NCBI GenBank assembly: GCA_934102335.1
Contig: CAKOSP010000001.1
Coordinates: 268,511-332,510, forward strand
Direction of reading: 5' to 3'
Origin: an uncultured Bacilli bacterium
GTDB taxonomy: Bacteria; Bacillota_I; Bacilli_A; RF39; UBA660
Length of the DNA stretch: 64,000 nucleotides
In this document: positions 1-64,000 of the stretch, piece after piece
Position numbering within the stretch: the stretch's first letter is position 1
Layout: every line of letters starts with the position of its first letter
Translations under genes and position numbers: made by a program
Notes under the pieces: generated by a model
The model's database searches: none
The model's input: the letters and a program-made list of their open reading frames with translations, nothing else
What the model was told of the DNA's origin: nothing

Positions 1-293
1 TTTGGACTAGGAATTGAGGTATTATTTTCTTTGTTTACAAAATTGGACTCTATCATCAAATTTTCTACTTTATCAATGATATCCAAAAAATCGGATGAAT
101 TTGACAATTCAAAATCTTCCTCATTCTTTTCTAAAATAGACCTTAATAAATCTATTTCATCACTTTTTAATTTTTTTAAAGCTTGATCTACTTGAGACCT
201 TGTATAACCATCAAAAAAATCATAAATGCTATTTTGTTCAACAATGTTATCTTGATTAGATTCATCAGATAACATACTTTTTTCATTATTCAT
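1..293 (-). CDS. hypothetical protein, N-terminal part only (runs off left edge)
   Basis: ATG at 293 preceded by a GGGGGA Shine-Dalgarno (SD). The open frame MNNEKSMLSDESNQDN...KLKSDEIDLL continues to position 1. No family recognised. Confidence 0.4.
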   Translation of the reverse strand, partial: MNNEKSMLSDESNQDNIVEQNSIYDFFDGYTRSQVDQALKKLKSDEIDLLRSILEKNEEDFELSNSSDFLDIIDKVENLMIESNFVNKENNTSIPSP

Positions 294-379
294 ATAATCC
301 CCCAATAAAAATATTATTAAATACTTTTTGACACCCTTATACTAACATATTTTTATTTTTTTGCAACAATTATATAATT

Positions 380-814
380 TTAATTAGAAAGAGCTATTGT
401 AATTGGGCCATCATTTTCTATACTTACTAACATATCTGCGCCAAAAACGCCAGAATAAGTATTTACATATTCTTGAAGTTTCTGATTAAAATATTCATAT
501 AATTTTATAGCGTCCTCGCCTTTCATAGCTTCTATATAAGACGGTCTATTGCCCTTTTTAGTATCTGCATATAGTGTAAATTGACTTATTGAAAGAATTT
601 GACCATGAACATCTAAAATAGATTTATTCATAACACCATTTTCATCATCAAATATTCTTAAATTTATAATTTTTTTAACCATTTTATTTACATTATCTTC
701 AGTATCAGAATTCGTAAAGCCCACTAAAATAACTAAACCAAAGTCAATTTTATTTATAAGTTTTTTCTCCACGGAAACACTTGATTTTTTAGATCTTTGA
801 ACTATAACTCTCAT
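380..814 (-). CDS. dtd: D-aminoacyl-tRNA deacylase
   Basis: 144 aa. MRVIVQR...GLVILVGF...SQFTLYADT.KGNRPSY...FGADM are typical Dtd motifs. Lies directly downstream of rel, as in B. subtilis. Confidence 0.9.
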   Translation of the reverse strand: MRVIVQRSKKSSVSVEKKLINKIDFGLVILVGFTNSDTEDNVNKMVKKIINLRIFDDENGVMNKSILDVHGQILSISQFTLYADTKKGNRPSYIEAMKGEDAIKLYEYFNQKLQEYVNTYSGVFGADMLVSIENDGPITIALSN

Positions 815-2922
815 TATATCTCCTTCGTAACATCAGTAACATGTGGTAAAATTCTAAATGCTGATATAGCTTTATCTAAAGTTTCTTTATCCTTAGTTTG
901 GACACATAATTCATACATAATTTCATTATTTTTATTAATAGAATTAAATGATTTTATAATGATTCCTTTTTTAGTAGCAATTTCAATAATTTTTGATAAT
1001 ATATCTTCTTCAATATTCATATGAATATAAATATTTGTTAAAAATGTATTTTTAGTATCATAATTCCACATAACATTTACTACTCTATCTGTTATATCAT
1101 TTACATTTTTACAATTTGCTTTATGAATTTTAATACCTTGATTTTTTGTAATATAACCTACAATATCATCGCCTTTAACTGGTTTACAACATTTAGCCAT
1201 AGTAATTAAAACATCATAATTACCATCAACAATAATATCACCTTTATGATTTATCTCCTTTATATTGCTTTTCTTTTTATCAAGAATAACATCAGTAACG
1301 CTTTCATCTTCATTATTATTCACTAAATTTATAATAAATCCGGCCGTATATCTAAAAGACCCAATAGATAAATACATATCATCTTCATCTTTAAACTTTA
1401 ATTCACCTATAATCTTATTTAATGCTTCTTGAGTAAAAACTTCAGAAAAAGCTAAATGTCTTTTCCTAAGTTCTTTTTCCAAAATATCTTTTCCTTTTAA
1501 TACATATTCTTCATGATCTTTTTTACTAAAATAAGACTTAATTTTAGTTACTGCTTGCGGAGTACGAACAAAAGAAAGCCAATCCTTATTTGGAACACTA
1601 TTAGGATTAGTTTTAATCTTAACTATATCCCCATCTTGTAATTCATATGAAAATGGTACAATAACATCATTTACCAAAGCCCCAATAGTTGTATCACCTA
1701 TTTTTGTATGAATTCTATAAGCAAAATCAATTGGCGTAGAGCCTTTTGGAAGTTCCATAACATCACCTTTAGGCGTATAAACATAAATCATATCGGAAAT
1801 AATTTCTTGCTCAATATCAGCATTTGAACTTTCATTTGATTCTATAATGTTTCTATAAATTTCCAACTTTTGTTCCATTATTGTTTGTGCTTTTTTAGCC
1901 CCTTTTTCTTTATAAGACCAATGTGATGCAATACCTTTTTCAGCTATTTCATCCATTTCATAAGTTCTTACTTGAACCTCAAACACTTTACCGTCAACAC
2001 CAAATACAGTAGTATGTAAAGACTGATACATATTTTCTTTTGGTTGAGCTATATAATCTTTAAATCTATTAGGAACAGGTCTAAATTTAGAGTGTATAAG
2101 ACCAATTACTGTGTAACATTCAGATATTTTATCTACAAAAATTCTTAAAGCTAAAATATCATAAATATCATTCCATTTTTTGCCATTACTTAATTTGTTA
2201 TAAATACTATAAACGCTCTTAACTCTACCTTTAATTTCAAATTTAATATTATTCTCATTTAAAAGATCAATTAAAGATTCTTTCATATCCTCAAGAGAAT
2301 CATTTAATTCTTCAACTGTGTCATTTAACTTTTCGACAATATCAGCATATGCGTCTGGTTTTAGATAGTATAAACAAAGATTCTCTAACTCACTTTTTAT
2401 AGAGTTTATACCTAATCTATGAGCTATAGGAATTAAAACATCCATAGTTTCTCTAGCTTTTTGTTTTTGTTTAGCAGGATTAACAGCCCAGTTAGTACGC
2501 ATGTTATGCAATCTATCAGCTAATTTTATATAAAGAACTCTTACATCCTCACTCATTCCTACTAAGACTTTTCTTAAATATATTTTACTTGATTCAGATT
2601 CATCTGGTAATTCAAGTTTATTTATTTTTGAAACAGAATCAACTATTTTAGCAATATTTTCTCCAAATTCTTCATTCAGTTTTTCATAACTAGAATGTCC
2701 ATTATTTATAACTTCATGTAATAATGCTCCCATTATTGTTATATAATCGACATTTAAATCAACTAAAATATTTGCTACCTCTAAAGGATGAGTTATATAA
2801 TCATCATTTGTAAGTCTTTTCATACCTTTATGATTTTCTAAAGCATATAAATAAGCCTTGTGAATTTTATCAATATTAGTTTTATCTTTTATTTTATCTT
2901 CTAATTTTTCTATCGTAATCAT
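814..2922 (-). CDS. rel: long RSH (p)ppGpp synthetase Rel, with a substituted hydrolase motif
   Basis: 702 aa. Has the HD-domain start HPLEVANIL, ADRLHNMRT, the synthetase motifs RFKDYIA and YQSLHTTV, and TGS and ACT-like C-terminal regions. Confidence 0.9.
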   Translation of the reverse strand: MITIEKLEDKIKDKTNIDKIHKAYLYALENHKGMKRLTNDDYITHPLEVANILVDLNVDYITIMGALLHEVINNGHSSYEKLNEEFGENIAKIVDSVSKINKLELPDESESSKIYLRKVLVGMSEDVRVLYIKLADRLHNMRTNWAVNPAKQKQKARETMDVLIPIAHRLGINSIKSELENLCLYYLKPDAYADIVEKLNDTVEELNDSLEDMKESLIDLLNENNIKFEIKGRVKSVYSIYNKLSNGKKWNDIYDILALRIFVDKISECYTVIGLIHSKFRPVPNRFKDYIAQPKENMYQSLHTTVFGVDGKVFEVQVRTYEMDEIAEKGIASHWSYKEKGAKKAQTIMEQKLEIYRNIIESNESSNADIEQEIISDMIYVYTPKGDVMELPKGSTPIDFAYRIHTKIGDTTIGALVNDVIVPFSYELQDGDIVKIKTNPNSVPNKDWLSFVRTPQAVTKIKSYFSKKDHEEYVLKGKDILEKELRKRHLAFSEVFTQEALNKIIGELKFKDEDDMYLSIGSFRYTAGFIINLVNNNEDESVTDVILDKKKSNIKEINHKGDIIVDGNYDVLITMAKCCKPVKGDDIVGYITKNQGIKIHKANCKNVNDITDRVVNVMWNYDTKNTFLTNIYIHMNIEEDILSKIIEIATKKGIIIKSFNSINKNNEIMYELCVQTKDKETLDKAISAFRILPHVTDVTKEI

Positions 2923-3179
2923 TATTTTGCCACCTGTTTTAAATTTTTTATGTAAAAGTATATGCTATCATCATTCGAATTTAAAATATCAGAAACCATA
3001 TCATATAAAGTTAAATTCTTTTTATCTTTCCAAATATTATTTTTTAAATAATTCCATATATCTAACTCAGTAATATTAGATTTAAATAAATTATTGATAC
3101 TCTGCTTTTTGGTAGTTAAAGCTGGAAATAAACGTTTATATAATTCGGTAATTGTCTTAAATTTAATTTCTTCCATCAA
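2922..3179 (-). CDS. ComN/YrzD-like post-transcriptional regulator family protein
   Basis: 85 aa. The ITELDIWNYL...W......L.DMVSDIL pattern resembles the YrzD family as I recall it. Stop overlaps the rel start. Confidence 0.45.
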   Translation of the reverse strand: MMEEIKFKTITELYKRLFPALTTKKQSINNLFKSNITELDIWNYLKNNIWKDKKNLTLYDMVSDILNSNDDSIYFYIKNLKQVAK

Positions 3180-3243
3180 ATATCAAATCCTTTTTCATAT
3201 ATTTATTATATAACAATTAAAGTTTTTTTAAAAGGAGAAATGG

Positions 3244-4545
3244 ATGTTGAAAAAACGTAATATTTATTTTAAATCTACTATTTATTTAATAATTGGAGGC
3301 TTTATAACTCGTAGTTTAGGATTTATTATCAAAATCATTTATTCAAGAATACTAAAAGATGAAGGAATTGGTTTACTAACAATTGTTATGCCAACATATT
3401 CCATCTTATTAACTATAACTTCTTTAGCACTACCAATAGCTTTATCAAAATTGGTAGCCGAAAATAAAAAAAGATTTGTAAAACTAATGAGTAATTCTAC
3501 TATTATTGTATTAATAGTTAATTTCTTAGTAATCATTTTAATGATTATATTCAGTGATTTTATTGCAAATAACTTATTGCATGAACCACGATGTAAAGGT
3601 CTATTAATAGCTATGAGTTTTACCTTTCCATTTGTTTCTGCATCTTCAATAATTAAAGGTTATTTTAATGGAAAGCAAAGAACTTTACCATATATGATTT
3701 CTAATGTTTTAGAACAATTATTAAGACTTATCATAATAATTATTGTAATTCCCATACTATATCAAAAATCAGTCTATCTTGCAGTAAAGGGACTGCTTTT
3801 AATGTCCATTATTTCTGAAATTTTCAGTATAGTAGTCTTTATGTTTTTTATTCCTAAAAACGTTAAAATTGATTTAAAAACTCTAAAACCTGATTTTGAA
3901 ACCCAAAAAGATATCTTAAACATTGCTATACCTACAGTTTCCGGAAGGGTTATTGGCAATATTGGATACTTTTTAGAACCAATAATTTTAACTAATTTAT
4001 TACTTTTAATGGGTTATTCAAATGAATATATAATAATGGAATACGGATTTTATAATGCCTATTCACTATCTTTATTAACAATGCCATTATTTTTCATAGC
4101 AGCTATTTCTAACACTATTATTCCTGAAATAAGCAAATATCGAGAATTAAGAAACGATTTTATGGTAAAAAGAAGAATAAAGCAAAGCCTTTTATCTGTT
4201 TTCTTAGTAGGAGTTTTCTTTTCAATTATCATTATTATTTTCAGAATACCACTTTTAAAATTACTTTATAATACCACTAATGGTGCTAATTATATTTTAA
4301 TTCTTGCTCCGTTCTTTGCTTTATTTTATTTAGAAAGTGTTTTATATTCTGTATTACAAGCTAGTGGCTTTGCCAAAAAAGCTATGACAATTTCTTTAAA
4401 TGGGGTAATAGTAAAACTTCTAAGCATGTCCTTATTGTGTTTATTAAAAACAGGAATGTATTCTCTAGTTATAGCCGAAATAATTAATATTTTAACTGTA
4501 GTTTTCTTAAACTTTAAAACCATAAAAAAAGAAAAATTAATTTAA
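3244..4545 (+). CDS. MOP-superfamily polysaccharide/lipid II flippase (SpoVB/MurJ-like)
   Basis: 433 aa, about 12 hydrophobic segments, good SD (AAAGGAGAAA). In B. subtilis spoVB lies near yrzD/relA. Confidence 0.6.
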   Translation: MLKKRNIYFKSTIYLIIGGFITRSLGFIIKIIYSRILKDEGIGLLTIVMPTYSILLTITSLALPIALSKLVAENKKRFVKLMSNSTIIVLIVNFLVIILMIIFSDFIANNLLHEPRCKGLLIAMSFTFPFVSASSIIKGYFNGKQRTLPYMISNVLEQLLRLIIIIIVIPILYQKSVYLAVKGLLLMSIISEIFSIVVFMFFIPKNVKIDLKTLKPDFETQKDILNIAIPTVSGRVIGNIGYFLEPIILTNLLLLMGYSNEYIIMEYGFYNAYSLSLLTMPLFFIAAISNTIIPEISKYRELRNDFMVKRRIKQSLLSVFLVGVFFSIIIIIFRIPLLKLLYNTTNGANYILILAPFFALFYLESVLYSVLQASGFAKKAMTISLNGVIVKLLSMSLLCLLKTGMYSLVIAEIINILTVVFLNFKTIKKEKLI

Positions 4546-7085
4546 TTTTCCTTTTTATAAGTTTCTTTTATTTCCAATATATAATTTAAAGCTTCCATCG
4601 GAGTGGTATTTAAAGGATCAATTTTTTCAATTAAATCTGCAAGTTTACTTGTTTTCTTTTCTTCAAAAGGTAATTGCATCTGTACTCCACTATTTACACT
4701 TTCTTTTTTAGCTTTAGTTTCATAAGCAGATAAAATCTCATCAGCTCTTTTTAAAAGTTCATCAGGCATACCAGCTAATTTTGCAACATGTATACCATAA
4801 CTTTTATCTACAGCACCATTTTTTATCTTATGTAAAAATGTTAATTTATCATTATCTTCCACTGCTGAAACATGAATATTTTTTATTGTATGCATTTTTT
4901 TACTTAATTCTGTTAACTCATGATAATGAGTAGAAAATAAAGTAAAGCATTTAATTTTCTCACTTACATACTCTAAAATAGATCTTGCTAAAGCCATACC
5001 ATCATAAGTAGCAGTACCACGTCCTAATTCATCAAACAATATCAAACTATCTTCTGTGGCATTAACTAAGGCACGCTTAGCTTCTTTCATTTCTACCATA
5101 AATGTGGACTCGCCACTTACTAAGTCATCACTAGCCCCTATTCTAGTAAAAATTCTATCTATAATAGGTAAATTAGCTTTTTTAGCAGGAACAAAAGATC
5201 CCATTTGAGCCATAATTGCTATAATTGCATTTTGCCTCATATAAGTTGATTTTCCTGACATATTCGGGCCAGTTATTAAAAGCGTTGTGCTATTTTTATC
5301 CATATAACAATCATTAGCTACATATTCGGTTTTTAATACTTGTTCAACAACTGGATGTCTTCCATCAACAATTTCAAATATATGTTGAGTATTAAGAGTA
5401 GGTCTTACAAAAGAATACTCATCTGCCACTATAGAAAGAGAAACAATTGCATCTATATCACTAATAACATCAGCCGTATTTTTAATATCTAATATAGACT
5501 TCTTAATCGTTTCCTTTATTTCCATAAATAATTTATATTCTAATTCAATAATTTTTTCTTCAGCATTTAATATTAATGATTCTTTTTCTTTCAATTCTGG
5601 CGATATATATCTTTCAGCATTGGTTAAAGTTTGTCTTCTTTCAAATCCGAATTCCGGTTTTATCTCTGCTACTTGTCCTTTTGGAACTTCTATATAGTAA
5701 CCAAAAATCTTATTATAGCCAATTTTTAAATTTTTAATTCCGGTTTCTTCTTTTATTTTCGCTTCAAAATTAGCAACAAAATCTTTTCCACCACTTCGAA
5801 TAGACTTTAACTCATCTAACTCAGAATTATAACCGGATTTTATTATTCCTCCCTCTTTTATAGTGAAAGGAGCATCTTCAGATATAGATTTTTCAAGTAA
5901 TAGAAAAATATCTTCATGAGTATTAATATCATATTTAAAACCAATTTTTGCAATTAATTGTTTTATTTTAGGAAGAACCTTTAAACTATTTTTTAATTGT
6001 AATAAATCCTTTCCATTTAAAGACCCATTAGTAAATTTACCAGTTAATCTGCCTAAATCATATATTTCATATAATTCATTTCTTAATTCATCTCTTAAAA
6101 TAAATTCAGTATTTAATTTTTCAATTTTGTCGTATCTTTTATTTAGCTCGTTTATATCCTTTAGCGGATTCATCAACCAAGATTTTAATTTTCTAGATCC
6201 CATTGCAGTTTTACACTTATCCAAAAGCCATATTAAAGAATAAGTTCTATCTTTTAATCTTAATGTTTCCAAAAGTTCTAGATTCCTAACAGCATATATA
6301 TCCATTTCAAGATAATCTATTTTATTTATTATATTAACATGATTAACATGAGATAGATCCTTTAATTGATCAACTTTTAAATAATAAAACAAATGCTTTA
6401 TACCAAGTTTTACTCTAGTATCTAAAGTATCATCAAACCAAGTTATATCACTATCATCTAAGGTAGAATTGCAAATATCAATTTCTAATCCATAATTATT
6501 TCTTAAAACGCTTATTAAATTAGTATCAAGATTATTTAAAAGTACTAATTCTTTAATTCCCAAATTAATTATTTCATTCATAGCTGTTTCTTCATTACTA
6601 GCTAATCTATAACTTGATAAATTACCAGTAGATATATCCAATGTCGTCAAAATATATATATCATTAAACTTTATTAAACTGGCTATTAAAGATTCACTAT
6701 GTTCATCAAGCATTTCAAAATCTGCAATAGTTCCTTTACTAACTACACTAGTAACTCCTCTTTTTACCATACCAGTTGCAGTCTTAGGATCTTCAAGTTG
6801 CTCAACAATAACAACCTTATAACCCTTATTTACTAGTTTTTCCATATATTGTTTAACAGCATGATGAGGAACTCCACACATTGGTACTTTTTCTTCTAAT
6901 CCTGCAACTTTACCAGTAAGCGTTAATTCTAACTCTCTAGAAGCTGTTTCTGCATCTTCGAAAAATAGTTCATAAAAATCACCCAAACGAAATAAAATCA
7001 AATCATTGGGATATTTATCTTTTGTTTCCATCCATTGTAACATCATGGGGCTTAATTTTTTTCTGTCTACTTCATTACGTTTCAT
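4542..7085 (-). CDS. mutS: DNA mismatch repair protein MutS
   Basis: Motifs FRLGDFYELFFEDA, Walker A GPNMSGKST and STFMVEM. Start taken at the ATG (MKRNEV); the ORF track begins 9 nt upstream at a GTG. Confidence 0.93.
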   Translation of the reverse strand: MKRNEVDRKKLSPMMLQWMETKDKYPNDLILFRLGDFYELFFEDAETASRELELTLTGKVAGLEEKVPMCGVPHHAVKQYMEKLVNKGYKVVIVEQLEDPKTATGMVKRGVTSVVSKGTIADFEMLDEHSESLIASLIKFNDIYILTTLDISTGNLSSYRLASNEETAMNEIINLGIKELVLLNNLDTNLISVLRNNYGLEIDICNSTLDDSDITWFDDTLDTRVKLGIKHLFYYLKVDQLKDLSHVNHVNIINKIDYLEMDIYAVRNLELLETLRLKDRTYSLIWLLDKCKTAMGSRKLKSWLMNPLKDINELNKRYDKIEKLNTEFILRDELRNELYEIYDLGRLTGKFTNGSLNGKDLLQLKNSLKVLPKIKQLIAKIGFKYDINTHEDIFLLLEKSISEDAPFTIKEGGIIKSGYNSELDELKSIRSGGKDFVANFEAKIKEETGIKNLKIGYNKIFGYYIEVPKGQVAEIKPEFGFERRQTLTNAERYISPELKEKESLILNAEEKIIELEYKLFMEIKETIKKSILDIKNTADVISDIDAIVSLSIVADEYSFVRPTLNTQHIFEIVDGRHPVVEQVLKTEYVANDCYMDKNSTTLLITGPNMSGKSTYMRQNAIIAIMAQMGSFVPAKKANLPIIDRIFTRIGASDDLVSGESTFMVEMKEAKRALVNATEDSLILFDELGRGTATYDGMALARSILEYVSEKIKCFTLFSTHYHELTELSKKMHTIKNIHVSAVEDNDKLTFLHKIKNGAVDKSYGIHVAKLAGMPDELLKRADEILSAYETKAKKESVNSGVQMQLPFEEKKTSKLADLIEKIDPLNTTPMEALNYILEIKETYKKEN

Positions 7086-7166
7086 ATTCCACACTCGTTA
7101 AAATATTATACCACTTATATAATTACTTTCAAAGAAAAAAATCACTGAATTAATCAATGATTTTCT

Positions 7167-8180
7167 TTAATTTAATGTTTTTAAATAATCAAGTGCCTCA
7201 TCAAATGTTGATACACTTATAAGTTTTATATCAAGTTTATATTCCTCTTTTACCGTTACAGCCTCAGCATAATTTTCTTTAGGGCACAAAAATATATCCG
7301 CCTTTTTATTTGCTGCCCCAATCAATTTATATTTTACGCCATCAATTTCCCCAACTGTACCATCTAAAGAAATAGTTCCTGTGCCAATAATGGTTTTACC
7401 ATGGGTAATATCATCATTTACTAATGCATTATAAATAGCTAAGCTTAACATTAAACCTCCACTTGTACCAGCTTCAGAAGTTTTTTGAGTCACTTTTATT
7501 TTAGGATCTGTATTATATTCATATGTTGTAAAAGCACCTATTCCAATTTTTAAGTTTCCTTGGGCATCAAGATATACTTTAGCAGTTGCCTCAACTATTT
7601 TATTATCCCTTTCCACTTGCAAGTTTAAAACATCATTTTCTTTTGATGCTGATACAACCTCAATAATATCAGAAACATTTTTTATATCTTTATTCTCAAC
7701 TTTTTTTATAACATCTAAAAGTTTAACTGTCGTATCTGCCTCATCAGTTATATAAAAAACAGTAGCATTTTCCTGAGTTATTTCTAAGTATTTATTAGCT
7801 TTTTTATATGCCAATATTGTAGCAACATCTATTGAACTTTGCATTTGGTGTCTTTCAATTTCCATAGTTTGTTCAATGTTTTGATTTTTTAAGGAAGCCT
7901 CTTCTTCTTTTTTTATATCCCAATCAGGAATTATTAAAGATAACAAAATATTAGGTAAATTTCCTCTTCTCATCGTAACATACGCCATTTGTAATTTTCC
8001 ATCATAGTCATTACCATCATCAACTACAATTCTATCTTTTAAATTAATTGCTCCACCTGGGCAATATATAACATAAGGAAATTTATAAAAACTTATAAAT
8101 AAGACTACAATCCACAACAATATTAATTTATAGTAATTTTTAATAATTTTTTTTACAAATTCATATACTTTATTAAACAT
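7167..8180 (-). CDS. YlbL-like membrane-anchored PDZ/Lon-type S16 serine protease
   Basis: N-terminal TM segment. C-terminal Lon-protease-like motifs GTSGGLML and GVKYKLIGAA (Ser-Lys dyad context). Confidence 0.65.
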   Translation of the reverse strand: MFNKVYEFVKKIIKNYYKLILLWIVVLFISFYKFPYVIYCPGGAINLKDRIVVDDGNDYDGKLQMAYVTMRRGNLPNILLSLIIPDWDIKKEEEASLKNQNIEQTMEIERHQMQSSIDVATILAYKKANKYLEITQENATVFYITDEADTTVKLLDVIKKVENKDIKNVSDIIEVVSASKENDVLNLQVERDNKIVEATAKVYLDAQGNLKIGIGAFTTYEYNTDPKIKVTQKTSEAGTSGGLMLSLAIYNALVNDDITHGKTIIGTGTISLDGTVGEIDGVKYKLIGAANKKADIFLCPKENYAEAVTVKEEYKLDIKLISVSTFDEALDYLKTLN

Positions 8181-8219
8181 ATAATCACCTTTTTAATTAT
8201 ATCAAAGAATGGAGTTTTT

Positions 8220-9077
8220 ATGAAAAAAAATTGGAAGAACTTATTAATAAACTTATTTTTAATATTTTTTTTAGTTTTAGCTTTTAAAAATAAAGAATTA
8301 ATAGCATATTACGCAATTGAAGGAATAAATTTATATTTACTAAAGGTTTTTCCTTTTTTATTTATCATGATTATATTAGAAAATCTATTAATAAATTATG
8401 GAATTCTAAATTATATTAAAAAACCTAAAATTGTTATAATTTTATTATTTCTATTGGGAGGATCTCCAACCAGTGCTATATTATTAAATGATTTAGTAAA
8501 AAATAATTCTATAGATGACAAAACTGCTAATAAAATGCTAAAATATTCATATTTTTCTAACCCATTATTTTGTTATTATATGCTATACAACATATTTTTA
8601 AATAAAAATCTAGTTATAAAAATAATATTGTCACACTACTTAAGTAATATATTTATAAGTTTAATACATAAAGATAAAATATATTACTCAAAAAATAAAA
8701 ATACAAATAACCTTGGTACAAATATCATAAGTAGTATTAAAAAAAGTGTAGACACTAATTTAATGATTCTAGGTACAATTGTTTTTTTTATGATTTTAAA
8801 TGGAATATTGAATAATGGAAACTCCAATATCAATTTTTTTATAAGTGGAATTATAGAAATAACTCAAGGGTTAAATAAATTAAGCCTTTTGCAAAACAAC
8901 ATTATAAAAATTATTTATGCTATAATTTTCATTAGTTTTGGAGGTTTATCAATACATCTGCAAATATATACTTGCCTAGATTCTAACTCCAATTTAAAAT
9001 ATTCTTCCTTTTTTAAAGGAAGAATATTATGTACTTTAATAAGCATTATTATTTTTATAATATTAACAATTATATGA
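8220..9077 (+). CDS. YlbJ-like sporulation integral membrane protein (nucleoside-recognition/gate-type)
   Basis: 285 aa polytopic protein. N-terminal EGINLYLLKVFPFLF resembles the YlbJ family. Divergent neighbour of the ylbL-like gene, as in B. subtilis. Confidence 0.4.
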   Translation: MKKNWKNLLINLFLIFFLVLAFKNKELIAYYAIEGINLYLLKVFPFLFIMIILENLLINYGILNYIKKPKIVIILLFLLGGSPTSAILLNDLVKNNSIDDKTANKMLKYSYFSNPLFCYYMLYNIFLNKNLVIKIILSHYLSNIFISLIHKDKIYYSKNKNTNNLGTNIISSIKKSVDTNLMILGTIVFFMILNGILNNGNSNINFFISGIIEITQGLNKLSLLQNNIIKIIYAIIFISFGGLSIHLQIYTCLDSNSNLKYSSFFKGRILCTLISIIIFIILTII

Positions 9078-9578
9078 ATAATTAAAATCTATAGGAACAG
9101 TTAAAGAAATATCATCCAAAGGATTATTACCTTCTTCATTTTTTATAATGATATTAATATTTAATATTCCACTTTTTTCATCAATTTTATTTTGACACAT
9201 ATAAGAATTATTAAAATCTATTTTAGCCCCCTTTAATCTCCATTTTGTTTTAACACTATCATGTGATATGTATTCAACAAGATAACCTTCGTTTTCCTGA
9301 TAATATTTAATTTTACCTTTATTGTTATCCGAAAAAAATAAAGTTATATCATTATCTTTTTTTTCAACATCTGCCAATTTATTAGCTATCAAATCATCCT
9401 CAATTGTTTTAATAATTTCTAATCTTATGTTCTGATTTTTAACCGCATAATTTGATTCTGAAGAAAGATTATTAATCTGTGATATTAAACCATACATTAG
9501 CAAAACAACAACAGACATCAAAGAAAGACAGACAAGCATTTCAATTAAACTCATCCCTTTGTTATTTAACGTTTTCAT
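9063..9578 (-). CDS. type IV pilin-like / competence pseudopilin
   Basis: N-terminus NKG|MSLIEMLVCL is a class III (prepilin) signal with Glu at +5. Third gene of an overlapping three-gene operon. Confidence 0.6.
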   Translation of the reverse strand: MKTLNNKGMSLIEMLVCLSLMSVVVLLMYGLISQINNLSSESNYAVKNQNIRLEIIKTIEDDLIANKLADVEKKDNDITLFFSDNNKGKIKYYQENEGYLVEYISHDSVKTKWRLKGAKIDFNNSYMCQNKIDEKSGILNINIIIKNEEGNNPLDDISLTVPIDFNYSYNC

Positions 9579-10053
9579 CTTGGCCCTCCATAACTAAATA
9601 CGGATCCTGCCTCGTACCATTATTTATTAAATCCACATTGTCTTTTAATTTCATAACTATTTTTATACCTTCATCTTCTTTTATATAGCCAGCCAAAGAT
9701 AAATTATTATCATTATAATAATCCTGTTCAAAAATATCTTGATTCTTTATATTATTTATAATCCAATCAGAAACATATTTTTTATAATCAACATCATCAG
9801 TCATCAAAATAGTTTCTGCACTTGTAATTACTTTTTTACCATCAACTATATTTAATTCAAACAAATAGTTATTAATTTTAAGATACTTTTTTTCTTGAAT
9901 GTTAAATTTAAAACTATTTTTTATATCTTCTTTTTGTTTATTTAAAAGTTTTCTATTAGTGCTATATGTTGTAAGAAGCATTAACATTAAAGTTATAAAC
10001 AATACAAATAAAGCAAGCACTATACCAGTAGAAATAAATCCTTTTTTATTCAT
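9562..10053 (-). CDS. pseudopilin-like membrane-anchored protein (no Glu+5)
   Basis: MNKKG|FISTGIVLALFVLF hydrophobic N-terminus. Overlaps both flanking pseudopilin genes. Confidence 0.45.
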   Translation of the reverse strand: MNKKGFISTGIVLALFVLFITLMLMLLTTYSTNRKLLNKQKEDIKNSFKFNIQEKKYLKINNYLFELNIVDGKKVITSAETILMTDDVDYKKYVSDWIINNIKNQDIFEQDYYNDNNLSLAGYIKEDEGIKIVMKLKDNVDLINNGTRQDPYLVMEGQDENVK

Positions 10054-10600
10054 ATTTTACCCCCGAATCTAACCACACAAAATATTTATTACAAATATCA
10101 GTATCTTTGCAATTAGTCTCATTATATTTAAAAATAAATACATAATTATCAGTTTTTATACTACCTAAAGTTTTAAAATATTCTAAGCTTTCCTCATCGA
10201 ATGTTTGATATGAATACTTACATAATTCACACGTTGTTGTAGCACACTCTCCTTTTAAATAATCACTTTTGCATTCTAGTAAAGTTTGAATACTAGGTTT
10301 AATAATATATATTTTAGCTATATCATAAGCGGATTTATAGGTCGACATTTTTTCTTGATCTAAAGTATATTCCAAAACTAAAGAATTATTTTTGAAATTC
10401 AAATTTTTAAAATCTTCAACATTTAATAATTCTTTTAAAGTAAAGTATGATTTATAAATATAAGCTGGATCATCATAATACAATCTATTTTTTTCAGTAT
10501 TAAAAATATTTTTATATGAAAAATAAATTAATAATAAAGAAGAAGTTAAAACTAAAATCATTATTATTGTTTCAATAAATGCATAACCTTTATTATTCAT
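10046..10600 (-). CDS. type IV pilin-like / competence pseudopilin, Cys-rich
   Basis: MNNKG|YAFIETIIMILVL prepilin signal with Glu+5 and 8 Cys in the globular part. AGAGGGA SD. Confidence 0.6.
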   Translation of the reverse strand: MNNKGYAFIETIIMILVLTSSLLLIYFSYKNIFNTEKNRLYYDDPAYIYKSYFTLKELLNVEDFKNLNFKNNSLVLEYTLDQEKMSTYKSAYDIAKIYIIKPSIQTLLECKSDYLKGECATTTCELCKYSYQTFDEESLEYFKTLGSIKTDNYVFIFKYNETNCKDTDICNKYFVWLDSGVKYE

Positions 10601-10679
10601 ACTATCCCTCTATTATTAAGTATAATGTAATTAATAAGTTTTTACAAGCATAAAAAAACTTTATGATATACATAAAGTT

Positions 10680-10865
10680 TTAATTATCTATGGTTTTCCA
10701 TTCAGTATTGCCACATTTAGTACAAATTTTTGGTGCTAATATTTTTTTACCTTTAGGAAGCTCTATACCTGTGTCTATCTTACTACACAAAAGTCCAGTT
10801 TCCTCATCAATATAAGCAATTCCAAATTTGGCATCTTCACAGCAATTACATTCTTTATCTTTCAT
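10680..10865 (-). CDS. small Cys-rich zinc-ribbon-like protein
   Basis: 61 aa with CNCC...C...CTKC. Followed by the hairpin AACTTTATG/CATAAAGTT plus a T-run. Confidence 0.4.
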   Translation of the reverse strand: MKDKECNCCEDAKFGIAYIDEETGLLCSKIDTGIELPKGKKILAPKICTKCGNTEWKTIDN

Positions 10866-10948
10866 ATTCTTCCTCCAATAATATTATCGACGTTTTCAAA
10901 AAATCTATACAAAAAACATCAAATTACATATATTATTATAGGTGATAT

Positions 10949-11125
10949 TATGAAGCCTTGTAGAAACAATGGCTTTGCTGTTGTAATGATTTTTTTACTT
11001 TCTATATTAATATTTTATCAAGTAATCTTAACATTTATCTTTCCTTTTAGATGGAATATTTTTGTTTTAATTATTGAATTATTTTTTCTATTCTTCTTTA
11101 TTGCTAGAATAATATGGCCTTATTA
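10949..11125 (+). CDS. candidate 58-aa two-TM small membrane protein (below the ORF-track cutoff)
   Basis: AGGTGA SD 4-6 nt before the ATG. Product is MKPCRNNGFAVVMIFLLSILIFYQVILTFIFPFRWNIFVLIIELFFLFFFIARIIWPY. The 3' end overlaps the convergent ysxE-like gene. Confidence 0.3.
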
Positions 11126-11981
11126 ATTCTTCAGTTTTAAAAACATAATCCAATTTAGTTCTTATATCTCTAGTATTTTTAAGTTCTTCTAACATATCAA
11201 ATTCTATCTTTGGAGGAATAGATATTAAAACAAAAAATAATTTCTTTTCCATTGCACTTAAGGGATAGTTACTCAAATATTTATCAAATACTTTCTTAAA
11301 ATTAACATCTAAATAATTATTCTGATAAAATTTAACTAAATCAATTACAGGAGTCTCAATTTTTGACTTATCCCAACTTATTAGATAATCAGGATCATTT
11401 TTAATAAAATGATCAAGCGATAAATTGTTATGCACTACCGCAACCCTCTGAGTATTTTCTTGTTTAGCCAGTTCATACCAACTATCTAGCTGTTGTTTAC
11501 AAAAATCTAACATTAAATCCAATTTATAATAATTGACTAAAAATAAATAATGTGATGGGCTATGATACACTTCCTTAAAAAAAATATCATATTTTTGACT
11601 ATAGTATTCTTTATAATAATTAACATTAGAAAGAACATCCTCATATATTTCTTTAAACTTATCTTGACTTATTTCTTTAAAATATGTAGTTTTATTATGC
11701 AAATTACTGACTAAATTTATCATGTCTAAACTTCTTTGTTCTTTGGGCATTACAATATCAGGAACATATTTATATACCGTCACATCTTTTCTAGTATCAT
11801 CGATTATCTTAGGAAAATTAGAAAATCCTCTACTTTGTAAATAAGAAAATAATTCTTTTGTTTTATTATTTGTTTGTTTTATAACATAATCTCCACTAGA
11901 AGTATTAATAATGGTAGATTTGCCTATTTTAGTATACTTATATGGTTTATATATGTTTTTTAAAACGTCTAAACTATTCAT
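11088..11981 (-). CDS. ysxE: YsxE/CotS-family spore coat kinase-like protein
   Basis: 297 aa with a kinase-like HNNLSLDHF motif. Lies immediately downstream of, and overlapping, the spoVID-like gene, as in the B. subtilis spoVID-ysxE operon. Confidence 0.6.
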   Translation of the reverse strand: MNSLDVLKNIYKPYKYTKIGKSTIINTSSGDYVIKQTNNKTKELFSYLQSRGFSNFPKIIDDTRKDVTVYKYVPDIVMPKEQRSLDMINLVSNLHNKTTYFKEISQDKFKEIYEDVLSNVNYYKEYYSQKYDIFFKEVYHSPSHYLFLVNYYKLDLMLDFCKQQLDSWYELAKQENTQRVAVVHNNLSLDHFIKNDPDYLISWDKSKIETPVIDLVKFYQNNYLDVNFKKVFDKYLSNYPLSAMEKKLFFVLISIPPKIEFDMLEELKNTRDIRTKLDYVFKTEELIRPYYSSNKEE

Positions 11982-12636
11982 CTGCAGGAATAATTAATTT
12001 ATCGCCAACAGTTAAATTCTTAATATTATTATATTCTGCTAAATCAGATTCAGAAACACCATAAGTTTTAACTATAGTTTCTAACAAATCAGTTTCTTTT
12101 ACCATATGAATGTGATAAGTTATATAATTATCCGAACTAGTTGTAGCCATATCTATAATATTATTTTTATTTTCTTCTAAAACATTATTTTCTCTTAATG
12201 GTTCATCTTGATTATTTTCAACCTCAACTACATCTTCCACAGCTCTTTGTTCTTCTTGTTTTAACTCTTCACTTGGTTGCTCTTCTACAATTGGTTCCTC
12301 AACAATTTCTTTTTTTATTTCTTCACCTACTACAGAAAATTCAATTTTAATATTTAAAGTATTAGGTTTTTTTATTTCATATGTAAAATCCTCTACATTA
12401 AAATTAACTGAAGATCCATCTAGATTATCTGGAAATGTTACATCAAATGGCAAAGTATAATTAAATTTTTCAGTATTAACACTTACTTCATGAGATTTAT
12501 ACTCACCTGATATTATAAAATTTCCCAACAAAGATTTTTCATTTACTGTTATTTCATGTTCTAATGAAATACTAGTTATTTCAGCAATATTAGTTTTAAA
12601 ATCAATATTTTTTTCAAATGGCACTATGTAATTCAT
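11974..12636 (-). CDS. spoVID: SpoVID-like spore coat morphogenetic protein (N-terminal SpoVID domain + C-terminal LysM)
   Basis: The N-terminus ITSISLEHEITV...GNFIISGEY...LPFDVTFP aligns by eye with B. subtilis SpoVID. Has an acidic linker and a C-terminal LysM (YGVSESDLAEYNNIKNLTVGDKLIIP). Confidence 0.65.
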   Translation of the reverse strand: MNYIVPFEKNIDFKTNIAEITSISLEHEITVNEKSLLGNFIISGEYKSHEVSVNTEKFNYTLPFDVTFPDNLDGSSVNFNVEDFTYEIKKPNTLNIKIEFSVVGEEIKKEIVEEPIVEEQPSEELKQEEQRAVEDVVEVENNQDEPLRENNVLEENKNNIIDMATTSSDNYITYHIHMVKETDLLETIVKTYGVSESDLAEYNNIKNLTVGDKLIIPADE

Positions 12637-12693
12637 ATTATTTCCTCCTATAAGTATATATGAAATAATAAAAAAAATAATACTTTAATCGTA

Positions 12694-13731
12694 TTATTTT
12701 TCCAACGCTAAAGAGATTAATCTATCTATTAACTCCGTTGTAGATATATTTAAATTATTAATTAATTCTGGATACATTGATATATTTGTAAAACCAGGCA
12801 TCGTATTAATTTCATTTAAATAAATATCATTGGTATCTTTATCTAAAAAGAAATCTACTCTAGCTAAACCATTTCCATCTATTGCAATAAAAGCTTTTTT
12901 AGCAATATTTTTAATATATTTTTCTTGCTCCTCAGTTATATTCGCAGGTATTAATGTTTTAGATTGCTTATCTTCATATTTAGATTTATATGTATAAAAT
13001 TCTCCATGTGGTAAAATTTCACCAACTCTTGAACATAAAATATCAGTATTATTTCCTAAAACTGCACATTCCAGCTCTTTAGCATTTATTGCCTTCTCTA
13101 TTAAAATTTTATTATCATATTTGCTAGCTTCATTTAAATATTTAAATAAATCTCCGACTTTATCTACTTTAAAGCATCCAAAACTTGAACCAGATCTGGA
13201 TGCTTTAATAAAACAAGGAAGATTTATATCATTTATTATTCTATCTAAAACATTTTTATCTAAACTACAGTCATTATTTACAACCACAAATTCTTTATTA
13301 ATTTGTTTAACATATAAAGATGGAACTTGTTTTATATTAGCGGTTTTCAAAACTTTTTTAGTAACAACCTTATCCATAGCAAGCGCAGATGCTAAAACTT
13401 TACAACCAACATATGGAACATTTGCTAATTCCAACAAACCTTGTATTGTGCCATCTTCGCCGTTCTTTCCATGCAAAACTGGAAACACTACATCATATTG
13501 CTTTAAATAAGCTATTGTATTATCAATTTTCTTTGAGTTATCTAACCAATTTTCATTTGTATAATCATCCACATTTGGTGATAATTCATGCCATTTACCG
13601 TCTTTAGTAATTCCCAAAGTAGAAACATCGTACTTGCTAAAATCAATTTGCTTTCTTATATTTGTACAAGACATTTTGGAAACTTCATGTTCTGTAGAAC
13701 ATCCTCCTGTAATAAGCAACAATTTAATCAT
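12694..13731 (-). CDS. ddl: D-alanine--D-alanine ligase
   Basis: 345 aa ATP-grasp protein with FPVLHGKNGEDGTIQGLLE and EINTMPGFT motifs. Overlaps murF. Confidence 0.92.
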   Translation of the reverse strand: MIKLLLITGGCSTEHEVSKMSCTNIRKQIDFSKYDVSTLGITKDGKWHELSPNVDDYTNENWLDNSKKIDNTIAYLKQYDVVFPVLHGKNGEDGTIQGLLELANVPYVGCKVLASALAMDKVVTKKVLKTANIKQVPSLYVKQINKEFVVVNNDCSLDKNVLDRIINDINLPCFIKASRSGSSFGCFKVDKVGDLFKYLNEASKYDNKILIEKAINAKELECAVLGNNTDILCSRVGEILPHGEFYTYKSKYEDKQSKTLIPANITEEQEKYIKNIAKKAFIAIDGNGLARVDFFLDKDTNDIYLNEINTMPGFTNISMYPELINNLNISTTELIDRLISLALEK

Positions 13732-15086
13732 TTATATATCTCCTTTAGCCTTTGAACAATCTGTTCTAAGTGCATCCCATGCGAAGCTTTAACTAAAATT
13801 GCATCATTAGGCAATAGAATTTTATGCAAATAGTTAAACAATTCTTCATTATTTTTGAACAAAAAAGCCTGATCAGATTTTTTTCTAACTTCATTAATAA
13901 GAAATTTTGAAGATTTACCTACTGCTAAAACAATATCTATATTTTTCTTAACTAAATATTTTCCAACTTCTTCATGCAGTTCCTTGTCAAAGCTTCCTAA
14001 TTCTAACATATCACCCAAAACAGCTATTTTTCTATTTAAAGATGTACTTAAAATATCTATTGCTGATTTCATACTATCTAAATTAGCATTATAAGTACCG
14101 TCCTGTACTGTTATACCATCTTTTAATTTAATAATATCGGCTCTATTTTTAGTTAATTCAAAGTTTTTAATTCCTTCAATGCACATTTTTATATCTATAT
14201 TCAGACTTAAACCAACCATTAAAGCAATTAAAGCGTTGTAAACAAAATGTTTACCAGGAACAGGCACACATACACAATAAGTTTTATCTAAATAATTAAT
14301 TTTAAAAGTTGAAGAATCACTTTTTAATTCTACATCAAAAGCTTTTAAATCCGATTCGCAATCAATACCGATACTTTTTAAAGAAAAAGAACTAGGCGTA
14401 ACTTTACTTAACATATCATTATCTTTATTAATTATTAATAGCCCATTTGGTTTTAATCCATTAACAATTTCCATCTTAGCCTTTAAAATATTTTCACGAG
14501 ATCCTAATTCACCAATATGAGCAGTTCCAACATTTGTAATAACAGCTATATTTGGCTTAGCTATATTTGTTAAATAGTCAATTTCCTTTAAATGGTTCAT
14601 TCCCATCTCAATTACCATGACTTCTTCGTCTTGATATTTTAAAATAGTTAAAGGAAGACCTATATGATTATTATAATTACCATCAGTTTTTAATGCCTTA
14701 TATTTAGTTTTTACTACACTATAGATCATATCTTTAGTACTAGTTTTTCCAACACTACCAGTTACGCCAATAACTATTGCCTGTGATTTTTCTCTAACAT
14801 ATTTAGCAAGTAATCCCAGAGCTTTTAAACAGTCCTCAACTAATATCACATTATCTATATCATAATTTTTGTTATATTCCGTAAATGTTGCATTAGCTCC
14901 GTTTTTATAGGCACTATCAATGTAGTCATGTCCATCATTATTTTCACCTTTTATAGGAATATACAAAGATCCGCTTTTACACTTTCTAGAGTCTTGAAAA
15001 AAACTAGTTATCTCATCATCTAAATTACCCTTTAAAAGTTTTCCACCAGTAGCCTTTAATATTTCTTTTATTAACATATAAATCAC
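13728..15086 (-). CDS. murF: UDP-N-acetylmuramoyl-tripeptide--D-alanyl-D-alanine ligase
   Basis: 452 aa Mur ligase with the P-loop GVTGSVGKTSTK. ddl-murF pairing. Confidence 0.9.
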   Translation of the reverse strand: MIYMLIKEILKATGGKLLKGNLDDEITSFFQDSRKCKSGSLYIPIKGENNDGHDYIDSAYKNGANATFTEYNKNYDIDNVILVEDCLKALGLLAKYVREKSQAIVIGVTGSVGKTSTKDMIYSVVKTKYKALKTDGNYNNHIGLPLTILKYQDEEVMVIEMGMNHLKEIDYLTNIAKPNIAVITNVGTAHIGELGSRENILKAKMEIVNGLKPNGLLIINKDNDMLSKVTPSSFSLKSIGIDCESDLKAFDVELKSDSSTFKINYLDKTYCVCVPVPGKHFVYNALIALMVGLSLNIDIKMCIEGIKNFELTKNRADIIKLKDGITVQDGTYNANLDSMKSAIDILSTSLNRKIAVLGDMLELGSFDKELHEEVGKYLVKKNIDIVLAVGKSSKFLINEVRKKSDQAFLFKNNEELFNYLHKILLPNDAILVKASHGMHLEQIVQRLKEIYK

Positions 15087-15107
15087 CTATCTTTATTAAG
15101 TATTATA

Positions 15108-17351
15108 TCATAATTTAAATACGTCTTTATATATTTGATTATATGTCTTTACACCAATAATATCAATGTTCTTCATTATTTTCTTAGGTATGCTTTCTAA
15201 ATCAGGTAAATTATCTTCTGGTATATAAATAGTAGTTATTCCAGCATTAATGGCACCAATAATTTTTTCTTTTATACCACCAACTTTAGATATATTTCCC
15301 CTTAATGAAATTTCTCCAGTAAAAGCCACATTTGAAGGTATAGATTTATCAAGATACAAAGACATAAGAGCAATAGCTATAGCAGCACCAGCACTAGGCC
15401 CATCCTTTTTACTTGTAGCATCTAAAAAATGAATGTGAATATCACTATTTGACATATTCATACTATAATTGGTTTTTAAAAAGTCTAAAGCTACACTAAC
15501 TGATTCTTCTAAGGTTTTTCCTGGCATACCCGTAATAATAATATTTCCAGTTCCATGCATTTTAACTGTCTCTATCTTAGTTACAATTCCTCCAAGAGGT
15601 GTATATGCAAGTGCATTAGATACTCCAGGTTCTGTATCTTCTATTACATTTTGAGTTTTATACTTATATTCTCCCAAAATTGTTTTTACGTCTTGCACAT
15701 TTAAATCGTCTAAAATAATTCTTCTAATATATTTTCTCAAAATTCTATCTAAATCTCTAACTCCAGATTCATAAGTATAATTATTAATTATTATATTTAA
15801 TAACTCATCATCTATATCTATTTTATTTATTCCATAATCTTTAAAAATTTTAGGCAATAAATATTTTTTAGTAATACTAAGTTTATCATATGATGTATAA
15901 CTGTTTAAGTTAATTATTTCTAATCTGTCAATTAAAGTACTAGGAATGTCACTTTCAATATTGGCAGTTAATATAAAAAATACTTTAGACAAATCAAATG
16001 GTTCTTCAATATAGTTATCTACAAAAACAGTGTTTTGCACGGGATCTAATATTTCAAGTAAAGTTGAGGCAGGATCTCCTTTATAATCTTTTACCATTTT
16101 ATCAACTTCATCAATTAAAATTACTGGATTTTTAGTTCCACACTTTCTTATACTTTGAATAATTTTACCAGGGCTAGCGCCCAAATAAGTTCTCCTAGAA
16201 CCAATTAATTCTGTAGAGTCATTTAACCCACCTACTGATATTTTTATAAACTCCCTATTTAAAGCCGCAGCTATTGATGATGCTATTGAAGTTTTTCCAA
16301 CTCCAGGAGGTCCTACCAAACAGATAATAGGATTATTAATATTAGGGTTAAGTTTTTTTACTCCAGCGTACTCAATAACCCTTTGTTTTATTTCATCAAG
16401 ACCGTAATGTGTTTTATTTAAGGATTTTTTAATTTTATCTACGTTGGTATTTTCTACACTAGTATTATTCCAAGGTAAGCTTAATACTAAATCAATGTAA
16501 TTTCTTAAAACATTAGTTTCTGGTGACATTTCACTAGCTACTTCATATTTTAAAATCTCATTTTTTAATTTCTTATAAGTTCTTTCATTTAAATGGAGAG
16601 TTTCTATTATTGAATTGAATTTTTCAATATCTTCATCTTTTAAACTTTTTTCTCCTAGTTCATTTTTGATTTCTTTTAGTTTTTCTCTTAAAATATATTC
16701 TTTTTGACCAACATCTATAGATTCACTAACTTTTTCATTAATTTTTTCTTCTAATTTTAAAACTTCTATTTCTTTTTGCAAATCAATCGCTAATGATTCA
16801 GCTCTTTTTAAAGGGTTAATCATCTGCATATAAGTAAGCTTTTTTTCAGTTTCAAAATTCATAAATGAAACAATTTTATCAGTTAAACTATTTAAATCTC
16901 TTGTATTTTCCAAACTAGATATTATAGCATTTGAAATTTCTGGAGATCTATTTATATATTCTTTTAACAAATCAATTAATTTTCTTTTTAAAGCCATTTC
17001 CTGAGTAGAGTTTAATTTTGGGATTTCAATATCCATTATTTTAGCATTTAAAATATCTTTGCTATTTTTATTATAATACTTTTCTACTACAACTCTTTTA
17101 ATTCCTCTAAAATTAACTCTCAAATTATTATTTGTTAATTGTATTTTACTCTTAACCTTAGCAACTACCCCAACTTTTGGTAAAGTATTTTTATCATTCA
17201 AAGGTGCAACCACTAAAACTAAGGAAGCATCCTCATTACAAGCTTGTTCAATTATTTTTTTACTTATTTCAGATTTAAAATCAATTTTAACTTCTTGATT
17301 CGGGAAAATTACAAGATTACGCATTAAGATAAGTGATATATCTTTACTCAT
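15108..17351 (-). CDS. lon: ATP-dependent Lon protease (LonA)
   Basis: 747 aa. LON N-domain, Walker A GPPGVGKTS and catalytic KDGPSAG. Confidence 0.93.
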   Translation of the reverse strand: MSKDISLILMRNLVIFPNQEVKIDFKSEISKKIIEQACNEDASLVLVVAPLNDKNTLPKVGVVAKVKSKIQLTNNNLRVNFRGIKRVVVEKYYNKNSKDILNAKIMDIEIPKLNSTQEMALKRKLIDLLKEYINRSPEISNAIISSLENTRDLNSLTDKIVSFMNFETEKKLTYMQMINPLKRAESLAIDLQKEIEVLKLEEKINEKVSESIDVGQKEYILREKLKEIKNELGEKSLKDEDIEKFNSIIETLHLNERTYKKLKNEILKYEVASEMSPETNVLRNYIDLVLSLPWNNTSVENTNVDKIKKSLNKTHYGLDEIKQRVIEYAGVKKLNPNINNPIICLVGPPGVGKTSIASSIAAALNREFIKISVGGLNDSTELIGSRRTYLGASPGKIIQSIRKCGTKNPVILIDEVDKMVKDYKGDPASTLLEILDPVQNTVFVDNYIEEPFDLSKVFFILTANIESDIPSTLIDRLEIINLNSYTSYDKLSITKKYLLPKIFKDYGINKIDIDDELLNIIINNYTYESGVRDLDRILRKYIRRIILDDLNVQDVKTILGEYKYKTQNVIEDTEPGVSNALAYTPLGGIVTKIETVKMHGTGNIIITGMPGKTLEESVSVALDFLKTNYSMNMSNSDIHIHFLDATSKKDGPSAGAAIAIALMSLYLDKSIPSNVAFTGEISLRGNISKVGGIKEKIIGAINAGITTIYIPEDNLPDLESIPKKIMKNIDIIGVKTYNQIYKDVFKL

Positions 17352-17477
17352 AAATTCACCTCCTGAAATTAGTTTTTATTATATAATTTTCAGCAAATAA
17401 AGTAAAGAAAAAAACATCATAATATACATGAATTTTACTATTTTTTTTGTCAGAAAAAACAAGCATAAAAAAAGCAA

Positions 17478-18746
17478 CTATTTTGTTGCTTTCTTCTCAT
17501 TACTTTCTTTTAAGATTTCTAATGCTTTATGCATTTTCATATCATATTTAACAACTTCTAAAGAGCCATATGCTTTTAATAATTCCTCAGTTGTAATACC
17601 ATAATTTTCAGCCATTTCCTTAGCTTTAGCATCTACTTCTTTTTCTGTAAAGTCAACTTTATTTTCTTCAGCAATAGTTTCTAATAAATAACGATATTTA
17701 ATTCTTTTTTCAGCTTCTGGTTCCATTTGTTTATGTAAATCTTCTTCTTTAGTATTAGTAATTTGATAATAAGTATTTAAATCCATACCTTGCATTTTTA
17801 ATTGTTCAGCATATTGATGCATCATTCTATGAACTTCTTCATGAATAATTTCTTCATTTATCTTAACAGTCATATTACCTGCTGCTTTTTCTAAACATTC
17901 ATCAATAAACTTATCATCGGCAGCATGCTCTTTTTCATGTAATAAATGATGTTTAATTTCTTCTTTTAATTCATCAACAGACTTCATATCTTCATAACCT
18001 AAATCTTTAAAGAAATCTTCATTAAGTTCAGGTAAAACTCTAGTTTTAATTTCGTTAATTGTAACATCAAACTTAACTTTTTTACCTGCTAAATCTTTTG
18101 TATAATTATCTGGGAATTTTAAATCTATTGAAATTTTTTCACCTTGCTTTTTACCTATTAAAGCTTCTTCAAAGCCTGGAATAAATTGATGAGTTCCAAT
18201 ACCTAAAGGATAGTTTTCTCCACTTCCACCTTCTAATTCTTTACCATCAACATAACCTTTAAAATCTATAACAGCAGTATCGCCTTCAGCAACTACACCA
18301 TCATTTTTAACAATTTGATCTGCAGTTTGTTCTTGTAAATGCTTAATTTCCTCATCGATTTCTTCTTTAGTAACTTTACAAGCATCTTTTTTAATACCTA
18401 AATCTTTATATGAACCTAATTTAACTTCTGGTCTTGTTATAATAACATATTTTAAAGTTATACTATCTTTTGTAATTTGTTTTATATCAACACTAGGCTC
18501 AGTTACAGGTGTAAGATCTTTATTATCATCTAATACTTTTTTATAACCAATATTAATAGCATCATTAACTGCATCAGGATATAAAGCTTCAATACCAAAT
18601 TTCTTTATGAAAATTTCTTTTGGTGCAGTTCCTTTTCTAAAACCATCAATCTTAACTTCTTTATTTTTAGCTTTAAAAGTTTTATCTAGACACTCAAGCC
18701 ATTCTTTTTCTAGTTTAATTTCATATTCATGTACATTTTTTTCCAT
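17478..18746 (-). CDS. tig: trigger factor
   Basis: 422 aa. N-terminal GFRKGTAPK ribosome-binding motif and a central FKBP-type PPIase. Confidence 0.92.
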   Translation of the reverse strand: MEKNVHEYEIKLEKEWLECLDKTFKAKNKEVKIDGFRKGTAPKEIFIKKFGIEALYPDAVNDAINIGYKKVLDDNKDLTPVTEPSVDIKQITKDSITLKYVIITRPEVKLGSYKDLGIKKDACKVTKEEIDEEIKHLQEQTADQIVKNDGVVAEGDTAVIDFKGYVDGKELEGGSGENYPLGIGTHQFIPGFEEALIGKKQGEKISIDLKFPDNYTKDLAGKKVKFDVTINEIKTRVLPELNEDFFKDLGYEDMKSVDELKEEIKHHLLHEKEHAADDKFIDECLEKAAGNMTVKINEEIIHEEVHRMMHQYAEQLKMQGMDLNTYYQITNTKEEDLHKQMEPEAEKRIKYRYLLETIAEENKVDFTEKEVDAKAKEMAENYGITTEELLKAYGSLEVVKYDMKMHKALEILKESNEKKATK

Positions 18747-18836
18747 AATTTCCTCTTTTCCAACAAATGTATTATATCTTATTTTATCTTTTATTACAAG
18801 AAATTTTTCTTAAACAAAAAACAGATAAAATCTGTT

Positions 18837-19310
18837 TTAAGCTATATTAGAAATTACTATATTATATCCTCCATTAGGACTTTCTACAGTAACTTTATCA
18901 TTCTTTTTATGATTAATAAGTGCTTGACCTAGTGGTGAATCATTAGAGATTTTACCATTAAATATATCAGCTTCCATAGATCCAACTATTTTATATTCTT
19001 CTTCTTCACCATCATCATACTTAATAGTAACAACACTACCTAAGCCAACAACGTCAGCATCTTTTTTTGTATCTGCAATAACAGCATGTTCAAGTTGATA
19101 TTCTAAATCTTTAATTTTCGCCTCAACTTGTGCTTGCTCATTTCTAGCAGCATCATAATCTGCATTTTCTGATAAATCTCCTTGGGCTCTAGCTTCCTTT
19201 AAAGCCTTTATTATCTCAGGGCGTCTTTCATTTTTTAAAAAATTTAGCTCTGTTTCCAAATCAAGATATCCATCAGCAGTTAACACGATTGAATTTGATT
19301 CCTTTTTCAT
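18837..19310 (-). CDS. greA: transcription elongation factor GreA
   Basis: GDLSENADYDAAR motif. Start moved to the second ATG (MKKESN), which has a GGAG SD 10 nt upstream. Confidence 0.92.
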   Translation of the reverse strand: MKKESNSIVLTADGYLDLETELNFLKNERRPEIIKALKEARAQGDLSENADYDAARNEQAQVEAKIKDLEYQLEHAVIADTKKDADVVGLGSVVTIKYDDGEEEEYKIVGSMEADIFNGKISNDSPLGQALINHKKNDKVTVESPNGGYNIVISNIA

Positions 19311-19384
19311 TTTTACCAGCTCCATTTTAATAATTTTTAGATTATCTTTAACAATAATCGAGACTAATATTACTATAAAATTAT

Positions 19385-20575
19385 TTATTTGTCAAACATT
19401 TTTATTCTTAATAAATCATATTTATTTAAATGCGTTTTTACAGGAAGTTTAACAATCATTTTTGGATGATTTGCAATATTTATCTTATTATTTGTCTCGT
19501 CGTATATTGTATGTATTTTATAGTCAAAAGTTTCAATATTAGGACCAAAAAATTGAATTTCATCACCAATTTTAAAATAATTTCTTTGCTCAATAGTGGC
19601 TACTTGTTTTTCTTCATCATAATCCAGAACAATTCCTAAAAAATCTTGATTAGTTACTTCAACTCGATCAGACCAATATTGATCTTCCACAGTAGTTTTT
19701 CCACCATAAAATTGAGGTTTTGAATCTCTATTCGCACATCTATTTAAAACTTGTAAATAATATTTCTTATCATTTTCAGATAAAGTTTTATTTTTTATTC
19801 CATCAATAATTCTTCTATAACAAAGTAAGACAGTAGCAACATAATAAATTGATCTCATTCTTCCTTCAACTTTAAATGATGATACCCCCATTTCCATCAA
19901 TTCGCCTATATTATCAATCATATTCAAATCTTTACTCATCATAGTAAAATCAGGACCATTATTAGTTTTAAAACACCATCTACAGGCTTGTACACAACCA
20001 CCTCTATTAGAATCTCTATTTGTTAAAATATTTGAAAGTACACACTTGCCACTAATACTTGTACACATAGCCCCATGTACAAATACTTCAACCTCTACAC
20101 CAGTTTCTTCAATGATTTTTTTTATATCATCTTTATTAGTTTCTCTAGCAAGCACAATTCTTTTAACACCTAGTTTTTGCCAAAATTTCACAGCGTTAAT
20201 ATTAAAAGTACTATTTTGAGTCGATAAAACAACCGGAATCTTTAGACCTAACTCTTTTATTTTTTTTACTACGACAATATCACTGGCAATAACTCCATCA
20301 ATACCAATATTATCTAAAAATTTTAAATATTCATCTAATCCAGTTAATTCTTTCTGATGAAAAATAATATTTACAGTTACATAAATCTTTTTATTTAAAT
20401 CATGTGCATATTTGCAAGCCAATTCAATTTCTTCATTAGTAAAATTATTAGCATTTGCTCTTAAACTGTATTTTTTCCCACCAATATATACCGCATCAGC
20501 ACCATATAAAAAAACATATTTTATTTTTTCTAAATCCCCAGCTGGAGCAAGTAACTCAACCATATTACTCACCAT
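19385..20575 (-). CDS. U32-family peptidase-like protein (YrrO/TrhP-type, tRNA ho5U-linked family)
   Basis: ELLAPAGDLEKIKY..GADAVYIGG signature of the U32 family. yrrM-N-O gene order. Confidence 0.8.
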   Translation of the reverse strand: MVSNMVELLAPAGDLEKIKYVFLYGADAVYIGGKKYSLRANANNFTNEEIELACKYAHDLNKKIYVTVNIIFHQKELTGLDEYLKFLDNIGIDGVIASDIVVVKKIKELGLKIPVVLSTQNSTFNINAVKFWQKLGVKRIVLARETNKDDIKKIIEETGVEVEVFVHGAMCTSISGKCVLSNILTNRDSNRGGCVQACRWCFKTNNGPDFTMMSKDLNMIDNIGELMEMGVSSFKVEGRMRSIYYVATVLLCYRRIIDGIKNKTLSENDKKYYLQVLNRCANRDSKPQFYGGKTTVEDQYWSDRVEVTNQDFLGIVLDYDEEKQVATIEQRNYFKIGDEIQFFGPNIETFDYKIHTIYDETNNKINIANHPKMIVKLPVKTHLNKYDLLRIKMFDK

Positions 20576-21350
20576 CCTTTAATTTATAAATAGTTTCTTT
20601 ATACAAAAAACCATCGTAATACTTTTCTTTAGTATCAGAAGAATTAATTAACTCTAAAATATCTTCATTCTTTAAAAATACAGTATTAATAAAAACATAT
20701 CTTACTTTATCACAATCATTAAATTCAAAATTTTTTATACAAGGATCATCATAAAACACTGTACCATCCAAAGACTCAATACCAATTAGTTCTTTATTAT
20801 TTACAGATATATTTAAAAGTTGATTATCATCAAGATCATAATGATTATAATAGTTTTTAATTAAATTTCTCTGGGAATATAATACACTTGTATGTCCAAA
20901 GCCAAATATACATAATTTTTTAATCGAATTAGAAATAATAATTTTTATTTCTTCTTTAGTTAAATCTGTACTTAAAATTATACTATCAACATATTCAAGC
21001 ATATAGTTTACAGATAAAGTATTAGCTAATTGATGTGGCATATATAATATTTTTTCAATATCTAAATCTTTAGTAATTTCTAAAACCCCTAAATCATCAA
21101 AAATAATACCCTTAAATTTTTTTTGATGTAAAATATCAGCTAATAAAACCAAATCATTATTATCTAATAACTTATTTATATAAATATAATCATTTTCTGC
21201 AATTTCATCGATTGAAAAATATTTAGTAAAACCAACAGAAAAAAATTTAAGAGGAAATGCCAAATTTACATTCAGCTCTCTTAAATAACTAATAATTTCA
21301 CTATTTTGTACTAAAACTAAAAATTTATTTTTCTTCATTTTTTCTTTCAC
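20565..21350 (-). CDS. U32-family-like protein (YrrN position)
   Basis: 261 aa, lying between the O-methyltransferase and the yrrO-like gene. Assigned mainly from synteny. Confidence 0.5.
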   Translation of the reverse strand: MKEKMKKNKFLVLVQNSEIISYLRELNVNLAFPLKFFSVGFTKYFSIDEIAENDYIYINKLLDNNDLVLLADILHQKKFKGIIFDDLGVLEITKDLDIEKILYMPHQLANTLSVNYMLEYVDSIILSTDLTKEEIKIIISNSIKKLCIFGFGHTSVLYSQRNLIKNYYNHYDLDDNQLLNISVNNKELIGIESLDGTVFYDDPCIKNFEFNDCDKVRYVFINTVFLKNEDILELINSSDTKEKYYDGFLYKETIYKLKDGE

Positions 21351-21924
21351 TCACAGCTAATCCATCTCCAATATCATAAAACTTTGTGTCAAACTCAGTA
21401 TTAGCCTTTAAAAATTCTATGTACTCTTCTATTTTTTCTACTAAACTCTTTAAATTAGACTTATCCAATTTATTTGATTGGCCAACATAACCATGAAATT
21501 TAATATTATCTGTAATAATAACGCCATCATCACTTAAAAAATATTTAAATTTTTCAAAAAATTTTGTATTTTGAGCTTTAGCAGCATCGATAAAAATCAA
21601 ATCATATTTAAGTTCATTAGATAAATTAACTTCTAAAGCATCTTGATAAACGACATTTATTTTTTTCTCTAATCCACATTTTTTTACATTTTTTAAGCAT
21701 TCCATATAACGAGTTTCATCTCTTTCAATCGTTGTAACAGTACAAGCATCAGATGCTGAAGCCATAAGAATTGCTGAATAGCCAATTGCACTACCTATTT
21801 CTAAAATGTTTTTAACATCATTATTTTTTATATATTTCATAATCCATGCTATAGATTTTTTTTCAATAATTGGTACGTTTTCTTTTAAAGCATACTCTTC
21901 CATTTCCAATAAATACTGTTTCAT
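21325..21924 (-). CDS. SAM-dependent O-methyltransferase (YrrM/TrmR-like)
   Basis: 199 aa class I methyltransferase: ILEIGSAIGYS, then DLIFIDAAK. Confidence 0.75.
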   Translation of the reverse strand: MKQYLLEMEEYALKENVPIIEKKSIAWIMKYIKNNDVKNILEIGSAIGYSAILMASASDACTVTTIERDETRYMECLKNVKKCGLEKKINVVYQDALEVNLSNELKYDLIFIDAAKAQNTKFFEKFKYFLSDDGVIITDNIKFHGYVGQSNKLDKSNLKSLVEKIEEYIEFLKANTEFDTKFYDIGDGLAVSERKNEEK

Positions 21925-21932
21925 ATTATCTC

Positions 21933-22976
21933 CTAACCATTAGACTTAAACACTAAAAATTCTTTATAATCAGCTGTGAACTTAATTGTACCATCTTTAC
22001 TTGCAAAAAACCATATATAATTATCATTTGAAGGATTTAAAGCTGCTGTAATTGATTCTAAAGATGGATTACAAATTGGACCAACTGGTAGTCCGAAATT
22101 TGTTTCTAAACGAGTATTATATTTACTCGTTGATGCTAAATCTTTCTTTGTTAAACTACTTGTAAGTGGTTTTTGAACTGCATAATACGTTGTAACATCC
22201 ATTCCTAAATTCATACCAATATCAATTCTTTTATCAATTACTTGAGATATTTTAGCTCTATTTGAAGCATTTGTACCCTCAGCCTCAATTATTGAAGCTT
22301 TAGTAATTATTTCATGAATAGACATACTATTATCATCAATACTTGCTTTTAAATCATTTAATTTATTGGCAGTTTCTTTTAACATTTTTTCAATTATCTC
22401 TTTTATTGTTGCATCTTTATAAAAAGAATACTTACTCGGAAATAAATACCCTTCTAAAGGATAATAAATTTCACTATTTAAAATATCACTTTTCAAAAAA
22501 GAATATTTATTAATTAGTTCTTGAGCATAATCTTTATCTTTAAAAACAGCAATTACTTCATCATAATCATAATTAAAATTTTCACTTATAGTTTTAGCAT
22601 AATCAGTAATTCTTTTGCCTTCTATAAAAGTCACATTAATTGTTTCTTTTCCTTTTATTTCACCATTCGCTATCGATTTAAGAATTTTTCTTGTACTATC
22701 CATTCTATTTAATTCATAAGTACCAGCCTGAAGTTTCAAATTTCTTAAACCCACTAAAACTAATGCAGCTTGTTCATTTTTAATAATTCCAGCATTTTCC
22801 AAATTTTTAACAATATCCACTCTAGATGAGCCATAATTAATAGTAAAATCAACAATTTCACTATTTTTTGAAACTGGAGATAAAAGTATATTAAATATTA
22901 TAACCCCAATTAAAAGTATACTTGCTATTGTAATCAAAACAATACTTAGTATTTTTTTCCTCTTTTTATTTTTCAT
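21933..22976 (-). CDS. mltG: endolytic murein transglycosylase MltG (YceG family)
   Basis: N-terminal TM segment and the YceG motifs ASIIEAE and LPVGPICNP. Confidence 0.88.
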   Translation of the reverse strand: MKNKKRKKILSIVLITIASILLIGVIIFNILLSPVSKNSEIVDFTINYGSSRVDIVKNLENAGIIKNEQAALVLVGLRNLKLQAGTYELNRMDSTRKILKSIANGEIKGKETINVTFIEGKRITDYAKTISENFNYDYDEVIAVFKDKDYAQELINKYSFLKSDILNSEIYYPLEGYLFPSKYSFYKDATIKEIIEKMLKETANKLNDLKASIDDNSMSIHEIITKASIIEAEGTNASNRAKISQVIDKRIDIGMNLGMDVTTYYAVQKPLTSSLTKKDLASTSKYNTRLETNFGLPVGPICNPSLESITAALNPSNDNYIWFFASKDGTIKFTADYKEFLVFKSNG

Positions 22977-23221
22977 TTTTCATTTTCACCCTTATTAAAA
23001 TTTTCTATTATTTGTTCAATCATAAGTTGTTCATTATTATTCAAGTTACATAACTTGTTGTTTTTATCTAATCTTACGCAAGAAACCTCTATTTCATCTT
23101 CATTATTGTCATTTAATTTATAAACAATATAATTTTTATGATTTTGTAGAACTGCAAAAAGAACTTCTAATTCTTTTTTCTTATTATTCTTAAATTTTAC
23201 ATTCAATACTGATTTATCCAT
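22973..23221 (-). CDS. DUF1292 (YrzB-like) protein
   Basis: 82 aa acidic protein lying between ruvX and mltG, as yrzB does in B. subtilis. Confidence 0.5.
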   Translation of the reverse strand: MDKSVLNVKFKNNKKKELEVLFAVLQNHKNYIVYKLNDNNEDEIEVSCVRLDKNNKLCNLNNNEQLMIEQIIENFNKGENEK

Positions 23222-23633
23222 TTTTTTGACCTCTTAAAAATGTTTCCAAAATAATATTTGCAGATACAGAATCAATAACCTTTTTACTATTTTTTTCAGT
23301 TTTACCTGTAAAATGCAATATACTCATTGCTTCAACTGTACTCAGTCTTTCATCTACAAAATGTACAGTTAGACCATCTTCTTTAAGAACTTGAGCAAAA
23401 TTTATACTTCTTTCAGCCGCAAAGCCCAAACTACCATCCATATTTTTAGGTAGTCCTATAACCACATCTGTAATATTATTTTCTTTAATAATAGGCAATA
23501 ATTTTTCATGTAATTTTTCATATTCTTCAAGTTCATAAAAAATTGGGTCTTTTGGAGTAGATAAAATATTGGTTTTATCCGATATAGCAATACCACAACT
23601 TTTTGTTCCTAAATCCAAACCTAAATAACGCAT
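23214..23633 (-). CDS. ruvX: putative pre-16S rRNA nuclease / Holliday junction resolvase-like RuvX (YqgF)
   Basis: MRYLGLDLGTKSCGIAISD N-terminus, 139 aa. Confidence 0.9.
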   Translation of the reverse strand: MRYLGLDLGTKSCGIAISDKTNILSTPKDPIFYELEEYEKLHEKLLPIIKENNITDVVIGLPKNMDGSLGFAAERSINFAQVLKEDGLTVHFVDERLSTVEAMSILHFTGKTEKNSKKVIDSVSANIILETFLRGQKNG

Positions 23634-23887
23634 TATTTACCTCTATATCCATTTATAATTGCCATAAGTATTTCACTTCTGTCAAATTTTTTTATTTTTT
23701 TCCTTGCATTTTCATAACTTGTAATATAAGTTGGATCATTAGTCATTAAAAATCCAATTAATTGATTAGTAGAGTCATAACCCGCATCATCTAAAGAATT
23801 CATTATTTCATTTAAAGTAAGTAAAATTAATTCTTGACGAATATTTTTAACACTAAATACTGAAGTTTTACTATCCATAACCTGCAC
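23633..23887 (-). CDS. ireB: IreB/YrzL (UPF0297) family protein
   Basis: 84 aa with the motifs GYDSTNQLIGFLMTNDPTYITS and ARKKIKKFDRSEIL. Confidence 0.8.
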   Translation of the reverse strand: MQVMDSKTSVFSVKNIRQELILLTLNEIMNSLDDAGYDSTNQLIGFLMTNDPTYITSYENARKKIKKFDRSEILMAIINGYRGK

Positions 23888-23944
23888 CTCAAGTCACAAT
23901 AATTTTATCATTTATTAATAACATTGGCAAGACTACATTAAAAA

Positions 23945-24020
23945 ACGGCAGAGCTCATATGACTGAATTAACACATAATTCTTATATTAAAAAATAAATC
24001 ATATGAGGCTTATATGCCGT
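23945..24020 (-). terminator. long-stem imperfect inverted repeat followed by a U-run (probable terminator of the DUF3800 cassette)
   Basis: The arms ACGGCAGAGCTCATATGA and TCATATGAGGCTTATATGCCGT pair as 9+6 bp around a 36-nt AT loop. On the minus strand they are followed by TTTTT. Confidence 0.4.
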
Positions 24021-24082
24021 CAAAAAATATTATAATTATTTTTATAAATAAAGCAATCTATTATGAAAGACAATTTTTTACA

Positions 24083-24760
24083 TTATTTGCCAAATGTTTT
24101 AGAAGGAAATTTACTCTCAAAAATTATAAATGGTTTAATTATATTATAAAATTCATCAGTTGTATTATTATATTTTTTAAAAAGAGAATTAGAAATAATA
24201 TCTACCCACTGTATTAAATAACACGATTCTGATTCCAAATAATTAACTTGAAAATTAATCTTATATTTAAGTTCCCCTGTATCAATCCTTTCCAAAACCA
24301 GCCTATTATATAAATATGGTTTTAAAGATAATCTGTTGCCAATCTTAACATCCCTATTATCTAAATATAAATTAATGTATTTTACCTCTGGATAATCTTT
24401 AATAACATTTTTGATTATCAACTGAACCAAATAGTTATAACAAGCATTTTTATCATCGGAAGTTGATATTAAAAATGTAGTTTTTTTAATATCTAAAACA
24501 ATATATCTTACTTTAACATTTTTGGCTAAAATAGCATTAAGTAAATCAATTCTTGACCCTCTTTTTAAACTATTTCCTTTAACTTCTTTACCCTTTTTTA
24601 TATTTTCTTTAATTTTATATCTATTTATTACTCGACCAGCTCTTCTATTCATTGGTTTTAAAACATCTTGTTCAATTTCAATTGCGGATATTAAAAAGTA
24701 TCTTGATCCTTTAAGACCTAAGTCCCCAGACTCATCAAAAAAAAGATTAATTTTATTCAT
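24083..24760 (-). CDS. DUF3800-family protein
   Basis: 225 aa. The N-terminal LFFDESGDLG and C-terminal SCYLIQWVDIISNSLF match the DUF3800 hallmark motifs as I recall them. Function of the family is unknown. Confidence 0.6.
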   Translation of the reverse strand: MNKINLFFDESGDLGLKGSRYFLISAIEIEQDVLKPMNRRAGRVINRYKIKENIKKGKEVKGNSLKRGSRIDLLNAILAKNVKVRYIVLDIKKTTFLISTSDDKNACYNYLVQLIIKNVIKDYPEVKYINLYLDNRDVKIGNRLSLKPYLYNRLVLERIDTGELKYKINFQVNYLESESCYLIQWVDIISNSLFKKYNNTTDEFYNIIKPFIIFESKFPSKTFGK

Positions 24761-24815
24761 CTAAATCCCCCAGCTAAATAATATAAGGGGTATAAATAAA
24801 AAATAATGTCGTATA

Positions 24816-25199
24816 TTAGTTAAATGCTAACTCTACTGCCAATTTCTCGTCTTCTATGGCAATAAATAAAAATATTGCTCCACTTATCGCAATTAATAAA
24901 GATCCCATAAATGAAAGGATAGTTAATTTTTTCTTTTTAGGGCTATCGCTTTCTTTTAATTTTTTCAAATCATTAAATGAATCTTTTAAGAAATAAATAT
25001 ATACTATTAAGAGTATAAAAAAGATAGTCACCAAAACTTGTCTATACTTAGTTTTATCTTCAGCATTTTGAAATATAAAATACTTTCTTTCTAAATTATT
25101 AGAATAATAACTTAAAAATATTATAAAAAGATAAATAACCCATATAAAATCCTCAGTATTTATCTGTCTCAATTTTTCTTCCAAATTAAAACTATCCAT
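24816..25199 (-). CDS. small 3-TM membrane protein, no recognisable family
   Basis: 127 aa with three hydrophobic helices and a Lys-rich loop (SDSPKKKK). Lies 21 nt downstream of the transglutaminase-like gene. Confidence 0.5.
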   Translation of the reverse strand: MDSFNLEEKLRQINTEDFIWVIYLFIIFLSYYSNNLERKYFIFQNAEDKTKYRQVLVTIFFILLIVYIYFLKDSFNDLKKLKESDSPKKKKLTILSFMGSLLIAISGAIFLFIAIEDEKLAVELAFN

Positions 25200-25220
25200 A
25201 ATTATATATATGAATAGTTT

Positions 25221-26306
25221 CTATTTTTTTAACTTTCTTATCAGTGAAGTAATATGTTCATAATTTTCACTATTTTTTAAATAAAATTGTTCAAAGATGT
25301 CTTGGTTTTTATCACATACATCTTTAGCAGTGGATATTAGTGTTTTAAGTTCTCGTGCATCAATGCTATCAGGTATATTTTTAAAAGCTCTTTTAAAATC
25401 TTTAGAATTTTCATAATTAAAATCAGTTCTTTTTATTCTAATTTCATAACCCCTATCATCAACTAACCTTTTTTTATCAGAAGTTACACTATATGTACTT
25501 GTGTTTGTTGGATCTAAAAAATAACTTTGATTATTATAAATAACATAATTTAAAACATGATTACCATGAAAATAATCAAATATACTATGTCCTCTCTTAT
25601 ATTTATAATTATAATTTATGTTATAATCTTCTAAACCCATAATTTTCAAAGTACTTTCTAAAATCTTTAAAGCTTCAGGATCTATGGTATGATTAAAAAC
25701 ATTAATTAATAAATGTTCCATACTTCCTAATTGGATATTTTCATCTGGCATACTAATATTGCATTGAACTTCAGCTTCTCTACAATAAGTAGAAAATATG
25801 TAAGCATCATATTGCAATTGTCTTAATACCTTATCCAAAAATGGGGTAATATGCCTACAAACGCCAACGCCAGAACTGATATTTGCACTTAAAATCTTTG
25901 AATCATCAATAATATTATTTTTTGAATAATTAAAATTTTTATCATAAGATAAATACCCATTATATAATGCATAAGTATATGACGCGTAAACTTGGGCAGG
26001 ATCCTTAAAGTCAAATTCTTTAATTAATAAAGCAAAATTTTTTATAATATCATCCTGAATGTTTTTTATTTCTGTTATTTCTTTAGAATAAGATTCTAAA
26101 GAAAATATTTTTTGTAAGCAAAATAATATCACAGATATATTACCAATAGCAGTAATTGGCAAAGTCATCAATTGTAGTTGAGTATTAGCCTCTAATATAT
26201 TAGTAGCTATACTTAACCCATATATACAAATTTCAACAAAATTAATTTTTTTAAAAGTATTATAATTTATGGAATTACATATTTCTTCCAATTTTTTATT
26301 TTTCAT
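25221..26306 (-). CDS. membrane-anchored transglutaminase-like (papain-fold) cysteine protease candidate
   Basis: 361 aa with two N-terminal hydrophobic segments. GVGVC(150)RH, GNH(250)VLNYV and FLD(265)PTN match the Cys/His/Asp motif order of the transglutaminase-like superfamily. Confidence 0.5.
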   Translation of the reverse strand: MKNKKLEEICNSINYNTFKKINFVEICIYGLSIATNILEANTQLQLMTLPITAIGNISVILFCLQKIFSLESYSKEITEIKNIQDDIIKNFALLIKEFDFKDPAQVYASYTYALYNGYLSYDKNFNYSKNNIIDDSKILSANISSGVGVCRHITPFLDKVLRQLQYDAYIFSTYCREAEVQCNISMPDENIQLGSMEHLLINVFNHTIDPEALKILESTLKIMGLEDYNINYNYKYKRGHSIFDYFHGNHVLNYVIYNNQSYFLDPTNTSTYSVTSDKKRLVDDRGYEIRIKRTDFNYENSKDFKRAFKNIPDSIDARELKTLISTAKDVCDKNQDIFEQFYLKNSENYEHITSLIRKLKK

Positions 26307-26326
26307 AACAGCCCCACATCAGGGCT

Positions 26327-26355
26327 ATACTAACATATGTTTTAGTAAAGTTCAA
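26327..26355 (-). promoter_or_regulatory. sigma-A-type promoter of the three-gene cassette
   Basis: Minus strand reads TTGAAC-17 nt-TAGTAT with a TG at the extended -10 position, about 20 nt upstream of the ATG at 26306. Confidence 0.5.
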
Positions 26356-26389
26356 CATAAAGCTAACTAAATCATTATTACTTAAGCAT

Positions 26390-26404
26390 GAAAAGTTCGA
26401 GTAT
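26390..26404 (+). repeat. direct repeat copy 1 (GAAAAGTTCGAGTAT)
   Basis: Exact 15-mer repeated at 26684-26698. Confidence 0.8.
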
Positions 26405-26634
26405 CAATTAAATTTAGTACTCTTTTGGTGAAAGTATAACAATCACTAAGATTAAAACCTTAAACAATAAAATTATTCAAATTTATGATATAATAAATAT
26501 TACATAACATATATATAAGGTGGTATAAAAATATGGCTAAAAAGAAAATCTGATTTTAATTTTATTACCATTATTAATAATTGTAAAGATTATGCTAACT
26601 ATTGGGCAATATACAATATTTCAAGATAAGAAAA

Positions 26635-26675
26635 AATAAAAAACTACTCTCAATTTTGTTTGAGAGTAGTTTTTT
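26635..26675. terminator. bidirectional rho-independent terminator
   Basis: 11-bp stem ACTACTCTCAA/TTGAGAGTAGT flanked by an A-run and a T-run. Lies downstream of the tRNA pair (minus strand) and of a plus-strand mini transcription unit. Confidence 0.75.
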
Positions 26676-26683
26676 ATTACCTC

Positions 26684-26698
26684 GAAAAGTTCGAGTAT
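26684..26698 (+). repeat. direct repeat copy 2 (GAAAAGTTCGAGTAT), 10 nt from the tRNA-Leu 3' end
   Basis: Exact copy of 26390-26404. Here it is embedded in the small hairpin CTCGAA-AAG-TTCGAG. Confidence 0.8.
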
Positions 26699-26708
26699 TT
26701 ATCAAATC

Positions 26709-26793
26709 TGGTGCAGGTAAAGGGACTTGAACCCCCACGGACTGCTCCACTAGATCCTAAGTCTAGCGCGTCTACCAATTTCGCCATACCTGC
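26709..26793 (-). tRNA. tRNA-Leu (anticodon TAG)
   Basis: Reverse complement GCAGGTATGGCGAAATTGGTAGACGC...CTTAGGA...long variable arm...GGTTCAAGTCCC..ACCTGCACCA. Cloverleaf traced by hand; CCA is encoded. Confidence 0.9.
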
Positions 26794-26796
26794 ATA

Positions 26797-26873
26797 TGGT
26801 GGACCTTGTAGGACTCGAACCTACGACCGCCCGGTTATGAGCCGGATGCTCTAACCAACTGAGCTAAAGGTCC
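26797..26873 (-). tRNA. elongator-type tRNA with CAT anticodon (likely tRNA-Ile2/lysidine, otherwise tRNA-Met)
   Basis: GGACCTTTAGCTCAGTTGGTTAGAGCATCCGGCTCATAACCGG...GGTTCGAGTCCTACAAGGTCCACCA. G1-C72 are paired, so it is not an initiator. The body resembles tRNA-Ile. Confidence 0.85.
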
Positions 26874-26948
26874 ATTGCCTATTAAATATATCATAAATTT
26901 AAATATGTTGCAATATTTTTTGTGAGATTTAAAAAAAAGATAAACAAA

Positions 26949-27365
26949 TTATTGTTTATCTTGTAACATATTAAGTAAGTCAATTTTAAACATATCTTTT
27001 TGAGCATTAGCTTTACTAATCATAATACCTTTATATGTAGTTAATTCAGAACGATGGCCTTCAAGTAAAATATCTTCTGGTGTAATAGTTTCAAGCATTA
27101 CTACACCTTCCTTTTTATGTACTGAATAAATTAATTTTACCTCACCATGAATTTGAGCAAACATTTTATCACTAGGTAATTTTAACTCATAAGTATCAAC
27201 ATCAGTACCAGATTTTTTTAACTCTCCAACAAACTTTCCATTTCTTAAATCAGAATAATATTCAAAATTTAATTTTTTAAAAGCAAGCATATTATATTTT
27301 TTTAATGCTCTTTCTAACTTTCTATATTCGTTCTCATCAATATAGTCTAAAACATAACCTTTCAT
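26949..27365 (-). CDS. hypothetical protein with weak RelE/ParE-toxin-like pattern
   Basis: 138 aa. TYELKLPSDKMF..VKLIYSVHKKEGVVMLETI..EGHRSELTTY resembles the yRl-RiiY-...-H/R-Y layout of RelE/ParE toxins. No partner ORF is present. Confidence 0.3.
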   Translation of the reverse strand: MKGYVLDYIDENEYRKLERALKKYNMLAFKKLNFEYYSDLRNGKFVGELKKSGTDVDTYELKLPSDKMFAQIHGEVKLIYSVHKKEGVVMLETITPEDILLEGHRSELTTYKGIMISKANAQKDMFKIDLLNMLQDKQ

Positions 27366-27391
27366 AAACCCTACCCCCTAATTACAAATAA

Positions 27392-27420
27392 ATTGTAGCA
27401 CAATTGTTTGTGTTTGTCAA
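27392..27420 (-). promoter_or_regulatory. near-consensus sigma-A promoter with embedded inverted repeat
   Basis: Minus strand reads TTGACA-17 nt-TACAAT with TGc before the -10. The CACAATTG ... CAAATTGTG inverted repeat flanks the -35. Confidence 0.55.
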
Positions 27421-27464
27421 ATTGTGTATATATTTCACTTGAATACTGGAAATAAATTATCTAA

Positions 27465-27497
27465 CAAAAAAGGCAATTTGTCAAGAAAAATTGCCTT
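27465..27497 (-). terminator. rho-independent terminator after the smr-like gene
   Basis: 10-bp stem AAGGCAATTT/AAATTGCCTT abuts the stop codon, followed by a T-run on the minus strand. Confidence 0.7.
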
Positions 27498-27755
27498 TTA
27501 GTGTTTTAAATAAACTATTGTTTCCCCTAAATTCCAATTATTAAGAGTAAATTGATCTACATTTTTATTTTCTTTTAATACTCTATGTACTTCTTTTGTT
27601 AAAATGTTTGTACTTTTCCCATGAATAACCCTAACCACAGGCTCTTTCATTTTTACTGCATCACTAATAAACTGATTAACTAAAGCCTCAACCATACTTA
27701 CTATTTCACCATGTAAATCCAATTGCAAAGTCTTACTAGTTACTATTGCCTTCAT
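27498..27755 (-). CDS. stand-alone Smr (small MutS-related) domain protein
   Basis: 85 aa with the LDLHGE and VIHGKSTNILTKEV motifs of Smr domains. The start overlaps the upstream stop (ATGA). Confidence 0.7.
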   Translation of the reverse strand: MKAIVTSKTLQLDLHGEIVSMVEALVNQFISDAVKMKEPVVRVIHGKSTNILTKEVHRVLKENKNVDQFTLNNWNLGETIVYLKH

Positions 27756-28867
27756 TGACTATTATTTGCTGGAGGATTTATACCAGGATTATTTAAATTA
27801 TTTCCCATAACTGGCTGTACAGGCTTTTGAACAACTGTAGCTTGGTTATTTTGTTGAACATTTATATTTTCAGAAGGAGTATTATTTACAACTGGCGGAG
27901 TTTGAACCGGTATCTGTTCAGGAGTTTGTTCAGTTTGAATATGCGGTGTAGCATGATTTTGATTGCCAAATTTTTTAGTATAATATGCTAAAACCTCATT
28001 TAATGCAGGAATTGAAGATTTAGATCCAAATTTTGAAACGCTTAAACCAGCAGCTATATTAGCAATTTGAATACACTTTTCAATGTCATATCCAACCGAC
28101 ACGCCATAAACAAAAGCTCCTCTAAATACATTACTAGAACCACTTTTATCAGAGGCTGCTATATCAATACCTTTTATCATATTAATTTTCTTATCTTTTG
28201 TATATAAAGCTCCACTAGCTCCTAAAGTTATGACTATATTACTCCTAGGATATTTATCTAAAAGTTTATTATATAAGTTAACTAATGATTGAGCATTATT
28301 TACATCTACTTGTAATTTAGTTACGGATGAAGCGAATTCCAAAGTAGCCAATATATATTTTCCGTACTTACATAATTCTTTAGTTTCTAAATCATCTTTT
28401 TTAGCAAAAACAAAGTTATCTTTATTTGGATATTTATTTATAGCGGTAAGAAAAGCATGATATTCATTACTATCTCCTAAAATATAATCAGGTTCTACTT
28501 GCCAACTTTCTTTTTTTATATAAGCACGCTCAGGCATTATATCAAATTTAGTATTATTACCATTCACTTTATCTACTAATATAAAAGCTGTTGGAGTAGG
28601 TTTATCAAAAGTCGTTTCTAAATATTCTAATCTTACACCACTTTGAGCAAGCTCTTTTCTAATTTTATTTCCATAGTCATCTCCACCAACAACAGATGCT
28701 ATATACGTTTCAAGACCCCAAGAAGCTAATAAAATAGAGCAATCATAGGCAAATCCTCCACCACTTTCAACCTTATCTTGTATTAAATATGTTTTACCTT
28801 CCTCAGGAAAAGAATCAACTTTACAAGTCATATTATAAGAAACCAAACCAAAACATAATGCTCTCAT
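27752..28867 (-). CDS. PfkB/ribokinase-family protein with degenerate catalytic motif and P/Q/N-rich C-terminal tail
   Basis: 371 aa. Ribokinase-like fold motifs include ESGGGFAYD. The expected DTxGAGD motif reads DKSGSSN. The last ~70 aa are low-complexity (QTPPVVNNTP...NPPANNSQ). Confidence 0.65.
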   Translation of the reverse strand: MRALCFGLVSYNMTCKVDSFPEEGKTYLIQDKVESGGGFAYDCSILLASWGLETYIASVVGGDDYGNKIRKELAQSGVRLEYLETTFDKPTPTAFILVDKVNGNNTKFDIMPERAYIKKESWQVEPDYILGDSNEYHAFLTAINKYPNKDNFVFAKKDDLETKELCKYGKYILATLEFASSVTKLQVDVNNAQSLVNLYNKLLDKYPRSNIVITLGASGALYTKDKKINMIKGIDIAASDKSGSSNVFRGAFVYGVSVGYDIEKCIQIANIAAGLSVSKFGSKSSIPALNEVLAYYTKKFGNQNHATPHIQTEQTPEQIPVQTPPVVNNTPSENINVQQNNQATVVQKPVQPVMGNNLNNPGINPPANNSQ

Positions 28868-28922
28868 AATAACCTCCTTATTCTAAACACTATTATATAA
28901 TAATTTTTAGCAAATTTCCACT

Positions 28923-29570
28923 CTAATTAAGATTATCTTTTTTTATTATAAATAAATTATTCTTTTTATAAAAAGCATAAAATATATTATTTAATTTTAT
29001 GTTCTGATGAATTAATTCATTTTTTAACCAAACTTCCGTTTTGCCAATTTTAGTTAAAGCCTTTAGATTTACACTTCCATCAACTATAATTGGAATTGGA
29101 TAAGCACTTTTATTCTTAAACCAATTATATTTAAATATTGAAAGTTTACCATTAGGTTCTAAAAAGGCATATTCAATTTGATCTATACTTCTAATTTCTT
29201 TTTGTCTCATACTAATTAACAAATCATCTAAATTATATCTTTGTTTAACCATTTCTTTATAATTAATTTTACCATTGCAAATAATAAGAGATGGTTTACC
29301 ATCTAAAACAGTTCTAATCTTTCTTGATTTCATTGTTAAATATGCTAAGCCAATTTCTAAAACCACCAATAACATAATGGGAATAACCGTAAATAACATA
29401 GAGTCATTTTTATTTTCAATAGATATTGCTACCAATTCTGCTATAAGAATAGACACTATTAAATCAACAATACCCAATTGACCAATTTCTCTTTTACCCA
29501 TCATTCTATAAGCCAAGGTTATAAAAAAATAAAAGAAAATAGTTCTATATATTACTGTCAACAATTCCAT
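28923..29570 (-). CDS. DUF421 (YetF/YrbG-like) membrane protein
   Basis: 215 aa. N-terminal 3-TM region containing RMMGKREIGQL..VDLIVSILIAE. Confidence 0.6.
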   Translation of the reverse strand: MELLTVIYRTIFFYFFITLAYRMMGKREIGQLGIVDLIVSILIAELVAISIENKNDSMLFTVIPIMLLVVLEIGLAYLTMKSRKIRTVLDGKPSLIICNGKINYKEMVKQRYNLDDLLISMRQKEIRSIDQIEYAFLEPNGKLSIFKYNWFKNKSAYPIPIIVDGSVNLKALTKIGKTEVWLKNELIHQNIKLNNIFYAFYKKNNLFIIKKDNLN

Positions 29571-29641
29571 AAAATCACCTATTTTTATTATGATTTATTT
29601 ATATTTTTTTTAATCAAACATATTATTAATTAGGTGATTTT

Positions 29642-30003
29642 ATGAAAAAAATGTTATTTTACGCTAAAACTTTAGGAATATTTTCTCTTATTCAAATTAT
29701 AATTATTTTCCTTTGTAGTATTTTAAATATAATCTTTAATTCAAGTAATATAACTACAATTATCTTATTTATATCAAATATAGCTTTATTTGTATTTCTA
29801 GGTTTTCAAAATGGTAAAAATAGCACTAAAAAAGGCCTAGTTACCGGATTATTACTAGGTCTATTATTAGTTTTATTTTTATTTATCTTATATATAATTT
29901 TTTATGAATTTAGTTTTGATATAAACAAAGTAGTTTATTATTTATCACTTATTTTATCCTCAACTCTAGGAAGTATAATTGGTAAAAACAAACAAAAAAA
30001 AGA

Positions 30004-30007
<4 letters not shown>
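29642..30007 (+). CDS. small 4-TM membrane protein (YrzE/TIGR04086-like by position)
   Basis: 121 aa polytopic protein. Its position near tgt and yrbG is like that of B. subtilis yrzE. Confidence 0.35.
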
Positions 30008-31432
<1,425 letters not shown>

Positions 31433-31472
31433 TCACCACATAATAATTATACCATGCTTAAATTAATTTAAC

Positions 31473-31501
31473 TAGACAAAAGAATTTATATATGCTAATA
31501 T
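31473..31501 (+). promoter_or_regulatory. promoter of small RNA candidate
   Basis: TAGACA-17 nt-TAATAT with TGc at the extended -10 position. Divergent from the tgt promoter (TGgTATAAT on the minus strand). Confidence 0.5.
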
Positions 31502-31505
31502 TAAT

Positions 31506-31583
31506 GTGCCGGGAAGCAATTCCGTCGGGCATATGCATGGCCTTTATGGTCAATGTAGGAAACCGCTTAATCGCGGTTTTTTT
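31506..31583 (+). ncRNA. candidate stand-alone small RNA (~78 nt), family unknown
   Basis: A stretch of about 50% GC in a ~25% GC background. Contains the hairpin GGAA-GCAA-UUCC nested in UGCC/GGCA, a second hairpin GGCC-UUUAU-GGUC, and the terminator AACCGC-UUAAUC-GCGGUU plus U7. There is no downstream plus-strand gene. Confidence 0.45.
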
Positions 31584-31590
31584 ATGCAAT

Positions 31591-31609
31591 AAAAAAGAGC
31601 CACTGGCTC
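31591..31609 (-). terminator. terminator of cvpA
   Basis: GAGCC-ACT-GGCTC hairpin immediately after the cvpA stop, with a T-run on the minus strand. Confidence 0.55.
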
Positions 31610-31610
31610 A

Positions 31611-32309
31611 CTAATTAAATGTTATATTTTCAATACCCAATTTCTTAGCATCCTCAAGTTCTTTTACCTTTTCAGAAGTAACTACTTGATATTTAATATA
31701 TACTTGTAAAGCAGAGATATTAAAATCTGTTTTATCTTCAGAATTTTTATATTGGTCAACAAGTTCATAAACCTCTTCAGAAGCTAAAGTTGATGGTGCA
31801 AATACAGTTCTAATCATTGGAGTTCTTTCTAAAAAGTTTAATCCGAAATGACTTTGCATAACATATTGTGTAGTATTAGGCAACTGACTTAAAACCCAAA
31901 CTCCAACAAAAGCTATCATTGTTCCTTCAATAAAACCAACTAATGCTCCTAAAATTTTATCAATCTTTTTATTAACCAACCATTCTTTTTTATATACTTT
32001 GTCAAATACGCCTCCAACCGCAACAATAATACTCAAGAAGCAATATAAAAGTACGTAAATTACAACAAAAGATACAGCTTGATAAAACATAATATTAACA
32101 GCATACACTCCCTGGTAAATACCAGCAAAGTTAAAAAACGGCATAAATCCCATTAACCAATTTCCTAACATTCCCTTAAATGTATAGGATAAAATGCCTA
32201 TAATTACGAATGCTAAAGTTTTTAAAATTCCTTTAACCGTTCCCCTTTTTACTCCAATAATCACAGACAATAAAACAAGTACTAAAATTCCAATATCAAC
32301 TATATTCAT
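31611..32309 (-). CDS. cvpA: CvpA-family (colicin V production) membrane protein
   Basis: MNIVDIGILVLVLLSVIIGVKRG start with an AAAGAGGA SD. The ORF track extends 8 codons upstream. 4-5 TM segments. Confidence 0.7.
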   Translation of the reverse strand: MNIVDIGILVLVLLSVIIGVKRGTVKGILKTLAFVIIGILSYTFKGMLGNWLMGFMPFFNFAGIYQGVYAVNIMFYQAVSFVVIYVLLYCFLSIIVAVGGVFDKVYKKEWLVNKKIDKILGALVGFIEGTMIAFVGVWVLSQLPNTTQYVMQSHFGLNFLERTPMIRTVFAPSTLASEEVYELVDQYKNSEDKTDFNISALQVYIKYQVVTSEKVKELEDAKKLGIENITFN

Positions 32310-32396
32310 AATCAATCCTCTTTTCTCTAGCATAATTATATTATATTTTAAGTGAAAAATAAAGCTATTTATGATAAAATATTTTTGGTGATGTAA

Positions 32397-33335
32397 ATGA
32401 TCTTTGTTTTTAAACCAAGTGAAAACGTAAAAAAGAAAATGATAGCGTATTATGCACCTTTAAAAAAAGCTACAACTCCCCCATATGCTGTATTTCAAGC
32501 TATGGATGCAGATACTACTATTACTTTATATGAATCAGGAAAAGCAGTTTTTCAGGGTCTAAGTGCTGATATAGATGCCAGGATATGGCAAGAAATGGAA
32601 AAAAAATTAAATAATCGTAATATAGATTTAGATGATCATCAATCAGGAAAGAAAAAAGAAACTATAAATACACAAAACGCCTATCTAAAAACAATTTCTA
32701 CGGCTGGTTCTGATGAAGTTGGTACTGGAGACTATTTTGGGCCAATTATTGTAAGTGCAACATATGTATCTAAAGAAAATATTAGTCTTATGAAAGAATT
32801 AAAAGTTAACGATTCTAAAAAAATAACAGATGAAAAAATAAAAGAAATAGCCCCAATTTTAATGTCAAAAATACCATATGTGACTTTTAAATTATCCAAT
32901 GAGGACTATAATAAACTAGAAGATAAAAATATGAACAAAATTAAGGCTATTTTACATAATAAAGTTTTAGTAAAACTTTTAGAAAACGAAAATGTAAAAC
33001 CTGAAAAAATAGTAATTGATCAATTTGTTTATCCTAAAAAATATTTTGAACATATTAACATGGCAACTAAAAAAGTAACTAATATTCTTTTTATTACAAA
33101 AGCCGAGTCACAAGTTTATAGTGTTGCCGCTGCCTCTATCATATCAAGATATATATTTTTAAAAGAAATGAACGAACTTAGCACAAAACTAAAAAAAGTC
33201 ATACCATTAGGTGCAGGAACAATAGTAGATGATTTTGGTAAAGAAATTGTAAAAGAATACGGAAAAGATTATTTAAATAAAATAGCTAAAATTAATTTTA
33301 AAAACACTGAAAAAATACTAGTAAACAACAACTAG
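32397..33335 (+). CDS. rnhC: ribonuclease HIII
   Basis: 312 aa. N-terminal TBP-like domain and the GSDEVGTGDYFGP catalytic motif. cvpA lies adjacent, as in B. subtilis. Confidence 0.85.
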   Translation: MIFVFKPSENVKKKMIAYYAPLKKATTPPYAVFQAMDADTTITLYESGKAVFQGLSADIDARIWQEMEKKLNNRNIDLDDHQSGKKKETINTQNAYLKTISTAGSDEVGTGDYFGPIIVSATYVSKENISLMKELKVNDSKKITDEKIKEIAPILMSKIPYVTFKLSNEDYNKLEDKNMNKIKAILHNKVLVKLLENENVKPEKIVIDQFVYPKKYFEHINMATKKVTNILFITKAESQVYSVAAASIISRYIFLKEMNELSTKLKKVIPLGAGTIVDDFGKEIVKEYGKDYLNKIAKINFKNTEKILVNNN

Positions 33336-33342
33336 TATTTTT

Positions 33343-34275
33343 TTATTCCATAATTTCATATAAAAAATTATATATCACTACGTTTTTATCTAATAACCCA
33401 CTTTTTAAACCCAAATCTATTTGACCAAGTTTTTTAATTAAATTTAATAATTCCTTTTCAGAATAATTTAAAGAAGAATTATATAACCTTTCAATTTGCC
33501 AAGGCTGTAATCCTAACTCATTAGATATTTTTTTTATATCATAATGCATTTTTGTATATTTTTTAATAAAGTACATTTTTTTATACTCTTTATAAAGCAT
33601 TATTATTAACATATTTTCTTCAACTTTATAAATCTTTAAATCCCTATAAATATCTAAAGCCTTAGACATATTTTTTTGAATACAAGCTTCAATAAAATGA
33701 AAACTATTATTATCAAGAGGCTTAGCCACAATATTTTCCACATCTTCTAGTCTTATATTACATGGCTTATTATAAAACAACATAAGTTTATCTAATTCAT
33801 TATAAATCATGTCTAAATTCAAGCCTAAAACATTTACAAGATAGCCACTTGCTTTAAACTCAATCGAATATTTATATTTATTTAAATAATCAGTAATAAA
33901 AGTATATATGTTTTTATAATCAATTTTAGGCAATTCAATATAACAATATTTCTCTTTTATAGTTTTAACTATTTTTTTTCTAGAATCTACTCCATCACAT
34001 ATAAAAATTAAGATACTACTTTTATTTGGATCTTCTAAATACTTATTCAATAATTCTGAATCGTCATCGTTTTTAGAATTAAATACATCACAATTTTTTA
34101 CTATTATAACTTTAATAGATGAATCAAGTGAAAAATAATTGGCCTCATTTAAAACTTCTCGCATGTTAGAATTATAATTAATATTTACAATATTATAATC
34201 TTCTTTAATTATTTTATCTAATTCAAAAGAAACCAAATGATATATACTTCCATTAATCAAATAAACATTATTCAT
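33343..34275 (-). CDS. holA: DNA polymerase III delta subunit
   Basis: 310 aa with the length and layout of HolA. Position next to comEC is as in B. subtilis. Sequence similarity judged by eye only. Confidence 0.65.
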   Translation of the reverse strand: MNNVYLINGSIYHLVSFELDKIIKEDYNIVNINYNSNMREVLNEANYFSLDSSIKVIIVKNCDVFNSKNDDDSELLNKYLEDPNKSSILIFICDGVDSRKKIVKTIKEKYCYIELPKIDYKNIYTFITDYLNKYKYSIEFKASGYLVNVLGLNLDMIYNELDKLMLFYNKPCNIRLEDVENIVAKPLDNNSFHFIEACIQKNMSKALDIYRDLKIYKVEENMLIIMLYKEYKKMYFIKKYTKMHYDIKKISNELGLQPWQIERLYNSSLNYSEKELLNLIKKLGQIDLGLKSGLLDKNVVIYNFLYEIME

Positions 34276-34435
34276 AAAAAACCTCTACAACCATTATACT
34301 AAAATAGTGTATTTAATTCTATAGAAAAAGAAGGAAAAATTCCTTCCATCTATTTAAACATTATATAATGTTATTATATTGTATGCAATATTTTTATAAT
34401 TTGATTGTATACAATTATATTAAATAATAATATTT

Positions 34436-35113
34436 CTATTTTTTGATTTTTTTATCAACTAATACTTTTTGAAATTTTTTTCTTTCATTAGCTTGATCCA
34501 TATTATATTCTACTAAAGATAAATATTTTTTTAATTCTTTTATAAATTCTTTATCACTATAAGATTGGGTTGAAATTTTAATTTGAAATATTAAAGTAAT
34601 TAAATCTAATCTTCTTTTTCCATTAGGTTTAAATTCATCATAATCATTAGTTACATATTTATCTGCAAAATCTTTATGTTGTAATAAATATGTTTTTTTA
34701 TCAACTCTTGATATATTCTCACACTCATAAATTAAGTAATAAGTTTCTTTTTCGAATTTTAACATTAAAAATGGATCGTATACATAATTACCTACTTCCA
34801 CCCAATCATAACCATTACCACTTTTACCATATAAATCTTTGATTTTATGTTTGCTACCACTAACAAGCAAAGCATCATCTAAAGAAAGAAACATACAAAG
34901 GCTTTTATCAAAACAATTGTTTTGTGTAAATAAGTAATTATAATATTTTACATAAAATGAGGCAGGTAAACACCCAATAATCGTATTATTCATTTTATTA
35001 AATATGTCTTCACTAAAATGAGTAATTTTACCTTCTTTTAAACCTTTATTAATTAAACAATTAATTCTTATATTCATTAATTGTTTTTTTAGTTTTTCAA
35101 ATCCTTCCGTCAA
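34436..35113 (-). CDS. hypothetical protein (orphan)
   Basis: 225 aa with no recognised family. Contains several Cys and a GYDWVEVGNYVYDPF segment. Inserted between holA and comEC. Confidence 0.45.
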   Translation of the reverse strand: MTEGFEKLKKQLMNIRINCLINKGLKEGKITHFSEDIFNKMNNTIIGCLPASFYVKYYNYLFTQNNCFDKSLCMFLSLDDALLVSGSKHKIKDLYGKSGNGYDWVEVGNYVYDPFLMLKFEKETYYLIYECENISRVDKKTYLLQHKDFADKYVTNDYDEFKPNGKRRLDLITLIFQIKISTQSYSDKEFIKELKKYLSLVEYNMDQANERKKFQKVLVDKKIKK

Positions 35114-35192
35114 TCAAAACACCCCTTTTCAAATCAGAGCATATCATAACATAAAAACACTAAAAATTCAAATTTTAAAAAATATTATCTAC

Positions 35193-35571
35193 TTATTTTT
35201 TATGAGAAAAATTTAAATTACCTTCACAAATAACATTAGTATAATTAACCAATTGCTTTATTGAGCCAAAATCCGCTTTATTAGCATGGAAGTCTCCATT
35301 TGCAAAATTTCCATTACTACCACTATCAGTTAAAGCAATATGTTAAACATTTTCCACATCCGAATCAATTAAAAAAACCAACATTTTTATATATTCTAAC
35401 GGCTACATTCGGAACTAACAAAGGTAAAAGAAACTGAATCAAAATCATTATTCATCATCATTGCAACTTCATATGTCCAAAATAAACAATCATATTTTAC
35501 GGTATAATTAATTTTATGTAAATAAGGCAAATCTACTTATTACCATTATATTTAGCAACAACTGGGTCCAT
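35193..35571 (-). pseudogene. decayed ORF (multiple in-frame stops and frameshifts)
   Basis: GGGAAGTGA SD plus ATG giving MDPVVAKYNGNK*. Downstream fragments lie in other frames (..MIVYFGHMKLQ*, ..LVFLIDSDVENV*HIALTDSGSNGNFANGDFHANKADFGSIKQLVNYTNVICEGNLNFSHKK*). Confidence 0.4.
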
Positions 35572-35612
35572 TATAATCACTTCCCAAATAAATTATATCG
35601 CCAATATTTTTA

Positions 35613-37646
35613 TTAACTGTAAATATTTATATTGTATTTATTTTTATTCAATTCAATTTCTATGCTCCCATCTAAATCTGTTCTATAAATATTACTATTA
35701 CTTAATGTATCTAAAACGCTTTCTTTTGGATGACCATATCTATTATTTTCTCCAACACTTATTAAAGAATATCTAGGATTAATCTTATTTATAAAATATT
35801 TACTAGAAGAAGTATTTGATCCATGATGCCCAACTTTTAGAAAATCAATCATTCCCAAATTATATTTTTCCAAAATATCTTTTTCTCTTTTTACTCCAGC
35901 ATCCCCCATAAATAAAAAACTATAATTACCATAATTAAAATATATAACACTACTATTGTCATTTTCGTTGTTATATTCTTTAGTATTTAAAAAATGCAAT
36001 TCATTTTCGTTTATATTTAATTCTTTAATACAAGCATTATATTTAATTTTTTTATTATTTAAAACTCCTATAAGATTTTTTTCTAAATTATTAAATTCAC
36101 CACAATTAAATATAACCTGACCAACTTTAAAATTATTAACTATATACTCTGCATCTCCCATATGATCAAAATCTCCATGAGTTAAAATTATATTATCAAT
36201 TCTTGTTATTCCCAAACTTTTTAAATATAAAATAGTATTTTTAGATACCTTATAATCACTATTTATTTTTCCGCCAGTATCTATCAAACTAACAGTTTTA
36301 TTATGAGGAGAAATAATTAATGTACTATCCCCTTGCCCAACATCTAAAAAAATCACTTTAAAATTTGTATTAATCTTAGGCACTACATTATTTATAATTA
36401 AAAGTAATATTAAAACACTTAAAAATATTTTTTTGTATTTTGTCTTTATAAAAAATATTAAAAATAAGTAATAAAAAAAGACAAAAAGTAAAGACATTTT
36501 GGGAATAATTATATTAAAAGCCATTTTATTTAATAACCAATTTAAATATTCAAAAACATTTATAAAATAATGATGTATAGGTAATAATACTGAAAATAAT
36601 AAAGTAAATAAGGTTAATGGATAAAATATATAAGAGACAAAAGGAACCATGAACATATTAACTAATAGACTCATAATATTAATTTCATAATTTAAATTTA
36701 CTGTTATGGGGAGAGAAAACAAAAAAGATATTAAACTAACCAAAAATAATTGTTTAATTTTAGTACCAGTTATTATTTCTTTAGATAGCATTATGCCAAA
36801 AGTTATAATAATTGAATATCTAAAACCAATATCATAAAAATAAAATGGATTAATAAAAATTAAAATAAAAGCAGTCAAAAATAATAATTTTAAATTTGAA
36901 ATTCCAAATTTAGCTCTACTATTAATAAAACCAAGCAAATAAAATATAAAACATCGTAATATTGACACTGTAAACCCGGTTAAAAAAACATAAAAAAGTA
37001 AAAATAATATAGTTATAACAAATTGAGCATTAATAGAAAATTTTTTTAATACTTTTTTTAAAATAAGAATAAATAATGATATATGCATTCCCGATATAGC
37101 CAGTAAATGTGCTATTCCATTACTCTTGTATAATTCATATAAATCTGATTCTAAATCATCTTTATTTCCAGTTATAAATAATTTTAAATATACAGAAGAC
37201 TTTTCGTCTTTATCCATTACTGCTTTTAATTTATTTTTAATTTTATATAAAATATTTTCATCTCTATTAATATGATAATTTGTTAAAGTTAAAATTTTAT
37301 ATATTCTTTTATTATATAAATAATTTTTATAGTTAAAAGCCTTGGGCACAGTATTATTTTTAGGATCCTTTAATACACCCTCAAGTGTCACATACATGCC
37401 TTCTTTTAAATTACCATCCTCTTTATAATAATTTACTTTAACATTTTCTTTTTCTTTAATTTCAAACGAAACATTGCCATTTTTTCTACTTAGTTGAGTA
37501 ACTACTCCACTTATGTTCACATTTTCACTTTCATATATACTCTGGTATTTAATTATTTTTGTTAAAAATAAAACATATAAAAAACATATAACAAATAATA
37601 ATATATAAAAAATATTAGACTGTAATATAATCTTTAATCTTTGCAT
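35613..37646 (-). CDS. comEC: DNA internalisation competence protein ComEC/Rec2
   Basis: Polytopic competence domain plus a C-terminal metallo-beta-lactamase domain (DVGQGDS, LTHGDFDHMGD, HHGS). Start set at MQRLKI, which has a GGTGA SD. Confidence 0.88.
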   Translation of the reverse strand: MQRLKIILQSNIFYILLFVICFLYVLFLTKIIKYQSIYESENVNISGVVTQLSRKNGNVSFEIKEKENVKVNYYKEDGNLKEGMYVTLEGVLKDPKNNTVPKAFNYKNYLYNKRIYKILTLTNYHINRDENILYKIKNKLKAVMDKDEKSSVYLKLFITGNKDDLESDLYELYKSNGIAHLLAISGMHISLFILILKKVLKKFSINAQFVITILFLLFYVFLTGFTVSILRCFIFYLLGFINSRAKFGISNLKLLFLTAFILIFINPFYFYDIGFRYSIIITFGIMLSKEIITGTKIKQLFLVSLISFLFSLPITVNLNYEINIMSLLVNMFMVPFVSYIFYPLTLFTLLFSVLLPIHHYFINVFEYLNWLLNKMAFNIIIPKMSLLFVFFYYLFLIFFIKTKYKKIFLSVLILLLIINNVVPKINTNFKVIFLDVGQGDSTLIISPHNKTVSLIDTGGKINSDYKVSKNTILYLKSLGITRIDNIILTHGDFDHMGDAEYIVNNFKVGQVIFNCGEFNNLEKNLIGVLNNKKIKYNACIKELNINENELHFLNTKEYNNENDNSSVIYFNYGNYSFLFMGDAGVKREKDILEKYNLGMIDFLKVGHHGSNTSSSKYFINKINPRYSLISVGENNRYGHPKESVLDTLSNSNIYRTDLDGSIEIELNKNKYNINIYS

Positions 37647-38325
37647 ACACAGTATCACCAATACCAGAGACATTTTTTATATCTTGTATATCTTTAAAAT
37701 TTCCTTGCTCTTCTCGATAATTAATAATACTTTTTGCTTTTGATTCACCTATGCCAGAAATAGTCATAAGTTCTTCTTTAGAGGCAGTATTAATATTAAC
37801 TAACTTAGTCTTTTCAGTTTCTTTCGGTGTATTATCATTTAATTCAGTAGAAGTCTCATTAGCAACTATAGTAGAATTACCATTATTTATACACTCTCCT
37901 ATGTCAATATCACTGGTATTACACGTCTCAGTTTTTTCCTTATTAACAAATTTAGTTTTATATTCATAATTTGTATAAACATATATAACCATTTCATCAC
38001 TAATCTTCTTGCTTAAATTAATATTATTTTTATAACTATTTTTATTAAAACCGCCTGCTAAATTTATTACGTCATTCACAATAGAATTTTTCTTCAATTG
38101 ATAAACACCAGGATTTTTAACTGCTCCTTTAACATCTACAAAAAATAAAGTTTCAGACTCATCACTTTGACTATCTTTTTCAGCAATATATTGTGGGTAT
38201 TCTAATACCTCAGAATTTTCTCCAATATCATTTTTTAAAAATAAAAAATAAGCTTCAAAAATGCAAACAAAAAATAACACTATAATTAAAAGATAATACC
38301 ATTTTTGTTTAATAATATTTATCAT
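37615..38325 (-). CDS. comEA: competence protein ComEA (DNA receptor)
   Basis: N-terminal TM segment, SLBB-like VDVKGAVKNPGVY, and a C-terminal helix-hairpin-helix pair (INTASKEEL..ISGIGESKA..VSGIG). Confidence 0.85.
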   Translation of the reverse strand: MINIIKQKWYYLLIIVLFFVCIFEAYFLFLKNDIGENSEVLEYPQYIAEKDSQSDESETLFFVDVKGAVKNPGVYQLKKNSIVNDVINLAGGFNKNSYKNNINLSKKISDEMVIYVYTNYEYKTKFVNKEKTETCNTSDIDIGECINNGNSTIVANETSTELNDNTPKETEKTKLVNINTASKEELMTISGIGESKAKSIINYREEQGNFKDIQDIKNVSGIGDTVYAKIKDYITV

Positions 38326-38378
38326 AAAAAAATCCTCCTTTCATATTCATATATACAAAAGAAGGATTATATTTCCTT

Positions 38379-39536
38379 TTATAACTCTCGAATTTCTCTT
38401 TTTAATTTTAAAGTTTTATTTTCAACACACGCTCTTTGAACTAAAAATAACATTATAATTATATTTACCGTAAAACTTCCTCCATAAGACAAGAAAGGAA
38501 GTGGAACTCCTGTTAAAGGTATTAAAGCAAGTATTCCCAACAAATTAATTAATATATGTAATAACAAATACCAAAATACACCATAAGGTATAATACTATT
38601 TCTTAAGGTTTCAGCTTCTTTAGCTATTTTTAAAAGTCTATACAAAATAAGTGCGTATAATAAAATTACTAAAATACCAGTCACCGCACCTAATTCTTCT
38701 ACAATAATTGGGAATATAAAATCAGTATGACTTTCTGGCAAATATAAATATTTTTGAGTACTATTTCCCAAACCTTTTCCAAATAATCCCCCATTTTTCA
38801 TGGCAATTAAACTATTACAAACCTGATAGCCAGTGGATTCAGTATATCTCGAACACGGATCTTTAAAATTTAATCTTCTAAGCTGGGTACTATTTAAAAT
38901 ATTATTACCAGAATAAAGTATTGCCACAACACCTATAACTCCTGCAACAAGTAATATTTTAAAAACTTTCATAAATTGTTTTTTAATATTTGGAATACTT
39001 AAAAACATCATAAAAGAAATTCCTAAAATAATAACTGCTGAACCGAAATCGGGCTGCATCATTATTAAAGCAGCAATAATAAAGCTAACAGCTAACGGAA
39101 TAAAATATAAATATATATTTTTAACATTCTTTTTAGATAAAACATCATAATAACAAGCATAAAAAATAATTATAATAGACTTAGCAAACTCACTAGGTTG
39201 TAATTTAAAAACTTTAAGATTATACCAACTTTGTGCTCCCCCCGTAATTGGAGCATAAATAAATAAACCAGCCAAAGCAATAATAACACTAATAACTAAA
39301 GGCCAAATAATTAAATTATATCGTTTAGTAGGTATTCTCATAATAAACCCTACACCAATTATTGAAGATGCTATCAAAAATATTAATTGTCTTATAAAAA
39401 AATGAGATGGCGATACATGATATCTTAAAACAGTTGATACACTTGAAGCACTAAAAATCATTAAAAGGCCAAAACTACACATTAGTATAGTTGCTCCAAG
39501 TAATACTAAATCCATTTTTTTAAATGTATTTTTCAT
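38379..39536 (-). CDS. SEDS-family peptidoglycan polymerase (FtsW/RodA/SpoVE)
   Basis: 385 aa with about 10 TM segments and the motifs QPSEFAK, PESHTDFIF and PLPFLSYGGS. Confidence 0.85.
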   Translation of the reverse strand: MKNTFKKMDLVLLGATILMCSFGLLMIFSASSVSTVLRYHVSPSHFFIRQLIFLIASSIIGVGFIMRIPTKRYNLIIWPLVISVIIALAGLFIYAPITGGAQSWYNLKVFKLQPSEFAKSIIIIFYACYYDVLSKKNVKNIYLYFIPLAVSFIIAALIMMQPDFGSAVIILGISFMMFLSIPNIKKQFMKVFKILLVAGVIGVVAILYSGNNILNSTQLRRLNFKDPCSRYTESTGYQVCNSLIAMKNGGLFGKGLGNSTQKYLYLPESHTDFIFPIIVEELGAVTGILVILLYALILYRLLKIAKEAETLRNSIIPYGVFWYLLLHILINLLGILALIPLTGVPLPFLSYGGSFTVNIIIMLFLVQRACVENKTLKLKREIREL

Positions 39537-39664
39537 ATATCCACCTAATTATATAATATCATATATTACAACAGATTTAAAAAACAAAATAAATACTTTA
39601 CAATAAAAGTAGCAAATAATTTGAATTAACGTAAAATATAATAGATAAAAAAGGAGGTATATAT

Positions 39665-39856
39665 ATGTACTACTACGGAAATAACGGCTACTACTCTGGT
39701 GGTTATGGAGCTATGCAACAACAATGTTGTCCTTCATATGCTGGATATACAAGTGGCTATGGATTAGGAGCAGCAATATGGATTGTTTTATTTATACTTT
39801 TAGTAATAATAATTGGTGCTGGATGGGCTTGGAACAATCAAAACAACAATAATTAA
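39665..39856 (+). CDS. YjcZ-like tiny Gly/Tyr-rich sporulation membrane protein
   Basis: 63 aa. A GY-rich N-terminus is followed by AIWIVLFILLVIIIGA, as in the Bacillus YjcZ family. AAGGAGG SD. Confidence 0.55.
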   Translation: MYYYGNNGYYSGGYGAMQQQCCPSYAGYTSGYGLGAAIWIVLFILLVIIIGAGWAWNNQNNNN

Positions 39857-39883
39857 ATATATCTAAATTTAAATCAATTAAAA

Positions 39884-39907
39884 AGTCAGGTAACCTCCTG
39901 ACTTTTT
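39884..39907 (+). terminator. rho-independent terminator
   Basis: AGTCAGG-TAACCT-CCTGACT followed by TTTTT. Confidence 0.75.
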
Positions 39908-40165
39908 AACTATTTTTCAAATATAAGTCTAATTTTTACCCATAAACTTTTTCATTTTACTTCCATCATTATCCTAAACATGGTCTTCTAAATTAGAAGT
40001 TTTTATCAAATGTTATAAAATAACAAATCAAATATTCCACCAATAAAAATCCATTGCTAATGTCATTTTCTATTCTTCTTTTACGTATTTATAATATCTA
40101 CAAAAATAATTTTTTGCTTTTTTGACATTTTTTTGATACAATATTGCACGAAAGACGGGGTTATT

Positions 40166-40717
40166 ATGAAATTACCAGATATTAAAATTTTAGACGAAAA
40201 ACAAAAAGTCTTACATCAAAAAAGTAAAGAAGTAAAATTTCCACTTACTGACGAATATAAAAAAAGACTATTTGATATTATTAAATACTTAGAAATGAGC
40301 CAAGACGAAAAATATATAAAAAAATATAACTTACGTGCTGGTATGGGGTTATCATTAGTTCAAATAGGCATTTTAGACAGAGCATTTGTAATTGCCAATG
40401 AAAATGATGATAAAACCTTTGAAGAACATATAATTATCAACCCAGAAATAATTGCCAAAAGCGAAGAATTAGTTTACGTTGGCGAAGGTGAAGGCTGTTT
40501 AAGCGTTAATCGTGAAGTCGAAGGAATAGTTCCAAGGCATGCAAGAATAACAGTTAAATATCAAGATCTTGATGGGAATTTTAAAACAATTAGAGTCCGT
40601 GAAGAAATATCAATTGCTTTCCAGCATGAAATAGATCATTTAAATGGAATTTTATTCGTAGACAAAATAGATCCTAAAAATCCCTATAAAAATAAAGAAA
40701 AAATGCGAGAAATTTAA
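40166..40717 (+). CDS. def: peptide deformylase
   Basis: Motifs GMGLSLVQIG, EGCLS and HEIDHLNG. Start set at the ATG (MKLPDI), downstream of a TGaTACAAT extended -10. The ORF track starts at an upstream TTG. Confidence 0.9.
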   Translation: MKLPDIKILDEKQKVLHQKSKEVKFPLTDEYKKRLFDIIKYLEMSQDEKYIKKYNLRAGMGLSLVQIGILDRAFVIANENDDKTFEEHIIINPEIIAKSEELVYVGEGEGCLSVNREVEGIVPRHARITVKYQDLDGNFKTIRVREEISIAFQHEIDHLNGILFVDKIDPKNPYKNKEKMREI

Positions 40718-40727
40718 CTCGCATTTT

Positions 40728-43658
40728 TTAATCTTCTAATTTAGCACTTACAATTTTTGAAACTCCAGATTCTTGCATAGTAATACCATATAAAGTATCT
40801 GCATATTCCATCATTCTTTTTTTATGAGTAATCAATATAAATTGAGACTCTTTTTTCTTCTCAGAAATATATTTTCCAAACATATCCACATTAGCTTCAT
40901 CTAATGCAGCCTCAGCTTCATCTAATATTATGAAGGGCACAGGTCTTACATTTAATATGGCAAAAAGCAAACATATTGCCGTAAGTGATTGTTCACCACC
41001 AGATAAAGCCACTGTTGAATTTATTTTTTTACCAGGAGGTTCAGCAATAATTTCTATCCCACTCGTAAGTAAATCATCTGGGTTAGTAAGTCTAAGTTCA
41101 CCTTTACCACCTTGAAAGATAGTTTTAAATACAGTCTTAAATTCTTTAGAAATACTTTCAAAAGAACTTTTGAACTTAGAAATCATTATTTCATCCATTT
41201 CAGATATAATATTTAAAAGCTCATCACTAGCATGCTCTAAATCCATCTTTTGATTTTCTAAAAATTCATATCTTTTAGAAAGTCTTTCATATTCATCAAT
41301 AGAGCCTAAATTAACACTTCCTAAATCATCCAAAGCCTTTTTCGTGGTTTTAACTTTTTCTCTAGCAATGTTTTCTTCCAAATCCAAACTATATTTTGAA
41401 TCAGCAGCTTCATAAGTTAAATTATAATTCTCACTTAATGTTATTAATAAATTATCTAATTTAACGTCCAATTTACCCTTTTCAATTTCATGTTCTTTTA
41501 ATTCAGTTTGTAACTTATTATATTTAGAATTATTATCTCTATATTTAAGCTCTAAATCATTTATTTGATTATTTAAATCATCTCTTTTACTTTTTAAATC
41601 TTTTAATTCATTTTCTAATAAAGTCTTTTCTTCACTCTTTTTAGTAAAAGCTTCCAAAATACGAATTAATTCTTCATCCAATTTATTATTAATAATGTTT
41701 TTTGAACCGGCTATTTCAGATTTTTTTTCATTTAAAGCTATTTGTAAAGTTTTTTGAGACAATTCCTTAGTATTTAAACTTTCTTTAAGCATAATTAATT
41801 CTTTATTTAAAACTTCTTCTTTTTCAAGCTTAGTAAAAAAATCATCATTTACCCTGCTTTGTTCTTGCATCAAAGTTTTTAAATTTAATTCTAAATTACT
41901 TTTTTCTAATTCTAAATTTTTAAGAATTTGTTTACTAGATCTATTTATACTATTATTAGCATTTCCTCCAGATATAGATCCACCAACGTGCATTATTTCG
42001 CCATCTAAAGAAACACATCTATACTTATAATCATATTTTTTACTTATATCATTTAAAACTTCCAAAGAATCAACAACCAAAACATTTCCTAATTGATTTT
42101 CAATAATATTTTTATAAATAGAATCAAAGCTTACCAAATTTGAAGCAAGTCCAATAAATCCTTTTTCTTTTTCAAGTTTTCTTAATATTGTAGAATCTAT
42201 ACTTCTAGATTTAATTGTGTCTAACGGAAAAAAAGTAGCTCTTCCTAAATTTTCTTGTTTTAAAAATTCAATACACTTTTTGGCACTTGTAAAATCATCT
42301 ACAACTATAAAATTACTACTAGCTCCAAGAATAGTATTAATTGCTAATTCAAACTCAGTTGGTATATCAATTAAATTACCAATTGTATTATGTACACCTC
42401 TTAATCGAGGATTATTAATAATATTTTTTACTGAGGTTGGAAGCATTGCATTATTTAAAACATTTTCTTTAGCAATATCTATTTTATTTTGAAGATAAAA
42501 CAAATTTTTATTTTTTTCATCTACACTACTATTAATTGATGTTCTTTTAATTTTTAATTTTAATAACTCATCACCAAGTAAACTTATTTCTTTTTCTTTA
42601 CTTTGCTTTTTAGAAATTAGCTCTTTAACCTCGCTATCAACAATATTAAAATTTTTCTCCAGTTCTAATTCTTCTTCTTTAGATTTTATTAAACTTGAAG
42701 ACACATTATTTTTATCTACGCCATATTTTTGTCTTTCTAAAGTTATTTGCTTTTCAGAGGCTATTTTTGATAATTCATCATTGATGTCAATTAAATCAGC
42801 ATTAATTTTTGAGATACGTTCATCAACTTTTAATGCCTCTAATTTAGCTTTTTCAAGTTCAGTCGTATCTTCTATATTTTTATATTTTAAAAGATCATCC
42901 TCCAAAGAAGTAATTTCTTGTTTTAATTCCTCATACCTTTTATTTATTCTTGTAATATCACTCGCAATTAAAGCAATTTCAACACTCTCTAATTCTTCTT
43001 TTAAGGCTAAGTATTTTTTAGCTTCTTCACTTTGTTTTTTTAAAGGTAAAACCGTTTTAGAAAGTTCATCTACAACAAGTTTAATGGCATTTAAATTGTC
43101 CTTAGTTTTATCAAGTTTTCTAATGGCCTCTTCTTTTCTTTTTTTATACTTTAAGACACTTGCAGCCGATTCAAAAATAGTTCTTCTTTCTAAAGGTTTA
43201 CTATTAACTATATCTGTTATATTTCCTTGACTAATTATATTAAAAGAACCTGCACCAGCTCCAGAATCTAAAAATAAATTAGTTATATCTTTTAATCTAA
43301 CTTTAGTATTATTAATAAAGTATTCATTTTCACCAGTTATATAAACCATTCTTTTAATTTCTATTTCTTCAAAATCCGAATTCAAATAATGATCTTTATT
43401 ATCGAAAATCAAACTTACACTTGCTCGTTTTTGTGGTTCTCTAGAAGAAGATCCTGAAAATATAACATCACTCATATTATCGGAACCACGTAAAGATTTT
43501 ACTGATTGTTCACCCATTACCCATCTTATGGCATCCACAATATTACTTTTACCAGAACCATTTGGGCCCACAATTGCAGTTATACCATTATTTAATTCTA
43601 AGTCTATCTTATCAGCAAATGACTTAAAACCGCTTGCTCTTATTCCTTTTAAATACAT
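40728..43658 (-). CDS. smc: chromosome partition protein SMC
   Basis: 976 aa. Walker A GPNGSGKSN, long coiled coils, a hinge, the signature LSGGE and Walker B ILDEAEAALD. Confidence 0.93.
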   Translation of the reverse strand: MYLKGIRASGFKSFADKIDLELNNGITAIVGPNGSGKSNIVDAIRWVMGEQSVKSLRGSDNMSDVIFSGSSSREPQKRASVSLIFDNKDHYLNSDFEEIEIKRMVYITGENEYFINNTKVRLKDITNLFLDSGAGAGSFNIISQGNITDIVNSKPLERRTIFESAASVLKYKKRKEEAIRKLDKTKDNLNAIKLVVDELSKTVLPLKKQSEEAKKYLALKEELESVEIALIASDITRINKRYEELKQEITSLEDDLLKYKNIEDTTELEKAKLEALKVDERISKINADLIDINDELSKIASEKQITLERQKYGVDKNNVSSSLIKSKEEELELEKNFNIVDSEVKELISKKQSKEKEISLLGDELLKLKIKRTSINSSVDEKNKNLFYLQNKIDIAKENVLNNAMLPTSVKNIINNPRLRGVHNTIGNLIDIPTEFELAINTILGASSNFIVVDDFTSAKKCIEFLKQENLGRATFFPLDTIKSRSIDSTILRKLEKEKGFIGLASNLVSFDSIYKNIIENQLGNVLVVDSLEVLNDISKKYDYKYRCVSLDGEIMHVGGSISGGNANNSINRSSKQILKNLELEKSNLELNLKTLMQEQSRVNDDFFTKLEKEEVLNKELIMLKESLNTKELSQKTLQIALNEKKSEIAGSKNIINNKLDEELIRILEAFTKKSEEKTLLENELKDLKSKRDDLNNQINDLELKYRDNNSKYNKLQTELKEHEIEKGKLDVKLDNLLITLSENYNLTYEAADSKYSLDLEENIAREKVKTTKKALDDLGSVNLGSIDEYERLSKRYEFLENQKMDLEHASDELLNIISEMDEIMISKFKSSFESISKEFKTVFKTIFQGGKGELRLTNPDDLLTSGIEIIAEPPGKKINSTVALSGGEQSLTAICLLFAILNVRPVPFIILDEAEAALDEANVDMFGKYISEKKKESQFILITHKKRMMEYADTLYGITMQESGVSKIVSAKLED

Positions 43659-43667
43659 TATATCAAC

Positions 43668-44318
43668 CTACTTTGCACTTTTATTATAAGCATCTAAAGC
43701 AGCATGCTGCTCAGCTTCTTTTTTTGACTTACCTGTTCCTCTTCCATAAACAATTCCATCAATTCTTACTTCAAATGTAAACGTTTTATCATGAGGTTCA
43801 CCAGTTTCTTTTATTAAAACATACTCTAAAGACTTTTTATCTGTTTGAACTAATTCTTGTAATAAAGTTTTATAGTCAGTTAAAAATTTTGTTTCACTTT
43901 TTATATATGGAATTACATATTTATATACAAATTTTTTAGCTGTATCAAATCCCTGATCTAAATAAATAGCCCCCAAGACTGATTCAAAAACATCAGCAAT
44001 AATAGTGTCATTTAAATTATGAGCTTGTCCATGTCCAAGTTTTATATAATGATCTAAGCCAATTTTTTTAGCATAGAAAGCCAAAGCTGCTTCACAAACA
44101 TAACTAGCTCTAGTCTTACTCATATTACCTTCATCTAAGTTGGTATTTAAATAAAAATATTCACTAGTAATTGCTTCTAAAATTGCATCACCTAAATATT
44201 CTAATCTTTCATAATTTTCTACACCCTTATGTTCATTAGAATAAGAACTATGAGTAATCGCAGTTACAAGTAATTTTTCATCATTTATATTAATACCAAT
44301 TTCTTTTAAAAATTTCAT
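43668..44318 (-). CDS. rnc: ribonuclease III
   Basis: ERLEYLGDAILE signature and a C-terminal dsRBD. rnc-smc gene order. Confidence 0.92.
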   Translation of the reverse strand: MKFLKEIGININDEKLLVTAITHSSYSNEHKGVENYERLEYLGDAILEAITSEYFYLNTNLDEGNMSKTRASYVCEAALAFYAKKIGLDHYIKLGHGQAHNLNDTIIADVFESVLGAIYLDQGFDTAKKFVYKYVIPYIKSETKFLTDYKTLLQELVQTDKKSLEYVLIKETGEPHDKTFTFEVRIDGIVYGRGTGKSKKEAEQHAALDAYNKSAK

Positions 44319-44418
44319 ATTATCATTCCATTCTTTAACATTATACCAAAAATGCTTAGAAATTTAAACAATTTACAAACAAATAATTTTATTGTAAAAT
44401 TATTTATGGTGAATACAT

Positions 44419-44640
44419 TTGAAAAACTTTTGTATTTTTTGTATAAAATTATACCAAGTAACTCCACTACATACCCATAGCTTATGTCGTTTTACCCCTA
44501 CATGTAGTGAATACGCCAAACAAGCTATTGAAAAATTTGGAGTTTTAAAAGGATGTAAATTAGGAATAAAAAGAATTTTAAAATGTCACCCAGGTGGTAA
44601 ATTTGGTTATGATCCATTAATAAATGAGGAGAAACAATGA
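44419..44640 (+). CDS. yidD: membrane protein insertion efficiency factor YidD
   Basis: LYQ..P......CRFTPTCSEYA..AI..FG and KCHP motifs. TTG start. Confidence 0.8.
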   Translation: MKNFCIFCIKLYQVTPLHTHSLCRFTPTCSEYAKQAIEKFGVLKGCKLGIKRILKCHPGGKFGYDPLINEEKQ

Positions 44641-45497
44641 AAAAAATCAATTATATTTTTTTAATACTTTTAAGCATATTTTTATTAGGAGGTTGTTCAT
44701 TTAATCGTGATAATCTAGAAGATGCTAAAATATATGTTACGAATTATCCAGTCAAATATCTTTTAGACACATTTTATAAAGATCATGCCACAATTGAAAG
44801 TATTTACCCCAGTGATGCCGACACAACAACCTATCAATTAACTGACAAACAAATTAAAGATTATTCGAAAGGTCAAATGTTTGTTTATAATGGTTTAACT
44901 GAAGAAAAAAAGCTAGCAAAAGAATTCATTAGTAAAAATGATAACTTACTAATTATGGATGTTTCCTACGGGCTTTCCTTACAATATTCATTGGAAGAAC
45001 TATGGTTAAGTCCAAATAATTATTTGATGTTAGCAAAAAATGTTAGAGATAACTTTAGAGAATATTTAACAAATAAAACGATTAAAGAAGAAATAGAAAA
45101 TCGTTACAATGATTTAGCAGAAAAACTATCAATCATGGATGCCGATTTAAGAAGTATTGGAAAACAAGCTAAAGCTAAAAATAAAGCTTTGATTGTGGGG
45201 TCTTCAAAAGCATATAAATATTTAGAAAATTATGGATTTACCACAGTGTGTTTAGATGATGATACTTATAAAGATGAAACTGCAATTAAAACTTTAAAAA
45301 ACAATTTTAAAAACAATAAGTATTCCGTATTAATTTATGATCCAGATGATGCCAGTGATTTAGTTCAAAGTCTAATTTCAGATACAAAAGCTAATAATAT
45401 TAAATTATCAAAAATGACTTATGGAATTTCTGATGAAGATTATATAGGCACAATGCAAATATTTATAGATTCTTTAAGAAACGCTACTACAAATTAA
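44637..45497 (+). CDS. ZnuA/TroA-like (cluster A-I) lipoprotein lacking the canonical His ligands
   Basis: Lipobox LLGGC. The layout VTNYP..YLL...SIYPS.ADTTTYQLT...FVYNG aligns with ZnuA-type binding proteins, but the three ligand His positions read T, L and S. Confidence 0.5.
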   Translation: MKKINYIFLILLSIFLLGGCSFNRDNLEDAKIYVTNYPVKYLLDTFYKDHATIESIYPSDADTTTYQLTDKQIKDYSKGQMFVYNGLTEEKKLAKEFISKNDNLLIMDVSYGLSLQYSLEELWLSPNNYLMLAKNVRDNFREYLTNKTIKEEIENRYNDLAEKLSIMDADLRSIGKQAKAKNKALIVGSSKAYKYLENYGFTTVCLDDDTYKDETAIKTLKNNFKNNKYSVLIYDPDDASDLVQSLISDTKANNIKLSKMTYGISDEDYIGTMQIFIDSLRNATTN

Positions 45498-45546
45498 TTG
45501 ACAATAATAAAGTTTTACGATAAAATGTTATACGTAAGCTTTTTAC

Positions 45547-45637
45547 GGAGTAGTACTCAAGAGGCTGAAGAGGCGCCCCTGCTAAGGGTGTAGACCGGGC
45601 AACTGGTGCGAGAGTTCAAATCTCTCCTGCTCCGCCA
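45547..45637 (+). tRNA. tRNA-Ser (anticodon GCT)
   Basis: GGAGTAGTACTCAAGAGGCTGAAGAGG..CCCCTGCTAAGGG..long variable arm..GAGTTCAAATCTCTCCTGCTCCGCCA. Confidence 0.9.
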
Positions 45638-45646
45638 AATAAAAAT

Positions 45647-45669
45647 AACACGATTTATCGTGTTTTTTT
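45647..45669 (+). terminator. rho-independent terminator after tRNA-Ser
   Basis: AACACGAT-TT-ATCGTGTT followed by T7. Confidence 0.75.
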
Positions 45670-45694
45670 GTTTGTTACAATTTCTACACAAAAT

Positions 45695-45715
45695 AAAAAA
45701 GTCCTTTAAAAGGAC
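45695..45715 (-). terminator. rho-independent terminator after the Lys-Ile-Glu tRNA operon
   Basis: GTCCTT-TAA-AAGGAC followed by a T-run on the minus strand. Confidence 0.65.
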
Positions 45716-45727
45716 TAATTTACAAAT

Positions 45728-45804
45728 TGGTGACCCGTACGGGATTTGAACCCATAAATGCATGCGTGAAAGGCATGTGTGTTCAACCATTTCACCAACG
45801 GGCC
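45728..45804 (-). tRNA. tRNA-Glu (anticodon TTC)
   Basis: GGCCCGTTGGTGAAATGG...GCCTTTCACGCATGC...GGTTCAAATCCCGTACGGGTCACCA. Close to B. subtilis tRNA-Glu. Confidence 0.9.
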
Positions 45805-45812
45805 ATAACTAA

Positions 45813-45889
<77 letters not shown>

Positions 45890-45955
45890 ATTAATCTGGA
45901 CTGCTATTTCATTTTACCTTATTTATTTCAAAAAAGCAACCATTTTTTCATAAAT

Positions 45956-46031
45956 TGGTGTCCCCTTAGGGATTCGAACCCTAGACCCACTGATTAAGAG
46001 TCAGTTGCTCTACCAGCTGAGCTAAGGAGAC
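45956..46031 (-). tRNA. tRNA-Lys (anticodon CTT)
   Basis: GTCTCCTTAGCTCAGCTGGTAGAGCAACTGACTCTTAATCAGT...TAGGGTTCGAATCCCTAAGGGGACACCA. Confidence 0.9.
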
Positions 46032-46094
46032 AAAACCAAATTACTCAATTATTATAACAAATAAATTTTAATTTGTATAGTAAAAATTATTAAT

Positions 46095-47126
46095 TTATTT
46101 TATAAACATTGCATCACCAAATGAGAAAAATCTATAATTATTTTCAATAGCGTGTTTATAAGCATTTAACATATATTCTCTTTTAGAAAGAGCACTAACT
46201 AACATTAATAAAGTTGACTTTGGTAAATGAAAATTAGTTATTAATCCATCTATAGCCATATATTCAAAGCCTGGATATATAAATATATCAGTATTGCCAG
46301 AACAAGCTACAAATCTATTATATTTATGCATAATAGTTTCTAAAGTTCTAGTTGAAGTTGTTCCAACAGCATAAATTTTTCGTTTTTCTTCCTTTGCTTT
46401 ATTTAATCTATTTGCAGCATCTTCACTCATCTCATAATACTCTGTATGCATTTTATGCTTAGTAATATCACTTTCCTCTACTGGTCTAAATGTTCCTAAA
46501 CCAACATGAAGAGTTACATATATTATTTCTACACCCTTATTTTGAATTTCTTTCAATAATTCTTGAGTAAAATGAAGTCCAGCAGTAGGAGCAGCAGCAG
46601 ATCCGTCTACTTTAGCATAAACAGTTTGATACCTAGATTGATCTTTTAATTTCTCATGAATGTATGGAGGAAGTGGCATCGTACCCAATTGTTCTAAAAT
46701 TTCCATGAATATACCTTCATATAAAAATTCCACTCTTACTATACCATCTTCTTTTTTTTCTAAAACTTTAGCTTGTAAAATATTGCCAAAATCTATAATT
46801 GTCCCAACATGAAGTCTTTTACCTGGTTTTGCTAAAGCATCCCATACATCATTTTCAATATTTTTTAAAAGAAGTAATTCTATATGAGCATTAGTTTCCT
46901 GTTTTATGCCTATTAATCTTGCAGGAATAACTTTTGTATTATTTAATACCAAACAATCTCCTGGTTTTAAATAACTTATTATATTCTTAAAAACATTATC
47001 TTCTAATTCTCCTGTATTTTTATCCATAACTAAAAGTTTAGATTCACTTCTATTTTTAAGTGGAGTTTGAGCAATTAACTCTTTAGGAAGTTCATAATCA
47101 TAATCATTTATATTCAACTTTATCAC
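46095..47126 (-). CDS. queA: S-adenosylmethionine:tRNA ribosyltransferase-isomerase
   Basis: 343 aa with the motifs [26 protein letters not shown] and [10 protein letters not shown]. Confidence 0.93.
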
Positions 47127-47602
47127 CTACTACTTTTTACATATAAAACATGTTTATATGAAATATTATCTTCAATAATTTCTTCTAAAATATTATATTC
47201 ATAATTATTTTTTTCTAAAATAGGAAAATATTCATCAGCATCTTTTTGATCGTCAACAACAGTTAAAAACACTTTACCAGCATATTTTAAAAAATAATCA
47301 AATAAATTTTTACCACCAATTACATACACATCATCTTGAGTATCTTTAAATCTTTTTAATATTTCTTCAGCACTCTTAACTATTTCCACCCCGGATACAT
47401 CCTTTAAAGTATTACTTACCACAATATTATACCTATTTGAAAATATTCTATTATTTTGATTATATACATCTTCATCCATTACAATAGTGTGATTTATAGT
47501 AATTTTTTTAAAAAACTTTAAATCACTTGGTAAGTCCCATAATGATATCTTATTTTTAGCTAATTCATTATTTTTACCTATTGTTGCAATTATACTGATC
47601 AT
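47123..47602 (-). CDS. folA: dihydrofolate reductase family protein (divergent NADPH loop)
   Basis: 159 aa. Aligns colinearly with E. coli DHFR: MISIIA.., W22, D27, F31, R57, GG95-96 and T113 are conserved, but residues 43-46 read DEDV instead of GRxT. Confidence 0.75.
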
Positions 47603-47610
47603 AGTACCTC

Positions 47611-48843
47611 CTATTTAATTATTGGAAACTGTTTTGTTATATTTAATACTTGTTCTGATAAATTATTTAAAGTTTCTTCATTATCAAAATTTTTCAAAGC
47701 TGTAGCAATTATATGACCGATTTTTTCAAAGTCTGTTTCTTTTAAACCTCTAGTAGTCATAGCAGCTCCGCCTAATCTAATTCCGCTTGTAATAAATGGC
47801 TTTTCATCGTCGTTAGGAATAGTATTTTTATTTACTGTTATATGAATTCTATCTAATATCTGCTCTGCTTGCTTACCAGTTAAATTACAACCAGATTTTA
47901 CATTAAGTAAGAACAAATGATTATCTGTTCCACCAGAAACTACCTTAAATCCCTCTGAAATTAAAGTTTTAGCAAGAACATTAGTATTTTTAATTACTTG
48001 TTTAATATAATCTTTAAACTCCGGTTGTAAAGCTTCATAAAAGCATTGAGCTTTAGCAGCAATTACATGCATAAGCGGACCGCCCTGAATTCCTGGAAAT
48101 ATTGTTTTATTTATTTTATTAATAATTTCTTCATTATTAGTTAAAATCAATCCCCCTCTTGGTCCTCTTAAAGTTTTATGAGTTGTAGTAGTTACAACAT
48201 CAGCATAATAAGTAGGGTTTTGATGTTCATGGGCAGCTACTAAACCAGCAATATGAGCCATATCAACCATTAAATAAGCTCCCACTTTTAAAGCAATCTC
48301 CTTAAATTTTTTAAAATCAATCATTCTTGAATATGCTGAAGCACCAGCAATAATCATTTTAGGTTTTTCTTTTAAAGCAATCCTTTCTACTTGATCATAA
48401 TCAATAAGTTCAGTAATTGGATCAACATCATATGATACAATCTCATAATCCTGTCCACTAAAACTCATCTTATGCCCATGTGTCAAATGACCTCCGTTTG
48501 ATAAATTCATACCCATAACTTTATCACCATGGTTTAATAAAGCACGATAAACAGCCATATTAGCACTTGAACCAGAATGAGGTTGTACATTTGCATACTT
48601 AACATCAAATAACTTACACGCGTTTTCTATAGCCCTTTTTTCTACTATATCAACATTTTCACAGCCACCATAATATCTTTTTTCCGGATAACCCTCTGCG
48701 TATTTATTAGTAAATATACTTCCTTGTAAATTTAATATGTCTTTAGAAACATAATTTTCTGAAGCAATTAATTCAATATTATTATTTTGTCTTTCGATTT
48801 CTTTTTGTAAAGCATCACTAATTATTTTATCCATTTTTTTCAC
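47611..48843 (-). CDS. glyA: serine hydroxymethyltransferase
   Basis: Motifs [15 protein letters not shown] and [14 protein letters not shown] (PLP lysine). Confidence 0.94.
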
Positions 48844-49666
48844 CTACTTTATATGCATCATATGTATTTTCTAAAAGCATTGCTATAGTCATTGGACCTA
48901 CTCCACCAGGAACAGGGGTTATATAAGAACATTTTTTACAAACATTTTCAAAATCAACATCACCACATAGTTTACCATCAACTTTATTAATTCCAACATC
49001 AACAACAACAGCTTGCTCTTTAACAAAATCTTCTTTAATTAAATTATTTTTTCCAACTGCACTTATTAAAATATCCGCATTTTGACAAATTTGTTTTAAA
49101 TTACTTGTCTTAGAGTGAGCAATTGTAACCGTGGCATCTTTATTAAGTAAAGCAAGTAAAAGTGGTTTTCCTACAATCATGCCTCTACCTACAATTGTAA
49201 CATTTTTACCTTTAATATCAATATTATATCTATCTAAAAGTCTAATAATTCCTTTTACAGTGCATGGCAACAAACATGGTAAATTTTGATAATTTTTATA
49301 TACATTCTCAGTTGTAAAACCATCTACATCTTTAGATGAATCAATTAAATTACTAAGTTTTTTAAAATCTAAATGTTTTGAAATTGGGCTTTGAATAATT
49401 ATTCCATGAATATTCTTATCATTATTTAAATTATTTATTGAATCAATCACAACCGATTCTTTAACATTTTCGTCAAATTTAATTAATTTAGTTTTTATGC
49501 CTACCATTTCTGCATATTTAATTTTATTTTTTATATATACTTCACTTGCTTCATTATAACCTATATACATTATAGCAAGAGTTATATCATTTTTTTCTTT
49601 TGTCACCTTTAATTTAAGTTCTTCTAAAATTTGATCCCTTAACTTTTTTCCATCTAATAAAATCAT
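48827..49666 (-). CDS. folD: bifunctional methylenetetrahydrofolate dehydrogenase/cyclohydrolase
   Basis: 279 aa with the motifs [17 protein letters not shown] and [12 protein letters not shown]. Confidence 0.92.
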
Positions 49667-49674
49667 ATAATCTC

Positions 49675-50682
49675 CTATTCATCAAATAAAGTTTTAGCAT
49701 AATTTTTTCCTAAATGTTTATATGCTTTTTCAGTAGCTACTCTACCACTTCTAGTTCTTTTAATAAAACCCTCTTGAAGTAAAAATGGTTCAACTACATC
49801 CTCAATTGTTGTAACTTCTTCTCCAATAGATGTTGAAATAGTTTCAACACCAACAGGGCCACCGTTAAACTTATTGATTAAACTATCTAAGTATTCAATA
49901 TCTATTGTATCTAAACCATATTTATCTACTTTCATACGATCTAATGCTTTTTTAGTTATCTCAAGAGTTATTAATCCATCACCCTCAACTAAAGCAAAAT
50001 CTCTAACTCTTTTAAATAATCTATTGGCTACTCTAGGTGTTTTTCTACTTCTTTTGGCTAATTCTAAAGCAGCTTCTGGTTCAATATTCATTGCTAAAAC
50101 TTTACTGGTACGCATAATAATTTGTTTTAATTCATCATCAGAATAAAATTCTAATTTATTAATAATACCAAATCTATCTCTAAGAGGGCTTGATAAATCT
50201 CCAGCTCTAGTAGTAGCTCCCACTAAAGTAAAGGGAGGTAAATCTATTTTAATACTTCTACTTTTACCATCATTTTGAATAACAAAATCTATTTCAAAAT
50301 CTTCCATAGCAGGATAAAGAATTTCTTCGATAAATGAAGGCATTCTATGTATTTCATCAATAAATAAAACATCTCCGGGCTCCAATGTAGACAAAATAGC
50401 AGCCAAGTCTCCAGATTTTTCTATAGCAGGACCACTTGCTGTTTTTAAATTTGCTCCCATTTCATTAGCAATAATATGTGCAAGTGTTGTTTTACCAAGA
50501 CCTGGAGGCCCATACAAAAGAACATGATCCAAAGGTTCATTACGCATCTTAGCAGCTTTCATAAATACATTCAAATTTTCTTTAAGTTCTTTTTGACCAA
50601 TATATTCATCTAATACTTCAGGTCTTATATTTTGTTCAAAAACATCTTCTTCATTTTTTTTACCATTTAATACTTTATTCAT
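49675..50682 (-). CDS. ruvB: Holliday junction branch migration helicase RuvB
   Basis: Motifs [16 protein letters not shown] and GATTR. 335 aa. Confidence 0.94.
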
Positions 50683-50776
50683 TATAAAACCTCCTTAAAA
50701 AGACTTCATTACTACAAACTAATTATACATAAATAAGTCTTTTATTTCAATATTATGACAAATAAAAAATTAATCT

Positions 50777-51205
50777 CTAAAGACTAATTTTTACATCTAT
50801 ATCTTGTTCAAATTTAGCTAAAACACTACCAGATTTTAAATAAATTATTATTTGATAGTCATTCATCTTAGTCTTGGTTGTATCATCATATATACAGTTT
50901 TTTTCTTTACTATCTTTACAAGTTTCATACGCACTATAATACTTATTATCTAATAAATCCTGTACTTTAATTTTCAAACATTTACTATCCTCATTATTTA
51001 CCGTACACTTTTGATTAATAAGACTTTTTTTGTCTTCTCCGTATAATATAGCGGATTCTAACAAAAGTTCTTTTTTTGCTCGTAATTTTTCACTATCTGA
51101 AGTATCAGATATTTTCATAACACCAACTGTAGCAATTGTTCCCACTAATGCTATGACTGCAATAACACATAATAATTCCACTAAACTAAAACCAGATTTA
51201 TTCAT
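50777..51205 (-). CDS. type IV pilin / ComGC-like major pseudopilin
   Basis: MNKSG|FSLVELLCVIAVIALVG is a textbook prepilin signal with Glu+5. 142 aa. AGGTG SD. Starts 7 nt after the ruvA stop. Confidence 0.7.
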   Translation of the reverse strand: MNKSGFSLVELLCVIAVIALVGTIATVGVMKISDTSDSEKLRAKKELLLESAILYGEDKKSLINQKCTVNNEDSKCLKIKVQDLLDNKYYSAYETCKDSKEKNCIYDDTTKTKMNDYQIIIYLKSGSVLAKFEQDIDVKISL

Positions 51206-51212
51206 TTAACAC

Positions 51213-51767
51213 CTACTTTAATAATAAAGATAAAGCTTCTTTAACTTGTTGTTCAATTGTTTTTGACTTGTCCACATTACCAATAACCTTTTTTATCTCC
51301 GCTGTTTTATATCCCAAAGATTCTAATACACTATATAAATCATCAGTTGAAGTATCAGTCTCATCTAAAACATCAATTTGAATTTTACCCTTTAAATCTA
51401 AAATTATTTGTTTAGCCAATTTCTCTCCAACCTTAGGAAACTTAGTTAAATACAGCGTATTTTCTCTATTAATAGCATCTACAATACCACCAATTGAACC
51501 TGTTGCAAAAAAATTACTAGCAACTTTAGGACCTAATCCCTTTACATTTATAAGCTTTAAAAACAATTCTAATTCTTCTTCAGATTTAAAACCATATAGA
51601 CTATATTCATCTTCTTTAACATGATTATATAAATAGACTTTAAATTCTTTTCCTAGTTCATAACTAAATGGATTTGGCACAAATATTTTAAAACCAATTT
51701 TATTAGATTCTAAAACTATATAATTATTTTTCTGACTAGTTATATTTCCTATAATATAGTTTAACAT
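51213..51767 (-). CDS. ruvA: Holliday junction DNA helicase RuvA
   Basis: 184 aa. OB-fold N-terminus, a helix-hairpin-helix pair (VKGLGPKVA) and C-terminal domain III. Confidence 0.9.
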   Translation of the reverse strand: MLNYIIGNITSQKNNYIVLESNKIGFKIFVPNPFSYELGKEFKVYLYNHVKEDEYSLYGFKSEEELELFLKLINVKGLGPKVASNFFATGSIGGIVDAINRENTLYLTKFPKVGEKLAKQIILDLKGKIQIDVLDETDTSTDDLYSVLESLGYKTAEIKKVIGNVDKSKTIEQQVKEALSLLLK

Positions 51768-51776
51768 AAACCCTCC

Positions 51777-52415
51777 TTATGCTGCAGCTCCGGTTGATGA
51801 ATCTCCAATTACTACGGTAGCATTAAATGCTTGGCCTTGAATCTCATTGGGCGTTTCAAAATCCAACCATAACTTTAAATTATAATTGTATGTAACTTCA
51901 CTATCCAAACTAACATTTTTTAATAAATAAGTTTTTGTTATTGTTTTTGAAGTTTTAGCTTTAAACTGATTAATTGTAGAAGTTGTAAGATTATATAAAG
52001 GCAAAGTAGATAGCTTATCTGGAGTTGAATTAAAAGAATATTTAACATATGAATCATCAATAGTCGAATCAGAAGTAACTACTAAATAAATATTTATCTC
52101 AGTTGTTTCTGTACATGTATTTTTTAAACTAAATGAATAACCGCTAGTTTGCATACCATCAACATCTTGCATAGGGTATGCTTTAGCTAAATTAATAGAA
52201 TCTGATTCACTACCCAAAGTATAATAACCACATGTAGAAATATTTACACTAGATATAGCAGCTTCATCCACTTTAGGAACTAAATAAGCCCTAGTATATA
52301 AACCTAATATCAAGAATAACACCAATATTAATATAACCATTAATATAATAAGAAGTAATTTATTTTCTCTAACTCTATTAATAATCTTATCAAACATATC
52401 ATAGCCTACTTTCAT
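51777..52415 (-). CDS. membrane-anchored S/T-rich hypothetical protein
   Basis: 212 aa with one TM segment and a beta-rich extracytoplasmic region. Ends 9 nt before ruvA. The start may instead be the internal MFDKII. Confidence 0.4.
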   Translation of the reverse strand: MKVGYDMFDKIINRVRENKLLLIILMVILILVLFLILGLYTRAYLVPKVDEAAISSVNISTCGYYTLGSESDSINLAKAYPMQDVDGMQTSGYSFSLKNTCTETTEINIYLVVTSDSTIDDSYVKYSFNSTPDKLSTLPLYNLTTSTINQFKAKTSKTITKTYLLKNVSLDSEVTYNYNLKLWLDFETPNEIQGQAFNATVVIGDSSTGAAA

Positions 52416-52452
52416 AAAAATTATAACACGGCTAGTTTTAATAGTCTAGTAA

Positions 52453-53736
52453 TTATCCTTTAAAAGTGAACATAAAGTCTAATATCTGAACATCATCACC
52501 AGCATGCGCACCTAAGTTTCTTAACTCTTCATCTACCCCAATTTTATTTAAAATTCTTCCAAATCTATGTACACCATCAGGTTCATTAAATTTTGTCATT
52601 TTTAATAATTTTTCAATCTTATCACTATGTATTACCCATACATCTTCATCACGAGTAATTGTAAAAGGTTTTTCTTCTTTATATTGAAATAATACATAAT
52701 CTTCAAATTCATCTGGGGCAAAAATATCATCTTCTTTAGTTTGCTCCACTAAATTTGCTAAAGATTCTAAAAGCTGCTCAATTCCAGAGTTTGTCATACA
52801 ACTAATCGGATAAATTTCTTTATTAGGATAAGATTGTTTAAACAATTCTAAATTATCTAAAGCGTTTTCCAAATCCATTTTACTAGCTATTATTATTTCA
52901 TGTTTTTTGGCAAGTTTGGGGCTATAATCTTCAATTTCTTTTCTTATAATTTTATAATCATCTATTGGATTTCTTCCTTCTGATGCCCCCATATCTACTA
53001 TATGAGCTAAAATCTTAGTTCTTAAAGCATGCTTTAAAAATTCATCACCAAGACCTATTCCCTGACTAGCTCCCTCAATTAAACCAGGCAAGTCAGCCAT
53101 CACAAAAGATTTACCATTTTTTAATTTAACCAAACCCAAATTAGGTGACAAAGTTGTAAAATGATATGCAGCAATTTTAGGTTTTGATGAAGAAATTATA
53201 CTTAATAATGTTGATTTTCCAACACTAGGCATGCCAACTAATCCAACATCTGCTAACATTTTTAATTCTAATCTTAAAGATCTTTCTTCACCAGGTTCAC
53301 CATTTTCACTAAATTTTGGCGCAGGGTTATCATGTGAAGCAAAAGACTTATTACCTCTACCTCCACGGCCACCTTTAGCTACAATAACTTGATCATCTTC
53401 TTTTATCAAATCGGCAATAACCAAATTGGTATCAGCATCATAAATAGTTGTACCCATAGGTACTTTTATAACTACTGGTTCTTGTCCTTTTCCATATTTA
53501 TTTGAACCTTTACCATTTTCCCCTTTATCACCTTTAATAGTTTTTAAATATCTTAAGTCAATTAAAGTTTTTAAACTCTTATCTGTTTTAATAATTATAT
53601 CAGCCCCACGACCTCCATTGCCGCCATCAGGACCTCCCATGGGAATATATTTTTCTCTCCTAAAAGAAGTACAGCCATTACCACCAGAACCAGCTATAAC
53701 TTTTAATTTTAGTTCATCTACAAACACTTTAATCAC
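52453..53736 (-). CDS. obg: GTPase Obg
   Basis: Gly-rich Obg fold (GGNGG..GG.GG), G1 motif GMPSVGKST, DLPGLIEGA, and a C-terminal OCT domain. Confidence 0.94.
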   Translation of the reverse strand: MIKVFVDELKLKVIAGSGGNGCTSFRREKYIPMGGPDGGNGGRGADIIIKTDKSLKTLIDLRYLKTIKGDKGENGKGSNKYGKGQEPVVIKVPMGTTIYDADTNLVIADLIKEDDQVIVAKGGRGGRGNKSFASHDNPAPKFSENGEPGEERSLRLELKMLADVGLVGMPSVGKSTLLSIISSSKPKIAAYHFTTLSPNLGLVKLKNGKSFVMADLPGLIEGASQGIGLGDEFLKHALRTKILAHIVDMGASEGRNPIDDYKIIRKEIEDYSPKLAKKHEIIIASKMDLENALDNLELFKQSYPNKEIYPISCMTNSGIEQLLESLANLVEQTKEDDIFAPDEFEDYVLFQYKEEKPFTITRDEDVWVIHSDKIEKLLKMTKFNEPDGVHRFGRILNKIGVDEELRNLGAHAGDDVQILDFMFTFKG

Positions 53737-53742
53737 TTCCTT

Positions 53743-54390
53743 TTAATCTTTAAACTTAGCATCTAAATAAAATATTGGTCTATGTTCTTTAAAATATTGT
53801 TTTTCAAAATCAGTCATAATATTAGGTATATTTCTTTCATCATTGTGTAAATCTAAACTAACTTTTTCAAATACGTACCAATACTCACTTAATGATTCCA
53901 AAGCTGATGCAAATAATATTTTATTATCTGTTTTTAGTATGATATGTTTATCTTTTTTAAATACCCTATCATAAAGTTTTAAATAATTTATATGTGTAAA
54001 TCTTTTTTTCTCGTCTTGTTTTTTTGGCCAAGGCTCACTAAATGTCAAATAAATTGTATCAATCTCTTTGCCAAAATAATCCATAATATTTCGAGCATCA
54101 GCACAAATCATTTTTAAATTTTTAATATTAGTTCCATTCAATTTATTTAAAGCAGTGGCCATTTGATTTTCATCTAGTTCCAAACCAATAAAATTAATAT
54201 TTGGCATTGTTTTAGCCATTTGAATAATAAAACTACCTCTGCCCATTCCTAACTCTAAAATTATAGGATTATTGTTATGAAAAACTTCTTTCCATTTATT
54301 TTTATTTTCTTGGGGATTTCTAACATAATAAGAACTACTATTAATAATATTTCCCGCATTTTTTACAACATTATATTTCACAAGTAACAC
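53743..54390 (-). CDS. trmB: tRNA (guanine46-N7)-methyltransferase
   Basis: 215 aa with the motifs LELGMGRGSF and FSEPWPKK. Confidence 0.85.
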   Translation of the reverse strand: MLLVKYNVVKNAGNIINSSSYYVRNPQENKNKWKEVFHNNNPIILELGMGRGSFIIQMAKTMPNINFIGLELDENQMATALNKLNGTNIKNLKMICADARNIMDYFGKEIDTIYLTFSEPWPKKQDEKKRFTHINYLKLYDRVFKKDKHIILKTDNKILFASALESLSEYWYVFEKVSLDLHNDERNIPNIMTDFEKQYFKEHRPIFYLDAKFKD

Positions 54391-54436
54391 CTCCTTAAAA
54401 TTTTAACATAATTTAATTTAAAAAAATAGTATTTAA

Positions 54437-54462
54437 ATAAAAAATATCATCTTGCGATGATA
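54437..54462 (-). terminator. rho-independent terminator after rpmA
   Basis: TATCATC-TTGC-GATGATA abuts the stop codon, with a T-run on the minus strand. Confidence 0.7.
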
Positions 54463-54753
54463 CTATTTTGTTTCATAAACACTAGCTTGTTTTTTATCTC
54501 TTCCTTTACGTTCAAACTTAACGTAACCATCAATTGTTGCAAATAAAGTATGATCAGTTCCCATACCTACATTTGTACCAGGATAAATTTTTGTTCCTCT
54601 TTGACGATAAATGATAGAGCCAGCTTTAATAAATTGTCCATCTGCAGCTTTTGCACCAAGTCTTCTACCTTCACTATCACGACCGTTATGAGTAGATCCT
54701 TGAGCTTTAACGTGTGCAAATCTCTGAATATCTAAAACTATATATAACATCAT
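54463..54753 (-). CDS. rpmA: 50S ribosomal protein L27 with cleavable N-terminal extension
   Basis: ..LDIQRF|[15 protein letters not shown] matches the Firmicute pro-L27 pattern (..LQFF|ASKKG.GSTKNGRDS). Confidence 0.93.
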
Positions 54754-55049
54754 TATTCTCCTTTACTTAATTTTATTTTATCTGGATACTGTCTTTGTAA
54801 TTCTTTTAATAAATCAAGCATACTCTTAATAAGTTTTTCTGTAATATTATCACTTTCTAAAATATCAATATTAAATACTCCTTTATTATCAGTTACTTTT
54901 AATGCTTTATCATTAATATTTAAAATACCATTAATTGTTGTATAAACAATACTTGATACACTAGCACAAACAATATCCTCTCCAGCATACTTATATCCAG
55001 CATGTCCAGAAATGGTAATATTATTATTTTTATAAATAACTTTAATCAT
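54753..55049 (-). CDS. prp: ribosomal-processing cysteine protease Prp (YsxB)
   Basis: 98 aa with the motifs GHAGY and VCASVS. Lies between rplU and rpmA. Confidence 0.88.
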
Positions 55050-55051
55050 AA

Positions 55052-55351
55052 TTAACCATTAATTTTTTTGATTGTTAAACAAGTATAAGGTTGACGGTGT
55101 CCTTGAGTTTTTCTGTACTTATTTTTAGGTACATACTTAAATATTTTAACCTTCTTACCTTTACCATGCTTTTCTACAGTAGCAACAACGCTTGCACCTT
55201 TTAAATAAGGCATACCAGCTTTACCATCAACAAATAAAACTTTGTCAAAAGTAATATCTTTACCAACTTCAGCATCTAAAAGTTCTACATAGATTTTATC
55301 GCCTTCAGTTACATAATATTGTTTTCCACCTGTTTCAAAGATTGCTTTCAT
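55052..55351 (-). CDS. rplU: 50S ribosomal protein L21
   Basis: [18 protein letters not shown]-terminus, 99 aa. Confidence 0.94.
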
Positions 55352-55432
55352 TTCATACCTCCTATTCTTTTAAGTCGCGCCCTTAAGGTAAGCTAAGCTT
55401 TTTTAACCTTTTTAGTGCGGTTTTAACAAAAT
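55352..55432 (-). promoter_or_regulatory. structured 5' leader of rplU (possible L21 leader element)
   Basis: A locally GC-rich leader (..CCGCAC..AAGGU..ACCUU..GGGCGCGAC..) lies directly upstream of the SD. Firmicute rplU operons are known to carry an L21 leader. Not verified against a model. Confidence 0.35.
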
Positions 55433-55460
55433 GAATTAAAACATATTAAGTTTAACAAAA

Positions 55461-56237
55461 TTACTGATATTTGTCAAACTTTTTAGCTAAAATTACCTTT
55501 TCATCAACCCAACTATTATCTAAGAAAAATAAACTTTTATGAGTCTTTTTTAATACATCTAAATTTAAATTACATATTTTATCTATCTTTTTATAAGGGA
55601 TATTATACAAATATCTTTCAAGCAAAAACTTTTGATATACAAATTCAAAGTTCTTATAGTGTTCAATCATCTTAGTAATTAAAAGCCCTATTATAAAATA
55701 ATTATTAATATTCAAAAGATAATTAAAATAAATAAACAATACTATAAAGATAAAAGATATTAGATAAGATATCTTATTAGAAAGTTTAAAATTAAAATAA
55801 TAATTAAGTAAATGATTTATTATTAAATATCCATCCAAAGGAATAATTGGTAAGATATTAAAAATTATAATAGCGGTATTATATTTTAAAAACAAAGACA
55901 TATCATAAATATTAATTAAGCCAAATTTATTTATAATTATTAAAAAAATATAAATAAGTATTTGAAATAATATGCCTCCAAAATATATTAACAAATCTTT
56001 ATAAGAATTCGAATTTATTAAATGTTCTGATTTAGTAATTCCCCCAAAAGGATACAATGTCACGGAAATAATCTTGTAGTTAAATACTTTTAAGAAAAAA
56101 ATATGTCCAAGTTCATGTAAAAAAACAATTAAAAATATAATTAAACAATCTTTTATAAAACCACAAAAAAGAACTAATAACAAAAATATTAAAGTAAATA
56201 CATTAATTCTTATAAGTTTCAAAATCGACAATTTCAT
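55461..56237 (-). CDS. spoIVFB: site-2 (M50) intramembrane metalloprotease, SpoIVFB-like
   Basis: HELGH within a TM helix plus FNILPIIPLDGY. Position upstream of rplU is as in B. subtilis. Confidence 0.75.
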   Translation of the reverse strand: MKLSILKLIRINVFTLIFLLLVLFCGFIKDCLIIFLIVFLHELGHIFFLKVFNYKIISVTLYPFGGITKSEHLINSNSYKDLLIYFGGILFQILIYIFLIIINKFGLINIYDMSLFLKYNTAIIIFNILPIIPLDGYLIINHLLNYYFNFKLSNKISYLISFIFIVLFIYFNYLLNINNYFIIGLLITKMIEHYKNFEFVYQKFLLERYLYNIPYKKIDKICNLNLDVLKKTHKSLFFLDNSWVDEKVILAKKFDKYQ

Positions 56238-56745
56238 TACCCTTTTTAATTGTTAAAACAAAATAATCTTCATTACTTAACCCTAAAATATCCCCTTTAT
56301 TTATGTAATCATATAAACCTAAATCTTGAGCAGTAATACCCTCATAAATGCAATCATATCCATCAACTCCTTGGATTATAACAGCATCTTTATAATTATC
56401 ATTTGATCCTTTAAAAATAATTATTCCCCCATCTAAAGAACTTATAGCAGTATTTTTAGAAACTTTAAATTTAACTCCATCTAAATATTTTTCATAATCA
56501 CTATAAATATCATCATTTTGATTAGCTAAAACAGTAATAGTTTTTTCTGGAAGAATTTGTCCAAAGTGTTTTTTATACCAATTTCTAGTTTGATTAAAAG
56601 AAAATGTATCTTCAAAAAAAGCTTTTTTATAAAATGTTTTATTATTATCACTATATTTAACAAAAATTAATGATACCAATACAAATACTATACAAAGAAG
56701 AAAATTAGTAAATATTTTACTTACATTTATTTTCATATTTATCAC
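56203..56745 (-). CDS. spoIVFA: SpoIVFA-like membrane protein with degenerate LytM/M23 domain
   Basis: N-terminal TM segment and a C-terminal beta-rich GGIIIF..VIIQGVDGYDCIY.G....GDILG region. Overlaps the spoIVFB start. Confidence 0.5.
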   Translation of the reverse strand: MINMKINVSKIFTNFLLCIVFVLVSLIFVKYSDNNKTFYKKAFFEDTFSFNQTRNWYKKHFGQILPEKTITVLANQNDDIYSDYEKYLDGVKFKVSKNTAISSLDGGIIIFKGSNDNYKDAVIIQGVDGYDCIYEGITAQDLGLYDYINKGDILGLSNEDYFVLTIKKGNEIVDFETYKN

Positions 56746-57094
56746 TAAAGAATTTTATGATAATCCATTCTATTAAATACATTAAAATACAGGAAATGAA
56801 AAAGAAAAAAGTACTTTTGACCTCAATATTTATATTCACAAAAATTAAGTACACTAATATTAAATAAAGAAAATAAGAGCAAACACTTTTAGAAAATTTA
56901 AATATATATTTTAAAATTAAATAAAAAATAATTAATAAAAATGTTATGTAGTAAGTATGTAAAATTATTAAATCAATTATTAATCCAACTATAACAATTT
57001 CAAACAAGCTTCTTTTAAAAGGTAAAAATAAAACAAAATAAGTATTTAAACCAAAATAACTTTTAAAAATTAAATCTAATAATAAATAAATCAT
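56717..57094 (-). CDS. mreD: rod shape-determining protein MreD
   Basis: 125 aa polytopic protein immediately downstream of mreC. Confidence 0.6.
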   Translation of the reverse strand: MIYLLLDLIFKSYFGLNTYFVLFLPFKRSLFEIVIVGLIIDLIILHTYYITFLLIIFYLILKYIFKFSKSVCSYFLYLILVYLIFVNINIEVKSTFFFFISCILMYLIEWIIIKFFSDKYENKCK

Positions 57095-57738
57095 AATACA
57101 TCCTTTAATATTGCCACAAAATTTACATTATTTAAATTTACAAATAAAGAAACTTCTGCAACATTTCCATAATTAGTTTTTTCAATATTTTTAATTACAC
57201 CAATAGGTATATTTTCTACTATCTTACCCAAACCTGATGTATAAACCACGTCCTGAATATTAACATTTTTTTCGACTTCAATATTTTTTATAATAAGTCT
57301 ATTACTTTCATAACTTAATATTCCATAATAGTCATTTACCTTAACAGATAAATTTAAATCATTATTTGGTAATAGTTGTACTATACTTTCTTCTTTATTT
57401 ACTTTTTTTATAGTGCCAATTAATCCATCATTATTAATAACAGCCATTCCTTCTTTTAGATTGTGATCACTACCGTAATAAATCGTTAATGTTGACGTTT
57501 TAGCATAAAGATTGTTATACAAAACTTTGGAGTAAATATATTCATAGCTATTTAAATCCTTTAATCCTAAAATTGTTAAACTATCTTCATAATCTTTTTT
57601 TAATTTATTTTCATAAACATTATCTACTAAAACAAATTTTTCTACAGTTTTATGTGCTAAAAAAGCATAAATATTTTCTTTAAACAAGAAACAGAAAATT
57701 AATAATATAACAGTTAAAATATAAATCTTATTTTTCAT
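57091..57738 (-). CDS. mreC: rod shape-determining protein MreC
   Basis: N-terminal TM segment and the motifs GMAVINNDGLIGTI and YTSGLGKIVENIPIGVI. Confidence 0.8.
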   Translation of the reverse strand: MKNKIYILTVILLIFCFLFKENIYAFLAHKTVEKFVLVDNVYENKLKKDYEDSLTILGLKDLNSYEYIYSKVLYNNLYAKTSTLTIYYGSDHNLKEGMAVINNDGLIGTIKKVNKEESIVQLLPNNDLNLSVKVNDYYGILSYESNRLIIKNIEVEKNVNIQDVVYTSGLGKIVENIPIGVIKNIEKTNYGNVAEVSLFVNLNNVNFVAILKDVL

Positions 57739-58174
57739 TAGAAATCTCCATATAATTTTTATAAATATTAAGTAAATTCTGACTCGATTTATTTATTTTT
57801 TCAATATCATTAGTATCTAATAACAGTTCCTGATATTCGCTAATCTCTTCGTATAAATTTTCATCAATAACAATCTTTTTTAAATAGTATTTTATATCAT
57901 TTTCATCATAATATTTTTTTATAATTTCTGCTAAAGATTTATTTGTAAAAATATGAGTATATACATGATAATAATCATTTTCTAATATCATTATTGAAGA
58001 AGAAAAACTATTTGTTCTTTTTAAGGCATTTTTTTCCGATTTAAATACCCCAACTTGAAATAAATAAGCATCTCTTTTAGATAAAGCATCAACAGTGTAA
58101 TTTTTAAACGTAAAAAAAGCCAAGATGCTACCACTTACAATTGCCAGTAAAATCACAACTAGGTATTTTTTCAT
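57728..58174 (-). CDS. membrane-anchored SPOR-like domain protein
   Basis: 148 aa with one TM segment, followed by a YLFQVGVFKSEKNALKRT....YYHVY pattern resembling SPOR domains. Confidence 0.35.
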   Translation of the reverse strand: MKKYLVVILLAIVSGSILAFFTFKNYTVDALSKRDAYLFQVGVFKSEKNALKRTNSFSSSIMILENDYYHVYTHIFTNKSLAEIIKKYYDENDIKYYLKKIVIDENLYEEISEYQELLLDTNDIEKINKSSQNLLNIYKNYMEISNEK

Positions 58175-58293
58175 TAAATCACCCTTAAATAGATTAACAA
58201 GAACTAATTAAATATTTTGTCGAAAAAAATAAAAAACAATGCATTGTAAATTAAAAAATATTATAGTATAATTATTTATAGAATAAAGGGATA

Positions 58294-59562
58294 GTGATTA
58301 GCATGTTTAGACAATTTGATTATGATAATAAACCAGTTGTAGACATAGTTAATGAAATGATTTTGGGAGCTATATCTTTACATGCCTCAGATATTCATTT
58401 TGACCCTACCCCTGATGTACTTAATGTAAGAATAAGAGTTAATGGTGAACTTATACAGTACGCTCAAGTTCCTGCTTCCGTAAGAAAAAATTTAATTACC
58501 AGAATAAAAATAATATCTGGTATGAATATAACAGAATCTAGACTTCCCCAAGATGGAGCCATAAAAAAATTAGCTAATAATGTTAATTTAGATTTACGTG
58601 TATCAAGCTTACCAATTTCTGATGGAGAAAAAATAGTTATTAGAATTCTTGATTATAGTATGTCCAGTGGAGGCTTAGATAATCTCGGATTTTTACCTGA
58701 TAACTTAGAAAAAATAAAAAAACTTATTAGTTTACCAAATGGTATAATTTTAGTTACCGGAGCAACAGGATCCGGTAAATCTACAACAGTATACTCTATT
58801 TTAAATACATTAAATACAACAGACAGAAACATTATTACAGTTGAAGATCCAGTTGAAATGAAAATAAAAGGTGTAAATCAAGTTCAAGTTATGAACGAAA
58901 TCGGTTTAACATTTAGTAATACTTTAAGAAGTATTTTAAGACAAGATCCAGATATCATAATGATTGGAGAAATAAGGGATGATGAAACAGCTCGTATTGC
59001 TGTAAGAGCCTCAATTACAGGACATTTAGTATTATCTACAATACATACAAATAACTCTTTAAATACTATTGAAAGATTACTAGATATGGAAATTGAAAGA
59101 TATTTATTAGGATCAGCACTATCCGGAATTATCTCCCAAAGAATGGTTAAAAGACTATGCCCTAAATGCCGTGTTTCAAAACCTACTACTCCATATGAAA
59201 AAAATGTATTTAAACAAGTTTTAGGAGTTGATGTTGAGGCAACCTATCATGCTGTAGGATGCCCAGAATGTATACACGGATATAACGGAAGAACTACTTT
59301 ACAAGAAGTTTTAATTATTAATCAAGAAATTAAAGATGCTATTATAAATAATGTAAAAAAAGAAGAATTACGTAACCTAGTATACAAAAAAGAAAATGTT
59401 ATTAGGCTTTTGGAAGATGGATTATACAAAGTTATGCAAGGAATTACCACATTTGATGAAATTTTAAGAGTCATAGATGTAGATGATGATTTATGTGAAA
59501 ATGACAATCATATCAAACAAGCACTAATTGGGAAAAAAGATGAACCTATTGAACAACTATAA
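58294..59562 (+). CDS. type II/IV secretion-family ATPase (ComGA/PilB-like)
   Basis: Walker A GATGSGKST, Walker B DPDIIMIGEIRD, His box TGHLVLSTIHTN, and a CPKC...CPEC zinc motif. The start may be the ATG at 58303. Confidence 0.85.
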   Translation: MISMFRQFDYDNKPVVDIVNEMILGAISLHASDIHFDPTPDVLNVRIRVNGELIQYAQVPASVRKNLITRIKIISGMNITESRLPQDGAIKKLANNVNLDLRVSSLPISDGEKIVIRILDYSMSSGGLDNLGFLPDNLEKIKKLISLPNGIILVTGATGSGKSTTVYSILNTLNTTDRNIITVEDPVEMKIKGVNQVQVMNEIGLTFSNTLRSILRQDPDIIMIGEIRDDETARIAVRASITGHLVLSTIHTNNSLNTIERLLDMEIERYLLGSALSGIISQRMVKRLCPKCRVSKPTTPYEKNVFKQVLGVDVEATYHAVGCPECIHGYNGRTTLQEVLIINQEIKDAIINNVKKEELRNLVYKKENVIRLLEDGLYKVMQGITTFDEILRVIDVDDDLCENDNHIKQALIGKKDEPIEQL

Positions 59563-59590
59563 AAAAACTGAAGATTAATTCTTCAGTTTT
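59563..59590. terminator. bidirectional terminator between the ATPase gene and frr
   Basis: AACTGAAG-ATTAAT-CTTCAGTT flanked by an A-run and a T-run. Confidence 0.7.
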
Positions 59591-60116
59591 ATATTTGCAT
59601 TAATTCTACTTCTTTTTCTTTTATTTTATCATCAACTATTTTATTATATTTATTAATTAATTCTTGTAAATCTTCTAAATATAATTTTTCTTCATCTTCT
59701 GGATATTCGGCTAATTTTATTTCATCTTTAGCATCTTGTCTTATATTTCTTAAAGCAACTTTAGCTTCCTCACCAGTAGATTTAGCTTGCTTTACATAAT
59801 CTCTTCTTCTATCCTCAGTTAAATCAGGAACTTTTAAAATAATCATTTCTCCATTATTAGTGGGAGTAATTCCTAAATTAGCTTCATTTATAGCTCTTTC
59901 AATATTTTTTAAAGTTGATTTATCATATGGTTTTATAAACAATTCTTTAGCTTCTGGAACAGTTATATTAGCCACACTTTGAATAGGTGTAGGTGTTCCA
60001 TAATATTCAACCATAATTCCATTAACCATACTAGGATTTGCTCTTCCTGCCCTAATACTTGTAAGTCTATTGTCAAGATTTTCAATAGTTTGTTTCATTT
60101 TATCTTCTGTTTGCAT
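59589..60116 (-). CDS. frr: ribosome recycling factor
   Basis: 175 aa with the motifs LTSIRAGRANPSM, ITPTNNG, PDLTEDRRRD and RNIRQDA. Confidence 0.93.
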   Translation of the reverse strand: MQTEDKMKQTIENLDNRLTSIRAGRANPSMVNGIMVEYYGTPTPIQSVANITVPEAKELFIKPYDKSTLKNIERAINEANLGITPTNNGEMIILKVPDLTEDRRRDYVKQAKSTGEEAKVALRNIRQDAKDEIKLAEYPEDEEKLYLEDLQELINKYNKIVDDKIKEKEVELMQI

Positions 60117-60125
60117 TTTTTCTCC

Positions 60126-60887
60126 TTAATCTATAACTATATTATCATAATAATTTTGCTTTGTCGAATTAACTATATAATTTATTTCTAATTTACCTAT
60201 TTTATTTATATATAAAGCATAATTTAAATTACTTAATGTTTTATCTACATTAATTAAAGGCATATCATCAACAGTTTGTTGTTCAGCATTTAACTTAGTT
60301 TTTATTTTATCTTTTATTTTATCCATAGTAGTTTCATATTTTTCTAATAAATCATTTTCGCTTAATATTTTATTTTCTTTTTTATCAAAAGTATAAGCCT
60401 TAATATTTTCAGGTGCCGTTATATTTATAACATCAAAACTATTATCCTGTACAACTAAAGAAATATAATCTTTATAAGCATAACTAGCATATTCCCTATA
60501 TTTTAAAGAATATATACCATTTTCATTTTCTTCATAAGTAGTATCGCTAGGTATTTCTACATCTTTTACATATTTTATTGAATTTCTAAATGCAGTCTCT
60601 TCTTGATTTAAAGTATTAGTGATATCCCTAGCACATTCCAAATTAATATGTACATCTTGGTAATCTATTTCGTATTCTTCAATAACTCTCGTAGCGTTAT
60701 CATAATAAATATAATCTTTTTCTGAATCTATTCGATAATCAGGATCTTTTTTAGTAAATATTTTATTTTCAATTGGTGTTTTTTTATCATCAGTTAAATA
60801 ACGCATTGCAAAGTAACCTCCAACTGCAAATATCAATAAAATAATTAAAAATATCACAAAACTAATCTTATTCTTTTTATTTTCCAT
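60126..60887 (-). CDS. membrane-anchored hypothetical protein
   Basis: 253 aa with one N-terminal TM segment. The extracytoplasmic domain has no family I can name with confidence. Confidence 0.4.
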   Translation of the reverse strand: MENKKNKISFVIFLIILLIFAVGGYFAMRYLTDDKKTPIENKIFTKKDPDYRIDSEKDYIYYDNATRVIEEYEIDYQDVHINLECARDITNTLNQEETAFRNSIKYVKDVEIPSDTTYEENENGIYSLKYREYASYAYKDYISLVVQDNSFDVINITAPENIKAYTFDKKENKILSENDLLEKYETTMDKIKDKIKTKLNAEQQTVDDMPLINVDKTLSNLNYALYINKIGKLEINYIVNSTKQNYYDNIVID

Positions 60888-60889
60888 TG

Positions 60890-61495
60890 TTATTCTCCTA
60901 AATAAGCTTTAAATGCTTGCCTAAATTCTTGCTCTTTTTCCTCTTCTTTTTCTCTAGTCCAATATTTATCAGGATCAATATTATTAGATGTAAAAGAAGT
61001 CTCATCATCATAATAAATTATATTACCATTTTTTATTATAACTACAGCTGGGGCATAAATATTTTGAACACCTTCATCATTAGTTTTTAAATAATAGGAA
61101 AGCTTATTTACAATGCTTTCATAAGTACCATTCTTATTTTGTCTATCTTTGAAATAATCATAATAATTAATTCGTTCAATATTTTCACTTTTTGCCACAT
61201 TATTTAATAGCTTAGCATAATGATTAACCCAACTAGAGGTATTTGAGCCAAAAAATATTATTGCATTTCCTTGATTAATAAGCGTTCTAGCCTCGGTATT
61301 AGTTACATAATGAAATACATTATCCTTATCTACCAAAGTAAACTCTTTATCAAATTGTTCATTATCAGTTCTCACACTAGTTTTATAACTTCTAGTGCCT
61401 AAAAATATAAAAGCCCATATTAAGATAAAAAAGATAATTATATATATAACCATTTGAGTTTTATTTTTAAAAAATTTCTTTTGTTCTTGTTTCAT
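60890..61495 (-). CDS. membrane-anchored thioredoxin-fold-like protein lacking CxxC
   Basis: One TM segment. AIIFFGSNTSSWVNHYAKLL...IYAPAVVIIKNG aligns with the Trx fold, with TSSW in place of CxxC and the cis-Pro retained. Confidence 0.35.
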   Translation of the reverse strand: MKQEQKKFFKNKTQMVIYIIIFFILIWAFIFLGTRSYKTSVRTDNEQFDKEFTLVDKDNVFHYVTNTEARTLINQGNAIIFFGSNTSSWVNHYAKLLNNVAKSENIERINYYDYFKDRQNKNGTYESIVNKLSYYLKTNDEGVQNIYAPAVVIIKNGNIIYYDDETSFTSNNIDPDKYWTREKEEEKEQEFRQAFKAYLGE

Positions 61496-61560
61496 ACTTC
61501 TACTCCTTATTACATTTTAATTATACAATAAAATAAGAATTTTTTCAGCTAAAATTTTGT

Positions 61561-61587
61561 AAAAAAAAGACTAGCAATGCTAGTCTT
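61561..61587 (-). terminator. rho-independent terminator after hup
   Basis: AAGACTAGCA-A-TGCTAGTCTT with a T8 run on the minus strand. Confidence 0.75.
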
Positions 61588-61594
61588 AATACTA

Positions 61595-61867
61595 CTAATT
61601 TAAAGCTTCTTTTAATTTGCTTCCAGCTTTAAATGAAGCAACTGTCTTTGCAGGAATCTTAATAGCTTCTTTTGTTAATGGATTGATTCCTTCTCTAGCA
61701 GCTCTTTTTTTAGCACTGAAAGTACCAAATCCTACTAAAGCAACCTTTCCATCATTTTTTAATCCTGCAGAAATACCTGCGATTGTAGCATCTAAAGCTC
61801 TAGTTGCATCAGCTTTTGTTAAGCCAGCTTCTTTAGCAATGAATTCTACTAATTCTGTTTTTGACAT
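61595..61867 (-). CDS. hup: DNA-binding protein HU
   Basis: 90 aa with the motifs MSKTELV, GFGTF and R.GINP.T. Confidence 0.94.
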   Translation of the reverse strand: MSKTELVEFIAKEAGLTKADATRALDATIAGISAGLKNDGKVALVGFGTFSAKKRAAREGINPLTKEAIKIPAKTVASFKAGSKLKEALN

Positions 61868-62044
61868 GTTTTCTACCTCCTATATGTTTTTACAGTCGTA
61901 AGGTTTTCTCACATATTGTCCTTACATATTAAGATTAGCAAAGATAAAATAAAAATGCAATAAAAAAGTGGAATTTTCATGATAAACTCACACTTTTAAG
62001 CACTATTTATGCTTTATTTTACTTATATTTGACTATAATTTACA

Positions 62045-63523
62045 CTAAATTACAAACGCTATTAATGTATTTGAACCTTTATTTACTATTTTAGTAACTG
62101 TGTCACTTAGTTTAAATCTAGTATTATCTGGCATCATACTCAATTTTGCACGAATACCCTCACTAACAATTGTTTCTAAACTTCTACCAAATATTTCACT
62201 TTTCCAAATCGAAGATGGATCAGTTTCATAATCTTTCATAATGTAATCAATTAATTCTTTTGATTGTAATTCAGTACCTATAATTGGTTCAAAAGTAGAC
62301 TCAACATTGACTTTCATTAAATGAACACTTGAAGCTACAGCCTTTAATTTAATACCAAATCTACTTCCTTGTTTAATTATTTCTGGAGCTTCTAATTTCA
62401 TGTCTTTAATACTTGGATAAACAATTCCATAACCAGTTGATTTGGCCATTTTTAAAGCCGATTTAATTGAATCCATTTCTTCTTTACCATCTTTAAAAGA
62501 AGTAAATATTTTTAAAAGCCCAGCCTTACTCATTGCTGTGTCTCCCATTATTTCTTGTAATGTTTGCTTATAAAGTTCGTCACTTGATTCCAAAGTAATT
62601 GTAATAGTTCCAGTTGCAGCATCTAAATTACTTATATAAGACTTAGATATTGCTACACTATTTTCAAAATGATTAGTTATAAAGTCAACATCTTTAATTT
62701 TTTCAACATTTACAACACTTTCTCTTATTTTTTCTAAATATTCTTGTTTTAATGGATGATTTTGATTTAAAACATGAATCCATTCCGGAATAGAAACATT
62801 TATATCTGTAACTGGGAATTCATACAAAGCTGTTCTTAATATTTCCATAATTTCCGTTTCGTTCATCGTATCAACTGATAAAGTCTTAACTGGAACATCA
62901 TATTTTTCTTCAAGACTTCTTGCTAAATCCTTAGTATTAGTAGCATTTGGAGTACTAGAATTTAAAACTACCATAAAAGGTTTTCCAATTTCTTTCAGCT
63001 CAGTGATAACTTTTTCTTCAGCAGCTAAATAAGATTCCCTTTTAATTTCTCCAAACGACCCATCAGTAGTTACCACTATTCCAATAGTAGCATGATCTTT
63101 AATTACTTTTTCTGTACCTATTTCTGCAGCTTGTTTAAAAGGTACAGCTTCTTCAAACCAAGGACATTTAACCATTCGAGGATTTCCATTTTCATCTTGG
63201 AATCCACTAGCTTCTGGAACTACAAAACCAACACAATCCACTAATTTAATATTAGTTTCAAATTCTTGAACTTTAATCATTGCTCCATTAGAGGGAACAA
63301 ATTTAGGTTCAGTAGTCATAATTGTTTTACCTGCAGCACTTTGAGGTATTTCATCTAAACATCTTTTCTTTTCATATTCATCAGTAATATTAGGAACAAC
63401 TAGGTTTTCAATAAATCTTTTAATAAATGTAGATTTACCAGTTCTTACAGCCCCTACTACTCCTAAATAGATTTCTCCATTACCTCTTTTGGCAATTGAA
63501 GATATAATTTTTTCTTTTTCCAT
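62045..63523 (-). CDS. spoIVA: stage IV sporulation protein A (spore coat basement-layer ATPase)
   Basis: MEKEKI...GEIYLGVVGAVRTGKSTFIKRF is near-identical in pattern to the B. subtilis SpoIVA N-terminus. Start set at the second ATG by homology. Confidence 0.92.
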   Translation of the reverse strand: MEKEKIISSIAKRGNGEIYLGVVGAVRTGKSTFIKRFIENLVVPNITDEYEKKRCLDEIPQSAAGKTIMTTEPKFVPSNGAMIKVQEFETNIKLVDCVGFVVPEASGFQDENGNPRMVKCPWFEEAVPFKQAAEIGTEKVIKDHATIGIVVTTDGSFGEIKRESYLAAEEKVITELKEIGKPFMVVLNSSTPNATNTKDLARSLEEKYDVPVKTLSVDTMNETEIMEILRTALYEFPVTDINVSIPEWIHVLNQNHPLKQEYLEKIRESVVNVEKIKDVDFITNHFENSVAISKSYISNLDAATGTITITLESSDELYKQTLQEIMGDTAMSKAGLLKIFTSFKDGKEEMDSIKSALKMAKSTGYGIVYPSIKDMKLEAPEIIKQGSRFGIKLKAVASSVHLMKVNVESTFEPIIGTELQSKELIDYIMKDYETDPSSIWKSEIFGRSLETIVSEGIRAKLSMMPDNTRFKLSDTVTKIVNKGSNTLIAFVI

Positions 63524-63582
63524 AAAAAACACCATATTCCTTTGCTAATTAATTGTATTAAAGGTAATATGGTTTTATGCAT

Positions 63583-63897
63583 TTATTTAACACTTAATTT
63601 AATAATTAAATCAAAATCATCATCTTTAGCAATAACATTTTTATGAATCATTCCACATTTATTACATTTATAAATTATTTTATAAGTATCTTTAAATTTT
63701 TCGACATCAATAGGTTTTAAAAGTCCCCTACACTCATTTTTTCTATCACCAGGATTTATATCAACATGTTTAGAATAAAGACAATATGGACAATGATCTC
63801 TTGATGTATAGCCTAAAGGAGTAACCATATTATTACAATTTTCACAAACAAATCCTTCATCTAATTTTTGAAACTGTTTTTCATTCATTTTAATCAC
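63583..63897 (-). CDS. RNHCP-domain zinc-ribbon protein
   Basis: 104 aa with FVCENC, RDHCPYCLYSKHVD and CNKCG motifs. Confidence 0.6.
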   Translation of the reverse strand: MIKMNEKQFQKLDEGFVCENCNNMVTPLGYTSRDHCPYCLYSKHVDINPGDRKNECRGLLKPIDVEKFKDTYKIIYKCNKCGMIHKNVIAKDDDFDLIIKLSVK

Positions 63898-64000
63898 ATT
63901 TATATTTTAACATAAAACACATTATTTTTTTTATCTAAAATATATTTTATTAGGTGATTGATTTGTTTTTATTAATTAATTTAATTAAAAGTATGATATT

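Follow-up and report, generated by a model that had tools for sequence, protein, structure and literature searches.

Layout of the locus between ireB and a tRNA pair

The analysed DNA, a window of 64,000 nucleotides from an uncultured Bacilli bacterium, carries three minus-strand genes (A, B and C) and a small structured RNA gene between a housekeeping block and a pair of tRNA genes. The features of this region are as follows.

~23940..24021, minus strand: DUF3800-linked sRNA (alignment, covariation and covariance model)
24029..24056, minus strand: putative sRNA promoter, TTGCTT (24056-24051), 16-nt spacer, TATAAT (24034-24029), read from the sequence
24083..24760, minus strand: gene C, ORF of 225 aa, DUF3800 family
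24816..25199, minus strand: gene B, ORF of 127 aa, three transmembrane segments by hydropathy
25221..26306, minus strand: gene A, ORF of 361 aa, Cys-His-Asp protein
26327..26355, minus strand: putative promoter of A, possibly also of B and C, TTGAAC (26355-26350), 17-nt spacer, TGtTAGTAT (26332-26327), with an extended -10 TG
26390-26418 and 26684-26712, no strand: copies of a 29-nt direct repeat, 83% identical (repeat search)
26635-26678: terminator of the tRNA pair (terminator scan)
26709-26793, minus strand: tRNA-Leu(tag) (ARAGORN, Rfam)
26797-26873, minus strand: tRNA-Met(cat) (ARAGORN, Rfam)

Much of the layout given in an earlier note on this DNA is borne out. The ORF calls agree on three co-directional genes with gaps of 21 and 55 nt, the housekeeping block ends at 23887 with IreB as its last gene, and ARAGORN finds the tRNA-Leu/tRNA(CAT) pair from 26709. 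None of the three genes is a housekeeping gene of the B. subtilis type, and no integrase or recombinase ORF lies between 23887 and 26709. The promoter that the note assigned to the genes, TTGAAC-17-TAGTAT with an upstream TG, is present 5' of A and its sequence is kept in the sister lineage (L003; related loci are given by such numbers where they need to be told apart), in which homology is lost just upstream of the -35 element. Promoter-like matches as a whole occur at background level in this AT-rich window (32 found versus 29.7 expected). The terminator scan found no simple terminator between A, B and C. The note further described a self-contained cassette, spanning 24083-26355, with a long-stem terminator at 23945-24020. 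That element, outside the span, is a conserved structured sRNA gene, and the cassette is not self-contained: C, A-family members and B orthologues each occur in unrelated settings elsewhere.

Genes A and B and a variable slot beside the tRNA genes

The protein encoded by gene A had been described as having two hydrophobic N-terminal segments and a transglutaminase-like set of residues. Only one segment, residues 44-66, is strongly hydrophobic. The residues C150, H250 and D265 are conserved, in at least 90% of 56 diverse members and without exception in the 7 closest, but A of the window gives no Transglut_core (PF01841) match at E ≤ 1, and 7 of the 56 relatives match below threshold (best E = 0.0031). 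The AF2 model of A has a pLDDT of 91. Its best Foldseek match in the PDB is TglA (9crn; E = 0.086, probability 0.97), followed by Rad4, 3isr, TGase 3, NATs, PeiP, TgpA and PNGase, none of them significant; the best match in BFVD is a NAT-like protein (E = 0.079), also not significant. All of these weak structural and HMM matches point toward the transglutaminase/NAT fold. A probably has a transglutaminase/papain-like fold, and it probably acts at the cell envelope. The family comprises 1,345 representatives at 50% identity (E ≤ 1e-3), for which there is no Pfam model, and it evolves fast (dN 0.18 and dN/dS 0.29 versus L003). A distant homologue in L001 adjoins a serine recombinase and a Mob_Pre relaxase.

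Gene B encodes, as previously proposed, a protein with three hydrophobic segments by hydropathy. Its family is large and conserved, with 685 clusters at 59-68% identity whose members are nearly all 127 aa long, and its dN/dS is 0.10. Only in this sub-lineage does B lie next to C. Neither A nor B has a match in PADLOC, PHROG or NCBIfam.

The three genes occur together only in the species of the window (L007) and in the sister lineage (L003/L004). About 30 other species carry C in unrelated contexts with neither A nor B; A-family members occur without B or C in four distant loci (L001, L002, L005 and L006), and B orthologues without A or C in four loci of unrelated context (L073-L076). The co-occurrence that the earlier note had proposed to look for is thus absent from all of these C species, A loci and B loci. 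Presence/absence polymorphism, which it had also proposed, was found for A and partly for B (L077 and L081 differ), but not for C, which is present in all. Some relatives keep the frame X138–tRNA-Met–tRNA-Leu–[slot]–C–ireB with unrelated cargo in the slot: A and B in the window, YefM/YoeB with a B-like gene adjoining C in L077, and orphan genes of 51 and 316 aa in L081. The L081 genes, which lie downstream of the same tRNA pair, are unrelated to A (hhalign probability 0.2%), and A is missing at the same locus in both L077 and L081. Because the stretch from tRNA-Leu to C is a slot whose contents differ across relatives, A behaves as accessory cargo. C is the conserved anchor of the locus and not island cargo, given the strong purifying selection on it and its hundreds of ~60%-identical orthologues of 225 aa.

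The idea of an accessory island next to tRNA genes holds for A, and partly for B, which vary at this locus, but not for C, the anchor, and the other signs of an island are lacking. The tRNA pair is absent upstream of A in L003, and not even the sister lineage keeps the adjacency to tRNA genes. The nearby 15-bp direct repeat is real as an exact 15-mer within the 29-nt repeat, but it does not bracket the genes, as both copies sit between tRNA-Leu and gene A. The 29-nt repeat duplicates the 3' flank of tRNA-Leu, encloses ~265 bp of non-coding DNA with no gene, and is missing in L003; it is perhaps a scar of the att type. Base composition is unremarkable, with a GC content of 22-25% inside and 21-32% outside. 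A module of effector, membrane partner and DUF3800 protein is not supported, because the trio is confined to the window's species and its sister lineage, C is a conserved anchor, the tRNA adjacency is unstable, the GC content is flat and the repeat is non-bracketing. A and B are lineage-specific neighbours in a variable slot beside tRNA genes and lie outside the DUF3800–RNA unit. Two annotation traps meet at this locus: an apparent long terminator that is a conserved RNA gene, and an apparent operon-style defence cassette of three genes that is a conserved anchor beside a tRNA-adjacent variable slot.

The DUF3800 gene and its linked small RNA

The assignment of C to the DUF3800 family, made earlier from the motifs FFDESGD and IQWVDIIS, is confirmed by PF12686 (E = 4.3e-10, 40.9 bits against a cut-off of 21), whose match spans profile positions 2-148 of 149; close homologues are all annotated with PF12686 already. 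The family comprises more than 249 clusters of ~60%-identical homologues of nearly constant length (225 aa), with a mean column identity of 71% in the alignment. Invariant acidic residues include D9, E10, D90, D134, E176 and D187. The DE(S) N-terminal and QxxD C-terminal motifs described for DUF3800 (PMC7736814) are D9-E10-S11 and Q184-W-V-D187 in C, and D9, E10, S11 and D187 are invariant among 25 C sequences. C has no sequence-level match to any PDB chain. For its AF2 model (pLDDT 86.6, pTM 0.87), the top 25 Foldseek matches are RNase HII, H2A and HIII proteins, including human RNase H2A, and the best is RNase HII 1eke (E = 2.5e-6, TM 0.56, ~218 aligned columns). C is thus predicted to be a nuclease of RNase H (RNase HII-like) fold.

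A dN/dS of 0.04 versus L003 indicates strong purifying selection on C, and its identity to the L019 protein (59%) compares with 54% for RuvX, 36% for IreB and 42% for YceG. The gene occurs as one copy, with synteny kept within sub-clades, and no protein-coding neighbour is conserved across the loci of close C orthologues. As for the suggested role in defence, PADLOC gave one weak candidate component, PDC-M04A, which matches C (E = 2.9e-8). A full known defence system was not found in PADLOC-DB v2, and A, B and X138 gave no meaningful matches. C also matches PHROG 9243 (E = 1e-23), and together with PDC-M04A this match may be counted as a hint of conflict-system behaviour of C.

The RNA lies 62 nt downstream of C and is ~82 nt long in the window and ~85 nt in general. 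Its outer stem P1 (24021-24015 paired with 23950-23944) encloses P2 followed by two hairpins, P3 and P4, in a three-way junction, and a U-tract follows at 23945-23940. The heptamer AUAUAAG occurs three times in the RNA; no tandem repeats were found there. Searched with the covariance model, the window contains one copy (87 bits). Across the alignment the mean column identity is 80% and the junction nucleotides are strictly conserved; 95.9% of cells are paired, and 18 of 30 pairs show compensatory changes. No shuffled alignment out of 500 reached as high a pairing, slid controls gave 30-40%, and RNAalifold independently recovers P1, P2 and P4. The z-score of the minimum free energy is -4.99. 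The window and L003 have the same RNA sequence (100% identity), whereas the flanking genes have diverged to a dS of 0.2-0.6. None of 4,227 Rfam models matched the RNA, even when a 196-nt search was run at E ≤ 10, and no Rfam family matched it in seven other loci.

The RNA appears to have its own, positionally conserved putative promoter, which in ~30 of 36 distinct sequences lies 15-20 nt before a GGCAT core. Its form in most other species is TTGAC(A/T/G)-17-TGnTAnnAT, and the putative promoter of the window has a weak -35 element (3/6 matches). Comparative evidence shows P1 and the U-tract to be the RNA's own predicted terminator, which probably also terminates the DUF3800 mRNA.

Starting from the protein, 30 of the 31 loci of close orthologues have the RNA 4-89 nt downstream of C in the same orientation, and it also lies downstream of C in L077, L078, L081 and L082, so that the two are adjacent in 34 of the 37 protein-first loci. 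Strict adjacency is not universal, since one lineage (L008, L079 and L080) keeps an intact C abutted by a LexA gene, with no RNA within up to 8 kb. Starting from the RNA, a pattern scan of metagenomes gave nine loci. In eight of them an intact DUF3800 gene immediately precedes the RNA, and the ninth (L067) has a deleted DUF3800 remnant, so that the RNA adjoins DUF3800 in 9 of 9 RNA-first loci. The nuclease gene is decayed or deleted while the RNA is intact in three lineages (L034, L038 and L067), and in L067 and L038 the promoter of the RNA persists after the gene deletion as well. A YhcG gene is inserted between C and the RNA in L033, where RNA and promoter survive. No copies were found in viral contigs or phage genomes. 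The C–RNA pair appears to be passed on vertically, in a single copy and under strong constraint, as would sooner be expected of a housekeeping component.

Interpretation and comparison with known systems

We lean, by a modest degree, towards a reading in which the DUF3800 nuclease and its dedicated sRNA form the core unit, the RNA restraining the nuclease, with A and B outside it. C would encode a small RNase H-fold nuclease, and the structured sRNA of ~85 nt, 62 nt downstream, would be transcribed independently from its own promoter. The RNA would bind the DUF3800 protein to form a ribonucleoprotein and control the nuclease within it. By analogy with type III toxin-antitoxin or retron-effector logic, its likeliest mode would be that of a dedicated inhibitor or antitoxin-like partner; less likely, it could be a specificity or scaffold subunit. 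Some features speak against the inhibitor mode: the RNA has no tandem repeats and lies downstream with its own promoter rather than upstream behind a terminator, and the pair is vertical, single-copy and constrained, with no viral or phage copies. The locus is best read as a nuclease coupled to an sRNA, one more case of the "DUF3800 RNA motif", whose RNA belongs to a class absent from Rfam and may be the same as motif II-IV, VI-VIII or XI of Weinberg et al. We offer more tentatively, as possible rather than probable, the idea that the pair is a minimal two-component RNA-dependent nuclease in which the RNA sets activity or specificity, the Bacilli RNA being a twelfth, previously undescribed structural class of partner. 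If this were true, the many "DUF3800 RNAs", unrelated to one another, would serve as cognate guide or regulatory subunits in a widespread family of ribonucleoprotein nucleases acting in immunity or as addiction modules, and the compact C–RNA pair would be a convenient experimental entry point.

The strongest rival, which we consider rather unlikely, is a housekeeping ribonucleoprotein for core nucleic-acid processing in small-genome, low-GC Bacilli, with the RNA as a cofactor, guide or substrate mimic in tasks such as RNA maturation or turnover or the removal of RNA–DNA hybrids, and with no role in genetic conflict. The constraint on C fits such a role well: the gene is conserved at least as well as the housekeeping genes compared in L019, at a dN/dS of 0.04, a nearly constant 225 aa and 71% mean column identity, and it is single-copy and syntenic within sub-clades. 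The 80% mean column identity of the RNA, its strong consensus promoter and the lack of phage or viral copies fit too. However, C is dispensable, since three lineages (L034, L038 and L067) have lost it by decay or deletion, and the RNA lacks a variable guide-like segment. Moreover, DUF3800 subfamilies use structurally unrelated RNAs (PMC5737381), which would be unusual for a universal catalytic cofactor, and DUF3800 is tied elsewhere to retrons, CRISPR accessory roles and variable regions (PMC7736814, PMC12669027, bioRxiv 10.1101/2020.10.01.323287).

It is very unlikely that the hairpin acts solely in cis on the DUF3800 mRNA, as an intrinsic terminator or a stabiliser of the 3'-UTR, and neither functions in trans nor binds protein. 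Such an element would explain why the RNA, where present, lies on the same strand just 3' of C and ends in a stem and U-tract, and the earlier note had read it as a terminator. Terminators, however, do not conserve ~40 unpaired or junction nucleotides among species with proteins of ~60% identity, nor do they contain two internal hairpins that covary. A consensus promoter stands between the C stop codon and the element, and both outlast deletion of the gene (L067, L038) and the YhcG insertion (L033). Least credible of all, and highly improbable, is a single tRNA-flanked accessory cassette of A, B and C for defence, conflict or membrane stress. In its favour, the three genes run in one direction, 21 and 55 nt apart, no simple terminator was found between them, the promoter of A is conserved, the trio is kept in L003, L004 and L007, the slot on the tRNA side is variable and C has a weak PADLOC candidate match. 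Yet the trio is confined to one species and its sister lineage, with C alone in ~30 species, A alone in L001, L002, L005 and L006, B alone in L073-L076, and A missing in L077 and L081. The rates are discordant (dN/dS 0.29, 0.10 and 0.04 for A, B and C), the repeat does not bracket the genes, the GC content is flat and A and B have no PADLOC, PHROG or NCBIfam matches. The cassette model is already largely refuted, since the trio was not found together elsewhere, the point on which the earlier note had itself staked it.

The locus adds a well-supported example to the link between DUF3800 and RNA, unexplained since 2017. It offers a 225-aa protein and an ~85-nt RNA with a defined promoter and terminator, along with natural "experiments" across lineages: three lineages with the RNA but no intact gene, one with the gene but no RNA beside it, and one locus with another gene inserted between the two. 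Binding, toxicity and nuclease assays are straightforward to design because the pair is compact and these natural experiments exist. The A family, with more than 1,300 representatives at 50% identity, is of interest in its own right as a large, fast-evolving Cys-His-Asp group without a Pfam model.

Among known proteins, A resembles the transglutaminase-like group (PF01841; TglA 9crn, TgpA 6g4h, PeiP 8z4f and the arylamine N-acetyltransferases) in its GxCRH...NH...(Y/F)xLDPT pattern, with Cys, His and Asp in canonical order, and it shares an N-terminal membrane anchor with TgpA-type proteins. Unlike transglutaminases, it has an insertion of ~100 residues between Cys and His and gives no significant match. 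C shares with RNase HII and RNase H2A (PDB 1eke, 3puf) an N-terminal D-E pair in the first strand and acidic residues that follow later strands, but differs from RNase HII in its low identity (10-15%), its motifs DDKNACYNYL and VKIGNRLSLKPYLYN, and its dedicated RNA partner.

Type III toxin-antitoxin systems (ToxIN, CptIN, TenpIN) encode a tandem-repeat antitoxin RNA upstream of the toxin with a terminator between them, and the RNA neutralises a nuclease of ToxN/Kid-like fold by direct binding. The present locus is similar in having a nuclease gene tightly linked to a small structured RNA with a strong promoter, and the survival of the RNA after the nuclease has decayed in three lineages fits an antitoxin that safely outlives its toxin. 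It differs in that the RNA consists of one unit, without a tandem-repeat array, and is encoded 3' of C behind its own putative promoter, the predicted fold of C is that of RNase H, and inheritance looks vertical.

In type VII retrons, DUF3800 is the RNase H-fold partner of a reverse transcriptase (RT) and an ncRNA (RT + ncRNA + DUF3800 effector; Mestre et al. 2020, PMC7736814), and TPR-DUF3800 accessory proteins occur in the Cas12a2/V-A2 and VI-F loci of class 2 CRISPR systems (PMC10910872, PMC12669027). The C–RNA pair has in common with these a DUF3800 RNase H-fold domain with the DE motif, a structured nucleic-acid component and a presumed defence role. No RT, Cas gene, CRISPR array or TPR domain was found near C in the window or at related loci; the neighbours of C are IreB, RuvX, B, A and tRNAs, with no RT as in a type VII retron. 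In addition, Q184-D187 is intact in C, while the retron-linked proteins lack the Q (PMC7736814). In Legionella, an accessory DUF3800 gene was scored as essential in Tn-seq and was listed beside antitoxins (bioRxiv 10.1101/2020.10.01.323287); like the three loci where the RNA is intact but the nuclease gene decayed, this may be counted among the hints of conflict-system behaviour.

The closest comparison is with the eleven unrelated RNA motifs, DUF3800-I to -XI, found next to DUF3800 genes (Weinberg et al. 2017, PMC5737381), of which Rfam holds at least RF02969 (DUF3800-I), RF02964 (V), RF02968 (IX) and RF02984 (X). The RNA has no match among the published models in Rfam, a comparison that covers I, V, IX and X and leaves room for identity with II-IV, VI-VIII or XI. 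We detected the Rfam motifs DUF3800-X and DUF3800-V abutting distant DUF3800 genes on the opposite strand, whereas the present RNA lies downstream on the same strand, and its covariance model does not match the X and V loci. It also differs from the motifs in being confined to one 225-aa subfamily in uncultured low-GC Bacilli. Like them, it is a conserved, covarying and UAA-rich RNA of ~70-100 nt directly beside DUF3800 genes, of the kind that often has a Rho-independent terminator next to it.

Locus layout and the history of the three genes

Our analysis strongly supports a pair formed by a DUF3800 nuclease gene (C) and a structured small RNA (sRNA) partner that is absent from Rfam, located beside a variable slot adjacent to tRNA genes. 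This C–RNA pair is the main result worth keeping. The features of the locus are as follows.

Features of the locus in the window, in transcription order
26949-27365, minus strand: X138, a gene for a 138-aa protein, first in transcription order
26797-26873, minus strand: tRNA-Met(cat), after X138
26709-26793, minus strand: tRNA-Leu(tag), after tRNA-Met
26635-26678, minus strand: hairpin terminator between tRNA-Leu and A
25221-26306, minus strand: gene A, 361 aa
24816-25199, minus strand: gene B, 127 aa
24083-24760, minus strand: gene C, 225 aa
24056-24029, minus strand: putative sRNA promoter TTGCTT-16-TATAAT, weaker than the cross-species consensus
23939-24020, minus strand: the RNA, a single copy by nhmmer
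between C and ireB: spacer of 195 nt
from 23887, minus strand: ireB, then ruvX, a DUF gene, yceG/mltG, a methyltransferase gene and U32 peptidase genes

The earlier note described A, B and C as one accessory island cassette, and its observations are largely accurate. The intergenic gaps (21 and 55 nt), the motifs FFDESGD and IQWVDIIS in C, the promoter-like TTGAAC-17-TGtTAGTAT upstream of A and the three hydrophobic segments of B are all confirmed, and C is a DUF3800 protein (PF12686, 40.9 bits where the cut-off is 21, E = 4.3e-10). Of two hydrophobic segments ascribed to A, only one is strong (residues 44-66). What had been read as a long-stem terminator is the window's single copy of a conserved structured RNA. 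The interpretation as an island cassette is not supported: the trio is found only in the window's own species (L007) and its sister lineage (L003/L004), and in about 30 other species C occurs without A or B. The 15-bp direct repeat exists, inside a 29-nt duplication, but lies wholly upstream of A; since it fails to bracket the genes and a GC content scan is flat across the locus with no anomaly, we reject island boundaries.

The 29-nt direct repeat (26390-26418 and 26684-26712, 83% identical) is a duplicated 3' flank of tRNA-Leu that encloses only ~265 bp of non-coding DNA and is missing from L003; it may be an att-like scar of past integration. Homology to L003 ends just upstream of the -35 element of A, and no tRNA is present there. 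X138 is assigned to no family (weak SduA_N match, E = 0.04), is 85–86% identical in lineages where DUF3800 is only 65–70% identical, and lies near DUF3800 in several arrangements. Farther upstream, at 27752-28867 on the minus strand, lies a gene for a 371-aa protein that ends, at its C-terminus, in a long tail of low complexity with abundant Q, N, P and V; its orthologue in L081 (38% identical) is annotated PfkB.

The three genes do not travel together. A word-indexed search returned six homologues of A; those at 97% (L007) and 68% identity (L003/L004) share the arrangement A-B-C-ireB, and both B and C are missing from the surroundings of all four at ~30% identity (L001, L002, L005, L006). B, a conserved three-TM protein, has a family of 685 clusters at 59–68% identity, with orthologues in unrelated, envelope-flavoured neighbourhoods beside MraY-like glycosyltransferase or LysM genes. 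Homologues of C fall into more than 249 clusters, ~60% identical and almost invariably 225 aa long, with a mean column identity of 71%. In none of 27 species-representative MAGs, labelled uncultured Bacilli, 'Tenericutes' or Erysipelotrichaceae, does the C orthologue adjoin A, B or ireB (L019, with the ireB block ~6 kb from C, is a partial exception), and no protein family is conserved as a neighbour across these C loci. Evolutionary rates relative to L003 are also sharply unequal, with dN of 0.18, 0.046 and 0.022 and dN/dS of 0.29, 0.10 and 0.04 for A, B and C, respectively.

Comparison with relatives at intermediate distance settles the history of the locus. L081 (C 70% identical) has the order Y215-PfkB-Smr-X138-tRNA-Met-tRNA-Leu-[51 aa][316 aa]-C-RNA-HlyIII-ireB, and L077 and L078 (C 82% identical) have YefM-YoeB-[B-like]-C-RNA-ireB, with A absent. 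These gene orders identify C as a constant anchor and the stretch from tRNA-Leu to C as a variable slot. In L077 (299-824) and L078 (68-349) the position of A is filled by a YefM (PhdYeFM)-YoeB type II toxin–antitoxin pair. The 316-aa slot gene of L081 is not a divergent A homologue (hhalign probability 0.2%). A gene for an HlyIII-family membrane protein (L081 8814-9452) is inserted between the DUF3800–sRNA unit and ireB, so the downstream junction is variable too.

Occurrence and structure of the RNA

Downstream of aligned C orthologues, nearly every locus carries the element GGCAUAUAAGCCUUAUAUGAUUUAUUC...GAAUAUAAGAGUUAUG...UUAACUCAGUCAUAUAAGCACUGCC and then a U-tract. With an nhmmer profile, 30 of the 31 loci with a close C orthologue have exactly one copy, on the same strand as the gene and 4–89 nt past the stop codon of C. 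The exception in distance is L033, the only locus where DUF3800 and the sRNA are 1.2 kb apart; there, a YhcG/DUF1016 PDDEXK nuclease gene (10675-11715, minus strand; Pfam E~1e-32) is inserted between them. A covariance model finds one copy in the 64-kb window (87 bits) and further copies in L077, L078, L081 and L082, and none near distant DUF3800 genes, in L008, L079 or L080, or in loci of the A and B families. We show by this comparison of genomes that C and the RNA are a linked, co-conserved pair.

A scan of metagenomes with the RNA pattern gave nine loci, and in eight of them the gene directly upstream is an intact DUF3800 gene. In the ninth, L067 (5520-5738), that gene is almost wholly deleted, leaving a remnant in which MKEINLY is fused to ...IFESKFPSRYFGK and a stop. 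In L034 (~10000-10565) the gene has frameshifts and a stop, and in L038 (~10000-10416) an internal deletion. At all three loci the RNA is intact, with its promoter intact and high scores of 94–115 bits. These are the only truly decayed C orthologues; several others that appeared truncated (ORFs of 130–208 aa) proved intact on retranslation from GTG or TTG starts. The converse, an intact C lacking the RNA over distances of up to 8 kb, was observed in a single lineage (L008 3281-3958, L079 8001-8678 and L080 4917-5594; 65–67% identical), in which a convergent LexA gene abuts C and X138 is divergent upstream. The RNA may have been relocated or lost in this lineage.

At three loci a tRNA gene follows the sRNA (L009 10731-10900, L010 1626-1789 and L029 2199-2503), at a distance of ~7 nt in L009 and L010, and the U-tract of the sRNA is poor there, which suggests possible co-transcription of sRNA and tRNA. 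The RNA pattern has no match in viral contigs and tblastn of C finds none in 50,697 phage genomes; the sole link is the match of C to a remote, functionally uncharacterized PHROG family, and a phage or viral origin is therefore rejected.

In the proposed fold, stem P1 closes the structure, stem P2 lies within it, and the hairpins P3 and P4 meet it in a three-way junction. In a 27-sequence alignment, 95.9% of cells are paired, compared to 30–40% after sliding the partners; compensatory changes are seen at 18 of 30 pairs, and none of 500 column shuffles reaches the observed values. RNAalifold independently finds P1, P2 and P4, together with a covarying G19–C83 pair. Certainty is lowest for P3, with 90.5% paired and four of seven pairs covarying. 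The window RNA alone has a folding z-score of –4.99. The junction strands UAUAAGC, UAUAAG and AG are nearly invariant. Window and L003 share 100% identity over the RNA, although they differ at 7–11% of nucleotides in the genes around it. As judged from these alignments, the RNA is shown to be structured and under purifying selection. The heptamer AUAUAAG occurs three times in the RNA, but antisense pairing with the leader of C is rejected, as just 4 of 31 leaders contain the complement, CTTATA, and its position varies among them, against a background of ~4% per 70-nt window.

A generic promoter scan is uninformative in 25%-GC DNA (32 matches compared to 29.7 expected), and we therefore relied on positional conservation across species. 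The motif TTGAC(A/T/G)-17-(TG)TAnnAT lies between the C stop and the RNA in about 30 of 36 distinct sequences and ends 15–20 nt ahead of the GGCAU core. This conservation suggests that the RNA would be transcribed from its own promoter.

Predicted properties of proteins C and A

The AF2 model of C (pLDDT 86.6, pTM 0.87) is most similar to archaeal RNase HII, human RNase H2A and RNase HIII (E down to 2.5e-6, TM ~0.56); a sequence-profile search of the PDB with the C family gave no meaningful match, so these structural relatives lack detectable sequence similarity. The acidic residues D9 and E10 (strand 1), D90, D134, E176 and D187 are invariant and, judged by position, would fit a putative RNase H-type metal-binding site that is intact. 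The basic loop VKIGNRLSLKPY (residues 138-149), also invariant, is the sole low-confidence part of the model and a candidate for contacting nucleic acid. Published work agrees on an RNase H-like fold, both for the DUF3800 proteins of type VII retrons (PMC7736814) and for the TPR-DUF3800 accessory proteins encoded at Cas12a2/V-A2 and VI-F loci (PMC10910872, PMC12669027). In PADLOC, C has one weak candidate match, PDC-M04A (E = 2.9e-8).

The family of A is large and diverges fast (1,345 representatives at 50% identity, E ≤ 1e-3). Its conserved residues are G146, C150, R151, H152, N249, H250, D265 and T267, and its broad alignment contains no stretch conserved enough for locus-finding. A has no match in Pfam, NCBIfam, PADLOC or PHROG, and a sequence-profile search of the PDB with its family gave no meaningful match. 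The model of A is confident (pLDDT 91) and its structural matches are weak (best E = 0.086), almost all to transglutaminase-fold or related Cys-His-Asp enzymes: TglA, Rad4/PNGase, a Cytophaga cysteine protease, TGase 3, factor XIIIa, TgpA, PeiP and arylamine N-acetyltransferases. A literature search on S. pyogenes TglA gave nothing usable. In addition, 7 of 56 relatives match Transglut_core below threshold. Together with the structural matches, this suggests that A, a candidate member of the family, probably works like a transglutaminase-fold thiol enzyme. In L001 (6805-11104), just downstream of smpB, genes for a large serine recombinase (Resolvase+Recombinase) and a Mob_Pre relaxase directly precede an A homologue (31% identical), which resembles cargo carried by a small integrative mobilizable element. 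Other distant homologues are near NlpC/P60 and LysM genes. These neighbours fit an accessory, envelope-directed role for A, which is speculation.

Possible function and relation to known DUF3800 RNAs

We favour a mode of action in which the RNA would bind the DUF3800 nuclease and restrain or license it, following type III toxin–antitoxin or retron-effector logic. The DUF3800 family has repeatedly been recruited to conflict systems, different subfamilies use unrelated RNAs, and an accessory DUF3800 gene of Legionella scored essential alongside antitoxins (bioRxiv 10.1101/2020.10.01.323287). The weak PADLOC candidate and the PHROG match, the strong RNA promoter and the asymmetric decay, in which three lineages lost the nuclease and kept the RNA, also argue for this mode. 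Other observations count against it: inheritance looks vertical, constraint is very strong, viral data lack the pair and the gene order is atypical. A type III antitoxin-like repeat array is also rejected, as no tandem repeats were found at this RNA. That the pair is a housekeeping RNP is therefore a serious rival reading. That the RNA acts purely as a cis-terminator of C is unlikely, given that a promoter precedes it, its junctions are conserved, its internal hairpins covary and it outlives loss of the gene.

The pair has published counterparts. Weinberg et al. (2017) described eleven mutually dissimilar motifs, DUF3800-I to -XI, beside DUF3800 genes; several have terminators, UAA is frequent and no functional hypothesis was given (PMC5737381). 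A literature search for later work on drum and skipping-rope RNAs gave nothing usable. Rfam 15 contains no family matching our RNA in the window region (E ≤ 1), in a 196-nt search (E ≤ 10) or in seven orthologous loci. As a positive control, the same library finds DUF3800-X at six, mostly archaeal, loci (L041 4735-4804, L046 10640-10709, L049 1626-1695, L052 10623-10696, L053 4883-4956 and L055 10661-10730) and DUF3800-V at one bacterial locus (L054 10635-10728). In each case the RNA comes immediately downstream of a distant DUF3800 gene and is encoded on the other strand; these copies illustrate the general protein–RNA linkage. Classes I, V, IX and X are confirmed in the library, which sets the RNA apart from those four of the eleven; a twelfth DUF3800 class is therefore likely rather than proven. 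C and its RNA belong to the same kind of system as the DUF3800 motif RNAs, and provide a new example of this known but unexplained kind.
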